Shown one piece after another: positions 1-64,000 of a DNA stretch of 64,000 nt. The stretch comes from an uncultured delta proteobacterium. GTDB lineage: Bacteria; Desulfobacterota; Desulfomonilia; Desulfomonilales; Desulfomonilaceae. The stretch is from assembly GCA_963789265.1 (NCBI GenBank), contig CAWBKB010000001.1, positions 1,152,001-1,216,000 of the forward strand, written 5' to 3'. The translations under genes and the position numbers were made by a program. Every line of letters starts with the position of its first letter. Position 1 is the stretch's first letter. The notes under the pieces were generated by a model. The model was not told the origin of the DNA, did no database searches, and saw only the letters and a list, made by a program, of their open reading frames with translations.

Positions 1-415
1 GGGAACGGACCTGAACCGTGACGACTTCCTCGAGATCTGGTGCAATATTTTCAGCATGAATGAGACCATGATCGCTTTGGGGGAATCTCTTTCCAAGGAG
101 TACGGGACATGGCTTGTGTCGAATACAAGCCGTCTTCACTACGAATACATTGTCCGCAAGTATCCTCGGGTGACGTTTTACAAGGATGCGGCGCTCTCCT
201 TTGATCTCGGTGTTATGAAGCCTTCAGCGGCCTATTATGAAAAAGCAATTGAGAAGTTCCGCATTGATCCTCTGTCTGCCGTGTTCATCGACGATCTTCC
301 CGAAAATGTTGAAGGAGCGGTGCGCTCGGGCATGATGGGTGTGGTATTTCGCAATTCCACTCAACTTCTCCAAGAGCTTCAAAGTCTTGGGGTGAATGTG
401 CCTGAATGTGAGTAG
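1..415 (+). CDS. HAD-superfamily hydrolase (5' partial)
   Basis: Motifs LVSNT, MKP and FIDDLPENVEGA..GM match HAD motifs II-IV; the ORF is open to the window edge. Confidence 0.85.
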   Translation, partial: GTDLNRDDFLEIWCNIFSMNETMIALGESLSKEYGTWLVSNTSRLHYEYIVRKYPRVTFYKDAALSFDLGVMKPSAAYYEKAIEKFRIDPLSAVFIDDLPENVEGAVRSGMMGVVFRNSTQLLQELQSLGVNVPECE

Positions 416-596
416 ACAAGTACAGCGTTTCACAAATACGGTGCCACGCGCACAGTAGGACCGGCTTCCGTGCCGGGCACTGACACCCACGACCCCGCGT
501 CCCGCGGGGAGGCCGGTCCTACCGGAAGCGGGTCAGGTCTTCGAGCATCATCCACGTCAAAATATGTGACCGAACTTATGAAAGGGAGTACGAAGG

Positions 597-1799
597 TTGA
601 AACCTAAGGAGTCGCCAATTCAAGGATTCAGATTCAGCGCCGTTGCCGCCGGAATTAAGCGGGCAGGCACAGACCGCCTCGACATGGGCCTCATAGTATC
701 GGATTCACCTACGGCAACCGCGGCTGTAACGACAACCAATCTAGTCTTTGCCGCACCGGTACAAATAACCCGAGAGCGCCTTGCAAGCGGGTCGTGCCAG
801 GCCGTACTCATAAATTCGGGCAACGCCAATGCGTACACGGGCGATCAGGGGCGTCAGGATGCTATAGATCTCACGGGAGAAGTGGCGGCAGGGCTGGGAA
901 TCGAGTCGGGGCTGATCGTTCCCATGTCTACGGGGGTTATCGGCCTGCGCTTGCCTGTGGACAGAATACGCGCACAAATCCGGCCGCTCCTCAAAGGACT
1001 TGACCGGGGTACGTTCATGGAGGTCGCCAGAGCTATGTTGACCACCGACACCCGCCCGAAGACGGTTATCCTCGAGGGAACCTTGTCGAACGGCTCATTC
1101 AAAATGTTGGGAATGGCCAAAGGAGCCGGGATGATAGCTCCCAACATGGCCACGTTGCTGGCAGTAATCCTCACGGATGTCAAAATCGAAGCAAATCGCC
1201 TCAGAGAATGCCTTGTCGAAGCCAACAGTGGTACGTTCAACTGTATTACCGTCGACGGAGACACCAGTACCAACGATACTGTCCTGGTGATGGCAGGCGC
1301 ACACCCGGAGGCTCGGGAACTAGGCGAGGACCGGACCGATTGGAAGGTTTTTTCGTCGCTATTGAACGATGCTTGCATGAGTCTTTCGCGTCAACTCGTG
1401 CTCGATGGGGAAGGGGCAACCAAGATGGTGGAGGTCCGCGTAGTCGGTGCGCCCGGGCCTACCGCGGCTGCCAAAGTAGCTCGAACTATCGCCGAATCCC
1501 CTCTGGTCAAGACCGCGTTTCACGGGGAAGATCCAAACTGGGGTCGAATACTTTGTAGCGCGGGACGGGCCGGCGTGGCTTTCGATCCCAACAAAGTGGA
1601 CTTGTTCATCGGTAGGGTCCACGTTGTGAGCCAAGGGAGCGTAACGGCAGACGACTGGGAATCAGCCGCTCACCGGGTGATGCAGGGCCGAGAGTTCTCT
1701 ATCCTCCTGGATCTCAAAGTCGGAGAAGGTGAGGCAAGCCTTCTCACAACAGACATGTCAGAGGAATACGTTACTATTAATGCCGATTATCGCTCTTGA
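597..1799 (+). CDS. argJ: bifunctional glutamate N-acetyltransferase / amino-acid acetyltransferase
   Basis: NSGNANA, KGAGMIAPNMATLL, DGDTSTND, DGEGATK, DPNWGR, C-terminal INADYRS. Confidence 0.97.
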   Translation: MKPKESPIQGFRFSAVAAGIKRAGTDRLDMGLIVSDSPTATAAVTTTNLVFAAPVQITRERLASGSCQAVLINSGNANAYTGDQGRQDAIDLTGEVAAGLGIESGLIVPMSTGVIGLRLPVDRIRAQIRPLLKGLDRGTFMEVARAMLTTDTRPKTVILEGTLSNGSFKMLGMAKGAGMIAPNMATLLAVILTDVKIEANRLRECLVEANSGTFNCITVDGDTSTNDTVLVMAGAHPEARELGEDRTDWKVFSSLLNDACMSLSRQLVLDGEGATKMVEVRVVGAPGPTAAAKVARTIAESPLVKTAFHGEDPNWGRILCSAGRAGVAFDPNKVDLFIGRVHVVSQGSVTADDWESAAHRVMQGREFSILLDLKVGEGEASLLTTDMSEEYVTINADYRS

Positions 1800-1850
1800 C
1801 GACAGAAATAAGCGGTCGCAATAAAGAGTCGGCTCAAGTGACGGCTTTTG

Positions 1851-3138
1851 CTATAAGTCATCCCTCGCCCACGAGACGCGTTTACTTCTTCGCACAGTTC
1901 TCTTTATCCGGGTGGCTACTACCGGAACTACGATTCTCTGGCCCTTGTGGAGCCGTCTGCGAAAATTTACATCTGGGTTTAGACTGGCAAGTTGGGCCTT
2001 TCGTATACGGTAGCGCTTGAGAATCCTTCGGAGGCTGTCCCCTCTACGGACAACATGTACTATCTGGTGGCGCGACGGCTCAGGCGGCATTTCTTTCAAC
2101 TTGGCAGCGAGGAGTTTCTCTTTTGCCGACCGGCACTCTGAGAGAGCACGATGGACCTTGTGGGGTCGCTCCCCTTATCAGGGCGGGATTCAGTTCGGCA
2201 AGGCAACTCTTGGGAACTCCAATTGCCTTGGCCAGGGTTTCCAACGAATGCGACCCATCCACGGTGATCAGTTCGTGCTTGGGCCCCCGCGCTTTGTCGG
2301 GAAGAGAGGCAAATCCGTATTTGGCCGCATTCTTGGCAATGTGGGCTATGGCCAAAAATCTTGGATAGAATTCTCTCGTCTCTCGTTTCAGATGGCGGCT
2401 GGAGCAGATCTCGTCGTACTCGCTGGCATCTTCCTGGCAAAGAACCTTGTTCAGTTTGTTCTCTCCCGAATTGTACGTGCTGAGTGCGAGTCGCCAACAC
2501 CCAAACATTCCGTAAAGGTCCTTCAGATACAACATGGCGGCCTTGGTGGATTTCTGCGGATCTAACCTTTCGTCCACCCAACTATCCACGCGTAGCCCGT
2601 AGCTGCGCGGAGTTGCGGGCATAAACTGCCACATACCGAGGGCATTGGCCCGGGAGCGTGCCTCCGGATTCGCTCCGGATTCGAGCATAACAAGGTATGC
2701 GATGTCACAAGGCAGGCCGCCCTCTTTGGTCGCCTCTTTTACTGCCGGCAGATACTCGGTCGCATTGGCCAAGTAGCGCTTCATTGTCTCGCGGTGCCTA
2801 TAGGCGTATTCGCGAATAAATTTATGGACGAGTCTGGAGTTTTCGTCTGTGGGGAGAGGCGGATAGGATGCGAGCTTGGTTGCGGGGCGTTTTGGGGTCC
2901 CGCGACCGAGACAGATAACCCTCGAAAAAGCATTGGCCACCGCCGGTCTGTATTCTGCCTCTTGCTTGACAAGGCACGCGGTTGACCCGCAACCTGCCAG
3001 CGCAGCAACCCATGCGACCAGAACCAGCAGCGCTACCGGCGATCCCAGTGGCCGGAGGCGGATTACATTCACAGTCCCGAGGGTGGGCTCGGGATTCACT
3101 CTCCAACCTCCAAAGTATACATTGAAATCACAAAACAA
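1851..3138 (-). CDS. MltD-like lytic transglycosylase with LysM domain (frameshift near 2115)
   Basis: SLT motifs MLESG..ARSRANALGMWQFM and YNSGE in 2080..3138; LysM (HVVRRGDSL..I..RY) in 1851..2099; removing one A near 2115 fuses them. Confidence 0.85.
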
Positions 3139-3296
3139 TTCCGTATCATGGCGGGGATCATGATATCACAGCCAACAATCCTGTCAACGCGAAAAAGGCA
3201 GGAGTTACCTTAAAGATCTGAGTCAAGAACTGGTCAAGTCGGGTAGAGAAAGGGCATCGGCAATTGGATGTAGGAAGAAATGCAGAGCACAGCGCT

Positions 3297-3335
3297 TAAT
3301 GCCAATTCGCTTTCAAGCAAGTGACACCGTGTTTG
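3297..3335 (+). repeat. dispersed repeat end TAATGCCAATTCGCTTTCAAGCAAGTGACACCGTGTTT (IS630-like MITE end)
   Basis: Near-identical copies at about 30728, 31455 and 52105, partial at about 37697, each followed by REP-like palindromes. Confidence 0.7.
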
Positions 3336-3427
3336 ATGGTGCAAGCATCCTGCCTGTTCTCATGTCCATGTACGCGGGGAAATGTAGGGGCGAATGGCAT
3401 TCGCCCTGAGCGGTCCCAGTTCCCGCG

Positions 3428-3604
3428 CATAGGCGTTAACTTAAGGCAATTTCGTTCCTTTTCAAGAGGTAAATGCAGACCGAGGGCGATCAAAGTCCCC
3501 TTTTCTAAAGGGGGATTTAGGGGGATTTTGAATGAGTTATCCCAAAATCCCCCCTGGCCCCCCTTTACGAAAGGGGGGAATAAATCATTAACTTAACGCC
3601 CATG
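3428..3604. mobile_element. MITE with IS4-like ends
   Basis: Terminal inverted repeats CATAGGCGTTAACTTAA / TTAACTTAACGCCCATG; internal CCCCCCTTT..AAAGGGGGG hairpins; flanks TCCCGCG / CGCGGGA are inverted. Confidence 0.7.
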
Positions 3605-3670
3605 CGCGGGAGGTGGGCCTCGCAATGACAATCTTTCTCGCGGGTAAGTGAATGTGTACGTCAACAGGGA

Positions 3671-4861
3671 TTAGAAATTGAATGTTCCTGACAATCCCAC
3701 GTCGAAAGTGTACTGGCTGAGGGTTGACGTGCCGCTACTCGTCGCCGAGAAAAGCTCTGGCAACCTGAATGTGAGCGGTCCTAGAAATGCGAACAAGCTG
3801 CTCTGGCCAGCCAGACTTAAGTCCCCGTCTCCTCGGATTCTTAACCAGCTACCCTTCGCCCAGAGCGTTGCATTGAAAATTCCGAAGGAGAAATTGGATT
3901 CCAGACCTGCTTCTACGAAGAGGCCCGCGTTCTTGAAAGTGTATTCGGCTTGTTCGGAAAGGTCTCGTCTACCCACACCGAACACAGGTGGGATAAAGAA
4001 GCCCAAGTAGGGGCCCGCGTGAGTAAGATCCAAGGGGAGTCTTAAGCTGGCACTTGCGCTTCCTATGAGAACCGATCCTTTGAAGTACGGGCCCAAAATT
4101 TCGCAGCCAATATATGGAATTGTGAAAAAGGTATTGAGGTCGCCCGAATAGTTCGGGAAGGTGACACCCTGGATGGTAGGCGGTGGAAAGCTGATGATCC
4201 CATAATAACCGGGCAGAGGCTCCGGCTCCGAGAAACGGACTGAAACGCGATCGAACCTTATACCCGCCGCCAGGCCGACAGCCGGATTTATGTTGTAACT
4301 CCCACCGACCTCAAATTCCGACCATTGAAACCGCGATCCCGTCCAACTCCGCTCCTGCGGCGGAATCTGCCCCATGGAAGGGCCTTCATTTGATTGAATA
4401 GTCACCGTACGGGGAATGTTCGCGGAAACACTGCCGAACAGACCGAAGAAAGGTGTAATCCATGCATCGAGACGGAACGAGCCGACAGCCAAATCGGCCG
4501 ACTGGATCTTAATATCCAAAGGGTAGAGGTCAAGTAAGCTTCCATATTGACGAAAAAATAAAAAAGGACTGAGCAATTGGGTGACTGGAATATCCAGATT
4601 GAAATTCAGACCTATCTTTTTGTAGCCCACTTCCGCACTCGGCACCACTTTTATATCGCCTGCTTCAATCCAGTTCAGTCCCGGGAGGGAAGTAATGCCA
4701 GAAAACCACCCTGAGCCCCCCGCCCCCCTGAAAGGAATCGCTGCAGTCGGAGACGGTTCAGAAAGTAAGCCTTGTGCTGAGGCAGCAACAGGGAACGCGA
4801 GCAAGAGCCACAACCCGACCAAAACCACGCGGCGTTTGGTCATAATCCATACCCCCACCAA
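3671..4861 (-). CDS. hypothetical exported protein, probable outer-membrane beta-barrel
   Basis: Signal peptide (MTKRRVVLVGLWLLLAFPVAASA), amphipathic beta strands, C-terminal FDVGLSGTFNF beta-signal. Confidence 0.65.
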   Translation of the reverse strand: MVGVWIMTKRRVVLVGLWLLLAFPVAASAQGLLSEPSPTAAIPFRGAGGSGWFSGITSLPGLNWIEAGDIKVVPSAEVGYKKIGLNFNLDIPVTQLLSPFLFFRQYGSLLDLYPLDIKIQSADLAVGSFRLDAWITPFFGLFGSVSANIPRTVTIQSNEGPSMGQIPPQERSWTGSRFQWSEFEVGGSYNINPAVGLAAGIRFDRVSVRFSEPEPLPGYYGIISFPPPTIQGVTFPNYSGDLNTFFTIPYIGCEILGPYFKGSVLIGSASASLRLPLDLTHAGPYLGFFIPPVFGVGRRDLSEQAEYTFKNAGLFVEAGLESNFSFGIFNATLWAKGSWLRIRGDGDLSLAGQSSLFAFLGPLTFRLPELFSATSSGTSTLSQYTFDVGLSGTFNF

Positions 4862-5072
4862 CCTGACGCGGCCATGCCTCGAATATGCCTTGAAGCAACC
4901 CGTCAGATCATCCCGAGCAAACTTAAATTTACAATAACGATAATGATTTCATAACATTTTTGCCGATGGTGGTCAAGCTACAAGTTTCAAGAACTTCCAC
5001 CCAATTAGCCTTTCCGAAACCGCAAGAGTCAACTGCCGCCGGCGAATTTAGATTCCGCAACAATATTTGGGG

Positions 5073-5154
5073 TAATACCAATTCGCGTTCAAAGTTGAAA
5101 TGAACTCCGCTCTATCCCCCCTTTATTAAAGAGGGGAAGGGGGCATAGGCATTA
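5073..5154 (-). mobile_element. degenerate copy of the IS630-like MITE at 8168
   Basis: TAATACCAATTCGCGTTCAAAGTTGAAATG...CCCCCCTTTATTAAAGAGGGG...GGCATTA is an inverted copy of 8168-8258. Confidence 0.65.
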
Positions 5155-5219
5155 GAATAAGAAGGCACGCCGATTTTGTGAGCCCCAGAGGGGCTCAACG
5201 ACAGTAGCCCGGCAATTCA

Positions 5220-6895
5220 GAAACTGTCTCAAAAGTCGATTTTGGGCTCGCGATTCTCAACCGATTCTACTAATGAGATGTGAAAAGAGAATCGGAGAGG
5301 GAAAGGATTATGCCGCAAATCAGAGCCGACTACAAGCAGGTGTTTCTGCTTCCGCCCGCTATAGATGACTGGATAGGGCCTGATCATCCAGCGCGCTTCA
5401 TAGGAGACTTTGTGGATTCCTTGGATTTGGAGGTGCTGGGTTTTCGAGTTCCGAATGGCGAAACGGGCCGTCCTCCCTATATTACCGATCTTTTGTTGAA
5501 GGCATGGCTCTACGGCTATTTCAGCAGAATCAGGTCATCGCGCAAGCTTGAGAAGGCATGCATGGAGAACATGGGATTGATTTGGCTGACGGGTATGAAT
5601 GCAGCGGATCATAATACCCTGTGGCGATTCTGGAGGGACAACAAGAAGGTTTTCAAGGGAATATTCAAACAATCGGTTCAAGTGGCAGTCAAAGCCGAGT
5701 TGATAGGTATGGCGGTTCATGCATTGGATGGAACCAAGATCCCTGTCGGATCATCTCGGGAGAAGTTCAAGAACCAAGATCAGTTGGAGCGGATGCTTGA
5801 GAATTTGGACAAGTGCGTTGCCGACGTCATGACGGAGACAGAGAGGTGCGAGCAAGAGGAGGGTGGCGAATGGCGTCTTCCCGAAGCCCTGCAGGACGAG
5901 TTGAAACGCAAGGAGCGGATACAGAAGGCCTTGCAGGAATTGGATAAGACTGACAAGAAGGTCGTCCATCCCTGCGAGCCGGATGCCCGGTACATGAAGA
6001 ACCGGCGGTCTACTGAGCCCTCTTACAATGCTCAAGCGGTGGCAGACCAACAAAGCGGCATGATTGTGGCTGAGGAAGTGGTCGACGAAGGCAATGACAA
6101 TGGGCAGCTTGTTCCCATGCTGGATCGAGTTCAGGAAAATTTGGGCGCAACCGCAGAGGAAACCGTGGCGGACGCAGGATACTTCGCATCGGCTCAAATC
6201 GCGTTGGCCGAAGAGAAGGAGTACGAGGTCTTGGTCGCCAAGTCGTCGGGAGAGTCCGCTGCGGAAAAAGGCGCTCAATGGGACCCTTATCACGCTTCCC
6301 AGTTCGTCTACGACCAAGAGCGAGACGTCTGTATTTGTCCGCAAGGCGCATCGCTGAACTTTCTTCAGAAGAAAGTCACAGGAAAAAACGGAAACGAGAT
6401 CCGGCGGTATCGATGCCGGGACTACTTGACGTGTCCTGAACGGTGGAAGTGCAGCAAGAGCAAGAATGGCCGTCTCATAGACATTAACATCTATCGTGAC
6501 GCAGTTGAGCGCCACCGCAAGAAACGGGAGGTCCCGGAAAGCAAGACGCTACTCCGAGCCCGCAAGGTGATCATTGAGCCGGTCTTTGCATGGATAAAGA
6601 GCCACTTGGACTTTAGACGGTGGACCGTGTCCGGATTATCCAATGCGAGGGCTCAATGGTCTTTGATGTGCGCCACCTTGAATCTCAAGAAGCTCTACAG
6701 CCATTGGCTGACGGGGCGTCTGGTGCTAACCGCGGCCTAAGACATCAGGACGGAGAGTGACTCATGGCTGCCTGAGGCATACTCATAGCCGGCCCCGGCT
6801 CGTCGGAGACAAGGGAGGCCAAGGTGCGAGATTAACCGCACCCTACCACCCCGAGAGTCGTCATCGTGCCACTACAACCGTTTTGAGACACTCTC
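5220..6895 (+). mobile_element. IS1182-family insertion sequence
   Basis: Inverted repeats GAAACTGTCTCAAAA (5220) and TTTTGAGACACTCTC (6881-6895); imperfect 4-bp duplication TTCA/TTTA; sits in the centre of a CCCGGC..GCCGGG palindrome. Confidence 0.88.
5310..6740 (+). CDS. IS1182-family DDE transposase
   Basis: GRPPY..LLKAWLYGY..SSRKLE, LDGTKI, YNAQ, ADAGY, IEPVFAWIK; probable start MPQIRADY after a GGA ribosome-binding site. Confidence 0.93.
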   Translation: MPQIRADYKQVFLLPPAIDDWIGPDHPARFIGDFVDSLDLEVLGFRVPNGETGRPPYITDLLLKAWLYGYFSRIRSSRKLEKACMENMGLIWLTGMNAADHNTLWRFWRDNKKVFKGIFKQSVQVAVKAELIGMAVHALDGTKIPVGSSREKFKNQDQLERMLENLDKCVADVMTETERCEQEEGGEWRLPEALQDELKRKERIQKALQELDKTDKKVVHPCEPDARYMKNRRSTEPSYNAQAVADQQSGMIVAEEVVDEGNDNGQLVPMLDRVQENLGATAEETVADAGYFASAQIALAEEKEYEVLVAKSSGESAAEKGAQWDPYHASQFVYDQERDVCICPQGASLNFLQKKVTGKNGNEIRRYRCRDYLTCPERWKCSKSKNGRLIDINIYRDAVERHRKKREVPESKTLLRARKVIIEPVFAWIKSHLDFRRWTVSGLSNARAQWSLMCATLNLKKLYSHWLTGRLVLTAA

Positions 6896-7172
6896 TTTAG
6901 CGCCGGGTGACCGATGAGCAATGATTCAGTTCTTCGTCCCCGAGGGGCGCTCGAAGGATCTCTTGGCCGTTCATTCTCGGCGATAAATCGCCGGGCTACT
7001 ATCGTGCCGTCCCTCCGGGACGAGGAGGACTTGGAGTCTATTTTAACACCGATGAGGGAAGGGGGGATTTTGAATTCAAATTCCTATAAGACCTTGAAAA
7101 GGAGATGGCCGAGTATCGGCCTAGGTACGTCATCAATTGAGACGGCACGGGCGAGGGGCTGGTGCGGCCTGC

Positions 7173-7874
7173 TCAGGGAAAAGTGAGCTGCAACGCGGAA
7201 TCGGTTGCACGGATATTTCCCCCGATGGACGAGAGAACAGCACTCGCGGTGGCCAACCCGGTGTGACTTCGGGCATCCATGACACTCATATCCGGGGGCA
7301 GCTCTCCGGAATCCCAGAGGATGTGAGTCGCGCAAATGCCGTCAAGGTCAATGAATTTCACTGTTAGTATTTTTTTGTATGGCAGACCGCGCTGGTCGTG
7401 CCACACGCCAATTGCCGCAACGGCATCTCTGGCAAAGGCCAGTCCTTGCACAATGATCCCCTCAACTAGGTTCGGATTGTTTCTGACAGGGGGAACCGCT
7501 TCATCGCACTCACATACCAGTTCGATGCCCCGGCTTATGAATTGTTGCCCCATCAATCCTTTGATCTTTTCGAATATACCTTGGATGCCTGCTTCTTCGA
7601 AACCTGAGAAATTGGCACCGCTGAACGCTCTGAGCCCTTCCACAATCTTGCCGGCTTTTTGCACCTGAGATGTCACAATGTTCAATCGATGAACTATAAA
7701 TTCCTTTTCATCTTTCGGCAGTGCACTACGTTCCACTTTGAGCTGTACCACCTGGGATGCGATCATAATCGCATTCAGGGGTTGCGCAATCTCATGGGCG
7801 AAGCCCCCGAAGACCTCTCCCAATGAAGCCAAACGCAGCAGATCCTCTTGAGGCAGAAGACATTCTGTTTCCAT
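7173..7874 (-). CDS. stand-alone HisKA (DHp) protein with degenerate ATPase domain
   Basis: H-box LASLGEVFGGFAHEIAQPLNAI; N and G boxes degenerate; start METECLL after GGAGG. Confidence 0.75.
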   Translation of the reverse strand: METECLLPQEDLLRLASLGEVFGGFAHEIAQPLNAIMIASQVVQLKVERSALPKDEKEFIVHRLNIVTSQVQKAGKIVEGLRAFSGANFSGFEEAGIQGIFEKIKGLMGQQFISRGIELVCECDEAVPPVRNNPNLVEGIIVQGLAFARDAVAAIGVWHDQRGLPYKKILTVKFIDLDGICATHILWDSGELPPDMSVMDARSHTGLATASAVLSSIGGNIRATDSALQLTFP

Positions 7875-8167
7875 CAATCCTCCGTAGAACAGCAATGTGG
7901 TGATTGACATGCCAATGGCGGAAATTAGCGACGCTGTCCAGAATATCTATATGCAAGACGATTGCAAGTTCTTCTCAACCAGGCGGAACTCGGCCCATGT
8001 GGCAGCAGGCTCGGAAGACTGCATTCGTAGACGTGTAAGAGCCGACGACATGAAACGATAGCAGGAGAAGAGCCACGAAGGAAATAATGTTCACCAATTT
8101 CACGACCCAAGCAGCGGCCGTGATTCCGACAGAGGCCGGCAAGGATTTCGAGATCTATTCAGGGCTT

Positions 8168-8258
8168 ATGCCAATTCGCATTCAAAATCCCCCCTTCCCC
8201 CCTTTATTAAAGGGGGGCTAGAGGGGATTTCATTTCAACTTTGAATGCGAAACGGCAT
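8168..8258. mobile_element. 91-bp MITE with IS630-like ends
   Basis: Inverted repeats ATGCCAATTCGCATTCAAA / TTTGAATGCGAAACGGCAT, followed by TA; internal CCCCCCTTTATTAAAGGGGGG hairpin. Confidence 0.75.
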
Positions 8259-8341
8259 TAGGAGTGACCCAAGCCACCTGGAACGCTGAAGGGGTTGCTC
8301 GTTCCGCCAAAAAAGTGTCGCAGAACTAACTTGCGTTTTCT

Positions 8342-9901
8342 TTACCGAGCGAATTCTACAGCCCTTGCTTCCCTTATAACCACTATCTTGATCTGGCCCG
8401 GATAAGAGAGTTCTTTTTCGATTTTCTTTCGTATATCGTGGGCCAATAGGGTAAGCCCTTCATCGCCGATATTCGAGTTTTCTACGATGATACGAATTTC
8501 TCGTCCCGCCTGTATGGCAAAGGACTTGCTTACGCCCTTGAACGAATCGGCTATTCTTTCAAGGTCTTCGAGACGTTTGACGTAGTTTTCCAGCATCTCC
8601 CGCCGCGCGCCGGGTCTGGCCGCGGACAACGTGTCAGCCGCCTGGACCAGCACCGCCAGCGTGCTGGTGGGGTCCTCGTCACCGTGATGTGCAGCAATGG
8701 CATTGACAATCAGGGAGGATTCGCCGTGGCGGCGTGCTATGTCCGCGCCTATTATGGCATGCGCCCCCTCCACCTCGTGATCGATGGCCTTGCCTATGTC
8801 GTGAAGCAGACCGGCGCGTTTTGCTTTCTTAGGATTCAGTCCGAGTTCCGCGGCCATGATGCCGCACAGGAACGCGACTTCAATAGAATGCTGATAAACG
8901 TTTTGAGCGAAGGAGGTCCTATACTTGAGTTTGCCCACCAGCTTTATCAATTCCGCGTTAATGCCGTGAACACCCACATCGAAACTGGCTTGCTCTCCCG
9001 CCTCGATGATAGTCTCCTCCATCTCCTGAGTGACTTTTTTTACTACTTCCTCGATTCGAGCGGGGTGGATTCTGCCGTCGGTGATGAGCCTCTCGAGAGC
9101 TATCCTTGCAACTTCTCGCCGGATGGAGTTGTAACCGGAAAGTATGACGGCCTCGGGAGTGTCGTCAATTATGAGATCTATTCCGGTGGCGGCTTCTATT
9201 CCGCGAATGTTGCGGCCTTCGCGGCCTATAATTCGCCCTTTCATTTCCTCGTTGGGGAGGTTCACCACGGAAACGGTTCGTTCCGCCACGTAATCCGCTG
9301 CATATCGGCCTACTGCCGTAGAGATGATTTCTTTGGCTTTTTTGTCGGACTGGGCGAGAGTTTCCTCCTCTATTTGCCTTATGATCTTGCCGCTTTCGAT
9401 TCGCGTCTCATCGCTGACCTTTTGCAGAAGCATTTCCTTGGCATCGAGGGCTGACAGACCGGCAACCTGTTCTAACTTTTCCAGTTGGTTCTTGACCAGC
9501 TTTTCCGCCTCGAGCTCTTTTTCTTTTGCTCTCTTGTGCCCCGTATCTATGTCTTTTTCGCGTTTGGCTAAGGCCATTTCTTTAGATTCGAATTGTGAGG
9601 TCTTTCTTTCGAGGTTCTCTTCCTTTTTCAGGAGACGCGCTTCCCGCACCGATATTTCAGCACGTCGTTCCTTTATCTCGTGCTCAAGATCCGTTCGAGA
9701 TTGGAACAGCTTATCTTTGGCCTGAAGAAGGGCCTCTTTTTGGACGGTTTCAGCCTCCTTTTTGGCGGCTTTGATGATTTCGTCCGCTTCAGATTTGGCC
9801 GAGTGGCCTCGGCTGTTATCGAGGATTCTTGTCACGGCGTATCCAGCCGCACCCCCCACTAATATAGCGACAAGGGCAGGAAGAAGGGAAATCAATTCCA
9901 C
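8342..9901 (-). CDS. rny: ribonuclease Y
   Basis: N-terminal membrane anchor, coiled coil, KH domain ([13 protein letters not shown]), HD domain (GLLHDIGKA). Confidence 0.97.
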
Positions 9902-10120
9902 AGCCCACTCCAGTGTATGTATTTGACGGGATGCTTACGCGGACAGAGCGGGGGAGGATGTCGAGTCTTCAAAGAATGGGTTAAGGGTAAGAAGTATAAA
10001 CTGCGTGCCGATTACCCAAAGAACGACGTATATATGTACTCCGCCGAATGGCTATCCAGGGCTGCCGCCCGCATCCCGGTTGTAAGGCGAAAAGCAACGA
10101 GTGATCAGGCGATTTGAAGA

Positions 10121-10300
10121 AATCCCCCGCAAGCAGCCGTGCAGACAGAACTTTTGAACCTGGTTACCCAGGTGGGACCCTATCGACTGCTTCAGGCTTC
10201 CTGCTTCAGGGCAGGCATGCTCACCACAGCCGGGGGCGGTTCCCATTTTTTGAGTGTTGGCTCAAAAAATTGCTGTCTATCACGCACTGCGCAGGGGATT
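10121..10300 (-). ncRNA. ssrS: 6S RNA
   Basis: About 180-nt rod with complementary ends (AATCCCCTGC..GATAGACAG / CTGTCTGCAC..GCGGGGGATT); canonical position downstream of zapA and upstream of rny. Confidence 0.85.
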
Positions 10301-10309
10301 GCCGCAACT

Positions 10310-10630
10310 TCAAACGACCCGGTCGATGGCTCTTATGAGCCGATCGGTCTTTTCCTCCAGTTCTTTTATAGTCTGCTCCTTAGCCAGCTTGTATTGGAAC
10401 ATCTCGTCTGCGACGTTCACCAGTGTCAAAATCGCCAAATCCAGTGTAGATATCACGGAAGCCTGGCGCTGGATTTCATTTGCTCTCTCTTTGATGAAAT
10501 CCGCGAGTGTTTGAATGTACTTCTTGTTCCCGTGTCCTCGTATGCTGTACTCGCGACCGAACAATCGCACCTTTACGGCTTCAGTCAACTCCTCCGAGTT
10601 GTTCCCGTAATCCAAAGCATTACCGGCCAA
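10310..10630 (-). CDS. zapA: cell division protein ZapA
   Basis: VKVRLFGREYSI, LAILTLVNVADE; operon context. Confidence 0.9.
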   Translation of the reverse strand: MAGNALDYGNNSEELTEAVKVRLFGREYSIRGHGNKKYIQTLADFIKERANEIQRQASVISTLDLAILTLVNVADEMFQYKLAKEQTIKELEEKTDRLIRAIDRVV

Positions 10631-10638
10631 TTGCTCTT

Positions 10639-10860
10639 TCAGGTGAATGCCTCCAGCTTCTCGATGATTCTGTCCAGTTTACCTTTGGCCGATTTGTGAT
10701 CCTTTTGGATTTTCTTGAGGGTACGATCCAATTCGCCGATTCGTTTGTCCCTCTTTTCCAGTTCCCTGCTAAACCGTTCTTGCTCTTTTTTGGACAGATC
10801 ATTTTGCTCTATCAAATGCATGATCTTCTCTTCGAGAAGAGCAAGCTTATCAGCATTCAT
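10639..10860 (-). CDS. zapB: ZapB-like coiled-coil protein
   Basis: 73-aa coiled coil (LALLEEKI..KLDRIIEKL) directly upstream of zapA. Confidence 0.7.
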   Translation of the reverse strand: MNADKLALLEEKIMHLIEQNDLSKKEQERFSRELEKRDKRIGELDRTLKKIQKDHKSAKGKLDRIIEKLEAFT

Positions 10861-11108
10861 AGGGGATCTCCAAGAGATTTTTTGAGAACCGCTTTAATTA
10901 TATTTCTTTAGGAAGAGGTGTCAAGAAGTATCTTGAACCGGTACCAGGCCCATTACAAGCTACAAGTCTTTAATTTTAGGTTAGATTAGGCCGATTCCCA
11001 GCATACAAAAAAACGCGCGGGAAAAGTTTTGGGCACGTCGTCGAAGGCAAAATAGAGCGCATAACAAGCAGATGCAGGGAGCTCAACGGCAAGATCACGG
11101 CGGCTATT

Positions 11109-11438
11109 TTAAGATTCAGACTCTTCTTGCTGAAGGCCACGGGAATCGATCAGTTTCTGAATCTTCCTGTGAAATGTGTTTCGGCTCATACCGAGCCACT
11201 TTGCAGCTTGCAGTTTGTTGCCGCGGCTTCGTTCAAGCACTTTAATGATTAAACGCTTCTCTACCTCTCCCATTATGAGAGGATGAATCCCTTTCACGTT
11301 GTTGTCCACCAGGTACTCTACCAACGTGTCAATGGAGTCAGCGATGTTGGTCTTGAGTACACCCTTCGCCTTGCCGGTTTTACGGGGACCTTCGCGCATT
11401 TCCGGGTCCGAAATCTTATCGGTTCTTTCCGCTGTCAT
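11109..11438 (-). CDS. fis: Fis-family HTH protein
   Basis: VEKRLIIKVLERSRGNKLQAAKWLGMSRNTFHRKI; ATG overlaps the dusB stop (dusB-fis arrangement). Confidence 0.8.
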   Translation of the reverse strand: MTAERTDKISDPEMREGPRKTGKAKGVLKTNIADSIDTLVEYLVDNNVKGIHPLIMGEVEKRLIIKVLERSRGNKLQAAKWLGMSRNTFHRKIQKLIDSRGLQQEESES

Positions 11439-12409
11439 GAGATCGCGACTTTCCCAAAGAACTGCTGCGTGAGATGCATGAGTGCATCCCGATCGTCCAG
11501 AGTGAAGACCGTGCGCCGGAACTCGCTCCCTTGGGCAAACCCTTTCGAGTACCATGCCAAATGTTTTTGCATCAGGCGAACAGCAGTGCGGCCATCCCAC
11601 CACTCCAGGATATATCGGAAGTGTTCGCGGATCACATCAATAAAGGTCAATATGCCTTCAGACATTCCGGTACCGCCGTCGGCTCGTTCAAGAATCCGGC
11701 CGGGCAGCCACGGCCTTCCTACGGCGCCCCTTCCTACCATGACCCCGTCACATCCTGTACGAATCGCCATTTCTATTGCGTCCTCCACGTCTTGGATTCC
11801 GCCGTTGCCTATTACAGGTATCCCAACCGTCTTCTTGACCTCTTCCAAGACGGTCAGAGACGGAGGGCCGGAATGAGCCCTGGATCTACTCCGAGAATGC
11901 ACGATCAGTGCATTTGCCCCCTCAGACTCAATCACGCGCGCGACCGCCGCTGCATTTGGGTTCGCTTCGTCCCACCCCAACCTCATCTTTACCGTAAGGG
12001 GAATACTAAGCACTTTTCGCATCGCAGCAACAATCCGGCCCGCAAGTCCGATATTTTTCATGAGCGCGGCGCCGGCCCCTCGATTTACGACCTTTCTTGC
12101 GGGACAACCCATGTTTACGTCTATTGCCGCTGCCCCTTCGTCCTGAAGCCTTTTGGCCGCTTCAGCCATCACCTCCGGATCTGTCCCGGCGAGTTGAAAG
12201 ACAGTAGGGGCTTCGCTGCAACGAATCTGCATTGTACGCATCGTGTCTGAGGTTCTCGCCACGCTATCTGCACTGATCATTTCAGTCCACACAGCCGACA
12301 CCCCAAACTTCTGAACTATCTTCCGAAAGGAAGGATCGGTGATCCCAACCATAGGCGCCAAAAAAACATTTCCCACCAGATCAAGATTTCCGATCTTCAT
12401 CGGGTGCAC
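11435..12409 (-). CDS. dusB: tRNA-dihydrouridine synthase B
   Basis: LAPMVG, DVNMGCPA, GAGAALM, VIGNGGI, GVMVGRG. Confidence 0.92.
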   Translation of the reverse strand: MHPMKIGNLDLVGNVFLAPMVGITDPSFRKIVQKFGVSAVWTEMISADSVARTSDTMRTMQIRCSEAPTVFQLAGTDPEVMAEAAKRLQDEGAAAIDVNMGCPARKVVNRGAGAALMKNIGLAGRIVAAMRKVLSIPLTVKMRLGWDEANPNAAAVARVIESEGANALIVHSRSRSRAHSGPPSLTVLEEVKKTVGIPVIGNGGIQDVEDAIEMAIRTGCDGVMVGRGAVGRPWLPGRILERADGGTGMSEGILTFIDVIREHFRYILEWWDGRTAVRLMQKHLAWYSKGFAQGSEFRRTVFTLDDRDALMHLTQQFFGKVAIS

Positions 12410-13784
12410 CCGGCCCCTGATCCCTTCTCAGAGGAAAAATCTTTTGCTTGGCCCTGGAAACCGCCAGGCTTCTCGGAGGCACGTCGCGAGTTATGGTGCT
12501 GCCCGCACCCACGATGCTGCCTTCGCCTATCTCCACTGGGGCGATGAACTGGACATCCGAACCTATAAAGCATCTGTCGCCTATAGTGGTGGGATGCTTT
12601 TTTTTGCCGTCATAGTTGCAGGTAATGGTTCCGCATCCGATATTGACATCAGCCCCGATTAGGCTATCGCCGAGGTAGGTGAGGTGAGCGGCTTTTGAGC
12701 CGTTTCCCACCGCAGTCTTCTTAACTTCCACGAAATTCCCGATCCTTGCATTCTTTCCGATCCTTGCATCCGGCCTGAGATTAGCCATCGGTCCCACGGT
12801 AGTGCCGTCATCTACCGAGGCCCGGTCGAGTCGAGAACCCTGCAAGATTCTCACGCCGTCTCCCAGTATACTGTCCATAATATAGACGCCGGATTCTATG
12901 ACGCAATTCCGTCCAATCTCGGTACGGCCCGAAATGGTCACGCAAGGATGAATCACGGTGTCCGCCCCGACTCCGACCTGCGAGTCAACATAAACCGATG
13001 AAGGATCTAGTAGCGTGACACCAGAATCCATCAGCTCTTCACGGAGGCGGTTCCATACCATTGCCGAAACGCGGGCCAGGTCAGCGCGCGTATTGATTCC
13101 TGTCGCTTCCTTGGCGTTCGCAAGTACAAAAGCATGGACCGGTATCGATTCTTTCGTCGCCTCCTTCACGATGTCGGTCAAGTAGTACTCGCCCTGCGAA
13201 TTGTTCGAGCCTATCTTGTCCACGAGTGAATAGAGGAGTTTGGCATTTGCAACGTACACGCCCGTATTGATCTCCTTTACGGCCTTTTGCGAGTCATTCG
13301 CATCTCTGTCTTCCACAATTCCAGCTACTTGACCGCGGTCAGTCCTTACGATCCGTCCGTATCCGGCCGCAATCTCGGGAAACGCAGTCATCACCGTCAA
13401 TTTGCTCTCATTTCCTCGGTGGAAGCGAATTAATTCCTCTATGGTTCGAGACTGAACGAGCGGGATGTCTCCGCACAGGATCAGGATGTCGCCGGAAAAT
13501 TCCTTGAACAAGTCTCTTGCGGATGCCACGGCATGGCCTGTGCCCAGTTGCGGTTCCTGTATGGCAAACTCAACCCCCGAGGATCCGGCTACCTTTCTAA
13601 CTTCTGCGGATTCATGGCCCACCACTAATACAATTTTTTGGAATCCACACGAATGAACTGCGTCTATCACATAAGAAATCATCGGGCGGCCTGCTACAGG
13701 ATGCAAGACCTTGCATACCCCGGATTTCATGCGCGTGCCTTTACCAGCCGCCAATATGAGAGCAGTAATCTCTTCCATAATCAC
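12381..13784 (-). CDS. glmU: bifunctional UDP-GlcNAc pyrophosphorylase / glucosamine-1-P acetyltransferase
   Basis: ILAAGKGTRMKS, QLGTGHAV, EYYLTD, hexapeptide repeats, CNYDG. Confidence 0.97.
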   Translation of the reverse strand: MIMEEITALILAAGKGTRMKSGVCKVLHPVAGRPMISYVIDAVHSCGFQKIVLVVGHESAEVRKVAGSSGVEFAIQEPQLGTGHAVASARDLFKEFSGDILILCGDIPLVQSRTIEELIRFHRGNESKLTVMTAFPEIAAGYGRIVRTDRGQVAGIVEDRDANDSQKAVKEINTGVYVANAKLLYSLVDKIGSNNSQGEYYLTDIVKEATKESIPVHAFVLANAKEATGINTRADLARVSAMVWNRLREELMDSGVTLLDPSSVYVDSQVGVGADTVIHPCVTISGRTEIGRNCVIESGVYIMDSILGDGVRILQGSRLDRASVDDGTTVGPMANLRPDARIGKNARIGNFVEVKKTAVGNGSKAAHLTYLGDSLIGADVNIGCGTITCNYDGKKKHPTTIGDRCFIGSDVQFIAPVEIGEGSIVGAGSTITRDVPPRSLAVSRAKQKIFPLRRDQGPGAPDEDRKS

Positions 13785-14009
13785 GCAAAAGTCGCATCGA
13801 CTAAATTGAACGTGGCAAACTTATCGCTTTGTTAGAATGCTGTCAAGCTGCCTTTTCCTATCGAGGAAGGCTTTCACCGAACTTCTGCTTTGAAGTAGTA
13901 ATTGATAGACCGCGCAATGGATCAGGTTCGTCAGTCTTACTGCACTTGTTCCCTGTGGATCGAAAGGCTACACTCGCGTCGTTTGCAGAGGTTCCGCGGG
14001 AGGGCTGGG

Positions 14010-14567
14010 ATGATGAAATCGGACCGAACCTTCAAATTGGCCGTCTTGGGTTCCGCTTCGGCTAACGATACGTCGCCTGGCTGGGAGAAAGCAGTGAGGA
14101 TCGGTAGGTCTGTAGGGGCCCGGAGCGAAGTCCTTTTGACCGGAGCATGTCCGGGATATCCTTATGCCGCTACTCTGGGGGCCAACTCCGCCGGCGGACT
14201 GACCGTGGGAATTTCTCCGGCAATGAACAGGGAGGAGCACGCAAACATTTACTCTTACCCATTGGAGAGTCGGATCAACCTGTTCACCGGTATGGGGGCC
14301 AAAGGACGCAATGTCATCCTGATAAGGAGCGCGGATGCCTGCTTATTTATAGGTGGTGGAATGGGAACTCTAAATGAGTTCACCATCGCTTGTGCCGATT
14401 TGGGTCCAAGCTGCGCCATCGGCATTCTCACCGGGACCGGCGGCTTTTCGGACGAATTCCTCCGTCTGGTCGAGCTTTCCGGAAAATCTCCTCGCGCTCT
14501 GCTGGTCGCGGAGTGTGATCCGGAGAAGCTGGTGGAGAAACTTTTCAGGCATATAGCCGGGCAATAA
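14010..14567 (+). CDS. LOG/SLOG family protein
   Basis: LLTGACPG, TVGISP, GRNV..RSADA..GGGMGTLNE. Confidence 0.8.
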   Translation: MMKSDRTFKLAVLGSASANDTSPGWEKAVRIGRSVGARSEVLLTGACPGYPYAATLGANSAGGLTVGISPAMNREEHANIYSYPLESRINLFTGMGAKGRNVILIRSADACLFIGGGMGTLNEFTIACADLGPSCAIGILTGTGGFSDEFLRLVELSGKSPRALLVAECDPEKLVEKLFRHIAGQ

Positions 14568-14657
14568 TTCTTCCGACCAGTATCTGAGCGCATGGGACAA
14601 AAAACCTGAGTTTTCAATGACATGGCCGCGAATAAACCTTGACCCGCGTCGAGAAGT

Positions 14658-16235
14658 GTGGTAGTACTCGAATTCCACATCCGACTAAGATTTTGCTATT
14701 TTGTCTTGGCAGAACTGGGGACCCGCATGAAAACCTTGAGGTCTATCGCAAAGTCGCGTGCGTTCATCGGCCAAACTCGTGATAGCGAGCATGAAACCTT
14801 CAGGAAAGGAATAAGCAGAGCAAATCCGGCGCGGCACCCCGATCGACCAGTCAACCTGGAATACAGGGCCCCAGGCGGAGCGCCGCGCACCGAGCGCAAT
14901 GATTCGGTGTCGCCTCTCCATGCAGTATCTCGCCTGATAACAGCGGTAACAATCATTCTCGCTGCCGCGGTTCCTATTCTCTGGAACCCCATGCCGGCAT
15001 TTGCCCAGTATCCTCAGGGCCTAACAGAGGCGCTGGAAAATCAAAAGGCCGGAAGGCTCAAAGAAGCTATTGAAATCTACACTGAAGTCATCGCCAAGAA
15101 CCCGCGTTCCGCTGAGGCTTATAACTGGCGCGGAATGGCATACCAGGATCTGGGCCAACTGGACAAGGCATTGGCGGACTTCAACAAAGCCATAGCGATT
15201 GCCGGCGACTACGCGGATGCTTACAACAACCGGGGCGAGATTTATCGCGCGAAGAACATGATTCCTCAGGCTACAGCCGACTATCGTAGAGCAACTCAGT
15301 TGGAAAAGAACTTTGCTGAAGCCTATTACAACCTGGGGATGATGTATGAGACTAATAAACATGGAGAACGGGCGATAGCGGAGTATGAGAATTACCTGAA
15401 ATTTAAGCCTGACGCGGCTGACAAACAGCAGGTTCTGGAAAAAATCCAGGCATTGAAGAAAGCAGCAGTGGCTCAGCAACCTCACCCGCGTACCGCCGGG
15501 GAGAGGCCGGGGCAAAAGCCTGCGGCCGAAAGGCCGTTACCCGGGAAGCCTGCTGCCCCGAGTGCGGTGCCCGGAAAACCGGCCGTAGAGAAACCAGGAC
15601 TGTCAAAGCCGGCTATGCCGGCAAAGCCGCCCACACCCGCAAAGCCGGTTACACCCGCAAAGCCGGTTACACCCGCGAAACCGGTTACACCCGCGAAACC
15701 GATCACGCCCGCGAAACCGATCACGCCCGTGAAACCCCTCACACCACAGGGCATCGATCTCGGCATACCCGGTGTCCCGCAGATCCCGATGAGCCTCGAG
15801 GCGTTGATTGCCACGGCCACTCATTTGAGCCTGATAACTGCCGTAATCAATGCCATCGTATATCTTTTCTTCTCAATAATGCTTTTCCTCATTGCCGTCA
15901 AATCGAATACCAGTCTTCCTTGGTTGGCATTTATTCCTGTTGTTCAAGTGATAATCCTGCCGCTGATGATAGCGCGAAAGCCAATGTGGTGGCTGCTGTT
16001 GTTATTTCTTCCGATCATCTCTGTGGGTGCAGTCTTGCTCGAAACGGTAATGCCTACTGGTGGAATGCTCTTGCTTACTGTGCTCGGCGTCACTATGCTG
16101 ATCTCCGCCATTACGGTTCTACTTATCTGTCTGGGAATTGCCCGGGCGAGGCAAAAGTCTGCAGCCTGGGGCGTATTACTATTCATTCCCTGTACGTCGC
16201 CGATTGCCCTCGCGTATCTGGGGCTTTCGAGATAG
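14658..16235 (+). CDS. TPR protein with Pro/Ala/Lys-rich linker and C-terminal membrane domain (true start probably downstream)
   Basis: TPRs (AEAYNWRG, ADAYNNRG, AEAYYNLG), PAKPVT repeats, 4-5 hydrophobic helices (WLAFIP, WGVLLFIP). Confidence 0.8.
   Translation: MVVLEFHIRLRFCYFVLAELGTRMKTLRSIAKSRAFIGQTRDSEHETFRKGISRANPARHPDRPVNLEYRAPGGAPRTERNDSVSPLHAVSRLITAVTIILAAAVPILWNPMPAFAQYPQGLTEALENQKAGRLKEAIEIYTEVIAKNPRSAEAYNWRGMAYQDLGQLDKALADFNKAIAIAGDYADAYNNRGEIYRAKNMIPQATADYRRATQLEKNFAEAYYNLGMMYETNKHGERAIAEYENYLKFKPDAADKQQVLEKIQALKKAAVAQQPHPRTAGERPGQKPAAERPLPGKPAAPSAVPGKPAVEKPGLSKPAMPAKPPTPAKPVTPAKPVTPAKPVTPAKPITPAKPITPVKPLTPQGIDLGIPGVPQIPMSLEALIATATHLSLITAVINAIVYLFFSIMLFLIAVKSNTSLPWLAFIPVVQVIILPLMIARKPMWWLLLLFLPIISVGAVLLETVMPTGGMLLLTVLGVTMLISAITVLLICLGIARARQKSAAWGVLLFIPCTSPIALAYLGLSR
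15633..15740 (+). repeat. 18-bp coding tandem repeat, six copies (TPAKPV/I)
   Basis: ACACCCGCAAAGCCGGTT-type units read directly from the sequence. Confidence 0.9.
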
Positions 16236-16247
16236 CTCCGCACTTTC

Positions 16248-18762
16248 ATGAGGGACCCCAGCCTTGAGCCTGAATATTTCGTTCGTGACAGAATTGTCCG
16301 GTCGGAGCCTCTGATGACCCCAGATAGGGGCGAGTTTGAAACCCGCCCCTACTCCGTCCAGGCCGGTAACATTGAAATTACCGGCACGGAGGCCGGTCCC
16401 ACCCCCGAACGCTTCGCCGGCCTCGGGGATTCGATCCGGTTTCGTTCGTCTTTGCCCGTTCTGACTATCACAGTGCAGCCGCCGAAGAGAGACCTTTCAG
16501 AATTCAACCAGTTATCAGCAAAGCTTCTTAATTGCACGGCCAGATCTCTGTTGGTGGGGGTTAAGCTCATTCACGGCTCGGAAACGGGCGGATTCGGGAC
16601 TCCGGATGTGTCGTTATCCGGCGGTCGCGAAGAACTCCGCTCCGGCGCATGGACTGACTTGCGGTTCCCTGCTGAGAGCTTCGGAACTTACGGCACACCA
16701 CCCCACTGGAAAGATATTCGTGAGATCGAGCTTAGCTTCTCCCATGAACGTACCTATGAGGGGATGGACCCGATAGAAGTGGAAATAAGATCCCTGACCG
16801 GAGAACTTAGAGAAATTCCCCACGGGCCTCGCCTGACTCTCCAGGGTTTAGCTCACGCCTTAAACTCGGATCTTCGACCTGTAGCGCAATTCCTGGAAGA
16901 TGATAGAGGTGCAGTCAGGTGCGCTCGGCAGGTTTGGTCTCCAGGTCCTCCCTATGCGGCCGATGATTCCGGGCTTCTTATCCCGCCCCCGCATCCCTAT
17001 CCGCGAGAATCAGCAGATGAAATCCTCCGCGGGAGAATTATGGGTCGCTCGGTCGACTATCCGTTAGCGTGGGGAGACTGTCCGTCTGTGGTCCTGGAGT
17101 GGTGTCACTTCCTTAATCGTCACCATTTCATGAGACAACTGCTCATCGCCTTCGTGCAGACAAGATGCGAACGGTACATCGGGGAGTTGGGCAGGGTCAT
17201 ATCAAGTTGGATCGATTCCAACTCTGCGCCCGTTGGTTCCAACGGAGGTGCGGGACCTTCCTGGGAAACGCTTACTGTGGCCTGGCGGCTCAGGGAATGG
17301 CTTTGGGTGGCAGGCATAGCATGGCCGGTCGAGGCATTTCAGAAGTCGGTAAAATTGGACATGCTGCGCTCGATATGGGAACACGCGCGCAGCCTTATGG
17401 ATCATAGAGGGCACCCCAACAACTGGATCATCGTGGAATCTTCCTCTCTGGCCCTTGCCGGGATCTGTTTTCCCGGATTCCGGGAAGCCGAGCTTTGGAT
17501 GAAAACAGGGATAGAAAGACTCAAAACGGAATTCCATAGACAGTTCTTCAAGGACGGCGTGCACTTCGAAATCTCGCCCATGTATCATGCGATTTGTTTG
17601 CACGCGATGCTTGAGGTCAAGCAGGCTGCCGCGGCAAGAGAGATGCCTCTTCCCGAGACATTCGGTAGGCCGCTTGAAAGGTGTTTTGACTACCTCGCGG
17701 CCCTGTGTCGCCCCGACTTCACCTGGCCGTCCCTGAACGATTCCGGCTCCGTGTCTTCAGATTACACCACTCTAATGCGCAAAGCCGGAGAAGTATTTCA
17801 GCGCGAGGATTTCCAATGGATCGGATCGCGAGGGGATACGGGAACACCTCCGCCTGGTAGATTCCGTGTCTTTCCGGATGCGGGAATTGCTGCATTCCGG
17901 TCTGGACATCACCCGGACGCGAATTTCTTGGTTTTCCGGGCCGGACCGCCGGGCGCGGCACACGGGCACGGGGATGCGCTCTCCATTGATGTAACGGCTC
18001 TCGGTGTTCCGCGGCTTGTCGATCCCGGAATCACCTCCTACGCTCCGGATAAATTGACTCAGGTACTATCGCTCACCCGCGGCGCACAATGTCATCATGA
18101 TTGATGATCGCGGGCCGGACCGCTCCGCTTTGACATTCCGGGAAAAGGTCCGGAAGGCCGGATCTGACTTTTCGTGTTGGAGTGATGAATCTCTGGATGT
18201 AGCCACCGGAGTCTGTCACGGGCCCTGGGAAGGAATCAGAGATAAGTACGTTCTCACCCGTACCGTAGTGTTCGTCAAGCCGGATTACTGGATTGTCAGA
18301 GACCGGGTGGATGGCTCGGAAGAGCACGAGATATCAGCTCATTGGCAATTCTATCCGAGCAGAGTGGAGATAGACATCAAGACGCTCGCAGCACGATGCG
18401 TAGATGCACGCGGCCCCGGATTCGAGCTGAAGCCGTTGTTGGCTGCCAACAGAGCCGACATTGAAATCTCGACAGGATTGTTGAGCCCGCCCCGAGGATG
18501 GGTGTCTCTGAACGGCTCGGATGTTCCCGCGACGAGCTGTATTTACCGGGTGAAGACCTTTTTGCCGACCACACTAATTTGGCTTCTGCTGCCTTTCGAG
18601 AAGGGTTTTGCTTCAAGGATTCAGGCAATCCGACGGGATTCGGATGAAGGAGAAGTGACTCTGGAAATTCGGTTCCCGGAGGGACGGAACGACTTAATTA
18701 GGCTGGGCAAAGAACGGGTTGACGCGAAACGCCTCGGCCAGAACCCACCTGCATCGCGATAA
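16248..18762 (+). CDS. heparinase II/III-family protein (frameshift near 18063)
   Basis: HFLNRHH, NNWIIVE, DGVHFEISPMYH, HGHGDALS, LVDPG..SY; removing one G near 18063 gives YYRSPAAHNV and joins 18097..18762. Confidence 0.85.
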
Positions 18763-18877
18763 GAATGCTCCGAGTTCGCGATTAGGCCTCGTGTAGGGCG
18801 GCCCGTGGCCGCCGTCCCGCGCCTCGCGGGATCGGGCATGGCCCGACCTACCCGCTCCGCCGACTCTCGAAATTCCC

Positions 18878-18988
18878 TCAAAGATGTCCTTCGAGGTGCT
18901 CTTCCGCCACAGTGGTCACATGGTGTCCGGCGTCTTCCAGTGGTGTTCGCCATCGAGGATCAGCGTTTTCGTCAAGCTTGAACTGCAC
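18878..18988 (-). pseudogene. truncated DUF5615 (PIN-like) toxin
   Basis: VQFKLDENAD..LEDAGHHVTTVAEEHLEG stops after 36 aa; overlaps the DUF433 gene end. Confidence 0.75.
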
Positions 18989-19226
18989 GATCGTGGCTCG
19001 CGTCAATTGAGATAACCCGTTCCCGGGCATTTTCAGCAGCATAGGCCAAGCAGGCCCGGATGTCGTCGCGAGTGAGAGCCGGGTATGCAGCCAAAATGTC
19101 CTCAAAGCTGTCGCCGCTTGCCAGGTAATTTAGTATGAGCCATACCATGATTCGCGTCCCTTTGACACAAGGCTGACCGTGGCACACGTTGGGATCTACG
19201 CTTATTCTTTCCAGGAGCGGAGACAT
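18972..19226 (-). CDS. DUF433 antitoxin
   Basis: RISVDPNVCHGQPCVKGTRI..YPALTRDDIRACLAYAA. Confidence 0.92.
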   Translation of the reverse strand: MSPLLERISVDPNVCHGQPCVKGTRIMVWLILNYLASGDSFEDILAAYPALTRDDIRACLAYAAENARERVISIDASHDRAVQA

Positions 19227-19345
19227 GTCGATCCTCCAGCATCAAACTACACTTTGTGACTTCCCGGTCAGGTGATAGTTCCTATAAGTTTGAAAGGACA
19301 CCCGTAAGCACGGTATTGGAAGCTTCCGAGCATCGGTTGCAGCCC

Positions 19346-20127
19346 TCACATTTTGTGGAGAGAAGGACCGACCAGCATAACCACAAGCACAATCCCTCCC
19401 AACACCAGGCCGCAACAGACCAGCGCCGGTAATATGAAGGCCAAGACCGATCTTCCGGTGCTTATGCCGTGCACTTCCCGGATGCCGATAACCGTGATGT
19501 ATATCTTCCATATCAGCCCGATAACTCCACCAATCACCGGCAGTACGGCGAACAAATCAGTCGCCATAGAATAGCAAACCACCCTAAACGTGGCCTCGAA
19601 GTCTTCCTTTGCGCCACCGACCAAAAAAAGCGAAACGTGGAGCAAAACGGCCGACATAACAATGCCCATAAATACTAACAGGGGTACGAGGAAGCCGATG
19701 GCGACTGCCTTTCCTTTTGATAAAACAATCACCGTCGTTATTGAGTGGCCCAGAGCAAGGGACCACGTGTAGCCGATCATGGCCCCTACAGTTCCCACAA
19801 TGAGAGCGTAGAGGAGCGGAATCAGAAGCCCGCCCTGATGAGGTATTCTGTCAAAGAAATTGTTAGGTGAAAAAAGACTCTGCTTAACGGTTTGAATGAT
19901 TCCCTGCAAGAAGCCGAGATGTTCCTGATCTTCCCAGGGGCAATATTCGTCTCGACGCACGAAGACAACCTCAGGCGGTTGCGGCGAAAGGGCACCGCCT
20001 CTGGAATCTCCCGCGGAGGGCTTTTCCTCCTTGGAATTGTTGGGAGCCTCCAGAGGCGCTCCACACCAAGAGCAGGCTCTTGGCCCTCCACAGGGACAAA
20101 ATCTCGACCACACTTAGGGCAAGTCAC
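19346..20127 (-). CDS. zinc-ribbon plus YIP1-family membrane protein (frameshift near 20080)
   Basis: MTCPKCG in one frame, CSWCGAP..CPWE..FEATFRVVCYS in the other. Confidence 0.78.
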
Positions 20128-20179
20128 ATCACTCTCCTTCCCCGATTTCGCTCATCCGGGCCCATGAATAAGAAGCATC

Positions 20180-21223
20180 TCAAAGCATGTGATCGGCTAT
20201 CCAATCCCGGCTCGCCACGTCTGCAACTCTGATGCGACGCGGGCTGCCATTGCTGTCTTGCAGGCATATCCACTCCCCACGTGATGACTCCTTTGCGTAT
20301 CTGCGGATAACACTGCCGATTATGGATTCCTCGTGAGGATCCGGGCGTCCCACCGCCAGGACCAGCGGGCCGGGAAAATCTTCCGGACTAAACAGAGAAC
20401 CTGCGTCAGCTAACCGTTCAATGCGCTGGTTTTCCGTTTCATTCCGGCCTACGACTATCTTCAAACCGGGCCTCACTCGGAGGTGCCGCCCCACGTGCAA
20501 CAATTCAAGGTCGGCAGGGGACACTTCATCTGTGTGGGCCAACAGGTCTCGAACGCGATTGGAAAAGCCCTTATCCGTCAACAGACAACCACCGGCAGGC
20601 GGCGAATAGCCGGACAGGCCCAACTCGGCAGCCATTCGTAGCTGGGTTTTTCGCCCTCGCCCCGCGACGTCCAGGAGTCGCTCTCGGTCTACAACCCCCG
20701 TTTCTTCTGGTCTCGTTGGGGCGAGGCGTTTGGCGGAAAGTGGCCTGAGCACAAATCCTTCGCAATCTGACTGCTTGTCTATAAGACGGATGGCATTTCT
20801 CCGCTGAGACATGGGTCTTTGGCCTACGACTTCGCCGGTGACGATGAAGGATGCCCCAATTTCCTGCGCGAACTCTTTTGCCTTAATAAAAGTGTAAATG
20901 CGGCAGTCTATGCAGGGATTGAGATTCTTCCCATGGCCGTACCGGGGATTACGAATGAGTTCGAGGAAATCCTTCCCCTTCGGGAAAAGTCTCAGAGGTA
21001 CATCCAACTGGCGGGCCAGCTCGCGGACCGGAGAATCCTCGACTCCAGCGTCCAGCGGGGAAAAGAAAGAGGTGAAATGGACCGCGACCACATCTATACC
21101 CTGGCGTTTCACCAGATAAACGGCCAGGGCGGAATCCAGCCCTCCGGACAGTAGAGCAACAGCCTTTCTGCCCGGTGGTGATTCTTTAGGAGCGGGACTA
21201 AAAGACATCGGCTGAGAAGACAT
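20180..21223 (-). CDS. PP-loop tRNA sulfurtransferase-like protein (ThiI/MnmA-related, no THUMP domain)
   Basis: SGGLDS, NPCIDCRI, TGEVVGQRPMSQ, GGCLLTD. Confidence 0.8.
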   Translation of the reverse strand: MSSQPMSFSPAPKESPPGRKAVALLSGGLDSALAVYLVKRQGIDVVAVHFTSFFSPLDAGVEDSPVRELARQLDVPLRLFPKGKDFLELIRNPRYGHGKNLNPCIDCRIYTFIKAKEFAQEIGASFIVTGEVVGQRPMSQRRNAIRLIDKQSDCEGFVLRPLSAKRLAPTRPEETGVVDRERLLDVAGRGRKTQLRMAAELGLSGYSPPAGGCLLTDKGFSNRVRDLLAHTDEVSPADLELLHVGRHLRVRPGLKIVVGRNETENQRIERLADAGSLFSPEDFPGPLVLAVGRPDPHEESIIGSVIRRYAKESSRGEWICLQDSNGSPRRIRVADVASRDWIADHML

Positions 21224-21767
21224 AAATCTCCGTCCCCTTGTCTTTCCAAGCGTCCATGGGCAAGCCTGCCTTCCTGCAGGTCTCCTTCAGGAATGTGATT
21301 CGGTCCCAGTTCCGCTCGGATGCCACCTGCGGGAGAAGCAGACCGGAAAACACACCTCTCTTTATCATAATACCGTGTTTCCCGATTTGGATCTCTTCCG
21401 GATCGTTAATCTGAACCAGGGGAGTAAGCGCGGATATCTCCAGATCCAGGTAGGGCAGTTCATCAGCGCTTACAGGACGGAAACGCGGATCGCGACAGGC
21501 CGCGGCCTGCGCCATTTCTGCAACATTCTCGTACAGAGGGTCGTCGGCATCGAGCGATCCTATGCATCCTCTCAACATTCCTTGTTTGTAAATGCACACG
21601 AACGCCCCACATCCTTCTTTGAGCTTTTCGGTGGAGGGCGTAAACGCAGGAATCGCCTCCCCTCGGCTTTTCGCCTCGATCACAGTCAGGGCGATTCGGC
21701 GAAGCTCCTGCTTCTCGTCGTCCGTGAGACCCAGATCTGCGCCAACCATTTTCTTTTCTGACGACAT
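21198..21767 (-). CDS. amrA: AmmeMemoRadiSam system protein A (AMMECR1)
   Basis: GAFV..LRGCIG, DPRF.PV, GLLLPQVA, C.KAGL. Confidence 0.9.
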   Translation of the reverse strand: MSSEKKMVGADLGLTDDEKQELRRIALTVIEAKSRGEAIPAFTPSTEKLKEGCGAFVCIYKQGMLRGCIGSLDADDPLYENVAEMAQAAACRDPRFRPVSADELPYLDLEISALTPLVQINDPEEIQIGKHGIMIKRGVFSGLLLPQVASERNWDRITFLKETCRKAGLPMDAWKDKGTEIYVFSADVF

Positions 21768-21821
21768 CCTCTTATCCCTCCCGTTGATAGGCGAACACGT
21801 TGTAGGTTCAAAACCATGAGG

Positions 21822-22859
21822 TCAGGGAAACGTGGGAAGCGCGGTTAGTCCGGCTGTCTCGTCAAGCCCCATCATGAGGTTCATGTTCTGAACCGCCGCA
21901 CCGGATGCTCCCTTGACCAGATTGTCCAACGCGGCCATCGCGACAACCCACCCGGTTCGTTCATCGAGTTCCACTGACAGGTGGCATTGGTTCGAGCCCC
22001 GAACAAGCGCGGTGTCTGGAAAGATTCCTTTGGGGAGAACCCTTATGAAAGGCTCCGACCGGTAGTAATCCCGATATGCTTCGCGAATGGCATCACCGGA
22101 AATGGGTGCCCTTAGAGGCACGTAGATGGTGCTCACCATGCCTCGTGCAACGGGAATCAGGTGCGGGGTGAACCTCACCTTTATCGGTCTACCCGCTAAT
22201 TTAGATAGCTCCTGTTCCATTTCGGGGATATGCCGGTGTCCGATGACACCGTAGGGTTTGAAGCCTTCGCCGACCTCGCAGAAGCTGGTGCCGAGCTTGG
22301 CTGCACGGCCCGCGCCGGAAATCCCGGACTTGGAGTCCACCACAGGGCAACTGGTATCGACTTCACTGAGCCCGATGAGCGGTGCGACTCCTAAAATCGC
22401 GGTTGTTGGATAGCATCCCGGGTTAGCAATAAGGGCAGCTTCTCGTATGATATCCCGGTGAATTTCGGGGAGACCGTATACTGCTTTGTCAAGAAGCGCG
22501 GCCGCTTTGTGAGGACCGTACCACTTTTCGTAAGTTTCCAAGTTATTGAGGCGAACGTCAGCCGACAGGTCTACCACCTTGAGGCCCGCATCCAGGAGCG
22601 GCTGGATGAGGCCCGCTGACTCGCCATGCGGAAGAGCAAGAAATGCGACATCGGCCTGAGCATTGCTTTTTAGCTCATCAAGGGGGCTCAGAGGAAAATC
22701 CAGTTCCGCCGTGACAAAAGGAAGAACTTCACCGGCCTTCTTTCCCGCCCAGTTGCGGGAGCTGCCTCCGACGATTGCAGCGTGAGGGTGCGATGCGAGT
22801 ATGCGAATAAGCTCCAACCCGGTGTATCCGGTGGCGCCGAAAACCAGTGCATGAATCAT
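21822..22859 (-). CDS. argC: N-acetyl-gamma-glutamyl-phosphate reductase
   Basis: GATGYTG, IANPGCYPT, SGISGAGR, DNLVKGASG. Confidence 0.97.
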   Translation of the reverse strand: MIHALVFGATGYTGLELIRILASHPHAAIVGGSSRNWAGKKAGEVLPFVTAELDFPLSPLDELKSNAQADVAFLALPHGESAGLIQPLLDAGLKVVDLSADVRLNNLETYEKWYGPHKAAALLDKAVYGLPEIHRDIIREAALIANPGCYPTTAILGVAPLIGLSEVDTSCPVVDSKSGISGAGRAAKLGTSFCEVGEGFKPYGVIGHRHIPEMEQELSKLAGRPIKVRFTPHLIPVARGMVSTIYVPLRAPISGDAIREAYRDYYRSEPFIRVLPKGIFPDTALVRGSNQCHLSVELDERTGWVVAMAALDNLVKGASGAAVQNMNLMMGLDETAGLTALPTFP

Positions 22860-23076
22860 CTTGTTTATTCCTGTCGAGCAACGGAATCGCAGTCGGAAGC
22901 CGTTGCAGATCCTTGCGGAAGTGTTGTATCGTGCGACTTTCCCGGAGAAGTCGGCCGATGGCTAATTACTCCTTTTCGCAAATACGGTTTCGTATTCTGG
23001 TACCATAGCCGTCATTCCCGCGCACACGGTCCCGCGAGACGCGGGATGCCGGTTGTTCGCGAAAGGCCGGCAGGAA

Positions 23077-23385
23077 GAAACTGTCTCAAAACTTCGCATG
23101 GAGTTCAAATCGTGCCACAATCGAGGCTGCGATGTGTTTTGTTTCCCTCACCCCAACCCTCTCCCATAGGGAGAGGGAGCAGGTCCAGAGCAGTTTTACA
23201 CTTCCCTCGCCCTCTGAGAGAGGGACACAGGGTGAGGGATTTTCTCGTTTCTAGTCCCGCGTCTCGCGGGACTGCCTGGGAATGCCTGTCGAGAGGCTCT
23301 GCCTCGACTATGATAGTGAAATGAAGCCAGTTTGCGGGCAGAGCCCGCGAGATATAGGTTCCCAGGCAGAGCCTGGGAACCAGAA
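23077..23385 (+). repeat. composite repeat: IS1182-type end, CCCTCACCCCAACCCTCTCCC hairpins, and ~140-bp TTCCCAGGC/GCCTGGGAA repeat
   Basis: GAAACTGTCTCAAAA at 23077; 23241-23385 recurs at 25359-25487. Confidence 0.75.
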
Positions 23386-23622
23386 CCTTATTTCGAAGTG
23401 CGGTGTCCTGTTTCAGGCAGTGATGCCTGTGCTTTCACTCCTATCCGACGTCGTAACCTCGGACTCCGATCCGGAGGTAGGTTGGGCCATGCCCGACGCA
23501 ATACGGCGGCCGCAGGGCGCCCTACGCGATGCCGCGTACGCGGGAATGACGGCAATGGTACCGGAATAGGAGACCGAATTTAGGCATTAGAGAACTAGGT
23601 TGCACCATCACGGGCGCCAATT

Positions 23623-25101
23623 TCAGCGAATGTTGCCCACCCATCCGGAATCCAGGCGATAATTGGGGGCCTCCTTGGTTATCACCACGTCGTGAACATG
23701 AGATTCTTTGAGACCGGCAGGAGTAATCTTCATAAAATGGGCTTTCGCGCGAAGTTCGTCAAGATTGCGAGCCCCCAAGTACCCCATGCCCGCCTTGAGA
23801 CCGCCCACAAGCTGATTGACGGAATGCTCCACAGGCCCTTTTGCCGGAACCATTCCCACTATTCCTTCCGGAACCAATTTGTTTTCCGGCACTCCTTCGT
23901 GCTGGCCATACCGGTCACGGGATCCTTCTCTCATGGCCTCCAGAGATCCCATCCCTCGGTAAGACTTGTAAGAGCGCCCCTGGTAGAGCACCATCTCACC
24001 GGGACTTTCATCTGTTCCTGCAAACAGCCCTCCGATCATGACGGTATGCGCACCCGCTGCGAGGGCTTTGGTGATATCGCCCGAGAATTTGATGCCACCA
24101 TCGGCTATAATTGGAACTCCAAATTCCGAGGCCTTCTTCGCGCACTCCATAATCGCGCTTATCTGAGGCACGCCGACCCCTGCGACGATGCGAGTAGTGC
24201 AAATCGAGCCTGGGCCGACTCCTATCTTTATCCCATCTGCGCCGGCTTTCACGAGATCTTCCACCGCGTCAGCCGTGGCCACGTTGCCGCCAATCACCTG
24301 GACATCGCCGAAATTGCGTTTGATGTCACTGATTGCATCCACGACATTCTTTGAGTGACCGTGTGCGGTATCGACGACGATCACATCGACTCCCCGACGG
24401 ATAAGCGTGGACACTCGTTCTTCTCGGTCAGGGCCTACCCCCACTCCAGCTCCTACGCGCAGGCGGCCGAGCGGGTCCTTTGCCGAATCGGGGAATGTAA
24501 TTGCTTTTTGTATGTCCTTAATGGTGATGAGCCCCTTAAGGCGGTTGTCTTTGTCGACGACCAGCAGTTTTTCGATGCGGTGCTTGTGCAGCAAGGCTTT
24601 GGATTCTTCAATACCGATCTTGTCGTCTACCGTAACCAGGTTCTCACGGGTCATGACCTCCGCAACCTTGAGATCCATGTTTTCCACGAAGCGGAGATCC
24701 CGATTTGTCAGGATGCCTGACAAATAGCCGTTTACGGTAACCGGAACACCTGAAATATGGTACTTCTTCATTATTTGGAGCGCATCCGCTATTTTCTGAT
24801 CGGGATTGATAGTAATGGGATCCACGATCATCCCGGATTCCGACCGCTTCACGCGATCTACTTCTCTAGCCTGATCTTTGATAGCGAGGTTCCGATGGAT
24901 AATCCCGATTCCGCCCTGCCGAGCCAAACTGATAGCCATTTCGGATTCTGTCACTGTGTCCATGGCAGCGCTGATCAGGGGGATGGTGAGGACAATTTCC
25001 CTGGTCAGTCGCGTCAAGACATCGACCTCGGAAGGCAGTATTTCTGAATAACAAGGCATTAGGATTACATCGTCAAAGGTGAGAGACTCGCTAATTACCA
25101 T
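23623..25101 (-). CDS. guaB: IMP dehydrogenase
   Basis: [18 protein letters not shown] pair, [15 protein letters not shown]. Confidence 0.98.
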
Positions 25102-25206
25102 CCAATTTTCTCCCTCCTAACGTGTGGAATGAATTTCCTTCTCTCGAAGTAAGCGCTCAACATAGTCGCGACTTTCTTCAGGATCAACCGAAACTTTTAG
25201 AGCAAT

Positions 25207-25340
25207 GTCAGCATACAGTCACAGCCGAAATTTGCGGGTGGCTTCGTGGGGTGGGCTTTCTAGCCCGCCATTGAACAGGGGTTTCCCCAGGCAGGCAGTC
25301 CCGCGCCTCGCGGGACTGCCTCACAAGACTGAATGGTTAC
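25207..25340 (-). mobile_element. IS66-type MITE
   Basis: Inverted copy of 39836-39957; flanks AGAGCAAT / AGAGCATT (7/8). Confidence 0.8.
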
Positions 25341-25515
25341 AGAGCATTGTAAGCATCTTTTCTCGTTCTCAAGCTCTGCTTGGGAATGCCTGTCGCGAGG
25401 CTCTGCCTCGACTATGATGGTGAAATAAACCAGTTAACGGGCGGAGCCCGCGAGATTTGGATTCCCAGCGGAGCCTGGGAACCAGAAAAACTAAACGAGG
25501 TTCGGCTCCCGGTAC

Positions 25516-26427
25516 TTAACGTACCGCAGGCGGGCTCGCCTCGATTGCCCGGGTTTGCTCCAATGCCTTGGTTATTGATCCCGCAACGGAGCTTGTGAAC
25601 AGGCCAAATAAACTTTCCCACTTCTTCTTCGGGTAAACTATTACGGGTTCTGTTTTGATGCCGCCCAGCTTCGCTGCAATCTTTACCGCATCGTAAAAGT
25701 TGCCTATGGTATCCACCAATCCCAACTCTTTGGCCCTCTCGCCCGTAAAGAACCTTCCGTCCGCAATCTCGTGCAGTTTGACTTTGTCTATCTTGCCCTT
25801 GCGACCCGCTGCCACATCGGAAATGAACTGCTCGTGAACTTCAGCCGCGAAATTTTGCAGAATGTTCCTCTCATCGTCGGTCAACGGTCTTACGCCGGTC
25901 CCGAGATCCTTATACTTGCCGGCTTTGATAATGTTCACGTCCACGCCGATCTTTTCGATGACTTTGTGTATTTCGGGCAGCATCATGATGACCCCGATGC
26001 TCCCTGTGATGGTTCCCCGGGAACAGACAATGTTGTTTGTACTGCTTGCTATATAGTAAGCGGCCGACGCTCCCACGGTTTCCATGGAAGCGACAACGGG
26101 CTTTTTCTTCTTAATCTTAACAATTTCTCGATAGATCTCCTGGGCAGGCGCAACCGTACCGCCGGGGGAGTTTATGCGGATCAGAATCGCCTTAATGGAA
26201 GAATTCTTTGAAAATTTGCGCAATTGTTTGAGGGTCTCGTCCGAGGACATGATCGTTCCCCCGATATTTATCACCCCAATCTCATTTCCGACCGCAAATA
26301 CTCGTTCCAATGCGGTACCTTCTATACCTTCATTGGAAACCAGCGAAACTGCCACGAGCACCGCCACAAATCCAGCCACCAGAAAAAGAATAACAAGGAT
26401 GGCTAAGCCGGTCCTCGATTTCTTCAT
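25516..26427 (-). CDS. sppA: signal peptide peptidase SppA (36K type)
   Basis: RINSPGG, ASAAYYIA, TGSIGV, AGKYKD. Confidence 0.93.
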   Translation of the reverse strand: MKKSRTGLAILVILFLVAGFVAVLVAVSLVSNEGIEGTALERVFAVGNEIGVINIGGTIMSSDETLKQLRKFSKNSSIKAILIRINSPGGTVAPAQEIYREIVKIKKKKPVVASMETVGASAAYYIASSTNNIVCSRGTITGSIGVIMMLPEIHKVIEKIGVDVNIIKAGKYKDLGTGVRPLTDDERNILQNFAAEVHEQFISDVAAGRKGKIDKVKLHEIADGRFFTGERAKELGLVDTIGNFYDAVKIAAKLGGIKTEPVIVYPKKKWESLFGLFTSSVAGSITKALEQTRAIEASPPAVR

Positions 26428-26784
26428 GGTATGTCTCCCCTCTGACCAGACTTCATCAATTTAGCCCAAATATCAAGAAGTTGGCCGATGAATTCCTCAA
26501 AGAATATTAAACGTTAGCAGAATTTTTGGTCCCCCGCAAGCGGTGTGCTTGGGGTGAAATCCCGCGCCTGGCACCTGGGTGCGGCGTGCCCCTGCACGGC
26601 ACTCGACGTACCCGTGCAAGCTCTTAGTAGGATGCGGTGAATTCCGCGGACGCAGAGGAACCGCATCGCTCGCGGTATGACTCGGATGATGCGGTTCCTC
26701 CGCTTTGCCCAGGGTCACCCCATCGCTACGTTACCTTGATCCTTTCCCCCAAAATCATTGACAAAAAAGGCGGAAGACGAACCA

Positions 26785-26892
26785 TTGCCGCGGGTGCAAG
26801 TCATGTTTTATCAGGAAGCGGACGGAACAGTTCCGGTGATGGCCTGGTTGGAGAATCTCCGGCCACAACCAAAGCACCGAGCTAGGTTGTAG
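26785..26892 (+). pseudogene. truncated Gp49-like RelE/HigB toxin fragment
   Basis: Hand translation MPRVQVMFYQEADGTVPVMAWLENLRPQPKHRARL*; TTGACA at 26758; the stop falls in a GTAG REP. Confidence 0.65.
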
Positions 26893-27345
26893 GTCGGCCC
26901 GTGGCCGACGTGGCTCACGCAACCACGGCGGCCACGGGCCGCCCTACCACAGGCGAAAGAGTTTCTGGTAGCTTGTAGGATGCGGTGAATTCCGCATCTT
27001 GCGGGATGAACCGCATCGCTCGGGCCGGTGGGACAGGCATCTTGCCTGTCGTCATGCCCGCGTAAGTGGGCACCGGTAGGACCGGCCTCCGTGCCGGTCA
27101 TTCATTTGCCACCGGCGGGGTTGCGGGACAGGCGTCCCGCCTGTCGACGGGCAAGATGCCCGTCCCACTGCGCTACTACCCGGATCGGAGTCCGGGGTGA
27201 CGAATGGCAGGCAGGATGCCTGCCCCACTATTCTTTATACAGCCATATTCCGCGAATGGTGCGGTGCCTCCGCATTCCCGGGGATCATCACAACATCCTG
27301 CTTGTGGCATACGTCTCCGCGGTAAACGATTGCCTTTTCCTTTAA

Positions 27346-28125
27346 CTACTCCATCGGCATTTCGACAATCCCCAAGCTTCCCTTCAGCCCTTCCGTTTCC
27401 TCGTGTCCGGTCAGTTTCAAGAATGCCTTTTCCAGGTTGCCCTTTGTCCTGGCAATAGTATTCTTTATGTTGGCAGGAGTATCGGAAGCTATGATCTTCC
27501 CCTTGTGAATGATCGTGATCATAGTGCATATCTCTTCAGCAACCCCAAGAGTGTGCGTGGACATAAATACGGCCATCCCATGACTGCGAGCCATCTGCAT
27601 AAACAGGTCCTTCACCAGCCGCACTCCGCGTGGGTCCAATCCCACCATGGGCTCGTCGATTATAAAGATCTTCGGTCGGTGAAGCAGTGCCGCGCTTATG
27701 ATGAGACGTTGCTTCATGCCGTGGGAGTAGCCCTCAATCAATTCATCTTTCCAGTCGGCCAGTTCGAACATCTCGAGGTACTGCATCCCGATCTTCTCCA
27801 GGTGGCCGTTATCCACTCCGTAGATTCCCGCGCTGAACTGAAGAAACTCCCAGCCGGTCAGCTTCTCATAAAGGTATGGCCTGTCGGGAACAAAGCCGGT
27901 GATGGCTTTCGCTTTTTCAGGCTCCTTTGCCAGGTCGTAGCCGCCCAGGATTATGGTCCCCGCGTCGGGCTTCATCAGGCCTGCCAGCATGCGGATCGTG
28001 GTGGTCTTGCCGGCGCCGTTCGGCCCTAGGAATCCCATCACTTCACAGGGTGGCACATGAAGCCCTATTTGGTCTACGGCAAGTGTCTTGCCAAACCTCT
28101 TTGTCAGGTTTTCGATATGAATCAT
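27346..28125 (-). CDS. ABC transporter ATP-binding protein
   Basis: GPNGAGKTT, YSHGMKQR, IIDEP. Confidence 0.92.
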   Translation of the reverse strand: MIHIENLTKRFGKTLAVDQIGLHVPPCEVMGFLGPNGAGKTTTIRMLAGLMKPDAGTIILGGYDLAKEPEKAKAITGFVPDRPYLYEKLTGWEFLQFSAGIYGVDNGHLEKIGMQYLEMFELADWKDELIEGYSHGMKQRLIISAALLHRPKIFIIDEPMVGLDPRGVRLVKDLFMQMARSHGMAVFMSTHTLGVAEEICTMITIIHKGKIIASDTPANIKNTIARTKGNLEKAFLKLTGHEETEGLKGSLGIVEMPME

Positions 28126-28130
28126 CTTAT

Positions 28131-28354
28131 GTAACCATTCAGCGGGCCTCAAGATTCATCGCAGAGTCCGCAGAGAACGCAGAGATAAAAAGCTTATTCA
28201 ATGCCGAGTCGGTCATCGCGCGTACAGTCGGGCAGTCATTGCCTTTCCCGCGTCGCGAGATCACGTATCGCAATCTGCCTTGCCCTAAGTGCACAGACGT
28301 TCTGAACAAACACTATTCTCTGCGGTCTCCGCGTTCTCCGCGGTGAACCATGTC
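28131..28354. mobile_element. probable degenerate IS66-type MITE
   Basis: Left end GTAACCATTCAG, degenerate right end GTGAACCATGTC, flanks CATCTTAT / CATGTTAT. Confidence 0.5.
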
Positions 28355-28392
28355 CATGTTATTTCAAATCATCTCGTAACGCATCTGTTCCA

Positions 28393-29883
28393 CTATTTTA
28401 TCTCCAAAACCTTCAGTCGCAGTCGCCCAAGGAAAGATACGACGTTCACGTGTTTATCCACATCGCCATAAAGGAGAGTCACGTACGAAGGGGTCACGGG
28501 TAGCTTGTTCCTAAGCGGATCTCCCGTGAACCATCTCTTTCCTGCCCAGTATGCAGCCCATGCATGATAGTAAAAACCACCATCGGCATAAATCAATCCA
28601 ACTGCCATTTTAGCCGGAAGCCCAATCGCTCTCGCAAGCGACACCGCCAGAATAGCATGCTCCTGGCAAGCCCCTTGCTTTGTCTGCAACACTGTGTACG
28701 CATCCGGAACCGAAGCAGTCGGGACCTTTTTCAAATACTTGAACACCCACTGGTTGATGAGCTCTGCCGCCTTGATCGGATTATTTTCGCCGCCCACAAT
28801 TTTCCGAGCCGTTTGAATTATCTCCGGGTTGTCGCTCCTAAGAAAACGAGAAGTGGCCAGAAAGGGCTCCATTGCTGGATCTTTGCAGGGCAGGGTATAT
28901 GTGGCCTTCGGGAGAGTTTCCCTCGTGATCACGATATCGGAGCCTTTCCATGATTGCCGGAAATCATCGCTTGGAACCGCCCAGTCCTTGCTGCCCTGCA
29001 TACGCAACCGAACCAGCTTGAGATCGTCTCTGTCGGGAATGGAGCCTTCAAGAGGGACCGCAGCCAAAGAGATCATGTCAGGGAGTTCGCGAGTCGCATG
29101 CATCTCCCGCATGATATCGGCCTTGTCCGAGCGTGTGACCGTGATCCCCAGCGGCATGCGCCCTTTCAGCAGACGACCCTGGTCATCTATCCACGAAGTG
29201 AGTTCCAAGTTGCGCAAAGAGGCGTGTACTTGCCAGGCTTGCACTTTCTTTCCCGCCACTTCCAGGTCCGCTTTTTCCAAAACTTTAATGGTCGCGTTCC
29301 ATTTGTGCCCATCCAAAGGATCGAAGATCGGGAGTCGAATCTCCTCGCCGACATGTAAGCCTGTGAGCGGAACCGGCAATCCCAACGACCTTGATATTCG
29401 GGGCCTTTCGTAAAGTTTCAGCCGCTTGACCCCTCCACCCTTGGAGGCCGGCATTTCAAGGATCAGATCTCTGCCCTCCATGTGGCCCTTCTGCTCGAAT
29501 GAAATGATGCCGGACGACACTTTCAAATGAAAGGATATCAGCCGGAAGTTTGTGTCCAGGGTGGAGTGGGTGAAGATTCGAACCGGCTTTATCTGACCTT
29601 GAAGGTTCAAGGAGATGTTCAATTCGTCTCGCAGCGTCCATTGGTCGCGATTTCGGAATTGCCTGGAACGACCAAAGCCTGCGTAGGAGCCTCCGATTCG
29701 AATGAGAAACCAGTCATCTGTTTCAGCCCGCGAAATCTGGAAGTTCTCTGTGATTTCCGAGCTTCCACCGGGAAGGTAGCGGTCCGCGAGGAGCATGCCC
29801 AAGAGTACAAGCCAGACGCCCACAATTGCGGCCGTCAACAAAGGACTAAAACGAGATCCTGAATGTCGTGACAAACCGAACAT
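28393..29883 (-). CDS. transglutaminase-like domain protein
   Basis: N-terminal membrane anchor; GACQEHA, YHAW and DP catalytic-triad pattern. Confidence 0.85.
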   Translation of the reverse strand: MFGLSRHSGSRFSPLLTAAIVGVWLVLLGMLLADRYLPGGSSEITENFQISRAETDDWFLIRIGGSYAGFGRSRQFRNRDQWTLRDELNISLNLQGQIKPVRIFTHSTLDTNFRLISFHLKVSSGIISFEQKGHMEGRDLILEMPASKGGGVKRLKLYERPRISRSLGLPVPLTGLHVGEEIRLPIFDPLDGHKWNATIKVLEKADLEVAGKKVQAWQVHASLRNLELTSWIDDQGRLLKGRMPLGITVTRSDKADIMREMHATRELPDMISLAAVPLEGSIPDRDDLKLVRLRMQGSKDWAVPSDDFRQSWKGSDIVITRETLPKATYTLPCKDPAMEPFLATSRFLRSDNPEIIQTARKIVGGENNPIKAAELINQWVFKYLKKVPTASVPDAYTVLQTKQGACQEHAILAVSLARAIGLPAKMAVGLIYADGGFYYHAWAAYWAGKRWFTGDPLRNKLPVTPSYVTLLYGDVDKHVNVVSFLGRLRLKVLEIK

Positions 29884-29978
29884 AAGCTATTGAACCAACT
29901 TGCTGTAAAAATATGCACGTGCGGCGGCTTGCGGAAGGCCCTTTATCAGGGCAACAATTGCCGTGCGCCGATTAGTTT

Positions 29979-30638
29979 TCACACGAAACGACCCTTGAGT
30001 GTTTTAAAGAGATCTTCGTTATTCTTCAAAACTTGTCCCGCTTTGGCTTCAGTCATGCCGGCACCCAACAAGATTCTCAAGGCAGATTCACGGGTTATGA
30101 GATCGTCGGGGTCATGGGCGTCAGTGTCAACTACCAGTCGAGCGCCCTGATCAAATGCGGTAGTCGCCACATGGCCGTTGGTAATACTATGGCCCGCTCT
30201 GGCAGTAATTTCCAGAAAGACACCCTTATCCGCGGCCAGCCGTGCCTCAGTGGGGCTGATAAATCCAGGATGGGCAAGTATGTCCGCGCCGGCCTCGATT
30301 CCGGCAAGATTTGTCCCTGATGCCACGGGTTCGACGGGAGATTCACCGTGCACCACAACGAATACTGCTCCGAGCCTTCTCGCTTGGCCAACCAGTTCCG
30401 CAATTTGGCCCGGGGGCGCGTGCGTGATTTCGATCCCGGGGATCACGAATGTCTCTTGAAATCGATTCAGATCGCCGGCAACCTTGACTATCCTTGGGAC
30501 AATCCAATCCAAGTTGGATCCGTCCGCATGGTCCGTCAGACCAATGGCTCGATAACCGATATTGCAGGCCCTGCGCACCAATTCGCTTGGAACAAGAGCT
30601 CCGTCGCTCAAAATGCTGTGAGTGTGAAAGTCAATCAC
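29979..30638 (-). CDS. PHP-domain (histidinol-phosphatase-like) protein
   Basis: DFHTHS..SDG, TDH, ILAHPG, DTDAH. Confidence 0.88.
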   Translation of the reverse strand: MIDFHTHSILSDGALVPSELVRRACNIGYRAIGLTDHADGSNLDWIVPRIVKVAGDLNRFQETFVIPGIEITHAPPGQIAELVGQARRLGAVFVVVHGESPVEPVASGTNLAGIEAGADILAHPGFISPTEARLAADKGVFLEITARAGHSITNGHVATTAFDQGARLVVDTDAHDPDDLITRESALRILLGAGMTEAKAGQVLKNNEDLFKTLKGRFV

Positions 30639-30785
30639 GTTCGCCTCCGTTGGTGCGATCTAATCTCACAAGCGGCTGATATTTCGCAATATTCTGTTAC
30701 GTCTTGTCGAGGCGTGACTTTGGTTGAGACCGATTCGCTTTCAAGCAAGTGATACCGAGTTTCCGGTAGGGGCGGGTTTCAAACC

Positions 30786-30959
30786 CAATGCTGTTGACTT
30801 AAGCCGCATGCCCCTTGTCCAGGAACTTTACCTTCGACGGGCCTTCACCTCGTCATTCCGGCGGAGGCCGGAATCCAGGTTTTCCTAATCTCCCCTGGAC
30901 CCCGGCCTTCGCCGGGGTGACGGTGGGGTAGACGGAGGTCCCTTAAGTCAACAGCATTG
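30786..30959. mobile_element. 174-bp IS4-type MITE
   Basis: Perfect 18-bp inverted repeat CAATGCTGTTGACTTAAG; perfect 11-bp duplication GGTTTCAAACC (30775-85 and 30960-70). Confidence 0.92.
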
Positions 30960-31856
30960 GGTTTCAAACCCGCCCTTACATGTCGGCGTGCTCGCGCACG
31001 CGGTAATCAAGACAAGGTGTGTGGGGCGGACTTTCCAGCCCGCCGTTTTCCGTCATTCCCGCGCTCGTGGTCCCGCGTTTTGCAGGGTAAATTGGACAAA
31101 ACTTTTGGCAACTACTATAACTATTCTATTGCGTCTTATCGAGGCATGATTTTGGTTGAGACACTACGTTGACTCGTGCCTCTACAGGATACATGGACGT
31201 GGCAAAAACTCCAAGCGCACATCAGCCTCTCTCGTACAGTCTTTGGTTTGGAGTGGCCGAAGCGTGTGGATGCGAGGAGCAACGCGACAGGTCCCGCGAA
31301 GCGCGGGACTGCCCCTGGCGGGAAAGGGCAAGGTGAGCGGGATTTTTGAGCAGATCCTCCGCTCTTATTTTAACACCTACTCCCGTTCGCGCGAATCGAG
31401 TAGGGCGGCCCGCGGCCGCCGCATTGCTTCGGGCATGGCCCAACCTACCTCCTGATGCTGATTCGCTTTCAAACGAGTGACACCGTGCTCTCAGTGGGAC
31501 AGGCATCTTGCCTGTCGTCATGCCCGCGTACGCGGGCATCCAGACTGGTCCTCGGATCGAAGTCCGGGGTGACGAATGGTCGGCAACATGCCCGGCCACG
31601 GAAACGAGGCTGGACGACGCCGTCAAAAATCTCTTTCAATAGCCTCAGTTTTATTCTAAGATCGGCTCCAATGGCGAAGTCTTGGTCTTGCCAATTCCGA
31701 AATGAAGCTGAGGTGAATCCAACCCTATCCCTGCCGGCATTGATCTTGCCGCAGGTTCGGGGCCACAGGTGTAAGTGAAGCTTGCCGCGATTGATCTGAT
31801 GAAACTCATACTGATGACTTGCATGGACGCATAGCGTTAAAGCGATTCGACAGGCG

Positions 31857-33194
31857 ATGGAAAAAAAAGAGGCACGCATAAATTGTAGCGGTTGTGGGAC
31901 ATCCTACAAGGTGAAAATTCCCGTAACGGACAAACCCGTTAGCTTTAAGTGCAAGAAATGCGGGAAAGTTCTCAAGCTCAGGATCAAGTCGGTCCCTGCA
32001 AAATCCGCGGAGCCGACTCCGGCTCCTCTCGACCCAATGATGGAACCGCCCCCGAATTTCGAGACTACCCAGCTCCCGGATTCCAATGACTACGATAACA
32101 GGCGTGGCGGGCTTTCTTTTCAGGCATCTAATCTGGAACCTCATTCCTTTGGCCAGTCGCTTGAGCCGCCGCCTGTACAGGACAAGAGCCGTCGGTGGAT
32201 AGTTTTGTCGGGGGACATAGTCAAGGGGCCGTTTGTGGACGACGAGATAGTCGCCATGATACGCGACGGAGATATAACGGCTGATACGTCGCTCAGGATG
32301 GGGGAGCGGCCATGGATCAAAGCCGCTGAAGTCGCCAACTTCCGAGACCTGTTTCCAAAAAGCGAAACAAGGTCGAAGAGAGGACCTCTCGCGTCCATTA
32401 CTTTGGTCAAAGATACAGAGGTGGGTGAGGAGCATCTGTCTTCAGTACCACCTTTTTACAAGCAATTGTCCGCGGTCGTCCAGTATCCGATATCAGGGGG
32501 AGCTTGGCAGCCTTTGGCGGTATTTATCGGTATTGCGTTTGTGCTTTGTACGGTTTTATCGTTTCAATTCCTGGTGGGGTTGCCGTTAAGCTTGATAGGT
32601 TGGATACTACTCTACGGGTACCTGAGCGGTCTCATGCAGTTCAGCAGTCACTCTCCAGCCAGCCCTCCGCCTAATTGGGATTTTGGTGCCGCTAAAGAGA
32701 TGGTGACCCAAGGAGGCAGAACTTTGCTCGTTCTGCTCGTGTGTTCTCTTCTACCCGTAGGCGTTCTTATCCTTGGCACGATAGCATGCTTTCTGAATTC
32801 CGAGCCCCTGGTCGGGTACATCCTTATGGCTTTGGGCATTCTCGTTTATGTTGCGTCACTTTTCGTAGTGCCTGCATCTCTTGTTGTCCTGGGCAGCTCA
32901 CAGAAGATAGGGACCGCATTCAGCCCCGGCAAGATTGTTGCTCTGATAAAGGGGGGTGGACGGCCCTACCGTATGTTGGCCGTTGTCTCTCTGGTCGCGG
33001 GGCTGATTTGCATGCTCACTGCGGTCGCCGCGATGTTCCTCGTTGACGTTCCGGACATAGGTTTCTTGGTGGCCGGTCTTGCCATGGCCCTGGTTCTTTC
33101 TTACGGCCATTTTGTCTGGTTTCACGTTCTTGGGAGATTTGCCGGGGAAAATGGGCAACTGACGCGTCAGGTTCTGTCTGCTAAGGCCGTTTGA
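31857..33194 (+). CDS. zinc-ribbon / GYF_2-like / multi-pass membrane protein
   Basis: CSGC..CKKC; VKGPF..I..GDITADT..WIKA; C-terminal hydrophobic helices with PPPNW. Confidence 0.75.
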   Translation: MEKKEARINCSGCGTSYKVKIPVTDKPVSFKCKKCGKVLKLRIKSVPAKSAEPTPAPLDPMMEPPPNFETTQLPDSNDYDNRRGGLSFQASNLEPHSFGQSLEPPPVQDKSRRWIVLSGDIVKGPFVDDEIVAMIRDGDITADTSLRMGERPWIKAAEVANFRDLFPKSETRSKRGPLASITLVKDTEVGEEHLSSVPPFYKQLSAVVQYPISGGAWQPLAVFIGIAFVLCTVLSFQFLVGLPLSLIGWILLYGYLSGLMQFSSHSPASPPPNWDFGAAKEMVTQGGRTLLVLLVCSLLPVGVLILGTIACFLNSEPLVGYILMALGILVYVASLFVVPASLVVLGSSQKIGTAFSPGKIVALIKGGGRPYRMLAVVSLVAGLICMLTAVAAMFLVDVPDIGFLVAGLAMALVLSYGHFVWFHVLGRFAGENGQLTRQVLSAKAV

Positions 33195-33195
33195 T

Positions 33196-34188
33196 ATGAA
33201 GAAGTCGATCCCGGAAATGAATCTGAATGGTCCCGGCGGAAACGCCCCGAGAATTGTGGCTATCCCCGCGCTTATTCTGTTGTTGTTGGTGCTTTGGTGC
33301 CAGGCTCATGCCTTTGATGTGTTCGACCTAGTTCCGGGTGTCATCGAGGCCCCGGAATTCAAAGGGAAAGACCCCATTCAGAAACTGCGTTTGGTCGCCG
33401 ATCTGCTGCGGACAAATAGGGTTAAGCAGTCTGATATAGCTTACGTCGCTCTGGATTGGGCGGACCAGTACGCGAGAGAACCATCGGACCAGCTTGAACG
33501 GTTGAAGAGATGGGCGGAATTGGCAAACGATGAGCAGTTGGGTCACATTAAGATCCCGAGAGATTTCTTGAACCGTGTTTTGGTCGCTGAGTATCTGGTA
33601 GGCCAAACACCCTACCTCAAGGGCTCACCTCGCAAGAAGCTGGAAATATTGGCTAAACTCGCGAAAAAGAATCTCGTGGACTGGTCGGTGGCCCTCGCCT
33701 ATGCCCGGCTTTACGCAGGCGGCTTAATCACAGGTGCGAAGAATTACGACGCCAGGTCTCCGCTTGAGGAGCTGAATGCTCTGAAGAAGCTGAAGGCCTC
33801 AGGATTGGTGGGATGGCATTACTGGATGCCAACCGAAGGAATCCTGGCCTCTGAAGTTTTGGCCATGGATCGGGATTATCGAAGGGCCGCCCCTTTCGAT
33901 CAATTGGTAGAGCTTAGAGAACTTAAGAGAAAAGGCCTAATTACAGTTCAAACCAAGAAGGAACTTGAGAAGCTGCCGGTATGGCGATTGCTGGTGTCCG
34001 ACTCCTCCTTCCTCAAGGCCGACCCTGCCACCAAGAAAGCCAGGTTGCTGAAGCTGAAGAATGAGGGCTTGGTTTCGGCTTCCACAAATTCCGATCTAAA
34101 TGAAGTATTCCACCCCATACCCCTGACCTTACCGTTGGAAACAAAACCTAACCCGCTCCCGCAAAAGATTAATCCCCCTGTAAAGTGA
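33196..34188 (+). CDS. hypothetical exported alpha-helical repeat protein
   Basis: Signal peptide ending AHA; about six internal repeats P..KL..L..L...(G)LV. Confidence 0.7.
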   Translation: MKKSIPEMNLNGPGGNAPRIVAIPALILLLLVLWCQAHAFDVFDLVPGVIEAPEFKGKDPIQKLRLVADLLRTNRVKQSDIAYVALDWADQYAREPSDQLERLKRWAELANDEQLGHIKIPRDFLNRVLVAEYLVGQTPYLKGSPRKKLEILAKLAKKNLVDWSVALAYARLYAGGLITGAKNYDARSPLEELNALKKLKASGLVGWHYWMPTEGILASEVLAMDRDYRRAAPFDQLVELRELKRKGLITVQTKKELEKLPVWRLLVSDSSFLKADPATKKARLLKLKNEGLVSASTNSDLNEVFHPIPLTLPLETKPNPLPQKINPPVK

Positions 34189-34280
34189 CGGTACAATTTT
34201 TGGGGGGCAAAGATATGCTATATTTGCCAAGATTGTGATTGATAAGGGTGTCAGAGTATGTGACGTGAAAGGAACCTACT

Positions 34281-37200
34281 TTGTGTGGAATAGCAGGCTT
34301 TGTAAGCAACGGCCGATGGCAGGAAGTGCCCGATTTATCCTGGATAGACAGCATCCTCAACCAGATGGACGACCTTTGGACCGCTCCGGGTCGGCTGGAA
34401 GAATTTGACGGGCCTCTCAAAGAACTTGTCAGCAGATTCGATGACCTGATGTCATTCGGCTGTCACATGGCTCTCATTGAGGGTGAGAAGTCGGTCGTCC
34501 TACCGAAAATGGAACGCGTTGCGGATCTCCTTGGCCGCGTGCTCGAACGAACCGCGGATTTGACCGCGTCGCAAGGGCGCAGCGATGCCCTTGAACAACT
34601 TGAGGAGGACGCACGGGACTGTCTGTGGCAAATCAAGGAGGAAGTCCTTGGAAACGTGGTTAGGACCACGAATTTGCTGCCTGAAGGATTCGCGACACCC
34701 GATTCCGGGCATGCACGTCATTTTGTGGCGTGGGCGGTCGAGCAAGTGATGGAGAACATTGACCGCCTGGAGGTTCGCGGCCGAGATTCAGCGGGGATAG
34801 CAATTCAATGTTTGCTGTTCAAAGATGTCGACTTCGAGCCCATTTTAGGGCGGGATGCTCAAGATGACGGGCCCTGCGGCGAAACACTGAGAAGCGGAGT
34901 CCAGCGGATCATAAACACAACGAAACTGGCCGATGCCCGGATCTCTTACACATTTATATACAAGATTGCGAATCTGGTGGGCCGCCTTGGTGACAACACA
35001 AGTCGACTCCGCGAGGCCGTTCATGGCGACAAATTGCTGTGGCAAGCGGCAGCCTTTACAGAGCAGGTGAACATTATCGCACACACGCGGTGGGCTTCTA
35101 ATGGCATAATCAGCCTGTCGAACTGCCATCCCGTCGATGGCTGCCTGCGCGATCGAGATCACCTTGCCACACTTGACGACACAAGCGCGCAATTCGTTCT
35201 CAATGGAGACGTGGATAACTATCAGACTCTGATGGATGCGGTGGTGAGGGGTGAAGGATACGACATCGATCCTTTGGTCACCACGGACACAAAGATCTTG
35301 CCGCTGTTGTATCGTCTTGGCACAGATTCCGCCAAATTGCCTGAAGATCGGTTCGCAGCAGTTCTGAACGCGTGCGAAGGGTCGATGGCCGTTGTCATGC
35401 AGCATCCTCATCATCCGAGAACTTTGTTCCTCGGCCAGAAAGGGAGCGGACAAAGTCTATTTGTGGGTAAACTCAAGGATGGGTTTATGTTTGCCTCCGA
35501 GGTCTATGGGCTGGCCGCTCGCACCCGCTGGTCATACAGCCTCTCAGGTACCGAGCGCGGCGGGACTCAAGTAGTTCTAACCGTGGGAGCTTCACATCCG
35601 GACCGGATGACCGGCAGGTATTTGGAAGACGGCCGGCCCTTCGGCATCAAAGGCGAACCCATCTACATTCATTCCCGGGATATTTTCCGCGGCTCGTACA
35701 ACTATTATTTCGAAAAGGAGATACACGAGGCCCCATCCAGCATCAGAAAAACCATCAGACATAAGTACAGCAAGGTTGCCGGCAGAATAGACTTCTCCAA
35801 AGAGGGCGGCGGAAGCTTCGGTCCCCTTCTGGGGCGGCTGCGAGATCCTGTGTTGCCCCCTATAAGGAGGGTCACGGTTATCGGTCAAGGAACAGCGTCA
35901 GTTGCGGCTATGGGAGCCGCCTATCTGATCGAACGGGCGCTTAGGGGATCTCGTGTTTCAATAGACTGGCGGAAATCCTCGGAGATGTCGGGCTTCCTGT
36001 CTGAAGAGCCTCTCGCAGACATGCTGTTGATAGCGATTTCTCAGAGCGGGACTACCACAGACACCAATCGCACGGTGGATGTGGCTGGTTCACAGGGTGC
36101 GTGGGTTCATGCCATTGTGAACCGCCGCAACTCTCCTCTGGTGGCCAAGTCCAATTCTCATTTCTATACAAGCGACGGTCGCGACGTGGAAATGGCCGTA
36201 GCATCCACCAAGGCATTCTACTCACAGATCGCAGCCGCTAAAATCACGGCCCTCTTATTGGCCCAAGAATTCAACACCTTGGCAGGAGAAGAGATCTACG
36301 AAGAAATCCAGGAATTGGAGAAACTCCCCGGCGAAATTGAATCTGTGTTGAGGCAATGCGACACCATCAAGGAGTACGCGGAAAAGTACGGGCCGGCTAA
36401 CCGCAATTGGGCCGTGGTCGGAAACGGCCCCAACAAGATCGCGGCGGATGAAATCAGGATAAAGCTTAGCGAGCTCTGTTATAAGTCGATTCCTTGCGAT
36501 TTCACCGAGGATAAGAAGCACATTGATCTGTCAACCGAACCCCTGACATTGGTGGTGGCCAACGATCTGCCGGAACAACTCGTTCAGGACACCGTGAAAG
36601 AGGTCGCCATTTTCAAAGCCCATAACGGCAAGCCGCTCGTGTTATGTGCCCGCGGCGAAAAACGTTTTAAGGAGCATGCGGAGCACTTGATCGAACTGCC
36701 AACCATTGGGGCAGGATTAGGATTTGTCTTGGCCACGGTAGCGGGACATCTGTGGGGATTTTACGCGGCCAAGGCGATAGATGCTTCCGCTGAAGAACTT
36801 CGAAATGTCCGGACCCTGTTGGCGAAGGCCCTGGGAGAACCGGACGGTTGGGACCCGGACGCTTTGAGATCAAAGTTTGGCAAGGTGATGAAGCTCATAG
36901 GATCAGGAGAGATGAACGCTTCGCTCCCCGCATCTACGGTTGCAGCTATGGCCCTGTATGCCGCGCGCCTTGAGTACAGCCCACACGGACGCGAGGTAGC
37001 GAGAGTTGACATCGAGCAAGGTATAGCAATACTGAACAGTGCCATAGAAGATATGACTCGACCCATTGATACGATTCGACATCAGGCCAAGACTGTCACA
37101 GTGGGTATTTCTCGGCCGCAGGAAGTGTTGCCGCCGGTCTTGCTGAGTGCCCTTGAGCAATTATCCGTGCTTCCCGGCCACATCAGGGAGCAGGATCGCC

Positions 37201-37697
37201 GACTGTTGCGCACCGTGTCTCCTATCATTGTGGCGGTCCAGGGCGGCCTGCTTTACAAAATTGTGAAAGCGACACAGGCCGGGCAGGGCAGCGGCCACCC
37301 AGCGATTCAAGTGACCGGCCGATTCGGGGTCTGCGTAGGCAGGCCATCCCGATATGACCGACCCAAGCCGGCCGGTGGAAGTAAACGCACCACGTTAAGG
37401 GTTGAACGGGCTGTCTGGAGTTCCGGTCCGGACGGCTCTGAGAGCTTGTTGCTCCTTCCCTTGTTTGATGAGGAAGTGAGTGAGAGCAACGGTGTAATTC
37501 TTCTTCATCTCATTTTTGCGGAACAAGCTTCCATTCAACAAAAGATGGCAGTCCTCCGCGCTCTGGGAACGCGGTACCATGATGTAATGGAGTGGCTCGA
37601 GGAAATCTCTAATTCGCGGAGCCTGGAGGACGTGCTGTCAGTTGTCTCCCCACGGGACCTGGTTCTCGCTCCTGTAGAGGGTTTGGTGCCTCGGTAA
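34281..37697 (+). CDS. glmS: extended glutamine--fructose-6-phosphate transaminase (GlmS-like, 1138 aa)
   Basis: MCGI N-terminus, RGRDSAG, AHTRWA, SQSGTTTDT, VASTKAF, AKTVTVG; large insertions and a C-terminal extension. Confidence 0.8.
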   Translation: MCGIAGFVSNGRWQEVPDLSWIDSILNQMDDLWTAPGRLEEFDGPLKELVSRFDDLMSFGCHMALIEGEKSVVLPKMERVADLLGRVLERTADLTASQGRSDALEQLEEDARDCLWQIKEEVLGNVVRTTNLLPEGFATPDSGHARHFVAWAVEQVMENIDRLEVRGRDSAGIAIQCLLFKDVDFEPILGRDAQDDGPCGETLRSGVQRIINTTKLADARISYTFIYKIANLVGRLGDNTSRLREAVHGDKLLWQAAAFTEQVNIIAHTRWASNGIISLSNCHPVDGCLRDRDHLATLDDTSAQFVLNGDVDNYQTLMDAVVRGEGYDIDPLVTTDTKILPLLYRLGTDSAKLPEDRFAAVLNACEGSMAVVMQHPHHPRTLFLGQKGSGQSLFVGKLKDGFMFASEVYGLAARTRWSYSLSGTERGGTQVVLTVGASHPDRMTGRYLEDGRPFGIKGEPIYIHSRDIFRGSYNYYFEKEIHEAPSSIRKTIRHKYSKVAGRIDFSKEGGGSFGPLLGRLRDPVLPPIRRVTVIGQGTASVAAMGAAYLIERALRGSRVSIDWRKSSEMSGFLSEEPLADMLLIAISQSGTTTDTNRTVDVAGSQGAWVHAIVNRRNSPLVAKSNSHFYTSDGRDVEMAVASTKAFYSQIAAAKITALLLAQEFNTLAGEEIYEEIQELEKLPGEIESVLRQCDTIKEYAEKYGPANRNWAVVGNGPNKIAADEIRIKLSELCYKSIPCDFTEDKKHIDLSTEPLTLVVANDLPEQLVQDTVKEVAIFKAHNGKPLVLCARGEKRFKEHAEHLIELPTIGAGLGFVLATVAGHLWGFYAAKAIDASAEELRNVRTLLAKALGEPDGWDPDALRSKFGKVMKLIGSGEMNASLPASTVAAMALYAARLEYSPHGREVARVDIEQGIAILNSAIEDMTRPIDTIRHQAKTVTVGISRPQEVLPPVLLSALEQLSVLPGHIREQDRRLLRTVSPIIVAVQGGLLYKIVKATQAGQGSGHPAIQVTGRFGVCVGRPSRYDRPKPAGGSKRTTLRVERAVWSSGPDGSESLLLLPLFDEEVSESNGVILLHLIFAEQASIQQKMAVLRALGTRYHDVMEWLEEISNSRSLEDVLSVVSPRDLVLAPVEGLVPR

Positions 37698-38034
37698 AGC
37701 AAGTGATACCGGTTTGCGATTAAAGGCTAAGTGGAGCGGATCTCGAAAGTATCGTCGTAATGCGCAAGTGCGTTGGCCCCCAATTTAGACTGGTGGGACA
37801 GTCCCGCGAGGCGCGAGACAGCTTGTCGCCGATGGACGGGCAGGATGCCCATCCCCACTGCAACCCAGCGCGGAACGCGGGGCGTCGCCACCAAATGATT
37901 CCTTTTCCGAGATTACTTTTGAGAATTACCACATTTGCCGATTCTCACTTTTTGAGAGCGAACGAGTGGGAGGCCGGTCACGATATTTTTCAACCGTTGT
38001 CAGTCGTTGATGGGAAAAAGGGACCGCGAATCCC

Positions 38035-39045
38035 TCACCTCGCGAGGTAGCCTTCATGGACTAGCGATTCCTTTATCTTGGGTCCCAAACCTTTCGGCAC
38101 CCTCAAAGGGAATCCCAGCGGACTACGCTTGTCCGCTTTGGGCAGGATTCCGGTCGATGGATCAACGCCGGGATTCAGTTCCCAGATGGCCCGGGCATTG
38201 GTTCGGCACCAATTTGCCACGACATAGAGAGGCAAATCCTTGAGTAGTTTCAATCGGCCCAGAAAGTCAAAAGACATCGGCGGCAGGGGAGAAATCGCTA
38301 CCCCGTAGAAACTCCGGTGGGTGTCGATAATCTTCAGCGCGACCAGCCGAGGGATGATCACTTCCGAGTAGCTCGGCATGACCATGCCCCAGTAGGAGAA
38401 GCCTTTAGACTTGCTCACGATCACGTCAATGTTGTCGATTCCATCCACGAAGGCGCAGATCGCCAACAGCCAGTCGGCACCCGACTTCCGGCGAAGGATT
38501 CCCCGAAGAATGGTGCTTGCAATTCTGGTGGAAAGGATAGGATCTCTGCGATCGTCCCAGTCATCAGTCACGAGCCACTGGCCCAATGAAGAATCTTTCT
38601 TGCCTTTGACGGACCCCAGGGCCCACCATCCCACCCCTCCCGCGCGGTTCCGAAAATTGGGGAGCAGGCCGCTGAGGATGGCCGGAAGATAGATCAGGTC
38701 ACTGGGGACTTTTTGCTCGGTCAATACCTGCCGAATCATAGGACCGTAAAGCCCCATCCTGTCGAACCACTCCATCATGCCGGCGCGTCGGTCCATCAGC
38801 AGGTAGTTTATCTGATCAACGACTCGCGTGGCGACTTCGTGGCGGTCGATGGGGATGCGTACCCCGGCAAAGGTGGCCCCTTGCTTCTGAACGTCAGGGG
38901 GTAGAACATAATTGGCCCGAGAATAACCGGGAGCTTCTGCCGCACAGCTCGGCTCGCAAAGGATACCCAGGAACAGTATCCCCGCCAGGATCCCCGTTCC
39001 GAGGTTGAAGAACAGACATGCGGGATTGCCGTACTTCCTGTTCAT
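38035..39045 (-). CDS. MltD-like SLT-fold protein, probably catalytically inactive
   Basis: Aligns with the 2080..3138 paralog (DDRRDP..ST, ELNP, LRVP), but LESG is replaced by ILSG. Confidence 0.7.
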   Translation of the reverse strand: MNRKYGNPACLFFNLGTGILAGILFLGILCEPSCAAEAPGYSRANYVLPPDVQKQGATFAGVRIPIDRHEVATRVVDQINYLLMDRRAGMMEWFDRMGLYGPMIRQVLTEQKVPSDLIYLPAILSGLLPNFRNRAGGVGWWALGSVKGKKDSSLGQWLVTDDWDDRRDPILSTRIASTILRGILRRKSGADWLLAICAFVDGIDNIDVIVSKSKGFSYWGMVMPSYSEVIIPRLVALKIIDTHRSFYGVAISPLPPMSFDFLGRLKLLKDLPLYVVANWCRTNARAIWELNPGVDPSTGILPKADKRSPLGFPLRVPKGLGPKIKESLVHEGYLAR

Positions 39046-39135
39046 GCACCATTCAATTCGAATGACGGGAAAAAGCCCTTAACCTAACAAGAGATTTCAA
39101 ACATTGCTCCGATACATGGCATCGACGATTCCAAT

Positions 39136-39411
39136 TCAAGAATTGGCTCTTTCCTTGAGTTCTTTACCTGTCTTGAAAAAAGGTAAGTGTTTGCTTTTGA
39201 CGGTGATCTGTTCGCCCGTCTTGGGGTTCCTTCCTGTGTAACCTCCATAATTCTTGACCACGAACGAACCAAAGCCGCGTACCTCGATCCTATCGCCGGC
39301 TATCAGCGCGGTGGACATGGTGTTGAAGACCATATCCGCCACCTCTTCGGCCTTGCGAAGCGGCAGATCCATCTCTTTAGCCAAGGATTTTACCAGGTCG
39401 GATTTGTTCAT
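39136..39411 (-). CDS. ihfB: integration host factor beta / HU-family protein
   Basis: MNKSDL, RIEVRGFGSF, GRNPKTGE, PFFKTGKELKER. Confidence 0.88.
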   Translation of the reverse strand: MNKSDLVKSLAKEMDLPLRKAEEVADMVFNTMSTALIAGDRIEVRGFGSFVVKNYGGYTGRNPKTGEQITVKSKHLPFFKTGKELKERANS

Positions 39412-39835
39412 TGCAAACTCCTGTCATGTCTCGAACTGTTGTCATTTGCGCGTCGGTTAGCAAACGCCCGGCAATTGAGGCCGACTGCGCGCGGCATAGT
39501 TTCATGTCGGCGCATTCAAGCCGGGAGTAAACTCCGCCCTCGGTTCCATTTATGCATTGACAGCCGCGCTGCCAGGTAGCTAAGGATCGGTACTCTCCCA
39601 ATAAAACAAAGTGAGACCCCGAAGAAGGTGAGAGCGCGAAAGCAAGGGTATACTTTTAGACGCGCCGGCAAATTCTTGTCAAGAGATTTTGGACAAACAG
39701 CTACAGCAGCGAGGTTGCGAGTGACGATTACAGGAAATGGAACTTGCGCAGCGAGGCCGCAGGATGCTTTTGCCCCGCAAGCGCCGACTTATACCAACCC
39801 CCATAGCTAGAGGCTACAACGACACAGGAAAACGT

Positions 39836-39957
39836 GTAACCATTCAGTCTTGTGAGGCAGGCTTTCCAGCCTGCCGGGGAAAGCCCTGTTCAATGGCGGG
39901 CTAGAAAGCCCACCCCACGAAGCCATCCGCAAATTCCGGCTGTTACTGAATGTATAC
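39836..39957 (+). mobile_element. 122-bp IS66-type MITE
   Basis: Ends GTAACCATTCAG / CTGAATGTATAC; perfect 8-bp duplication GAAAACGT. Confidence 0.88.
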
Positions 39958-40073
39958 GAAAACGTCAGCAGGACCGTCCCGCGCAGAACGCGGGATTGCC
40001 GGTCGGTAACAGGGCGTTTTCCTGTGAATTCGTATTCAAAATCCCCCCTTATCCCCATCTCGGCTGTTAGTTC

Positions 40074-40616
40074 TTAGCGATACCTGATATTGGATGGCTG
40101 GTTCGCTTCATAACCGGGCGAAACCGGCGTAGCCGGGGCTCGATGATTCTTGTACTGGATGTAGGCCTCGTCCAATAGAAGGTCTTTCAGTTCGGCGATT
40201 AACCGGTTTCTTTCTCGGGATATGCTCTTAAAGTTGGCGGTAGAGGAGTTGCCACGCCTTCTGCTCCCTATTGTAGCGCAGCGCTGCAAGTCTTTGAAAC
40301 AAGACTGTTCCTGGTCCGCCAAGTCGCGGCATCTCTCACCCGCTTCAGCCATCCTCTCTCTACGGTCCTTGAGAGCAGCCCGAACGATCCGCGATATTGG
40401 CTTCCGGCTTCCACGCGTCGCTATTTCCTGTGTAATTTGCGGAGCAATCGATTCATACTTGACCTTCCGATAACTCTCCATGCCGGCTCGGAGCGACTCA
40501 TAGGCATTGGACCATTTGGTCTGCTCGCCGTCACACCAGCCGGAGACAGTTTCCGACAAGAGAGGCGTTCCTGTGAGAAGAAGTGTAAGAGCGAGGAGGA
40601 CAAATACGCGAGTCAT
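40074..40616 (-). CDS. hypothetical exported protein
   Basis: Signal peptide; start overlaps the upstream stop; helical. Confidence 0.6.
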   Translation of the reverse strand: MTRVFVLLALTLLLTGTPLLSETVSGWCDGEQTKWSNAYESLRAGMESYRKVKYESIAPQITQEIATRGSRKPISRIVRAALKDRRERMAEAGERCRDLADQEQSCFKDLQRCATIGSRRRGNSSTANFKSISRERNRLIAELKDLLLDEAYIQYKNHRAPATPVSPGYEANQPSNIRYR

Positions 40617-42130
40617 AACGGATTCCCCTCCTCACGTTTCAGGAAAAAGCCAAAAAAGTCACTGGTGTAGCTCCGGTCGTACCTGTCAAGGGTGTAGGTT
40701 TTCTGTTCGGGAGAGAGCTTGACCCTCTTGACGATTTCTCCTCCACTGTTGCCATAGTACAGATTCCCCACCACGTTGTGAGGATTGGCATCTCCGTGAA
40801 TAGCCCTCTCACATCCGGCCAGTACGAGAGCCTTGGCCAGGTCCTTAGTGCTGATATGGTAACCCACCGCAAATACCAGGTTACCGTCCTTTCGGATGCC
40901 GAAGGCGCTGCGAGTGGCAATGAACCATCCTTCACCATAGCTCGTTGTGGGCTCGCCGCCTCCGTAACCGCCCCAATACCCGCTCCAATAAGAATTTGAA
41001 TTCGACTCGACTTCCGAAAGGAGGAAACCCAGGCCGATCTCAGAATCGGCTCTCTTTCCCCCCTTCATCACCGAGTCGACCACTTTTCCGTCCTTCACTA
41101 TCAAGTGCCTGAGCTGGCGAGCATCACGAACAAGAGATGTAGGTATGCCTTCATTCCATTCAAGGATGTCCACGGAATCATCGTTGTACGCAACGATAGT
41201 GGCCACCCCCGGGGTCAGGTTCCTTAAGACAGTCCCGCGAAAGATACCTCCCGCTTCGCCCGAATGCTTCTGTTTCCAGAGAGCGTTGGTTATGGCCACA
41301 AGCCGCGGCTTATCTGCGGGGTCGACAGAAGCGGTTTTGCTCGATCCGCCCGGTTCGGCCGACCCTATGTAAAGCCTCATGGATAGCTGCTTCATGTCGA
41401 GCGCCAGCATATACACGATGGCGTTGGGGTACTCGGCACTCGGTCTGTAAATGGTTCTATAAACTACCGGTATTCCGTCTTTCCCTGTAGGTAGGCCGGC
41501 CGACTGCCATACACCTTCTCCGGGCAATGGAGGGGTGACGTACAGTGGCGGAATATTCTTCAAAGATATCGACCTGAAAGGCGCCCCGGAGTAATCGCCG
41601 GGCATCTCGATGATAGGCTTCAACAGGATCGACGAGCTCCTCGGCGAAGAAAGCATGGTGCTAAACCGTTTGCCAAGGCGGTCGCCCCAGGATTCGGGGG
41701 TCTCGGTCCTCCCTGGTGAGAGCGGCTTGGCGTCGGTGGTCTGCTTTGTCCCGGCACCGAGGACCTGCGAATCACGGTTCGCCTTCCCCTGGGTGCGCTC
41801 GTCTTGAGGAAGCCGATGCCGCTTCTCTTTTCCCTGTTTCGTGGCCGGTGCGCTTTCCCTCAGTAGGACCTCCCAAGGAGGCGGGGATTCCTCGAAATCG
41901 TCGGCCCACACTACCGGAATGAAATGAAAAGCTGTCATAAACATGAGGACAATAAGAAGAGAGTAGAACTTATTAACAGTGTTAGTACGACAGAGCCGGA
42001 CTTCAATGTCCTTTGCCGTTAGTATACCGACCGGTGATGCCCTACGCGGGCGAATCCCTCGCAAAGCCCATGACCGGGTCCTCGGCTCCGCGCATGCAAG
42101 CCGCCTGCCGATTGACAATATTTTCCTCAT
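40613..42130 (-). CDS. phosphodiester-glycosidase-like exported protein (true start probably near 41980)
   Basis: TRSAFGIRKDGNLVFAVG..LAKALVLAGCERAIHGDAN. Confidence 0.6.
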   Translation of the reverse strand: MRKILSIGRRLACAEPRTRSWALRGIRPRRASPVGILTAKDIEVRLCRTNTVNKFYSLLIVLMFMTAFHFIPVVWADDFEESPPPWEVLLRESAPATKQGKEKRHRLPQDERTQGKANRDSQVLGAGTKQTTDAKPLSPGRTETPESWGDRLGKRFSTMLSSPRSSSILLKPIIEMPGDYSGAPFRSISLKNIPPLYVTPPLPGEGVWQSAGLPTGKDGIPVVYRTIYRPSAEYPNAIVYMLALDMKQLSMRLYIGSAEPGGSSKTASVDPADKPRLVAITNALWKQKHSGEAGGIFRGTVLRNLTPGVATIVAYNDDSVDILEWNEGIPTSLVRDARQLRHLIVKDGKVVDSVMKGGKRADSEIGLGFLLSEVESNSNSYWSGYWGGYGGGEPTTSYGEGWFIATRSAFGIRKDGNLVFAVGYHISTKDLAKALVLAGCERAIHGDANPHNVVGNLYYGNSGGEIVKRVKLSPEQKTYTLDRYDRSYTSDFFGFFLKREEGNPL

Positions 42131-42585
42131 CAGCTATGGATACCCCAACCCTCAATTACCTAAAGCAGGTGTAGTGGTGCTGCCTGATTAATTTGAAATC
42201 CTCAGATGCCGGCCCGGGTTTGTTGACGGGGTTCCGAGCGAGGAATCTGAACGACGTCTCTGCTTTTACCAATTCCGCCCCTGCCCGTCAAGAAACCGCG
42301 GTTTCGGCAGTGCAAGAAAGGCGCAAAAATCTTCGGAACTATTCACTTGACAAAGAAGTTTGACTGTCATTGCGAGGGCGCCAGCCCGTGGCAATCTCTC
42401 ATCCGGGTGAGCATTAATTGCCGGTGGGACGGGCATCTTGCCCGTCATCCCTAATAGACAGGCTAGAAGCCTGTCCCACCATCCACTCCTCGCAATGACA
42501 TTGGTCTCTCAAGGGGTTCTTTGACAACGCCACAATTCCGAAAATCTTCAATCAGAGGGATCGTGTTGAACGGCAGGGTGAAACA

Positions 42586-44058
42586 ATGACCAGAAGTGGA
42601 ATTGCCCTTGCCGCAACGTTTGTGCTGATGCTCCTTCTCTGCGGCCAAGTGATCGGGGATTCGGCGGAGAAGTTGTTCAGCCAGGCGGTTGCGGCTGAAC
42701 GTTCGGGGAATCTAGACGCGTCAATAGAATTATTCAGTCAGGCCACGAAGTTAGCTCCGGAAAATGGGGCCATCTACAACAATCGGGGGATCGTTTACGT
42801 GCGAAAGAAAGACCTTGATCCGGCGATAGAAGATTTCGATCAAGCTATAAGACTCGATCCTGACAATGCTGGAGCGTACAACAACAGGGGGATGGCTTTC
42901 GAAGAAAAAGGAGACCTTCATCAGGCGGCTGAGGACTACGACAAGGCCCTGGATATTGATCGAGAACACGTTCAGGCACTGCTTAACCGGGCCCTTCTGT
43001 CGGCACGGACTGGTGCTCCTGAGAGAGCTTTCGCAGACCTGAAAGAACTCGTTCGAATCGACGAGCGCAATGCCAAGGCCCGCGTGCTATTGGGGAAACT
43101 CTATTTGGCCGACGGTTCGCCTGACAGGGCCCTGAAAGAGTTCTCCACGGCCTTGCGTCCGGAGCCTCGAAATCTTGGGGCCTTAGCGGGGATCGGCGAT
43201 GCGAACTTTGTCAAAGGTCGATTCAGTAAGGCCATCGAAGCCTATACCGAAGCCCTTGCCGACGGCCCAAGCGACCCCATAATCCTTGCGAATCGCTGCT
43301 CCGCGTTCATCCGGACCAAAGATTTCGACAAGGCCGTGCCGGATTGTAAGGAGGCGGTGAAGCTGAAGCCGTCTTACGCAGAAGGATTTTACAACCTGGG
43401 TAATGCTTTGACGGCTCTGGCACGCGATCGTGAGGCGATTGAGGCTTACAATCATGCCATAGCGTTGCAGGCGGATCGCGCCGATTATTTTTATAACAGA
43501 GGAACAACCTTCGAGAAGCTTGGCGAAGACGAGAATGCGCTGGCCGATTTCAATCGCTCCTTGGAGCTTGATCCGAAGCACGCTGATGCCCTCAACAACA
43601 GAGGGTCCATTTTCCTTTCGAGAGGCAAGGTTCAGCGGGCTCAGGAGGATTTTGAGCGTGCCGCGCGCGAAGATCGGCGCAGTGTGCCGGCGTGGACGAA
43701 CCTTGCTGCCGCTTATTTGGCTGGTAATGCTCCTGAAAAGGCTGTTCCGATGCTGCAACGCGCCCTCAAGCTGGCTCCCAAAAATCCCGAAGTCCTGGCA
43801 CGCTTCGGTGACGCATGGGCAGCCAAGAACCGAATCGACAAGGCAGCAGCCGCTTACAGGAGAGCGTTGGATAGAGCGTCCACCCCGGATCAACGGACCC
43901 AAATCAATTTTCGGATGGGCCTTCTTTGGGAACGCTCCGGCAGCACTGGGAAGGCGGTGCAGTCTTACACGAAGGCTCTGGAAACAGCCGAGGATACATC
44001 CATGAAGAAAGGGCTGAAGGCAAAGATTGATGAATTAACGCTCCGAATGAAGAGATGA
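42586..44058 (+). CDS. exported TPR-repeat protein
   Basis: Signal peptide and many TPRs (YNNRG, YNLG). Confidence 0.9.
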   Translation: MTRSGIALAATFVLMLLLCGQVIGDSAEKLFSQAVAAERSGNLDASIELFSQATKLAPENGAIYNNRGIVYVRKKDLDPAIEDFDQAIRLDPDNAGAYNNRGMAFEEKGDLHQAAEDYDKALDIDREHVQALLNRALLSARTGAPERAFADLKELVRIDERNAKARVLLGKLYLADGSPDRALKEFSTALRPEPRNLGALAGIGDANFVKGRFSKAIEAYTEALADGPSDPIILANRCSAFIRTKDFDKAVPDCKEAVKLKPSYAEGFYNLGNALTALARDREAIEAYNHAIALQADRADYFYNRGTTFEKLGEDENALADFNRSLELDPKHADALNNRGSIFLSRGKVQRAQEDFERAAREDRRSVPAWTNLAAAYLAGNAPEKAVPMLQRALKLAPKNPEVLARFGDAWAAKNRIDKAAAAYRRALDRASTPDQRTQINFRMGLLWERSGSTGKAVQSYTKALETAEDTSMKKGLKAKIDELTLRMKR

Positions 44059-44120
44059 TAGTGAGTTTCTTCCCCAATCGATTGAAAGCTGTGATCCGCA
44101 CGGAAAGATAATTGGGAATC

Positions 44121-44253
44121 GTAAGCGTTCACAAGGAACTTCGTAATCGGCATCCCGCGTCGCGGGACCGATCCTACCGAGATCATAGTCGGGCCGGCGT
44201 CCCTGCCGGTTAATCCTGGTACCCGGTAAACCGCTTTCTCGCTGAACAGTTAC
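44121..44253. mobile_element. IS66-type MITE
   Basis: Ends GTAAGCGTTCAC / CTGAACAGTTAC; flanks TGGGAATC / CAGGAATC; related to 54262-54406. Confidence 0.78.
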
Positions 44254-44316
44254 CAGGAATCCTTCCGGCAATCTCGGAATTTACGGTCTTGGTTTGCTGA
44301 GGCACAGGAGTTTTAG

Positions 44317-47300
44317 ATGCTCTATTTCGCGGATCTTCATGTCCATTCCAAATACTCGCGAGCTACCTCCAAGGATTGCAATCTCATGGAACTGGCCAAA
44401 TGGGCGGCTCTTAAAGGAATCCGAGTCCTGGCCACAGGGGATTTCACTCACCCCGAATGGAGCCGGGAAATTCGCGAAATGCTGACCGAAGGCGAAAGGG
44501 GTTTATTACGTCTGAAGAAGGATCATCTTCCAAAGGTCATTGTCGTCCCCGACGGTTTTGGACCGGAGGACGTGCGCTTCATCCTAAATGTTGAAATAAG
44601 CTCCATTTACAAAAAACACGGAGCTACGAGAAAGGTACACAATCTCGTTTTTATGCCTGACCTGAACGCAATGGAGCGCTTCAACGCCAGGCTCGAGCGC
44701 ATTGGAAACATCAAGTCCGACGGCAGACCGATTCTCGGCCTGGACAGCAGGGATCTTCTCGAAATCGCTCTCGAAATCACGCCTGAATCTTTTCTTATCC
44801 CGGCGCACGTCTGGACTCCTTGGTTCTCGATGCTTGGATCTAAGTCCGGATTCAACTCCGTGGAAGAATGCTTCGACGACCTTTCCTCTCACATATTTGC
44901 ACTCGAAACCGGTCTCTCGTCAGATCCGGCAATGAATCACATGGTAAGTTCGCTGGACAAATACACCCTAATATCGAACTCGGATACGCATTCTCCTGCC
45001 AGGCTCGGTCGTGAAGCCAATATCTTTTCGGGAGATCCCGGATATGTTGCCATTCGCGAGGCCATACGCGAGGGCGGACGGGCGCTATCAGGCGGACCGG
45101 CGAGTAAAGGGGCTCTTGAACGTTATGATGTTTCGGACTGGACTGCGAAAGCAGAGGCAATATCAGGGGACTGCTTTATCGGCACAATAGAATTCTTTCC
45201 GGAGGAAGGGAAATACCACCTCGACGGACATAGGAAGTGCTCTGCCCGTTTGAGCCCGGAAGAAACTGAAAGGCTGAAGGGTCATTGTCCCGTGTGCGGA
45301 CGGCCGGTGACTGTAGGGGTCGTGAACCGCGTAAATGAACTCTCCGATCGGCCGGCGGGGTCGGCCCCGGAAGGCGCCACTCCATTCTGGAGAATGCTGC
45401 CGCTGGTAGAGATCATAGGTCAGGCCCTGGACGTGGGCCCCCAATCCAAGAAGGTCGGTGCCAGCTATGATGATCTTCTCCGGAAATTGGGACCGGAATT
45501 GATGATCCTATGGTCACACCCTCTGGAACAGATCGGCCGCCATGCGCCTGAAATAGTAGTCGAGGCAATACGCAGGGTCCGCAAGGGAGAGGTGTCGATC
45601 AAAGCTGGTTACGATGGTGAGTACGGCTCGGTTCAACTCTTTGGGCCGGGTGAACGCGAGCATTTTGGCGGACAGCAGGCTTTGGTTCCGGTTCATAAAC
45701 TTGAGGTGACCAGGCGTAGAAATGATGGATCCAAACTCGTGCGAAAAAAAAAAGCCGGCAACCAGTCTCAAATGATCCCTCCGGAAAAAAAAGATCGACC
45801 GCTGAATGAAGAGCAGCAGCAGGCCATAGAGACTATTGACCTGCCGGTCCTGGTCCAGGCTGGGCCAGGCACCGGAAAGACCAGGACTTTAACACACCGC
45901 ATCGCAAGCCTTATCAAAAGCGGGCGAGTCCGTCCGGAGAAGATCACCGCCGTAACATTCACCCGCAAGGCGGCCGCAGAAATGCGGCAGCGCCTCGGGG
46001 ATTTGCTTTCGCAGGAGTGCCTTCAGGGATGCTGGGTGGGGACATTCCACCAACTTGGAGCCCGGATTCTGGACTTCTGTAAGGAAAAGACCGGACTTGA
46101 CCGCAGAGAGCGGATACTGGGCGAGGACGAGGCTTTGACCATATTCAGGCAGGCCGTCAAGTCTACGGGTTTGGATCTGGCCCCTGCGCAGGTTCCTCCG
46201 CTTTTCAAGGAAGTGAGCCTCCTCAAACAGTCAACCGTGGATTCCTCGGATGCAAATGTCAATTCCGCGGTTCGACGGGCCTACGTTGCGTACCGAGGAG
46301 CAACTGAAAAGTGCAGGAGCCTATGACCTCGACGATCTTCTTGTCGTGCCGGTCCGACTCCTACGCGATCGCCCTTCTGCGGCCGTCGAACTAAGAGAAG
46401 CCATTGCCGAACACCTACTGGTGGATGAATTTCAAGATGTTAATAGAGCCCAGTACGAGATGGTCCGCCTGCTGGCGAGCCCGGTTGGGGAGGGACTATT
46501 TGTTATAGGCGACCCCGAACAGGCCATTTACGGCTTTCGCGGTTCGGACAGAAGATTCTTTCTTCGATTCGCTGAGGATTACCCGTCAGTGCATCAAGTA
46601 AGGCTGGCCAGGAATTATCGATCACAGGCGCCGATTCTCAAGGGGGCCTCGGATGTTCTTAATGGTGGACGGAGCGGGAACCTCCTCAAAGCCGAAAGAG
46701 CCGGAGCCAATCCCATCAAGATCGTTCAGATGCCTAATTCGGCTACGGAAGGAGAATTCATTGTTCGCACCATCGACGCGGCAATGGGCGGCGCGTCGTT
46801 CTTTTCTCTTGATTCCGGACAACTAACGCTTCAGGAGCGAGACCTCGGATTCAGGGATTTCGCGGTGCTATTCCGACTGAATGCGGTAGGGGATGCTATG
46901 GAAGAGGCCTTCAAGTCTTCAGGAATTCCGTACCAGCGAGCACGCAGAACCAGTCCGGCAGAGGAGGCCGAAGCACTGGATCCGCGTGCTGAAGCGGTCA
47001 CCTTGATGACAATTCATGCTTCCAAGGGCCTGGAGTTTCCGATAGTATTCATAGCCGGATGCGAAGAAGGCATAATTCCTTACGATCCGCCGGGTGGATC
47101 CGATCGCCGCCCGCCTGACGCGGATGAAGAATGTCGGCTTCTGTATGTCGCCATGACCAGAGCAGAAGATGAACTGTTCATAACGAGGGCGCGAAACAGA
47201 TTCGTTTACGGCCTCAAGGTCGAGAAACCCTCGATCCAGTTTTCTGAAGGCAATCGACCCTTCGATTTGCGAGTTCGTAGACCCGTTGGGCGGCCGACGT

Positions 47301-47336
47301 CGGCCGCGGTCCATTCAGTATGAGCTGTTCAAATGA
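44317..47336 (+). CDS. endonuclease Q (PHP + Zn) / UvrD-helicase fusion (frameshifts near 46294 and 47228)
   Basis: ADLHVHSKYSRATS, NSDTHS, GKYHLDGHRKC, CPVCG, GYDGEYG; then AGPGTGKT, VDEFQD, GDPEQAIYGFRG, TIHASKGLEF, LLYVAMTRA; repaired C-terminus QYELFK. Confidence 0.87.
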
Positions 47337-47419
47337 GCGGAAGGGAGAATGCCCTCCTTGGGGGTAAGCATTCAGTTTTCAGCAAGAAAGTGTCATTAAA
47401 CCCGTGGGTCAGGCTTTCC

Positions 47420-47582
47420 GAAACTGTCTCAAAACCCCCTGAACAGGACGAAATCGTAACACGAAATGCCCTCACCCCAACCCTCTCCCTCTGGGAGAGG
47501 GTTGGGGTGAGGGCAACAACTATGCGAATGAGGCCCAATAGTGCCACGATTTTGGGCATCAAAATAGTTTTGAGACACTTTC
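47420..47582. mobile_element. 163-bp IS1182-derived MITE
   Basis: Inverted repeats GAAACTGTCTCAAAA / TTTTGAGACACTTTC, matching the IS at 5220; lies between inverted REP halves. Confidence 0.85.
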
Positions 47583-47674
47583 GGAAAGCCTGCCCCACAT
47601 GAATGAACGCTTGCATTTGGGTAAAAGGCTCTTGACAAAAAGAGGATATTCAGATATTTAAATATAAAAGGAGA

Positions 47675-48448
47675 ATGACTGTGCCTGGAGGGAAATTGCT
47701 GCTCTTCACTGATAATCGTGTCATTTCGGTGAGCTTGATAATCATTGTGGTCTTAATCGGACTTTTCGGTGGCTCCTATTCGGCCGGTGCAGCCGGAGCC
47801 CCGGAAGGAGCTGCATTCCAGGTTCTTAGGAATCCTCCGCTAGCCGGCGATCTCAAGATGGCCATGTTGGACGGCAGGATCGGCAGTCTGTCCGGTTTTA
47901 GAGGAAAGGTGGTCATTCTGAATTTCTGGAGAAACAAGTGCCACTACTGTGCCATGGAAAAAGGGTTCCTGAAAGACATGCTGGGATCCATGAATACGAA
48001 TGATCTTAAGGTCGTTTGCGCCGACTTTTGGGACCCGCCTTCCTGGGTCAGGGCTTACGGCAAGTCCGGCACGGGGGGTCTGATTATTACCTCCGGCCCG
48101 GCGGGACGGCAGGCGGTCATGCAAAACGTGGTCAGGGGACGTCTCATGGGTTATTACATTGTCAATGAGCAAAATGAGGCGATTTACGAGATAAAAGGCT
48201 TTCCATCAAGCTATGTCATCAATAAAGAAGGACAGGTCGTCGCGGTGCATCTGGGATTGGCTCGTTGGAACAGCCCTCCGGTTCGGAAGTGGCTCGCGGC
48301 TCTTGTGGGAACGAAACGGCCCGGGAAAGCCGGCGACTCGGAATATGAACCGCCAGGCTGGCTTGACCGCCTCCTGACCAACCCGATTAGCAGAAGCCTG
48401 CCGGTTTATGGTCCGAGTAAGACCGCGCGGGCCACTGTGAGTCATTAG
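47675..48448 (+). CDS. TlpA-family thiol-disulfide oxidoreductase
   Basis: GKVVILNFW..CHYC..E, GFPSSYVINKEG. Confidence 0.82.
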   Translation: MTVPGGKLLLFTDNRVISVSLIIIVVLIGLFGGSYSAGAAGAPEGAAFQVLRNPPLAGDLKMAMLDGRIGSLSGFRGKVVILNFWRNKCHYCAMEKGFLKDMLGSMNTNDLKVVCADFWDPPSWVRAYGKSGTGGLIITSGPAGRQAVMQNVVRGRLMGYYIVNEQNEAIYEIKGFPSSYVINKEGQVVAVHLGLARWNSPPVRKWLAALVGTKRPGKAGDSEYEPPGWLDRLLTNPISRSLPVYGPSKTARATVSH

Positions 48449-48683
48449 CCGGTGGCTCTGGACGAAAAGAGATCCGGCAGCTCGAAGTTAGTGAGGAACA
48501 CATGGACCTATGGCTTTTGATAGCGATGTTGGTAGGGTGGTTCGCATTGAACAAATGGGTACTACCTCGCTTTGGGGTTTCCACATGAATGTCCCAGGAA
48601 TGTTCATCCGGGGACCGGGTGAAGGAAAAAGCAAAAGAGTAAAGCTCGAAGAAGTTGCAACTTTTTGATCGAAGGTGGGACCA

Positions 48684-49043
48684 ATGAACCTCTCAGCAGA
48701 AACGGCAAGAGAGAACGAACATGACCTCGATGAACTTTTCCGGGAGATCAAGACGAAGGAGTTCTCCAGGGAAGCTGAAATTCTTAAGGCGCTTGGGCAT
48801 CCAATCAGGTTGAAGATTGTGTATGGTTTACTCAAAGTGGGGGGATGCAACGTCAAGCACATGCAGGAGTGCTTGGGACTGCACCAGGCTACTGTGTCAC
48901 AACACCTGATTCATCTCAAAAGCCGCGGCATTATCACATCTACCCGCCAGGGCCTTGAAATGGTGTACAGAGTCACTGACCCGTGGGCCAAGTGCATTAT
49001 CGACAATATCGAAAAGAAACTAAGAGAAGAAGAGGGCGATTAG
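48684..49043 (+). CDS. ArsR/SmtB-family regulator
   Basis: LKALGHPIRLKI, QATVSQHL..LK. Confidence 0.9.
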   Translation: MNLSAETARENEHDLDELFREIKTKEFSREAEILKALGHPIRLKIVYGLLKVGGCNVKHMQECLGLHQATVSQHLIHLKSRGIITSTRQGLEMVYRVTDPWAKCIIDNIEKKLREEEGD

Positions 49044-49234
49044 GCGCGGCTTCCTCCTGTACTTGCTTGACCTTCCTTAAGGGCCTACCACAGGCTTGGC
49101 CTTTTTGTGCTCGACGATACCTCCAACCATTTCTTACTCTCGCAATCGGCTCTCGGTGGTGTATACTATATTTTTAGCATCCTATGCACACGATGTTCGC
49201 GAATTCGTCTGCCAATTGTGAGAGGGGTGACCAG

Positions 49235-49655
49235 ATGGCTGATCTCGTGAGATTCGGGGTATCCATCCCTGACGATCTGCTGGAGAAGTTCGACATCCTC
49301 ATCGCGGAACAAGGCTATACTAACCGGTCCGAGGCTATCAGAGATCTCATACGGAATCGCTTTGTCGAGGACGAGTGGAGCCGCTCGGAAGAGGACGTCG
49401 TCGGCACTGTGACAGTCGTCTATAACCACGAACAGAGCGATCTGGCCCAGAAGCTAACCGAAATCCAGCACAGAAAGCACGATCTCATCATTTCCTCGGT
49501 TCACGTGCATCTGGATAAGCATAATTGCCTGGAAGGTACTTATTATGAGGGGAGCGCCCGCTGAGGTGAAAAAGGCAGGGGAGCTTCTCATCTCCACTCG
49601 CGGTGTGAAGCACGGCAAAATCACTATGACCACCACCGGAAAAGAATTGGATTAG
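49235..49655 (+). CDS. nikR: nickel-responsive regulator NikR (frameshift near 49535)
   Basis: [28 protein letters not shown]; the shifted frame continues VLIMRG..GVKHGKI. Confidence 0.92.
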
Positions 49656-49672
49656 CAGAAGCCCTTCCGTAA

Positions 49673-50258
<586 letters not shown>

Positions 50259-50295
50259 GGTGCGGTCACTGAGTCCGCCGGCGCAGACAGTCGAT

Positions 50296-50324
50296 TTGAC
50301 GTCAAGACGTTTAAACGTTATATT
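50296..50324 (+). promoter_or_regulatory. sigma70 promoter with palindromic operators
   Basis: TTGACG-17 bp-TATATT, overlapped by TTGACGTCAA and ACGTTTAAACGT; ATG 6 nt downstream. Confidence 0.7.
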
Positions 50325-50330
50325 AGCTGT

Positions 50331-50564
50331 ATGAAGACGTCACACAAAAGAGCCACCATCTATCTCGATCCGGATCTTCATCGGGCCCTTCGGGTGAAAG
50401 CCGTGGAGACGGACAGGACCATCTCCGATCTGGTAAACGAGGCAGTGAGGCTGAGACTTGCTGAAGATGCCGAAGACCTTGCAGCGTTTGACGACCGCGC
50501 GCGCGAACCTGACCTGCACTTCGAAGACGTTTTGAAAGATCTTAAGCGGCGTGCCAAAATATAG
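50331..50564 (+). CDS. CopG/RHH antitoxin
   Basis: KRATIYLDPDLHRALRVKA..ISDLVNEAVR..EDAEDL. Confidence 0.87.
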   Translation: MKTSHKRATIYLDPDLHRALRVKAVETDRTISDLVNEAVRLRLAEDAEDLAAFDDRAREPDLHFEDVLKDLKRRAKI

Positions 50565-50811
50565 CATTCTCATCAAACCGTCTGCGGTCAAAGAAATTGA
50601 GACTATTGGCACGAAAAAGGATCGTCAGCGCATCGTTGCTCAGATAAGAAAACTCGGCTACGATCCGCGTCCGTGTGGATGCGAAAAGCTGTCCGGCCAT
50701 GATAAGTACCGCATCCGGCAAGGGCGCTTTAGAATTGTCTATTCAATTGAAGATCGGGAATTGGCGGTCTACGTGGTCAAGGTTGGGCACCGGAGAGAAG
50801 TGTACCGGTAG
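50551..50811 (+). CDS. RelE/ParE-family toxin
   Basis: YSILIKPSAVKE, PRP.GCEKLSG, YRIRQG..RIVY, VGHRREVYR. Confidence 0.92.
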   Translation: MPKYSILIKPSAVKEIETIGTKKDRQRIVAQIRKLGYDPRPCGCEKLSGHDKYRIRQGRFRIVYSIEDRELAVYVVKVGHRREVYR

Positions 50812-50891
50812 AGTTCGAGACTGCAGATTGTTGCCGAACTTTTCCTCAGGGTAGTAGTCCAACCAGCATATTGCTTATAAAGGGGGAAAAG

Positions 50892-51295
50892 ATGGCCGAC
50901 GATTTCAAAGGACATGGGGACTTTATCAAGCAGCACGGCGCTTTTTGCTGGTCCGAATTGATGACGACCGATGTGCCGGCCGCGCTCGGAATTCTACACT
51001 AAGCTTTTCGGATGGACCACCCAGCAACTCGAAGAAGAATTCGGATCGTACGTATTGGTAAAGGTGGGCGAAAACGAAGTCGGTGGCGTCATGGCAACGC
51101 CTCCTGAAGCCCAAGGCATGCCGCCGATGTGGGGCGTGTACGTGACGGTCGACGACGTAGATGCAACGGCCAAAATGGCTGGCCGAGCTTGGCGGAAAAA
51201 TATTGGTTCCGCCAAGAGACATTCCGAACGTGGGGCGTTTTTGCGTAATTCAGGATCCTCAGGGGGCAGTGATCTCAGCGATCACAACCAAGTAG
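50892..51295 (+). CDS. VOC/glyoxalase-family protein (frameshifts near 50988 and 51181)
   Basis: HGAFCWSELMTTD / FYTKLFGW..WGVYVTVDDVDA / ELGGKILVPP.DIPNVGRF..IQDPQGA. Confidence 0.85.
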
Positions 51296-51338
51296 GGTAT
51301 GTAGGGCGTACCTGGTGTCCGCGCAGGGCAGCCACACA

Positions 51339-51600
51339 GAGACTGTCTCAAAAGTGCGGATCGAGTCGAGACCGTGACACGAAAGTCGCTAGAGTTCTGG
51401 TTCCCAATCCCGTGTGTCGCGGGACTGGGAACCAGAAAACTTTGGTGTGCATTTCGTTGCCCTCACCCCAACCCTCTCCCAGAGGGAGAGGGAGCCATTC
51501 CAGAGTGGCTATTAGAGTCACCTCGCCCTTTGGGAGAGGGTCAGGGTGAGGGGATTACGTGTTACGATGTCCTCCCGTTCAAGAGTTTTGCAACAGTTTC
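51339..51600. mobile_element. 262-bp IS1182-derived MITE
   Basis: Ends GAGACTGTCTCAAAA / TTTTGCAACAGTTTC; 4-bp duplication CACA inside the REP GGGCAGCCACACAGGTTTGCCCC. Confidence 0.85.
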
Positions 51601-51631
51601 CACAGGTTTGCCCCTGCATTCCAAACCGGGG

Positions 51632-51865
51632 TCAGTGCAGCATGCGATCGCCCTTGACCTTAACCAGATCGAGCAGATCGCGCACGCCTATAGAAACTGG
51701 AGGCGCTCCTTCAAAGCCAAATGCACACTTGCCGCTGTCGGTAACAGTTAAAGCAAAATAGCCTTCTGGAAATTGCGCTATCAAGGTAGCGCCGGTGCAA
51801 GGTTTGTCGGTTACCACCATATCTTTATCTAAAATCAGGGTTGCCAGGATTTTCTCGTCTGTCAT
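51632..51865 (-). CDS. small hypothetical protein
   Basis: 77-aa ORF with ATG and protein-like composition; no recognisable motif. Confidence 0.5.
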   Translation of the reverse strand: MTDEKILATLILDKDMVVTDKPCTGATLIAQFPEGYFALTVTDSGKCAFGFEGAPPVSIGVRDLLDLVKVKGDRMLH

Positions 51866-52509
51866 GTTTTTTCGTTTTCCTTCTATTGTTCCAATCCCCT
51901 ACCTTCCATAGTATTAGCGGTATAAATGAAACATGCAAGATGAAACTGTCTCAAAGTAGCGGTTTGTGAGAGAAAATTGGAGGACGATTCTCGAAATACG
52001 GCGGGCATCCTGCCCGTCGATTAGTAGGATGGGCATCCTGCCCGTCGATTAGTAGAATGCGGACCCGATTCGTGCTCAAAGTCCCCCTTTTCTAAAGGAG
52101 GATTTATACCGATTCTCTTTCAAGCAAGTGACACCGTGTTTCCAGTAGGGGCGGGTTTCAAACCCGCCCGCCCCTACATGTCGTCGTGCCCGTGTACGCG
52201 GGGCAATGTAGGGGCGACCGGCGGGTCGCCCAGGGCGAATGCCATTCGCCCCTACCATGCCCAGATCCGAGTCCGGGGCGAGACGGATGGCGGGAAGTCC
52301 CGCGTTCCGTGTGGAGTGCCCCCACATTTTGCCCAAGATTGTCACCTCTTTGACGGTGCATTGGCATTAGGGGGATTTTCAACGGGTCATCAAAAAGAAC
52401 CTTCCTTTCGGAAAGGAGAAAAATTCGCCCTTCGCAAACCTATTTGAATGCTTGTGGGCAGGATCCCACCCTTCACCGCAAAATACCCCTCCTCGCCAGT
52501 GGATCCGCA

Positions 52510-53082
52510 TCAATTCGACACATGCTTGAGGACCGCCGATTCCACCACCAGATTCCCCTGGTTCCTGCTACTGTAGCCGTCCCCCGTCCAGTACTCCATG
52601 TGATATCCGGTGCCGCCGGAGCCCGTACCTGCCTCCCAACCGGGCTGACTCTTGTTGCTGTCGTCATAGCCCTGAATCCACTCATTAACGTAATACTTCC
52701 CGATGCTTGGACCGGTTGACGAAGGGGTTAGCCCATTTACACCTTCTTTTCCCGGAAACGGGTATTGGCTGGGGTTGGGGACTGGGCTCGTGCTGTCCGC
52801 ATCACTTGTGTTAGTCGTTGGAATCGACCTTACCTGAGGGCCGGAATTCAAAGGCCCGGCGCCGGTGTAGCTCGGAGGATCCGGAACATTGCTATTCTTC
52901 AGATCGTTGAAAGCTATGCCGCATGCCCCATCTGCGAGGTTGAACAGCTTGTTGTAGTTCTTTATCGCTCCGGTGAATTGCAGGTCCAGCCGGGACATTT
53001 GCATAAGACCGACCCCGAGCAAGCTGATCACGCCAAGAAACAAGAGAACTATGACAACTGCATATCCTTGGTTGTTATTCAT
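52510..53082 (-). CDS. pilX: PilX-like minor pilin
   Basis: MNNNQG|YAVVIVLLFLGVISLLG (class III signal without E5); last gene of the operon. Confidence 0.75.
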   Translation of the reverse strand: MNNNQGYAVVIVLLFLGVISLLGVGLMQMSRLDLQFTGAIKNYNKLFNLADGACGIAFNDLKNSNVPDPPSYTGAGPLNSGPQVRSIPTTNTSDADSTSPVPNPSQYPFPGKEGVNGLTPSSTGPSIGKYYVNEWIQGYDDSNKSQPGWEAGTGSGGTGYHMEYWTGDGYSSRNQGNLVVESAVLKHVSN

Positions 53083-53097
53083 CTGTCATCCCTCTTC

Positions 53098-54433
53098 TCA
53101 ATCGTTTGGATACTGGGCAAGGACCAACGTCCGCGGATTGACTCGTATGATTCTCGTGGCTCTTTTCGTTGTGATGGCATTACCTGCCTGAACCTGCTGG
53201 TTCGGGGAATTACTGTAATTGATCGTGTACACGATCGTTATCTCCACGTACCTCAGAGCGTAGGTAGTGGCAGCCTGCGGATTGGTAAGGTTGCAGAAAG
53301 TATCATCGGTGGGAGCCCATTTTTGGGACGATTGAGGGGTCAATGTGCTCGTTGGTATAAACAGGCCCTTGACTTGAAAATCTTGAACGCTGAAGAACGA
53401 ATCTTGAACTGTTGCGGTAGTATTTCCGCTTGTGCCCCCAAGGAATGACTGGCCGCTTTGCCCGCTTAGCCCGTTTCTCAGAATCTGCCCGGGTACTAAA
53501 ATCTTTCCTCCTGTAGAATCTGTTTGCGGAGGTTGGAAGCTGTAAACCACAGCCGGAGTGAAATAATAATTCCCGGCGGGGGCAGGTACTGCACGCGATA
53601 GGAGAACCCGTAAGGGTAAACTGCGTAACCCAGCCGCTCGGCGGGTTTGCCATAGTCTGACCTACAGTGGTTGGCGTGGCCGTGGGTGTAGTGACGCGCT
53701 GGGCACTGGGCCTTGCGGTCAAAGGAGTTGTAGGGTTGGTCAAATAAATGACCCCGCCTATATTATACTGGTTTGCCTGGGCTTCAGCCTGCGAGGGGGC
53801 CGGAATGCTGAATTTCTGTGAGATTATGTTTGACGAGGTTATAGGAGTGGCAGTGTACAAGTTGTACACAAGCGCAGGCCACATCGCGAAAGGCTTTGTG
53901 AGATTTTGCCCGACCCCGACAATGTCGCCTGTCGTGGGGACCGTGCTCTTCAGAAACTGGCCGTAGTTCACGTAGAGAGTATCGTAATAAGGCTTGTTTG
54001 CCTCGGGATAGGTTGTGTTTTCCGTGTCGAAATAATAGGCCATCTGCGGATAAGCCGATACACCGTAGCCCATCTGAATCACATCCCGCTGTATCTGCAT
54101 CAGGGCAAGTTCAACGCTGTGGCGGGTGGAAAGCTCCTTTGCACTCTGGCCTCCTCTCTTACTTTGAAAGAGATAGAAGCCGATCACGATGCTGAAGATG
54201 AGCGCGACTATGAACAGGGCCACCATCATCTCCACTATGGTAAACCCTCTTGAGTTATTTCGTAAGCGTTCGACGGTAACTCTGAGATCGGCATCCCGTA
54301 TCGCGGGACCATAGTAGGACCGGCATCTTGCCGGTTGATAGTGGTACCGGCGTCCCTGCCGGTTGAGCCTGATATCCAGTGGGCCGCTTTCTTGCTGAAC
54401 GGTTACGTTCTTTCTTTCCAAGTGCGCCTCCAT
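53098..54433 (-). CDS. pilW: PilW-like minor pilin (frameshift near 53580; MITE in leader peptide)
   Basis: RG|FTIVEMMVAL, IQRDVIQMGYG; ATG overlaps the pilV stop (TGATG). Confidence 0.78.
54262..54406. mobile_element. 145-bp IS66-type MITE inside pilW
   Basis: Ends GTAAGCGTTC / GAACGGTTAC; 8-bp duplication GTTATTTC / GTTCTTTC. Confidence 0.87.
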
Positions 54434-55146
54434 CAAGGCTTCGCCGATGCCTGGTTGTTCCCCGGTACCAGGAAATTGGTCAGTTCGGTCCGAAATGGAC
54501 AATCCCACGGGTCCTGCCCCGAGCAAAGGCCGTGCCAGTCTCCTTGCGGATCCCGCCATCCTGATGACCATCCCACTGCCACGTAAATCTTCCATGTATT
54601 CCCGCCACAAGGCTTGATTATGCTATTGACTTCCTGAGAATCGCTAACGATCCATCTATAGAAAATGCCGGCATAATTCTGGCCGTCCGGTTGAGAGTTC
54701 GTACCATAGTACCCGATGCCTTCAACGCAACTGCCCACGCAATTGGGAGGGGACGTGTCCCTGGAGACCTCATTAAACGGCCAGTCCGGGCCCCAAAAAT
54801 CTGTGGTAAAGTTGGAAGCCAGGGGGTCCGGAACCAAAGTGAAATTGGTAGTGTTGTTAAGGTCCGAAACTTTTTTTATGGAATTTGCGGAGGACAGTGC
54901 GCCTTTTAATTGCTCAAATATTTCCTGAGCAACAACGTCCGCAGATTGCTGCTGAACTGAAACCGCGTTGTAATTCAGAGACACCTGGAGCAGCTTTGAA
55001 AGCGCAAATATGCCTACGGTGAGAATGAACAGAGCCACCATGGCTTCAACTAAGCTGAATCCTCTATTTCCTGGAGCTTCTCGCATGTTGGACCGATCCT
55101 TGAAAAAGTATCCGTGACTATTGAGACGGATATGCCTTCGTTGCAT
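54433..55146 (-). CDS. pilV: PilV-like minor pilin (alternative start 55086)
   Basis: RG|FSLVEAMVALFILTVGIFAL. Confidence 0.78.
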   Translation of the reverse strand: MQRRHIRLNSHGYFFKDRSNMREAPGNRGFSLVEAMVALFILTVGIFALSKLLQVSLNYNAVSVQQQSADVVAQEIFEQLKGALSSANSIKKVSDLNNTTNFTLVPDPLASNFTTDFWGPDWPFNEVSRDTSPPNCVGSCVEGIGYYGTNSQPDGQNYAGIFYRWIVSDSQEVNSIIKPCGGNTWKIYVAVGWSSGWRDPQGDWHGLCSGQDPWDCPFRTELTNFLVPGNNQASAKP

Positions 55147-55325
55147 TGCCTGTCATTGCGAGGAGTGTAGCGACGAAGCAATCTCTGTTTTGGGGCCGGT
55201 GAAGCCGATGAGATTGCTTCGCTGCGCTCGCAATGACAATTCTTTCCTCAACTCCGCGTTCTCTGCTGACTCCGCGGTGAATATCGATTGCCCGGTCAAC
55301 CTTAATGATTTTTCTCCGTCTATCC

Positions 55326-56171
55326 TCACTGCGCAGCCCCTTGCAGGATTTTCCCCATATAAGTGAGGGTGAACTGGACCTTTCCTGCGTCTTTCGCCAT
55401 GCTGATTATCTTCAGCGTGTGGTTGGTGGGTTGCCCGTAGGTGTACGGAGGTACACTGGCCGACGTAAAGGACGACGACACCGGAACTCCCATCCAGTTG
55501 AACGGGACGAACACTGCCGGATTCGTCGAGTTGTACGGCGAAGCGTCAACCGCTGATCCGGTGGTCCAATCCTGGATGTCGAACTTTCCATCATTGTACT
55601 GATATTCGGAAATCTCCACCCAATATTGTTTCCAGGCGCAATTGTAGGGGGACTGGTTACAACTGGAATCTCCCAACGGACAAGGGTAGGTGGAAACGGT
55701 ACAAGTTGGTGCGGCTGACCCCCCGCCGACTCCGGGTTCATTCCCCGTTGGGTTATAATTTTCACCTGACACAGCCACGGATGAGGTATGAGCCAGAATG
55801 CAATAGTAAGTCGACCGGCCGTCGTTTACGATATCGCCGACATTGTATGATGTGTTCGGCTGCCAGAGCGGGTTTTGCTGGGCCAGGGCAGCGGACAACG
55901 CCGGTCTGATCAAAACCCATGTTGTGCTCTGAGACTGAATAGCTCTAACCTGGGCCAAGGAAATGGCATGGTTGAACTCGCGAACCGTATTGCTGAAAGC
56001 ATACTCGTCCTTGTAATCCATCAATCCCTTTGCCATGATGACTAATATTATCGCGACAACAGTGAGAACCACCATCAGCTCAACCATCGTAAACCCCCGG
56101 ACCGGCCAGGGGTCGGGGCGGGTTTCAAACCCGGCCCCTCTCTTTTTCCGGGATTGCCAGACCCTCGTCAT
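55326..56171 (-). CDS. FimT/FimU-like minor pilin with CBM5/12-like insert
   Basis: RG|FTMVELMVVL, AQVRAI, PFNWMG; WQPNTSYNVGDIV..YYCILAHTS. Confidence 0.78.
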   Translation of the reverse strand: MTRVWQSRKKRGAGFETRPDPWPVRGFTMVELMVVLTVVAIILVIMAKGLMDYKDEYAFSNTVREFNHAISLAQVRAIQSQSTTWVLIRPALSAALAQQNPLWQPNTSYNVGDIVNDGRSTYYCILAHTSSVAVSGENYNPTGNEPGVGGGSAAPTCTVSTYPCPLGDSSCNQSPYNCAWKQYWVEISEYQYNDGKFDIQDWTTGSAVDASPYNSTNPAVFVPFNWMGVPVSSSFTSASVPPYTYGQPTNHTLKIISMAKDAGKVQFTLTYMGKILQGAAQ

Positions 56172-56190
56172 CCGTTTACTCCAATCCGAA

Positions 56191-56463
56191 GGTAGCGCAG
56201 GCGTCCCTGCCGGTGGTTCATGAACGACCGGCACGGAGGCCGGTCCTGGTGGGACAGGCTTCCAGCCTGTCGCTGATAGATGGGCAGTATGCTCATCCCC
56301 ACCGGAGGAATCCAGATTAAGAAAGGGCAATAAGTTCATGCGGATCTTTCCTTTGGAGGCCGCCTTCTTCTTAGACTGCGGTAGCGCCGGCGTCCCTGCC
56401 GGCGGTTCATGAATAACCGGCACGGAGGCCGGTCCTGGTGGGACAGGCTTCCAGCCTGTCGCT
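56191..56463 (+). repeat. two 84-bp direct composite REP repeats
   Basis: 56191-56274 and 56380-56463 are near-identical. Confidence 0.85.
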
Positions 56464-56551
56464 TAATGACGGGCAAGATGCCCGTCGCCACCAAATGGTC
56501 CTCCATATTCGGTAATTACCTTTGAGAACCGCCTATATTTCTCTCTCGCGA

Positions 56552-59500
56552 TCACTGCTGCGGCCCTGTTTCCCGCCACCCCTGAACCTGGAACGTCCCC
56601 GGGATGTTCACCTTTGTGACCGAGATGTTTCCCAAGCTCGTCTGAACCGCAACCTGGTTTCCGTTAAGGAGCACGGGCGAACTCGGTACTCCGCTCCCCA
56701 GATTCACCTTCTGCCCGTATAAGAGGGCGCCGTGAGTACCCGTTGTATTGAAGTTCTCCACAACCAGCGTTTGGTCTGCGATCGGGTAGAACCCGGCCGT
56801 AAACGGCTGACACATATAGTCGAGCACGTACAAGTATCCCGTCCCACCGGCCTGGCAAAGGTCGTTCTGATTGGCACCGGGATTGGCAGCCGTGGGGCTG
56901 AATGAGGTGAAAAATACCAGCCCTCCGGCAATCAGCGGTTTTCCAATGACCCTCTCACCGGGAGTTGTCAGATCGAAAATGCAATCCCAGCAGGCGGGGC
57001 CGTTCGGATCGCGGATGGACCCGGTGCATAAGGGGTTATTCGCGTCACAACAATCCGGCACGGCATTGCCGCTCGAATCCGTTGTTTGTTGCACCCAGGT
57101 GCACCCGGAATGCGAAACTGTTGCACCGGAATTAGGATCGATTGCCGTCCACGAGCACCCCGAATCCATCGAATAAGGGGTACTCGTAGAAGAAGCCGGG
57201 TTGGGGGTCGTACTATCCGTAGCTCCTATGCACCTGAACGTGGTGGCATCACAGTCCGGTTTTACATAGATGTTCAGATTCGAACCCGACACAGTGCCTT
57301 TAAGCACGGTTGACGCGGTCCAGTCGGTCGACACTCCTAGTTGGCTGAAGTCTATGGGGTCCCGCAGATTGTACAAAGACATCTGGGCCGTGTCCGTAGC
57401 ATCACTGTTGGTCCCGTTTATGTTCTCGTATTTCCCTCCGGCTATGAGCACGCGCATGGCATTCCCGTTATTTCGCTCCCAGCTTGCCGCAGGTTGAATT
57501 TGGAACGGCTGGCGGCCGGAACGATACCAGTCGGAAGCGTACTGTTGGGCTCCGGAAGTATTCCAGGGTATGGGTTTGGTCCTCCAGATATCCACGTATA
57601 TTCCGTCATTGGAACCGGAACCCAGGCTTACAAGGGGATCGAAGTTCAACTTTATTCCATAGAACACGCCGTTCATATCACCAATGTAGATGGAATCTAC
57701 GTATCCGTCTTCACCCTGTGTGGCGCCTACCCGGTTGGTGCCCTGATATGTGCCCAGATTCCACAAATCCAGGGCCAACGGATCGGACATGGCGTACGGG
57801 ACCTCGGCCTGGCAATTCTGACCGTTACTGTCGCAACCCCTGTCCTGCACCGGGAACAAAGTCTTACTGATATTGTATATGCTGGGCCATACGTATTTGA
57901 ACGCATTCATGCCCGTTTCAATGTCCAATGCCAGAAGAAACGTTCCGTTCAGGGAATGCTTGAATCCGTCAACATAGAACTGCGGCCAGGTCGTTGGAAA
58001 AATCTCGGGGATGAGAGTGGGGTCGTAAATGTGAGCGCCGCCTCCGACGAAGGCCAGATTCCGGACACCGCTCACATTAAGGTTGGCCGTGCTGCAATTG
58101 CTTGGCGCACAGATTTGGGTCTGTCCTGTTCCGAGGCCCAGAGGGCAATTAGACAACGTGAGGCCGCTGGGGAGCCCCACCCGGCCCACATAAGGCCTCG
58201 ACCACGAAACTGGTACGTTCTTCACCATGTTGTAAGCGTAATCGGTAGCACTGAACGGCTCCCACGGCGCAGTTAGCACAGCATCGCCACCGAGGACCGA
58301 CTTAAGCTCAGACTGGCAGCTCTGCACACACGCGGAGGTAAGGGTCGTGCCTACACACGCCGCGCAGCATCCGCTACACGAATTGCTTGGTGCCTGTTTG
58401 TTCCAATACGAGGGCGGAAATGTGGGGGCCACACATTTTGAGATGTCTCCGGGATTGGTGGCGTTACCCGTCTGGCAGGATGCCGCGAAGGATTTCGCTG
58501 CCGCGTTCAAATCGAACGTGACGACCATGTTCTTGAACACCGAGTATTCCCACTGAAGCTTGGGCGTATAGTTGCCCGAAGAATCCTTGTGTCGCGGGTC
58601 CGTGACATCCAGGCAGAAATACGTGTCCCCGCCCTCACGCTCGCCCCCCAGTATTACGGTGTGCCAGGGCCAAACGGAGGACGCGGCAGAGCTGTTGGCC
58701 GTGTACTCATTGTCAAAGAATACGGTCCATGCTGTGGGCGCCAGGTCCACCATGAAGCGGTGTTGGCAACCATTTGAGCTGGGACAGTCAGGACCTGTAG
58801 TGGCACCGTAACTCGAAGCAGCCAGGTACTGGAGTTGATCCAGAAGATTGGTCGGAATGTAAGCCCACTGTTCCCGACCGATTTGTGCTATCCGCAGAGC
58901 ATCTGCTGGACTGGTGCTGCTTTGCACATCGGTCGGTTTTATTGCCCACGTCTGGTTAACAGTGTCATAAACGGACACCAGAATCGCATGGACCATGCCG
59001 TCGTTTGCGCCCACATACACCATCTTGTCCCTATACCGAATTTGTGGGTCGGTGCTGCTGTGAGCCGGTGGCGCGGGATTGCAACTCCCGGAGTTGGAGC
59101 TGGTATTGTTGGGATCCAATTGACGCCAGTTCAGGAAGTACTTATTAAATCCTACCGATTCAGCAGCAGAGTTGCATTGAACCACCCCCACCTCTTTGCT
59201 TTGGACAAGTGCCTTGGTCTGAGACGGGACTGCGCCCAGAGAAGGAGGCCCGACTATCACGGGCGTGGAATAGACGACATCACCCAGTATCCAGTAGGAG
59301 CCTGCCCCCCCTTCCTGCCTCGATCTGTACCCGGATTGATCTAGTCCGAGGACCCAGTTCACGATTGCATCTCGCGTGGTCGTGTCCGGCACCCCAAGAA
59401 CAGTGGGGGAGATATTGTTAGTGTTGAATAACATGAGCTGAGGGTTCCCATTGGCGTCCAGCACAGGGTTCCCGTTTGAGTCCAGCTTCTCGGTATAGAC

Positions 59501-62003
59501 CAGTCTCGTCGTGGGGGCCGGAGGCTGCAACGGAGGTTGCATAGCCGAGTCCCAACAGTTTCCGGGGGGATGGCCGCTGATGATTTGCTCGCAGAGCGTG
59601 TCCCCGGGATAATTGAGGAAATCATAATTTCCGTTTCTTGTCCGGCCAATAAGATTCCAGATGGCCGAACCACAGAAAACGGCACGCATCGGCGGTATCC
59701 GTACTTGGGGCCCGGGCTTCGAATGCTCCCCGTATTATGAGGTCACCTTCAGCGCTTTGCTGCGCGACCGTCGCGACAGCACTGGACGCCGCAGTCTGCT
59801 GGGTGATATTGGTCAGTATGTTCTGCAATGCCTGCTCTATTAGCTCGCCGTTTGAAGCATTAAAAAAGTGGTCCGGTACGCCTTTGCAACCGGAAGTAAA
59901 GTTGCTGGTACAGACCGTAGTGCCGAGGTCCCATTCCTCACAGCACGGTTTGTTTGGGGACGATGAAGTTGGACACTGGGATATGCTGAAAGTTTTTGTA
60001 GCGCTGTTAAAGCTCGTGCCGGTCATAGGCCACGGATAATTCGAGGGCGTGCAGTTTGGTAATGCATTGAACCCCCCGAACATGGCCTCCCATTGCAACG
60101 AGTTGACCCCGTAGTTGTAATCCGGGTCACTTGTGCTGGCGAAGCAGAATATCGCGAATATGTTAGCGAAAATGGGGGTTCCCCCGGAACCGCTGACATC
60201 GGTCCTGAGGCCCTTGCCGTTATTGGCGCCCGCGTGTAGTGTCCACACATTCGGCACCGGATCTACAGTACTGCCCGAATTGTCGTACCAGTTGCCGTCC
60301 GTGAGGTGGATTACATACGTCTGCCGACAGGAAACAGCCTTCTGCACGCCGCCTACCACCGCGTAATATGGATCGTTCGGGGCGTGCTGGTAGTTCATGA
60401 GACCTGAGTTTATGCCATTCCCGTTCTGCTCCAGATAATTTATTACCTCCCCGAATGCCTCGCCGGTCGGAGTGCCGGAGTACGGCCAGGGCTGCTGGTA
60501 AAGGCTCCCGGGTGGATCGCCTTGGTCCTCTGGAGTTTCACCTTGGATGGTCCTGATAAATTGGTGCATGTCCGTGTACTGGCCGCAGTAAGCCAGGAGT
60601 TTCCCTTTATGGTCATCGGTGTCACCCTTATAGTACATGAATCCGAATCTACCCTGGGTCCAACTTTTTCTGACCACTCCTTGGTTATCAAGATCGGTGG
60701 GAGCGATCTTGATACGTACCCGCGGATAAGGAATGGACCCGATGCTGCTATTCGTCTGACCGGCGTTATTGCTTGATGCCGGGCTCAAGTTGACATTGGA
60801 GGTAATTTGATACGTACCGGTTGCCTCTTTGCTGTTCATATCGAAAGCGTAAACGTAATATGTCGTGCCGCCGGAGGCTCCGGGGAGCTGAAGCTGGGCC
60901 CTTGCGGGACTCCCGCTCACCGTTTTCAAGGTTGTTTGAGTGGGGTTGGAAGATGTTGACACTCGCAGTTGCACATTCGATGAGGGGGTCCATGTTCCGG
61001 TCAAGCTTATGTCTACGTTTGTGGTCTGGGTCAGGGTGAAGGTCCAAGCATCGTAGTAGTTATTGTTCGAAATGCCGGACTTGCCCTTGGTCAGTGCTCC
61101 CTTGTAAATTCCCCTTATACTTATGACAAGGTCTTTCTGGGAATAGGACGGGTCTGTTTGGGTGCCGGTCGCGCTGGAGTAGTCGTTCGGATAATCGACA
61201 TTCACCCCACCAGGCGCTGCCTGGGTCCATGTGGCAGGGCGGATGTAAAATCGCGCCCAGAGCTTGTTCGTCTCGTAAACGCTTCGCCTTGCCCCCTGTG
61301 CCGTCTTATAGCAACTGCCGCTGGCGTCGGTGCAATTCAGCTCATTGTTGTTGGAATCAAATCCGGTGGCATTTGTGTCGGTTGAATCATAAGTCTTCCC
61401 ACCGATAAGCGCTTGCAACGCGGCGTCAATCCTGCAGGTGACCGCCCAATTCAGCACCGCTCCGCTGAGGCCTGCTTGTACAGAACCAATGTTTGGCGTT
61501 GTTCCAGTCGGCGTTGTGGAACCAATTGGATAGAAATATCCGCCACCGGGAATACCGCATGGGTTGGTGGGGTCAGAGCCGTCGTCGTATTTGTAATACT
61601 GAGTATTGTCAAATAAGCCATAGTAGTACGGACTGTATGTGGTTTGGTTTGTAGGATCGTAGGCCGCGGCATTTACTGCGGACATCCCGCTCGTGCTGTC
61701 TGTAGAATCTTCGTCCAGGACCTGACTGGAGCCGTAGGTCCAGCAGCAGCCGCACGAGCATCGGCTGCAATTGCTGGTGCATGCAGTCATGGTGGCGGGG
61801 AGCCCGTAATAGGTCTGCTCCTGCATGCTTCCAGAAAAATCCATTAGGAGCAAGAGGTTTGGGTCGGTGGAAAAGGCAATCTGCGGCGGCACCTGGCATT
61901 GAGGAGTGTAAGTCTGGGAGAAAGCCCCTTGAGGGCAAAGAAGTACGAGCATCGCTGTCGCGAATACTGATAGCAAAACGGCCTTCCTGATTCTATCTGA
62001 CAT
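56552..62003 (-). CDS. pilY1: PilY1/PilC adhesin, ~1800 aa (frameshift near 59635)
   Basis: Signal peptide; vWA MIDAS-like DFSGSM, GTP, LTDG; LGDVVYSTP, YVGANDGMVHA, EQWAYIP, DGYVDSIYIGD.NG; C-terminal WRE. Confidence 0.87.
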
Positions 62004-62457
62004 GGCCAACCCCTGTACCAGACTGAACATTGCCAACCCCCGTACCACCAGACTGAAGTGCAAAAATTACAACACTGTCGTTCTTGTAACAGACGATTAC
62101 GTTAGTCCCGGGTCCAAGTATACTGAACGGCACACTGGCGCCTGCTTCATTCAGCACCGAGACAGTCTTATTGGAAAGAGTTACCGTGAGACCCGGGGTG
62201 CCGAATTCTCCGGGGAACACAAGGCTTGAGGAGGTTACCGAAGCCAGTTGGGCCGGCCCGAAAATTGAATACCCCGCGGCAATGTAGTAACCAATTTGCG
62301 TCTGGACAGTGGTGGATGTCTGGACCGATTGCCCCAGCCCCGGGATCGCGCTGGATTGCGTGCCCGCAGCCCAGCACGGGAGCACCAGGGCAATCAACAG
62401 CCCCAGAACCGGCAGTGCCAGGCGGCACAAACTACGTGATGTTTTGAGTGTTCCCAA
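61993..62457 (-). CDS. hypothetical exported protein upstream of pilY1
   Basis: AGGAGG then TTG at 62457; signal peptide; the longer ORF call runs through REP repeats. Confidence 0.65.
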   Translation of the reverse strand: MGTLKTSRSLCRLALPVLGLLIALVLPCWAAGTQSSAIPGLGQSVQTSTTVQTQIGYYIAAGYSIFGPAQLASVTSSSLVFPGEFGTPGLTVTLSNKTVSVLNEAGASVPFSILGPGTNVIVCYKNDSVVIFALQSGGTGVGNVQSGTGVGHVR

Positions 62458-63802
62458 GAAACAACCTCCTTGCTCACAGTAGGGTGTCCCGCGAAGCGCG
62501 GGACTGCCCGCCGATTTATAGTGGGGTGGGCATCCTGCCCGCCGATTGATCATCGTAATGGCCATTTCGCCGGCGATTCGTAACCCTGGACTCCGAACCG
62601 GGCTCCCGTCTTGCTTCCTGGTGGGACAGGCATCTTGCCTGTCACTTGATGACGGGCAAGATGCCCGTCCCACTGCAGGATGCCCATCCCCACTGAAAGA
62701 TGCCCGAATGAAAACTCTCAAAAACTCATGCGATGGGATAGGTGTAAGGGCGCCACGGACCGGCACCCGATTGCGAATCTGGACTTGCGAATCGAAGAAG
62801 GGCGAAATAGATGCACGACGTTGGAGTACAGCAACGACAGGTGATCTGTGATTGCCGGCAACGGATTGACATGCGCAATTGGAGCGAAAGTCAGATAATA
62901 GCTATGGAAAAGGGTCAGGAGGCAGGTGAAGTCCACCAGGAAGCTTGGCCTCCATGCCCAGAACAAACCAAAATCCAGCCCGAATAGCTCCGAATCTAAT
63001 CCGCCATCCGAGTACTGAGAAATTCCAATGACAAAATTTATAAACGACTCCATCGGTTGAGTCCTCAGTGATCCCATTTGCGAAAGTTGCCAATCAACGA
63101 CATCACCGTTGCTTCGCGCGTCCGGCTGCTTTCACGCGGAAACGCCCTTGGGCTCTGGGGTGGATCGCAGCAACAATTGTGCCAACGCCAAACTTAGAAG
63201 CTCTGAGACGATTCGAAGCGCTGGGCCTCATGTTACGCGGATACAATTCGGCCACCCTAATGTGACAAAATGCGACATCTTTTCGCGGTGGCAGACTTAT
63301 GAGCGTGATATCACACGACATAAAGCCGTCAACAAAGTGGACAGATTTTCAAAGACTATTAAATTATTTTATAGGGAAAACAGGAGTTGAAAAAATGAGG
63401 GGTGATATTATGAGCATAGCCGCGTCTCGGTCATCGAGGGACCCTTCGGCAAGATTTTCAGTGATCCATGCGGTTCCACGCTGTCGCGGTGTTCACCGCA
63501 TCTTACAGGAACTTACGCGAGGAATATTGTGTTCCTTGTCATTGCGAGGAGTGAATGGTGGGACAGGCTTCCAGCCTGTCTATTAGGGATGACGGGCAAG
63601 ATGCCCGTCCCACCGGCAATGTAAGCGACGTTTAAAGGAAAAGATTGCTTCGTCCCGCGAGACGCGGGACTCGCAATGACAATCTCTTCCCCCGCGCAAA
63701 CGAACGATTAGTCCCAAAACTTCTTTCCGATTGACACCTTGCCGGCCAGACACTAATCTTTGGCCGCGCCTCACTTAAGTGGATATGCGAGGAGGTCAGG
63801 CA

Positions 63803-64000
63803 ATGGCAGAATCGGTAAAGGCTAGTATATGCGGTGAAATCGCCGTGGTATCGTTCAATCGGCCAAAGGCTTTCAACGCTTTTGATCTGGACGCGATCGT
63901 GACCTTTGCGGAGCATCTCATCAACCTGTCAGGAGACGATACCGTGCGCGGGGTCGTCGTTACAGGAGAAGGAACGGCATTCTGTGCCGGGGGCGATCTG
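63803..64000 (+). CDS. enoyl-CoA hydratase/isomerase (3' partial)
   Basis: Hand translation FNRPKAFNA..VVVTGEGTAFCAGGDL after GGAGG. Confidence 0.9.
   Translation, partial: MAESVKASICGEIAVVSFNRPKAFNAFDLDAIVTFAEHLINLSGDDTVRGVVVTGEGTAFCAGGDL

Follow-up and report, generated by a model that had tools for sequence, protein, structure and literature searches.

Minor pilins of the type IVa systems share a glycine at position -1, a phenylalanine at +1, a glutamate at +5, a hydrophobic helix, and a hydrophilic, basic leader, and their genes lie in the order fimT-pilV-pilW-pilX beside pilY1 (PMC4471445, PMC10191384, and PMC4832360). The signal recognition particle (SRP) recognizes the helix, and prepilin peptidase (PilD) cuts after the glycine on the cytoplasmic side. 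The leader stays in the cytoplasm, is the only part that is cleaved, and varies in length (PMC4471445 and PMC10191384). PMC4471445 gives a range of 6-26 residues for these class III leaders; the 18-residue leader from Streptococcus sanguinis is already described as "much longer than canonical".

In-frame insertions of short repeats or MITEs into genes are already known. Rickettsia palindromic elements (RPEs), for example, have a strong palindromic fold across the whole element. In three reviews (PMC10969869, PMC3184786, and PMC3733652), RPE, ERIC, BOX, BRE, MITEb/e of Anabaena, and QMITE1 are in-frame repeats of about 150 bp in genes that are apparently functional; the passages on these elements do not name signal peptides or leaders among the places where they insert. 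In the main texts of the open-access literature, we came across no MITE described within the leader of a prepilin. Also close to the repeat described here are insertion sequences of the ISBst12 group of the IS66 family. ISDge4 from Deinococcus geothermalis belongs to this group, has the end GTAACTGCTCAGCA, and makes an 8-bp repeat (PMC12898284); 8-bp repeats for IS66 are also tabulated in PMC3281130.

We analyzed a window of 64,000 nucleotides from an uncultured delta proteobacterium (assembly G000) and used the genome of a congener (G001) for comparison. On the minus strand, the window contains a cluster with a pilY1-like gene (56552..62063), a fimT-position pilin (55326..56171; a 26-residue leader from the nearest start), a pilV-like gene (54433..55086; the usual 9-residue leader), and a pilX-like gene (52510..53082; PF14341 above cut-off). 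Between the pilV-like and pilX-like genes lies another minor pilin, which is in two frames in G000: the mature protein begins with F-T-I-V-E in the 5' frame (53303..54244, minus strand), and its 3' part is in a second frame (53098..53550, minus strand). In G001 and in the ortholog P0002, it is a single open frame. The pilin matches PF07963 (31.3 bits; cut-off 21.2) and TIGR02532 (23.2 bits; cut-off 16.3) and has Gly-1, Phe+1, Glu+5, and the hydrophobic tract of a class III pilin. Because there is no PilW-specific model among its Pfam or NCBIfam matches, the name PilW reflects gene order only. G000 also encodes PilD (with both aspartate motifs, as judged by eye), traffic ATPases, and a secretin, as well as a second minor-pilin cluster that includes a pilW paralog with a short leader. 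As side observations, the fimT-position pilin (55326-56093, minus strand) bears a carbohydrate-binding module (CBM_5_12; PF02839 above cut-off), and an exported-looking open reading frame upstream of pilY1 (61996-62766, minus strand) has a 5' region that reads through several REP-like units, so that its start is uncertain.

The pilW-position pilin differs from the class III pilins in the reviews in its leader, which would have 59 codons (54245..54421, minus strand, ending in Gly-1) and is mostly transposon-derived. A 145-bp MITE with IS66/ISBst12-type terminal inverted repeats (54262..54406, minus strand; ends GTAAGCGTTCGACGG and GTAACCGTTCAGCAA) provides 48 in-frame codons (VTVQ...VERL) and one more base. 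It lies between the two copies of an 8-bp target duplication, which match at 7 of 8 bases: GTTCTTTC on the start side (54407..54414, minus strand) and GTTATTTC, with the mismatch, on the cleavage side (54254..54261, minus strand). Inside its ends, the MITE consists of REP-like units, including two of the GTAG/GTGG type with a spacing of 27 nt (54311..54364, unstranded); G000 also has genes for Y1 transposases. A preliminary description of this DNA had reported a 145-bp element with an 8-bp duplication that adds 153 nt (51 codons) without a stop. The element is real, as similar duplications across the family exceed those in shifted controls (see below). The addition of 145 + 8 = 153 nt is borne out as well: the minus-strand frame is free of stops from upstream of the MITE to F-T-I-V-E, whose first codon starts at 54244. 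The duplication on the cleavage side, together with the last base of the MITE, recreates R-x-N ahead of S-R-G.

The pilW-position gene probably starts at the TTG at 54421 (54419..54421, minus strand), not at the ATG at 54433 (54431..54433, minus strand), judging from conservation and pairing with the ribosome. The preliminary description had chosen the ATG, which overlaps the stop codon of pilV. The overlap is there, but G001 has GCG at this position, which rules out the ATG as a conserved start, and it is a possible second start in G000 only. In contrast, G000 and G001 both keep a Shine-Dalgarno-like GGAGG (54427..54431, minus strand), five bases, and the TTG, and the N-termini of the orthologs P0006 and P0002 match this start. 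Pairing with the motif that we take to be the anti-Shine-Dalgarno sequence is strongest for the TTG (-9.3 and -9.5 kcal/mol in the two genomes, versus -4.0 for the ATG). With the TTG as the probable start, the leader without the element would have 8 residues (M-E-R-K-N-S-R-G) instead of 12; it is still canonical, as had been claimed. Neither genome has a further ATG, GTG, or TTG from this TTG up to the cleavage site.

We think it likely, with a probability of about three in four, that the MITE is translated in frame as part of a 59-residue leader, which would then be removed by prepilin peptidase at Gly|Phe. The insertion is well supported at the DNA level; translation and cleavage are predicted. 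The 59-residue leader has 13 lysines or arginines and 6 aspartates or glutamates. With a GRAVY of -1.27, it is hydrophilic and basic, and it contains no hydrophobic stretch (the best 11-residue mean is 0.33). It has 64 residues in G001 and 50-64 across four lineages, and the leaders of 59-64 residues are more than twice as long as the range in PMC4471445.

The MITE belongs to a family. A loose search of G000 for the end motif found 83 inward-facing pairs that are 60-600 bp apart, and 30 of the 83 are flanked by 8-bp duplications in which no more than 2 bases differ (15 are perfect). With the right flank shifted in six controls, only 0-2 of the 83 pairs have such a duplication. This gives about 30 copies, which are 86-337 bp long. 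Ends of the same type bound a 3,403-bp unit elsewhere in G000 (C3:479401-482803) with a perfect 8-bp duplication. Within it is a 1,586-bp insertion sequence that encodes one IS66 transposase (above cut-off for PF03050 and NF033517; 232.8 bits for NF033517, with a cut-off of 180), whose gene is in two frames in the assembly. The ends of the pilW MITE (GTAAGCGTTCGA and GTAACCGTTCAGC) match those of this insertion sequence (GTAATCGTTCACC and GTAACCGTTCAGC) and resemble the end of ISDge4. The link to IS66 that had been proposed is thus supported by an IS66-transposase element with matching ends and by the published ends and 8-bp repeat of the ISBst12 group. The 3,403-bp unit also contains a passenger frame of 494 codons, for whose product an export signal is predicted, and is closed by a second end.

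Like ISDge4 (PMC12898284), the pilW MITE has imperfect GTAAC...CAGC ends, an 8-bp duplication, and, in G000, a partner with a single-ORF transposase. Unlike the insertion sequences of the ISBst12 group, it is non-autonomous, is only 145 bp long, and is full of REP-like units. This copy is probably immobile because its ends and its duplication have decayed. It differs from RPE in having insertion-sequence-type ends, a duplication, and a transposase partner, and in lacking the palindromic fold (z = -1.4 against shuffles). Also, the peptide encoded by RPE stays in the mature protein, while the pilW insert lies in a segment that is predicted to be removed; and nearly half of the RPEs are intragenic (PMC10969869), while among the 30 MITE copies in G000, the pilW copy is the only one whose site is spanned by a long open frame. 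The sole other copy that interrupts a long frame is a 280-bp MITE with a perfect duplication (C4:61780-62059) in a frame of about 645 codons; its length is in frame, and it contains stops.

The subfamily to which the pilW MITE belongs was pre-adapted to this frame, since it is free of stops in all four of the other copies that are complete and have a duplication. The nearest sister copy is intergenic (44121..44253, unstranded). It is 133 bp long, 70% alike, and open in the same frame. G001 lacks it at the corresponding site and is shorter there by 141 nt (133 + 8). Across the 30 MITE copies, the length plus 8 is divisible by three in 11, some frame is open in 11, and both are true of 6. The subfamily pattern matches in 15 of 70 genomes from the family, and of the 30 loci examined, only the pilW one is in a prepilin gene; the duplication filter behind this count missed the G001 copy, which has 3 mismatches.

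A protein search with the pilW-position pilin gave 7 matches with E ≤ 1e-15; NCBI assigns one close ortholog to a Desulfomonilaceae MAG, which places the lineage. An empty site, which the preliminary description had proposed to look for among the orthologs, is present in P0006/P0009. These proteins are 55-59% identical and have the leader MERNNSKG|F, which is the 8-residue leader that is predicted from the TTG once the MITE is removed. More broadly, for 96 of 112 class III motifs at loci from the family, a start lies no more than 15 codons away (median 8), although these loci were fetched with pilin queries and are not a random sample. Just 6 of the motifs have a start more than 22 codons away, and 5 of those 6 are from G000 or G001. 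Sister loci in another genus have 8-residue leaders. Both the empty site and the family loci support insertion into a canonical leader.

The insert is 48 codons long in G000, 53 in G001, 39 in P0002/P0008, and 44 in P0003; the last corresponds to the 133-bp length of the sister copy. It is open in all four carriers, a count that is biased because proteins in databases are open frames by construction. According to the preliminary description, its reading would fail if orthologs already carried the segment. Three close lineages do carry it, but the more distant ortholog has an empty site, so the insertion is old and fixed. The tree of the mature region leaves open whether the four insert-bearing lineages form one clade. 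By insert similarity, G000 pairs with P0002 (0.82) and G001 with P0003 (0.86), whereas the mature regions pair G000 with G001 (0.90) and P0002 with P0003 (0.91). Because the two regions group the lineages differently, the alignments suggest recombination near the cleavage site. Another pilW ortholog, P0005, has an unrelated annotated leader of 81 residues, which resembles a different repeat family of G000; this leader may have been hit a second time, independently. A search of metagenome contigs found one relative with 54% identity, which ends before its leader, and 22 distant matches.

Between G000 and G001, the insert has a dN/dS of 1.38 (15.5 non-synonymous and 4.5 synonymous changes). In contrast, dN/dS is 0.17 and 0.15 for the two parts of the mature pilin, 0.09 for its first 30 codons, and 0.30, 0.21, and 0.18 for the neighboring pilV, pilX, and fimT (P = 4e-4, crude Fisher test). 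The share of non-synonymous changes in the insert is as expected under neutrality (P = 0.62), and 20 of its 145 bases differ (0.138), versus 0.155 in aligned non-coding DNA (P = 0.65). Given this dN/dS and the non-coding-like divergence, next to a conserved mature pilin, the insert is unconstrained in sequence, and the product behind it is constrained. The proposal that the cleaved leader is a safe harbor, with cleavage as predicted, is supported indirectly by this contrast, by the lack of a later start codon, and by the PilD gene.

The open frame itself tells us less. Under neutral change, the probability of staying free of stops is 0.44-0.48, and the probability of no frame-breaking indel is about 0.52, or jointly about 0.24 for the G000/G001 pair. 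The net indel is divisible by three in 33 of 52 non-coding windows of 100 nt. The 27-nt and 15-nt steps between the inserts track the spacing of the internal repeats, so their divisibility by three is partly built in. With a joint neutral probability of about 0.24, frame retention alone is weak evidence, and we rejected stop avoidance and in-frame indels as proof of selection.

The preliminary description had missed a frame change in the pilW-position gene of G000 near 53583-53586, where G000 is 5 nt shorter than G001. The gene is intact in G001 and in P0002/P0008, and P0003 shifts frame near its end. The pilY1-like gene is split in both G000 and G001, at different positions. In a 73-kb alignment, 6 of 16 indel clusters in coding context are frameshifts, 4 of them on the G000 side. 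A short-read contig departs from the assembly at 53586, the position of the frameshift and two letters before the contig's own end, which is a hint that this frameshift may be an assembly error. Another short-read contig spans 54289-54439 without differences and bridges the start-side junction of the MITE, but both contigs come from one study, possibly the source study, and so this match is not independent. The cleavage-side junction is bridged by none of the matches listed (contigs of three soil runs, with patchy coverage). Frame changes in G000 affect pilW (53570-53600), pilY1 (59622-59689), a nikR-like gene (49184-49564), and a glyoxalase-like gene (50971-51549; names by eye). The nikR-like and glyoxalase-like genes are open in G001, which fits with indel errors in the G000 assembly.

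Other repeats in these genomes also lie near or within reading frames. Of 687 REP clusters in G000, 4 are inside open reading frames that look coding on both sides, including the one in pilW (the sensitivity of this screen is 0.94 per side). Two clusters, at C7:48402-48484 and C7:267185-267237, are RPE-like in that they seem to be in frame within long coding-like frames. We found 8 class III proteins in G000, of which 5 have a start within 6-10 codons and 3 do not. The leader of the fimT-position pilin (56094-56171, minus strand) is at least 26 residues long and has a REP-like palindrome in frame (56115..56138, minus strand). The ortholog in G001 (L024) has a different REP pair in its leader of at least 23 residues. 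In the second cluster, the fimT-position gene has no start within 30 codons in G000 (C3:96144, L025) or within 51 codons in G001 (C37, L026). Its upstream DNA is repeat-rich and is unlike between the two genomes; the orthologs in G002 and G003 have MSRSKG. A screen for repeats at N-termini gave 35 cases of read-through, of which 15 had no near start, and we excluded these because their starts could not be fixed.

We also scanned 185,579 GTDB genomes for a right end of this MITE type at 8-38 nt before a class III site. This pattern is narrow and would miss the pilW MITE itself, so the resulting counts are a small floor. There were 113 matches, and a matching left end was found at 11 of them, versus 1.05 expected from shuffles. 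We did not count the other 102, which lack a matching left end (33 have shorter flanks, and 4 of the flanks are under 300 nt). Nine of the 11 two-ended loci are pilin-like, and four loci, representing three events, can be read from an upstream start through the element to a class III site. These are L145 (G086:C10), L153, L202, and L236/L338, from Legionellaceae, Nitrospirota, and deltaproteobacterial MAGs. In the Legionellaceae MAG, the element is 175 bp long and multi-copy, with a duplication that matches at 7 of 8 bases, and the frame has 67 residues. All 23 of the relatives with a match have leaders of 6-13 residues; an ATG behind the element would permit a restart with a 3-residue leader. 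The Nitrospirota MAG has a 112-bp element, also with a 7/8 duplication, and 51 residues. Two deltaproteobacterial MAGs share one insertion, of 108 and 120 bp, with 45 and 49 residues. No target duplication is present in L202 or L236. Among the remaining two-ended loci, L152 and L217 are not pilin-like; L167, L186, L218, and L232 have a start only behind the element; and in L198 the start is inside it. At the locus L172, there is an in-frame stop and no start within a very short flank. The insertion points vary from 1 to 5 codons after the start and from 1 to 9 codons before Gly-1. We lean slightly towards the view that, across phyla, MITEs with IS66/ISBst12-type ends have accumulated repeatedly in class III leaders, which would make these leaders a general sink.

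Could the pilW insert be untranslated? A near-cognate start codon (CTG, ATC, ATT, or ATA) inside the MITE or behind it would make the insert, in effect, 5' untranslated or intergenic DNA. Such codons are in frame in both G000 and G001, neutral drift could have left the frame open (see above), and a review states that most REPs that are annotated at N-termini are extragenic and that the start calls are wrong (PMC3733652). However, a cryptic CTG start has poor Shine-Dalgarno pairing (-2.2 and -3.6), the TTG and its GGAGG are conserved, and the empty-site ortholog begins at the same codon. Even with a start at a CTG or ATC, about 40 residues of leader would come from the MITE. Behind the cleavage site, a GTG at +4 and an ATG at +6 have moderate Shine-Dalgarno-like pairing (-6.3 and -6.1), but starting there would drop Gly-1, Phe+1, and partly Glu+5, all of which are conserved. 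We therefore consider an untranslated insert to be unlikely. We give similarly low odds to a decaying operon, in which pilW would be a pseudogene and nothing would select against the insert. The frameshifts in pilW of G000 and in P0003, the split pilY1 in both genomes, and the pilW paralog in the second cluster all fit with decay. But the insert predates the four lineages, and across them the mature pilin is 81-91% identical and is under purifying selection, with intact frames in G001 and P0002/P0008. Also, frameshifts are scattered across the assemblies, and the short-read contig hints that the one in pilW is an error.

A slightly less probable alternative is that the insert was co-opted, either as RNA that tunes the translation or stability of pilV-pilW or as a peptide that delays processing or serves a separate function. 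The insert has been retained in four lineages and has REP-like hairpins inside, and MITEs can change the fate of an mRNA (PMC10969869 and PMC3733652). On the other hand, the insert is not constrained at the protein or the DNA level, it folds no better than shuffles (z = -1.4 and -1.5), and no Rfam family matches it at threshold. The idea that the insert is there for its RNA fold, or as a member of a known RNA family, is thus not supported. Least probable of all, in our judgment, is that these elements actively target the leader codons of prepilins. Recurrence in three other lineages is what one would expect from targeting, yet only 1 of the 30 copies in G000 is in a prepilin gene, the 30 duplications share no sequence by eye, and insertion points differ among the cases. 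Nor is the subfamily found in any leader of the other family genomes, among the 30 loci examined. On the reading that we favor, insertion into the leader is tolerated and not directed.

The history of the MITE may have been as follows. An ISBst12-type transposase would have acted in trans and brought a copy of 133 bp into the codons for R-K-N, so that the MITE sits in frame five codons after the likely start. The sum of 133 + 8 is divisible by three, and, by chance, copies of this subfamily have no stop when they are read from the first base of the end. As the sequence around the junction shows, the duplication restores basic residues ahead of S-R-G and leaves positions -6 to -1 almost as they were. 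Later, as the comparison of lineages shows, the ends and the duplication decayed, and blocks of 27 and 15 nt were gained or lost with the frame kept. The hydrophilic, basic leader would remain in the cytoplasm, the helix would insert normally, and PilD would cleave. As the mature pilin would then be normal, the insert would be free to drift. It was likely retained in four lineages because the leader and its 51 junk amino acids would be cut off.

For annotation, leader length matters because pilins are classed by it. Gene callers place starts inside the helix, as in the public gene call P0001, or at arbitrary upstream codons. If class III leaders are a recurring sink, then many pilins that are annotated as pseudogenes or with the wrong start would be intact. 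The end sequence of these elements would leave one frame open at both ends (V-x-V-Q ... E-R-L), basic residues in front of the cut would be restored by the duplication, and leaders of 45-67 residues would be removed by prepilin peptidase. Selfish DNA would then be eliminated from the protein, as if by splicing, with no dedicated machinery for it. The four insert lengths in one gene family, with the empty site as a control, are a natural test set for the limits that prepilin peptidase and SRP place on the length and sequence of a leader. For the organisms that carry the insert, the leader would be a route by which selfish DNA may persist within an apparently needed gene while leaving its product unharmed.
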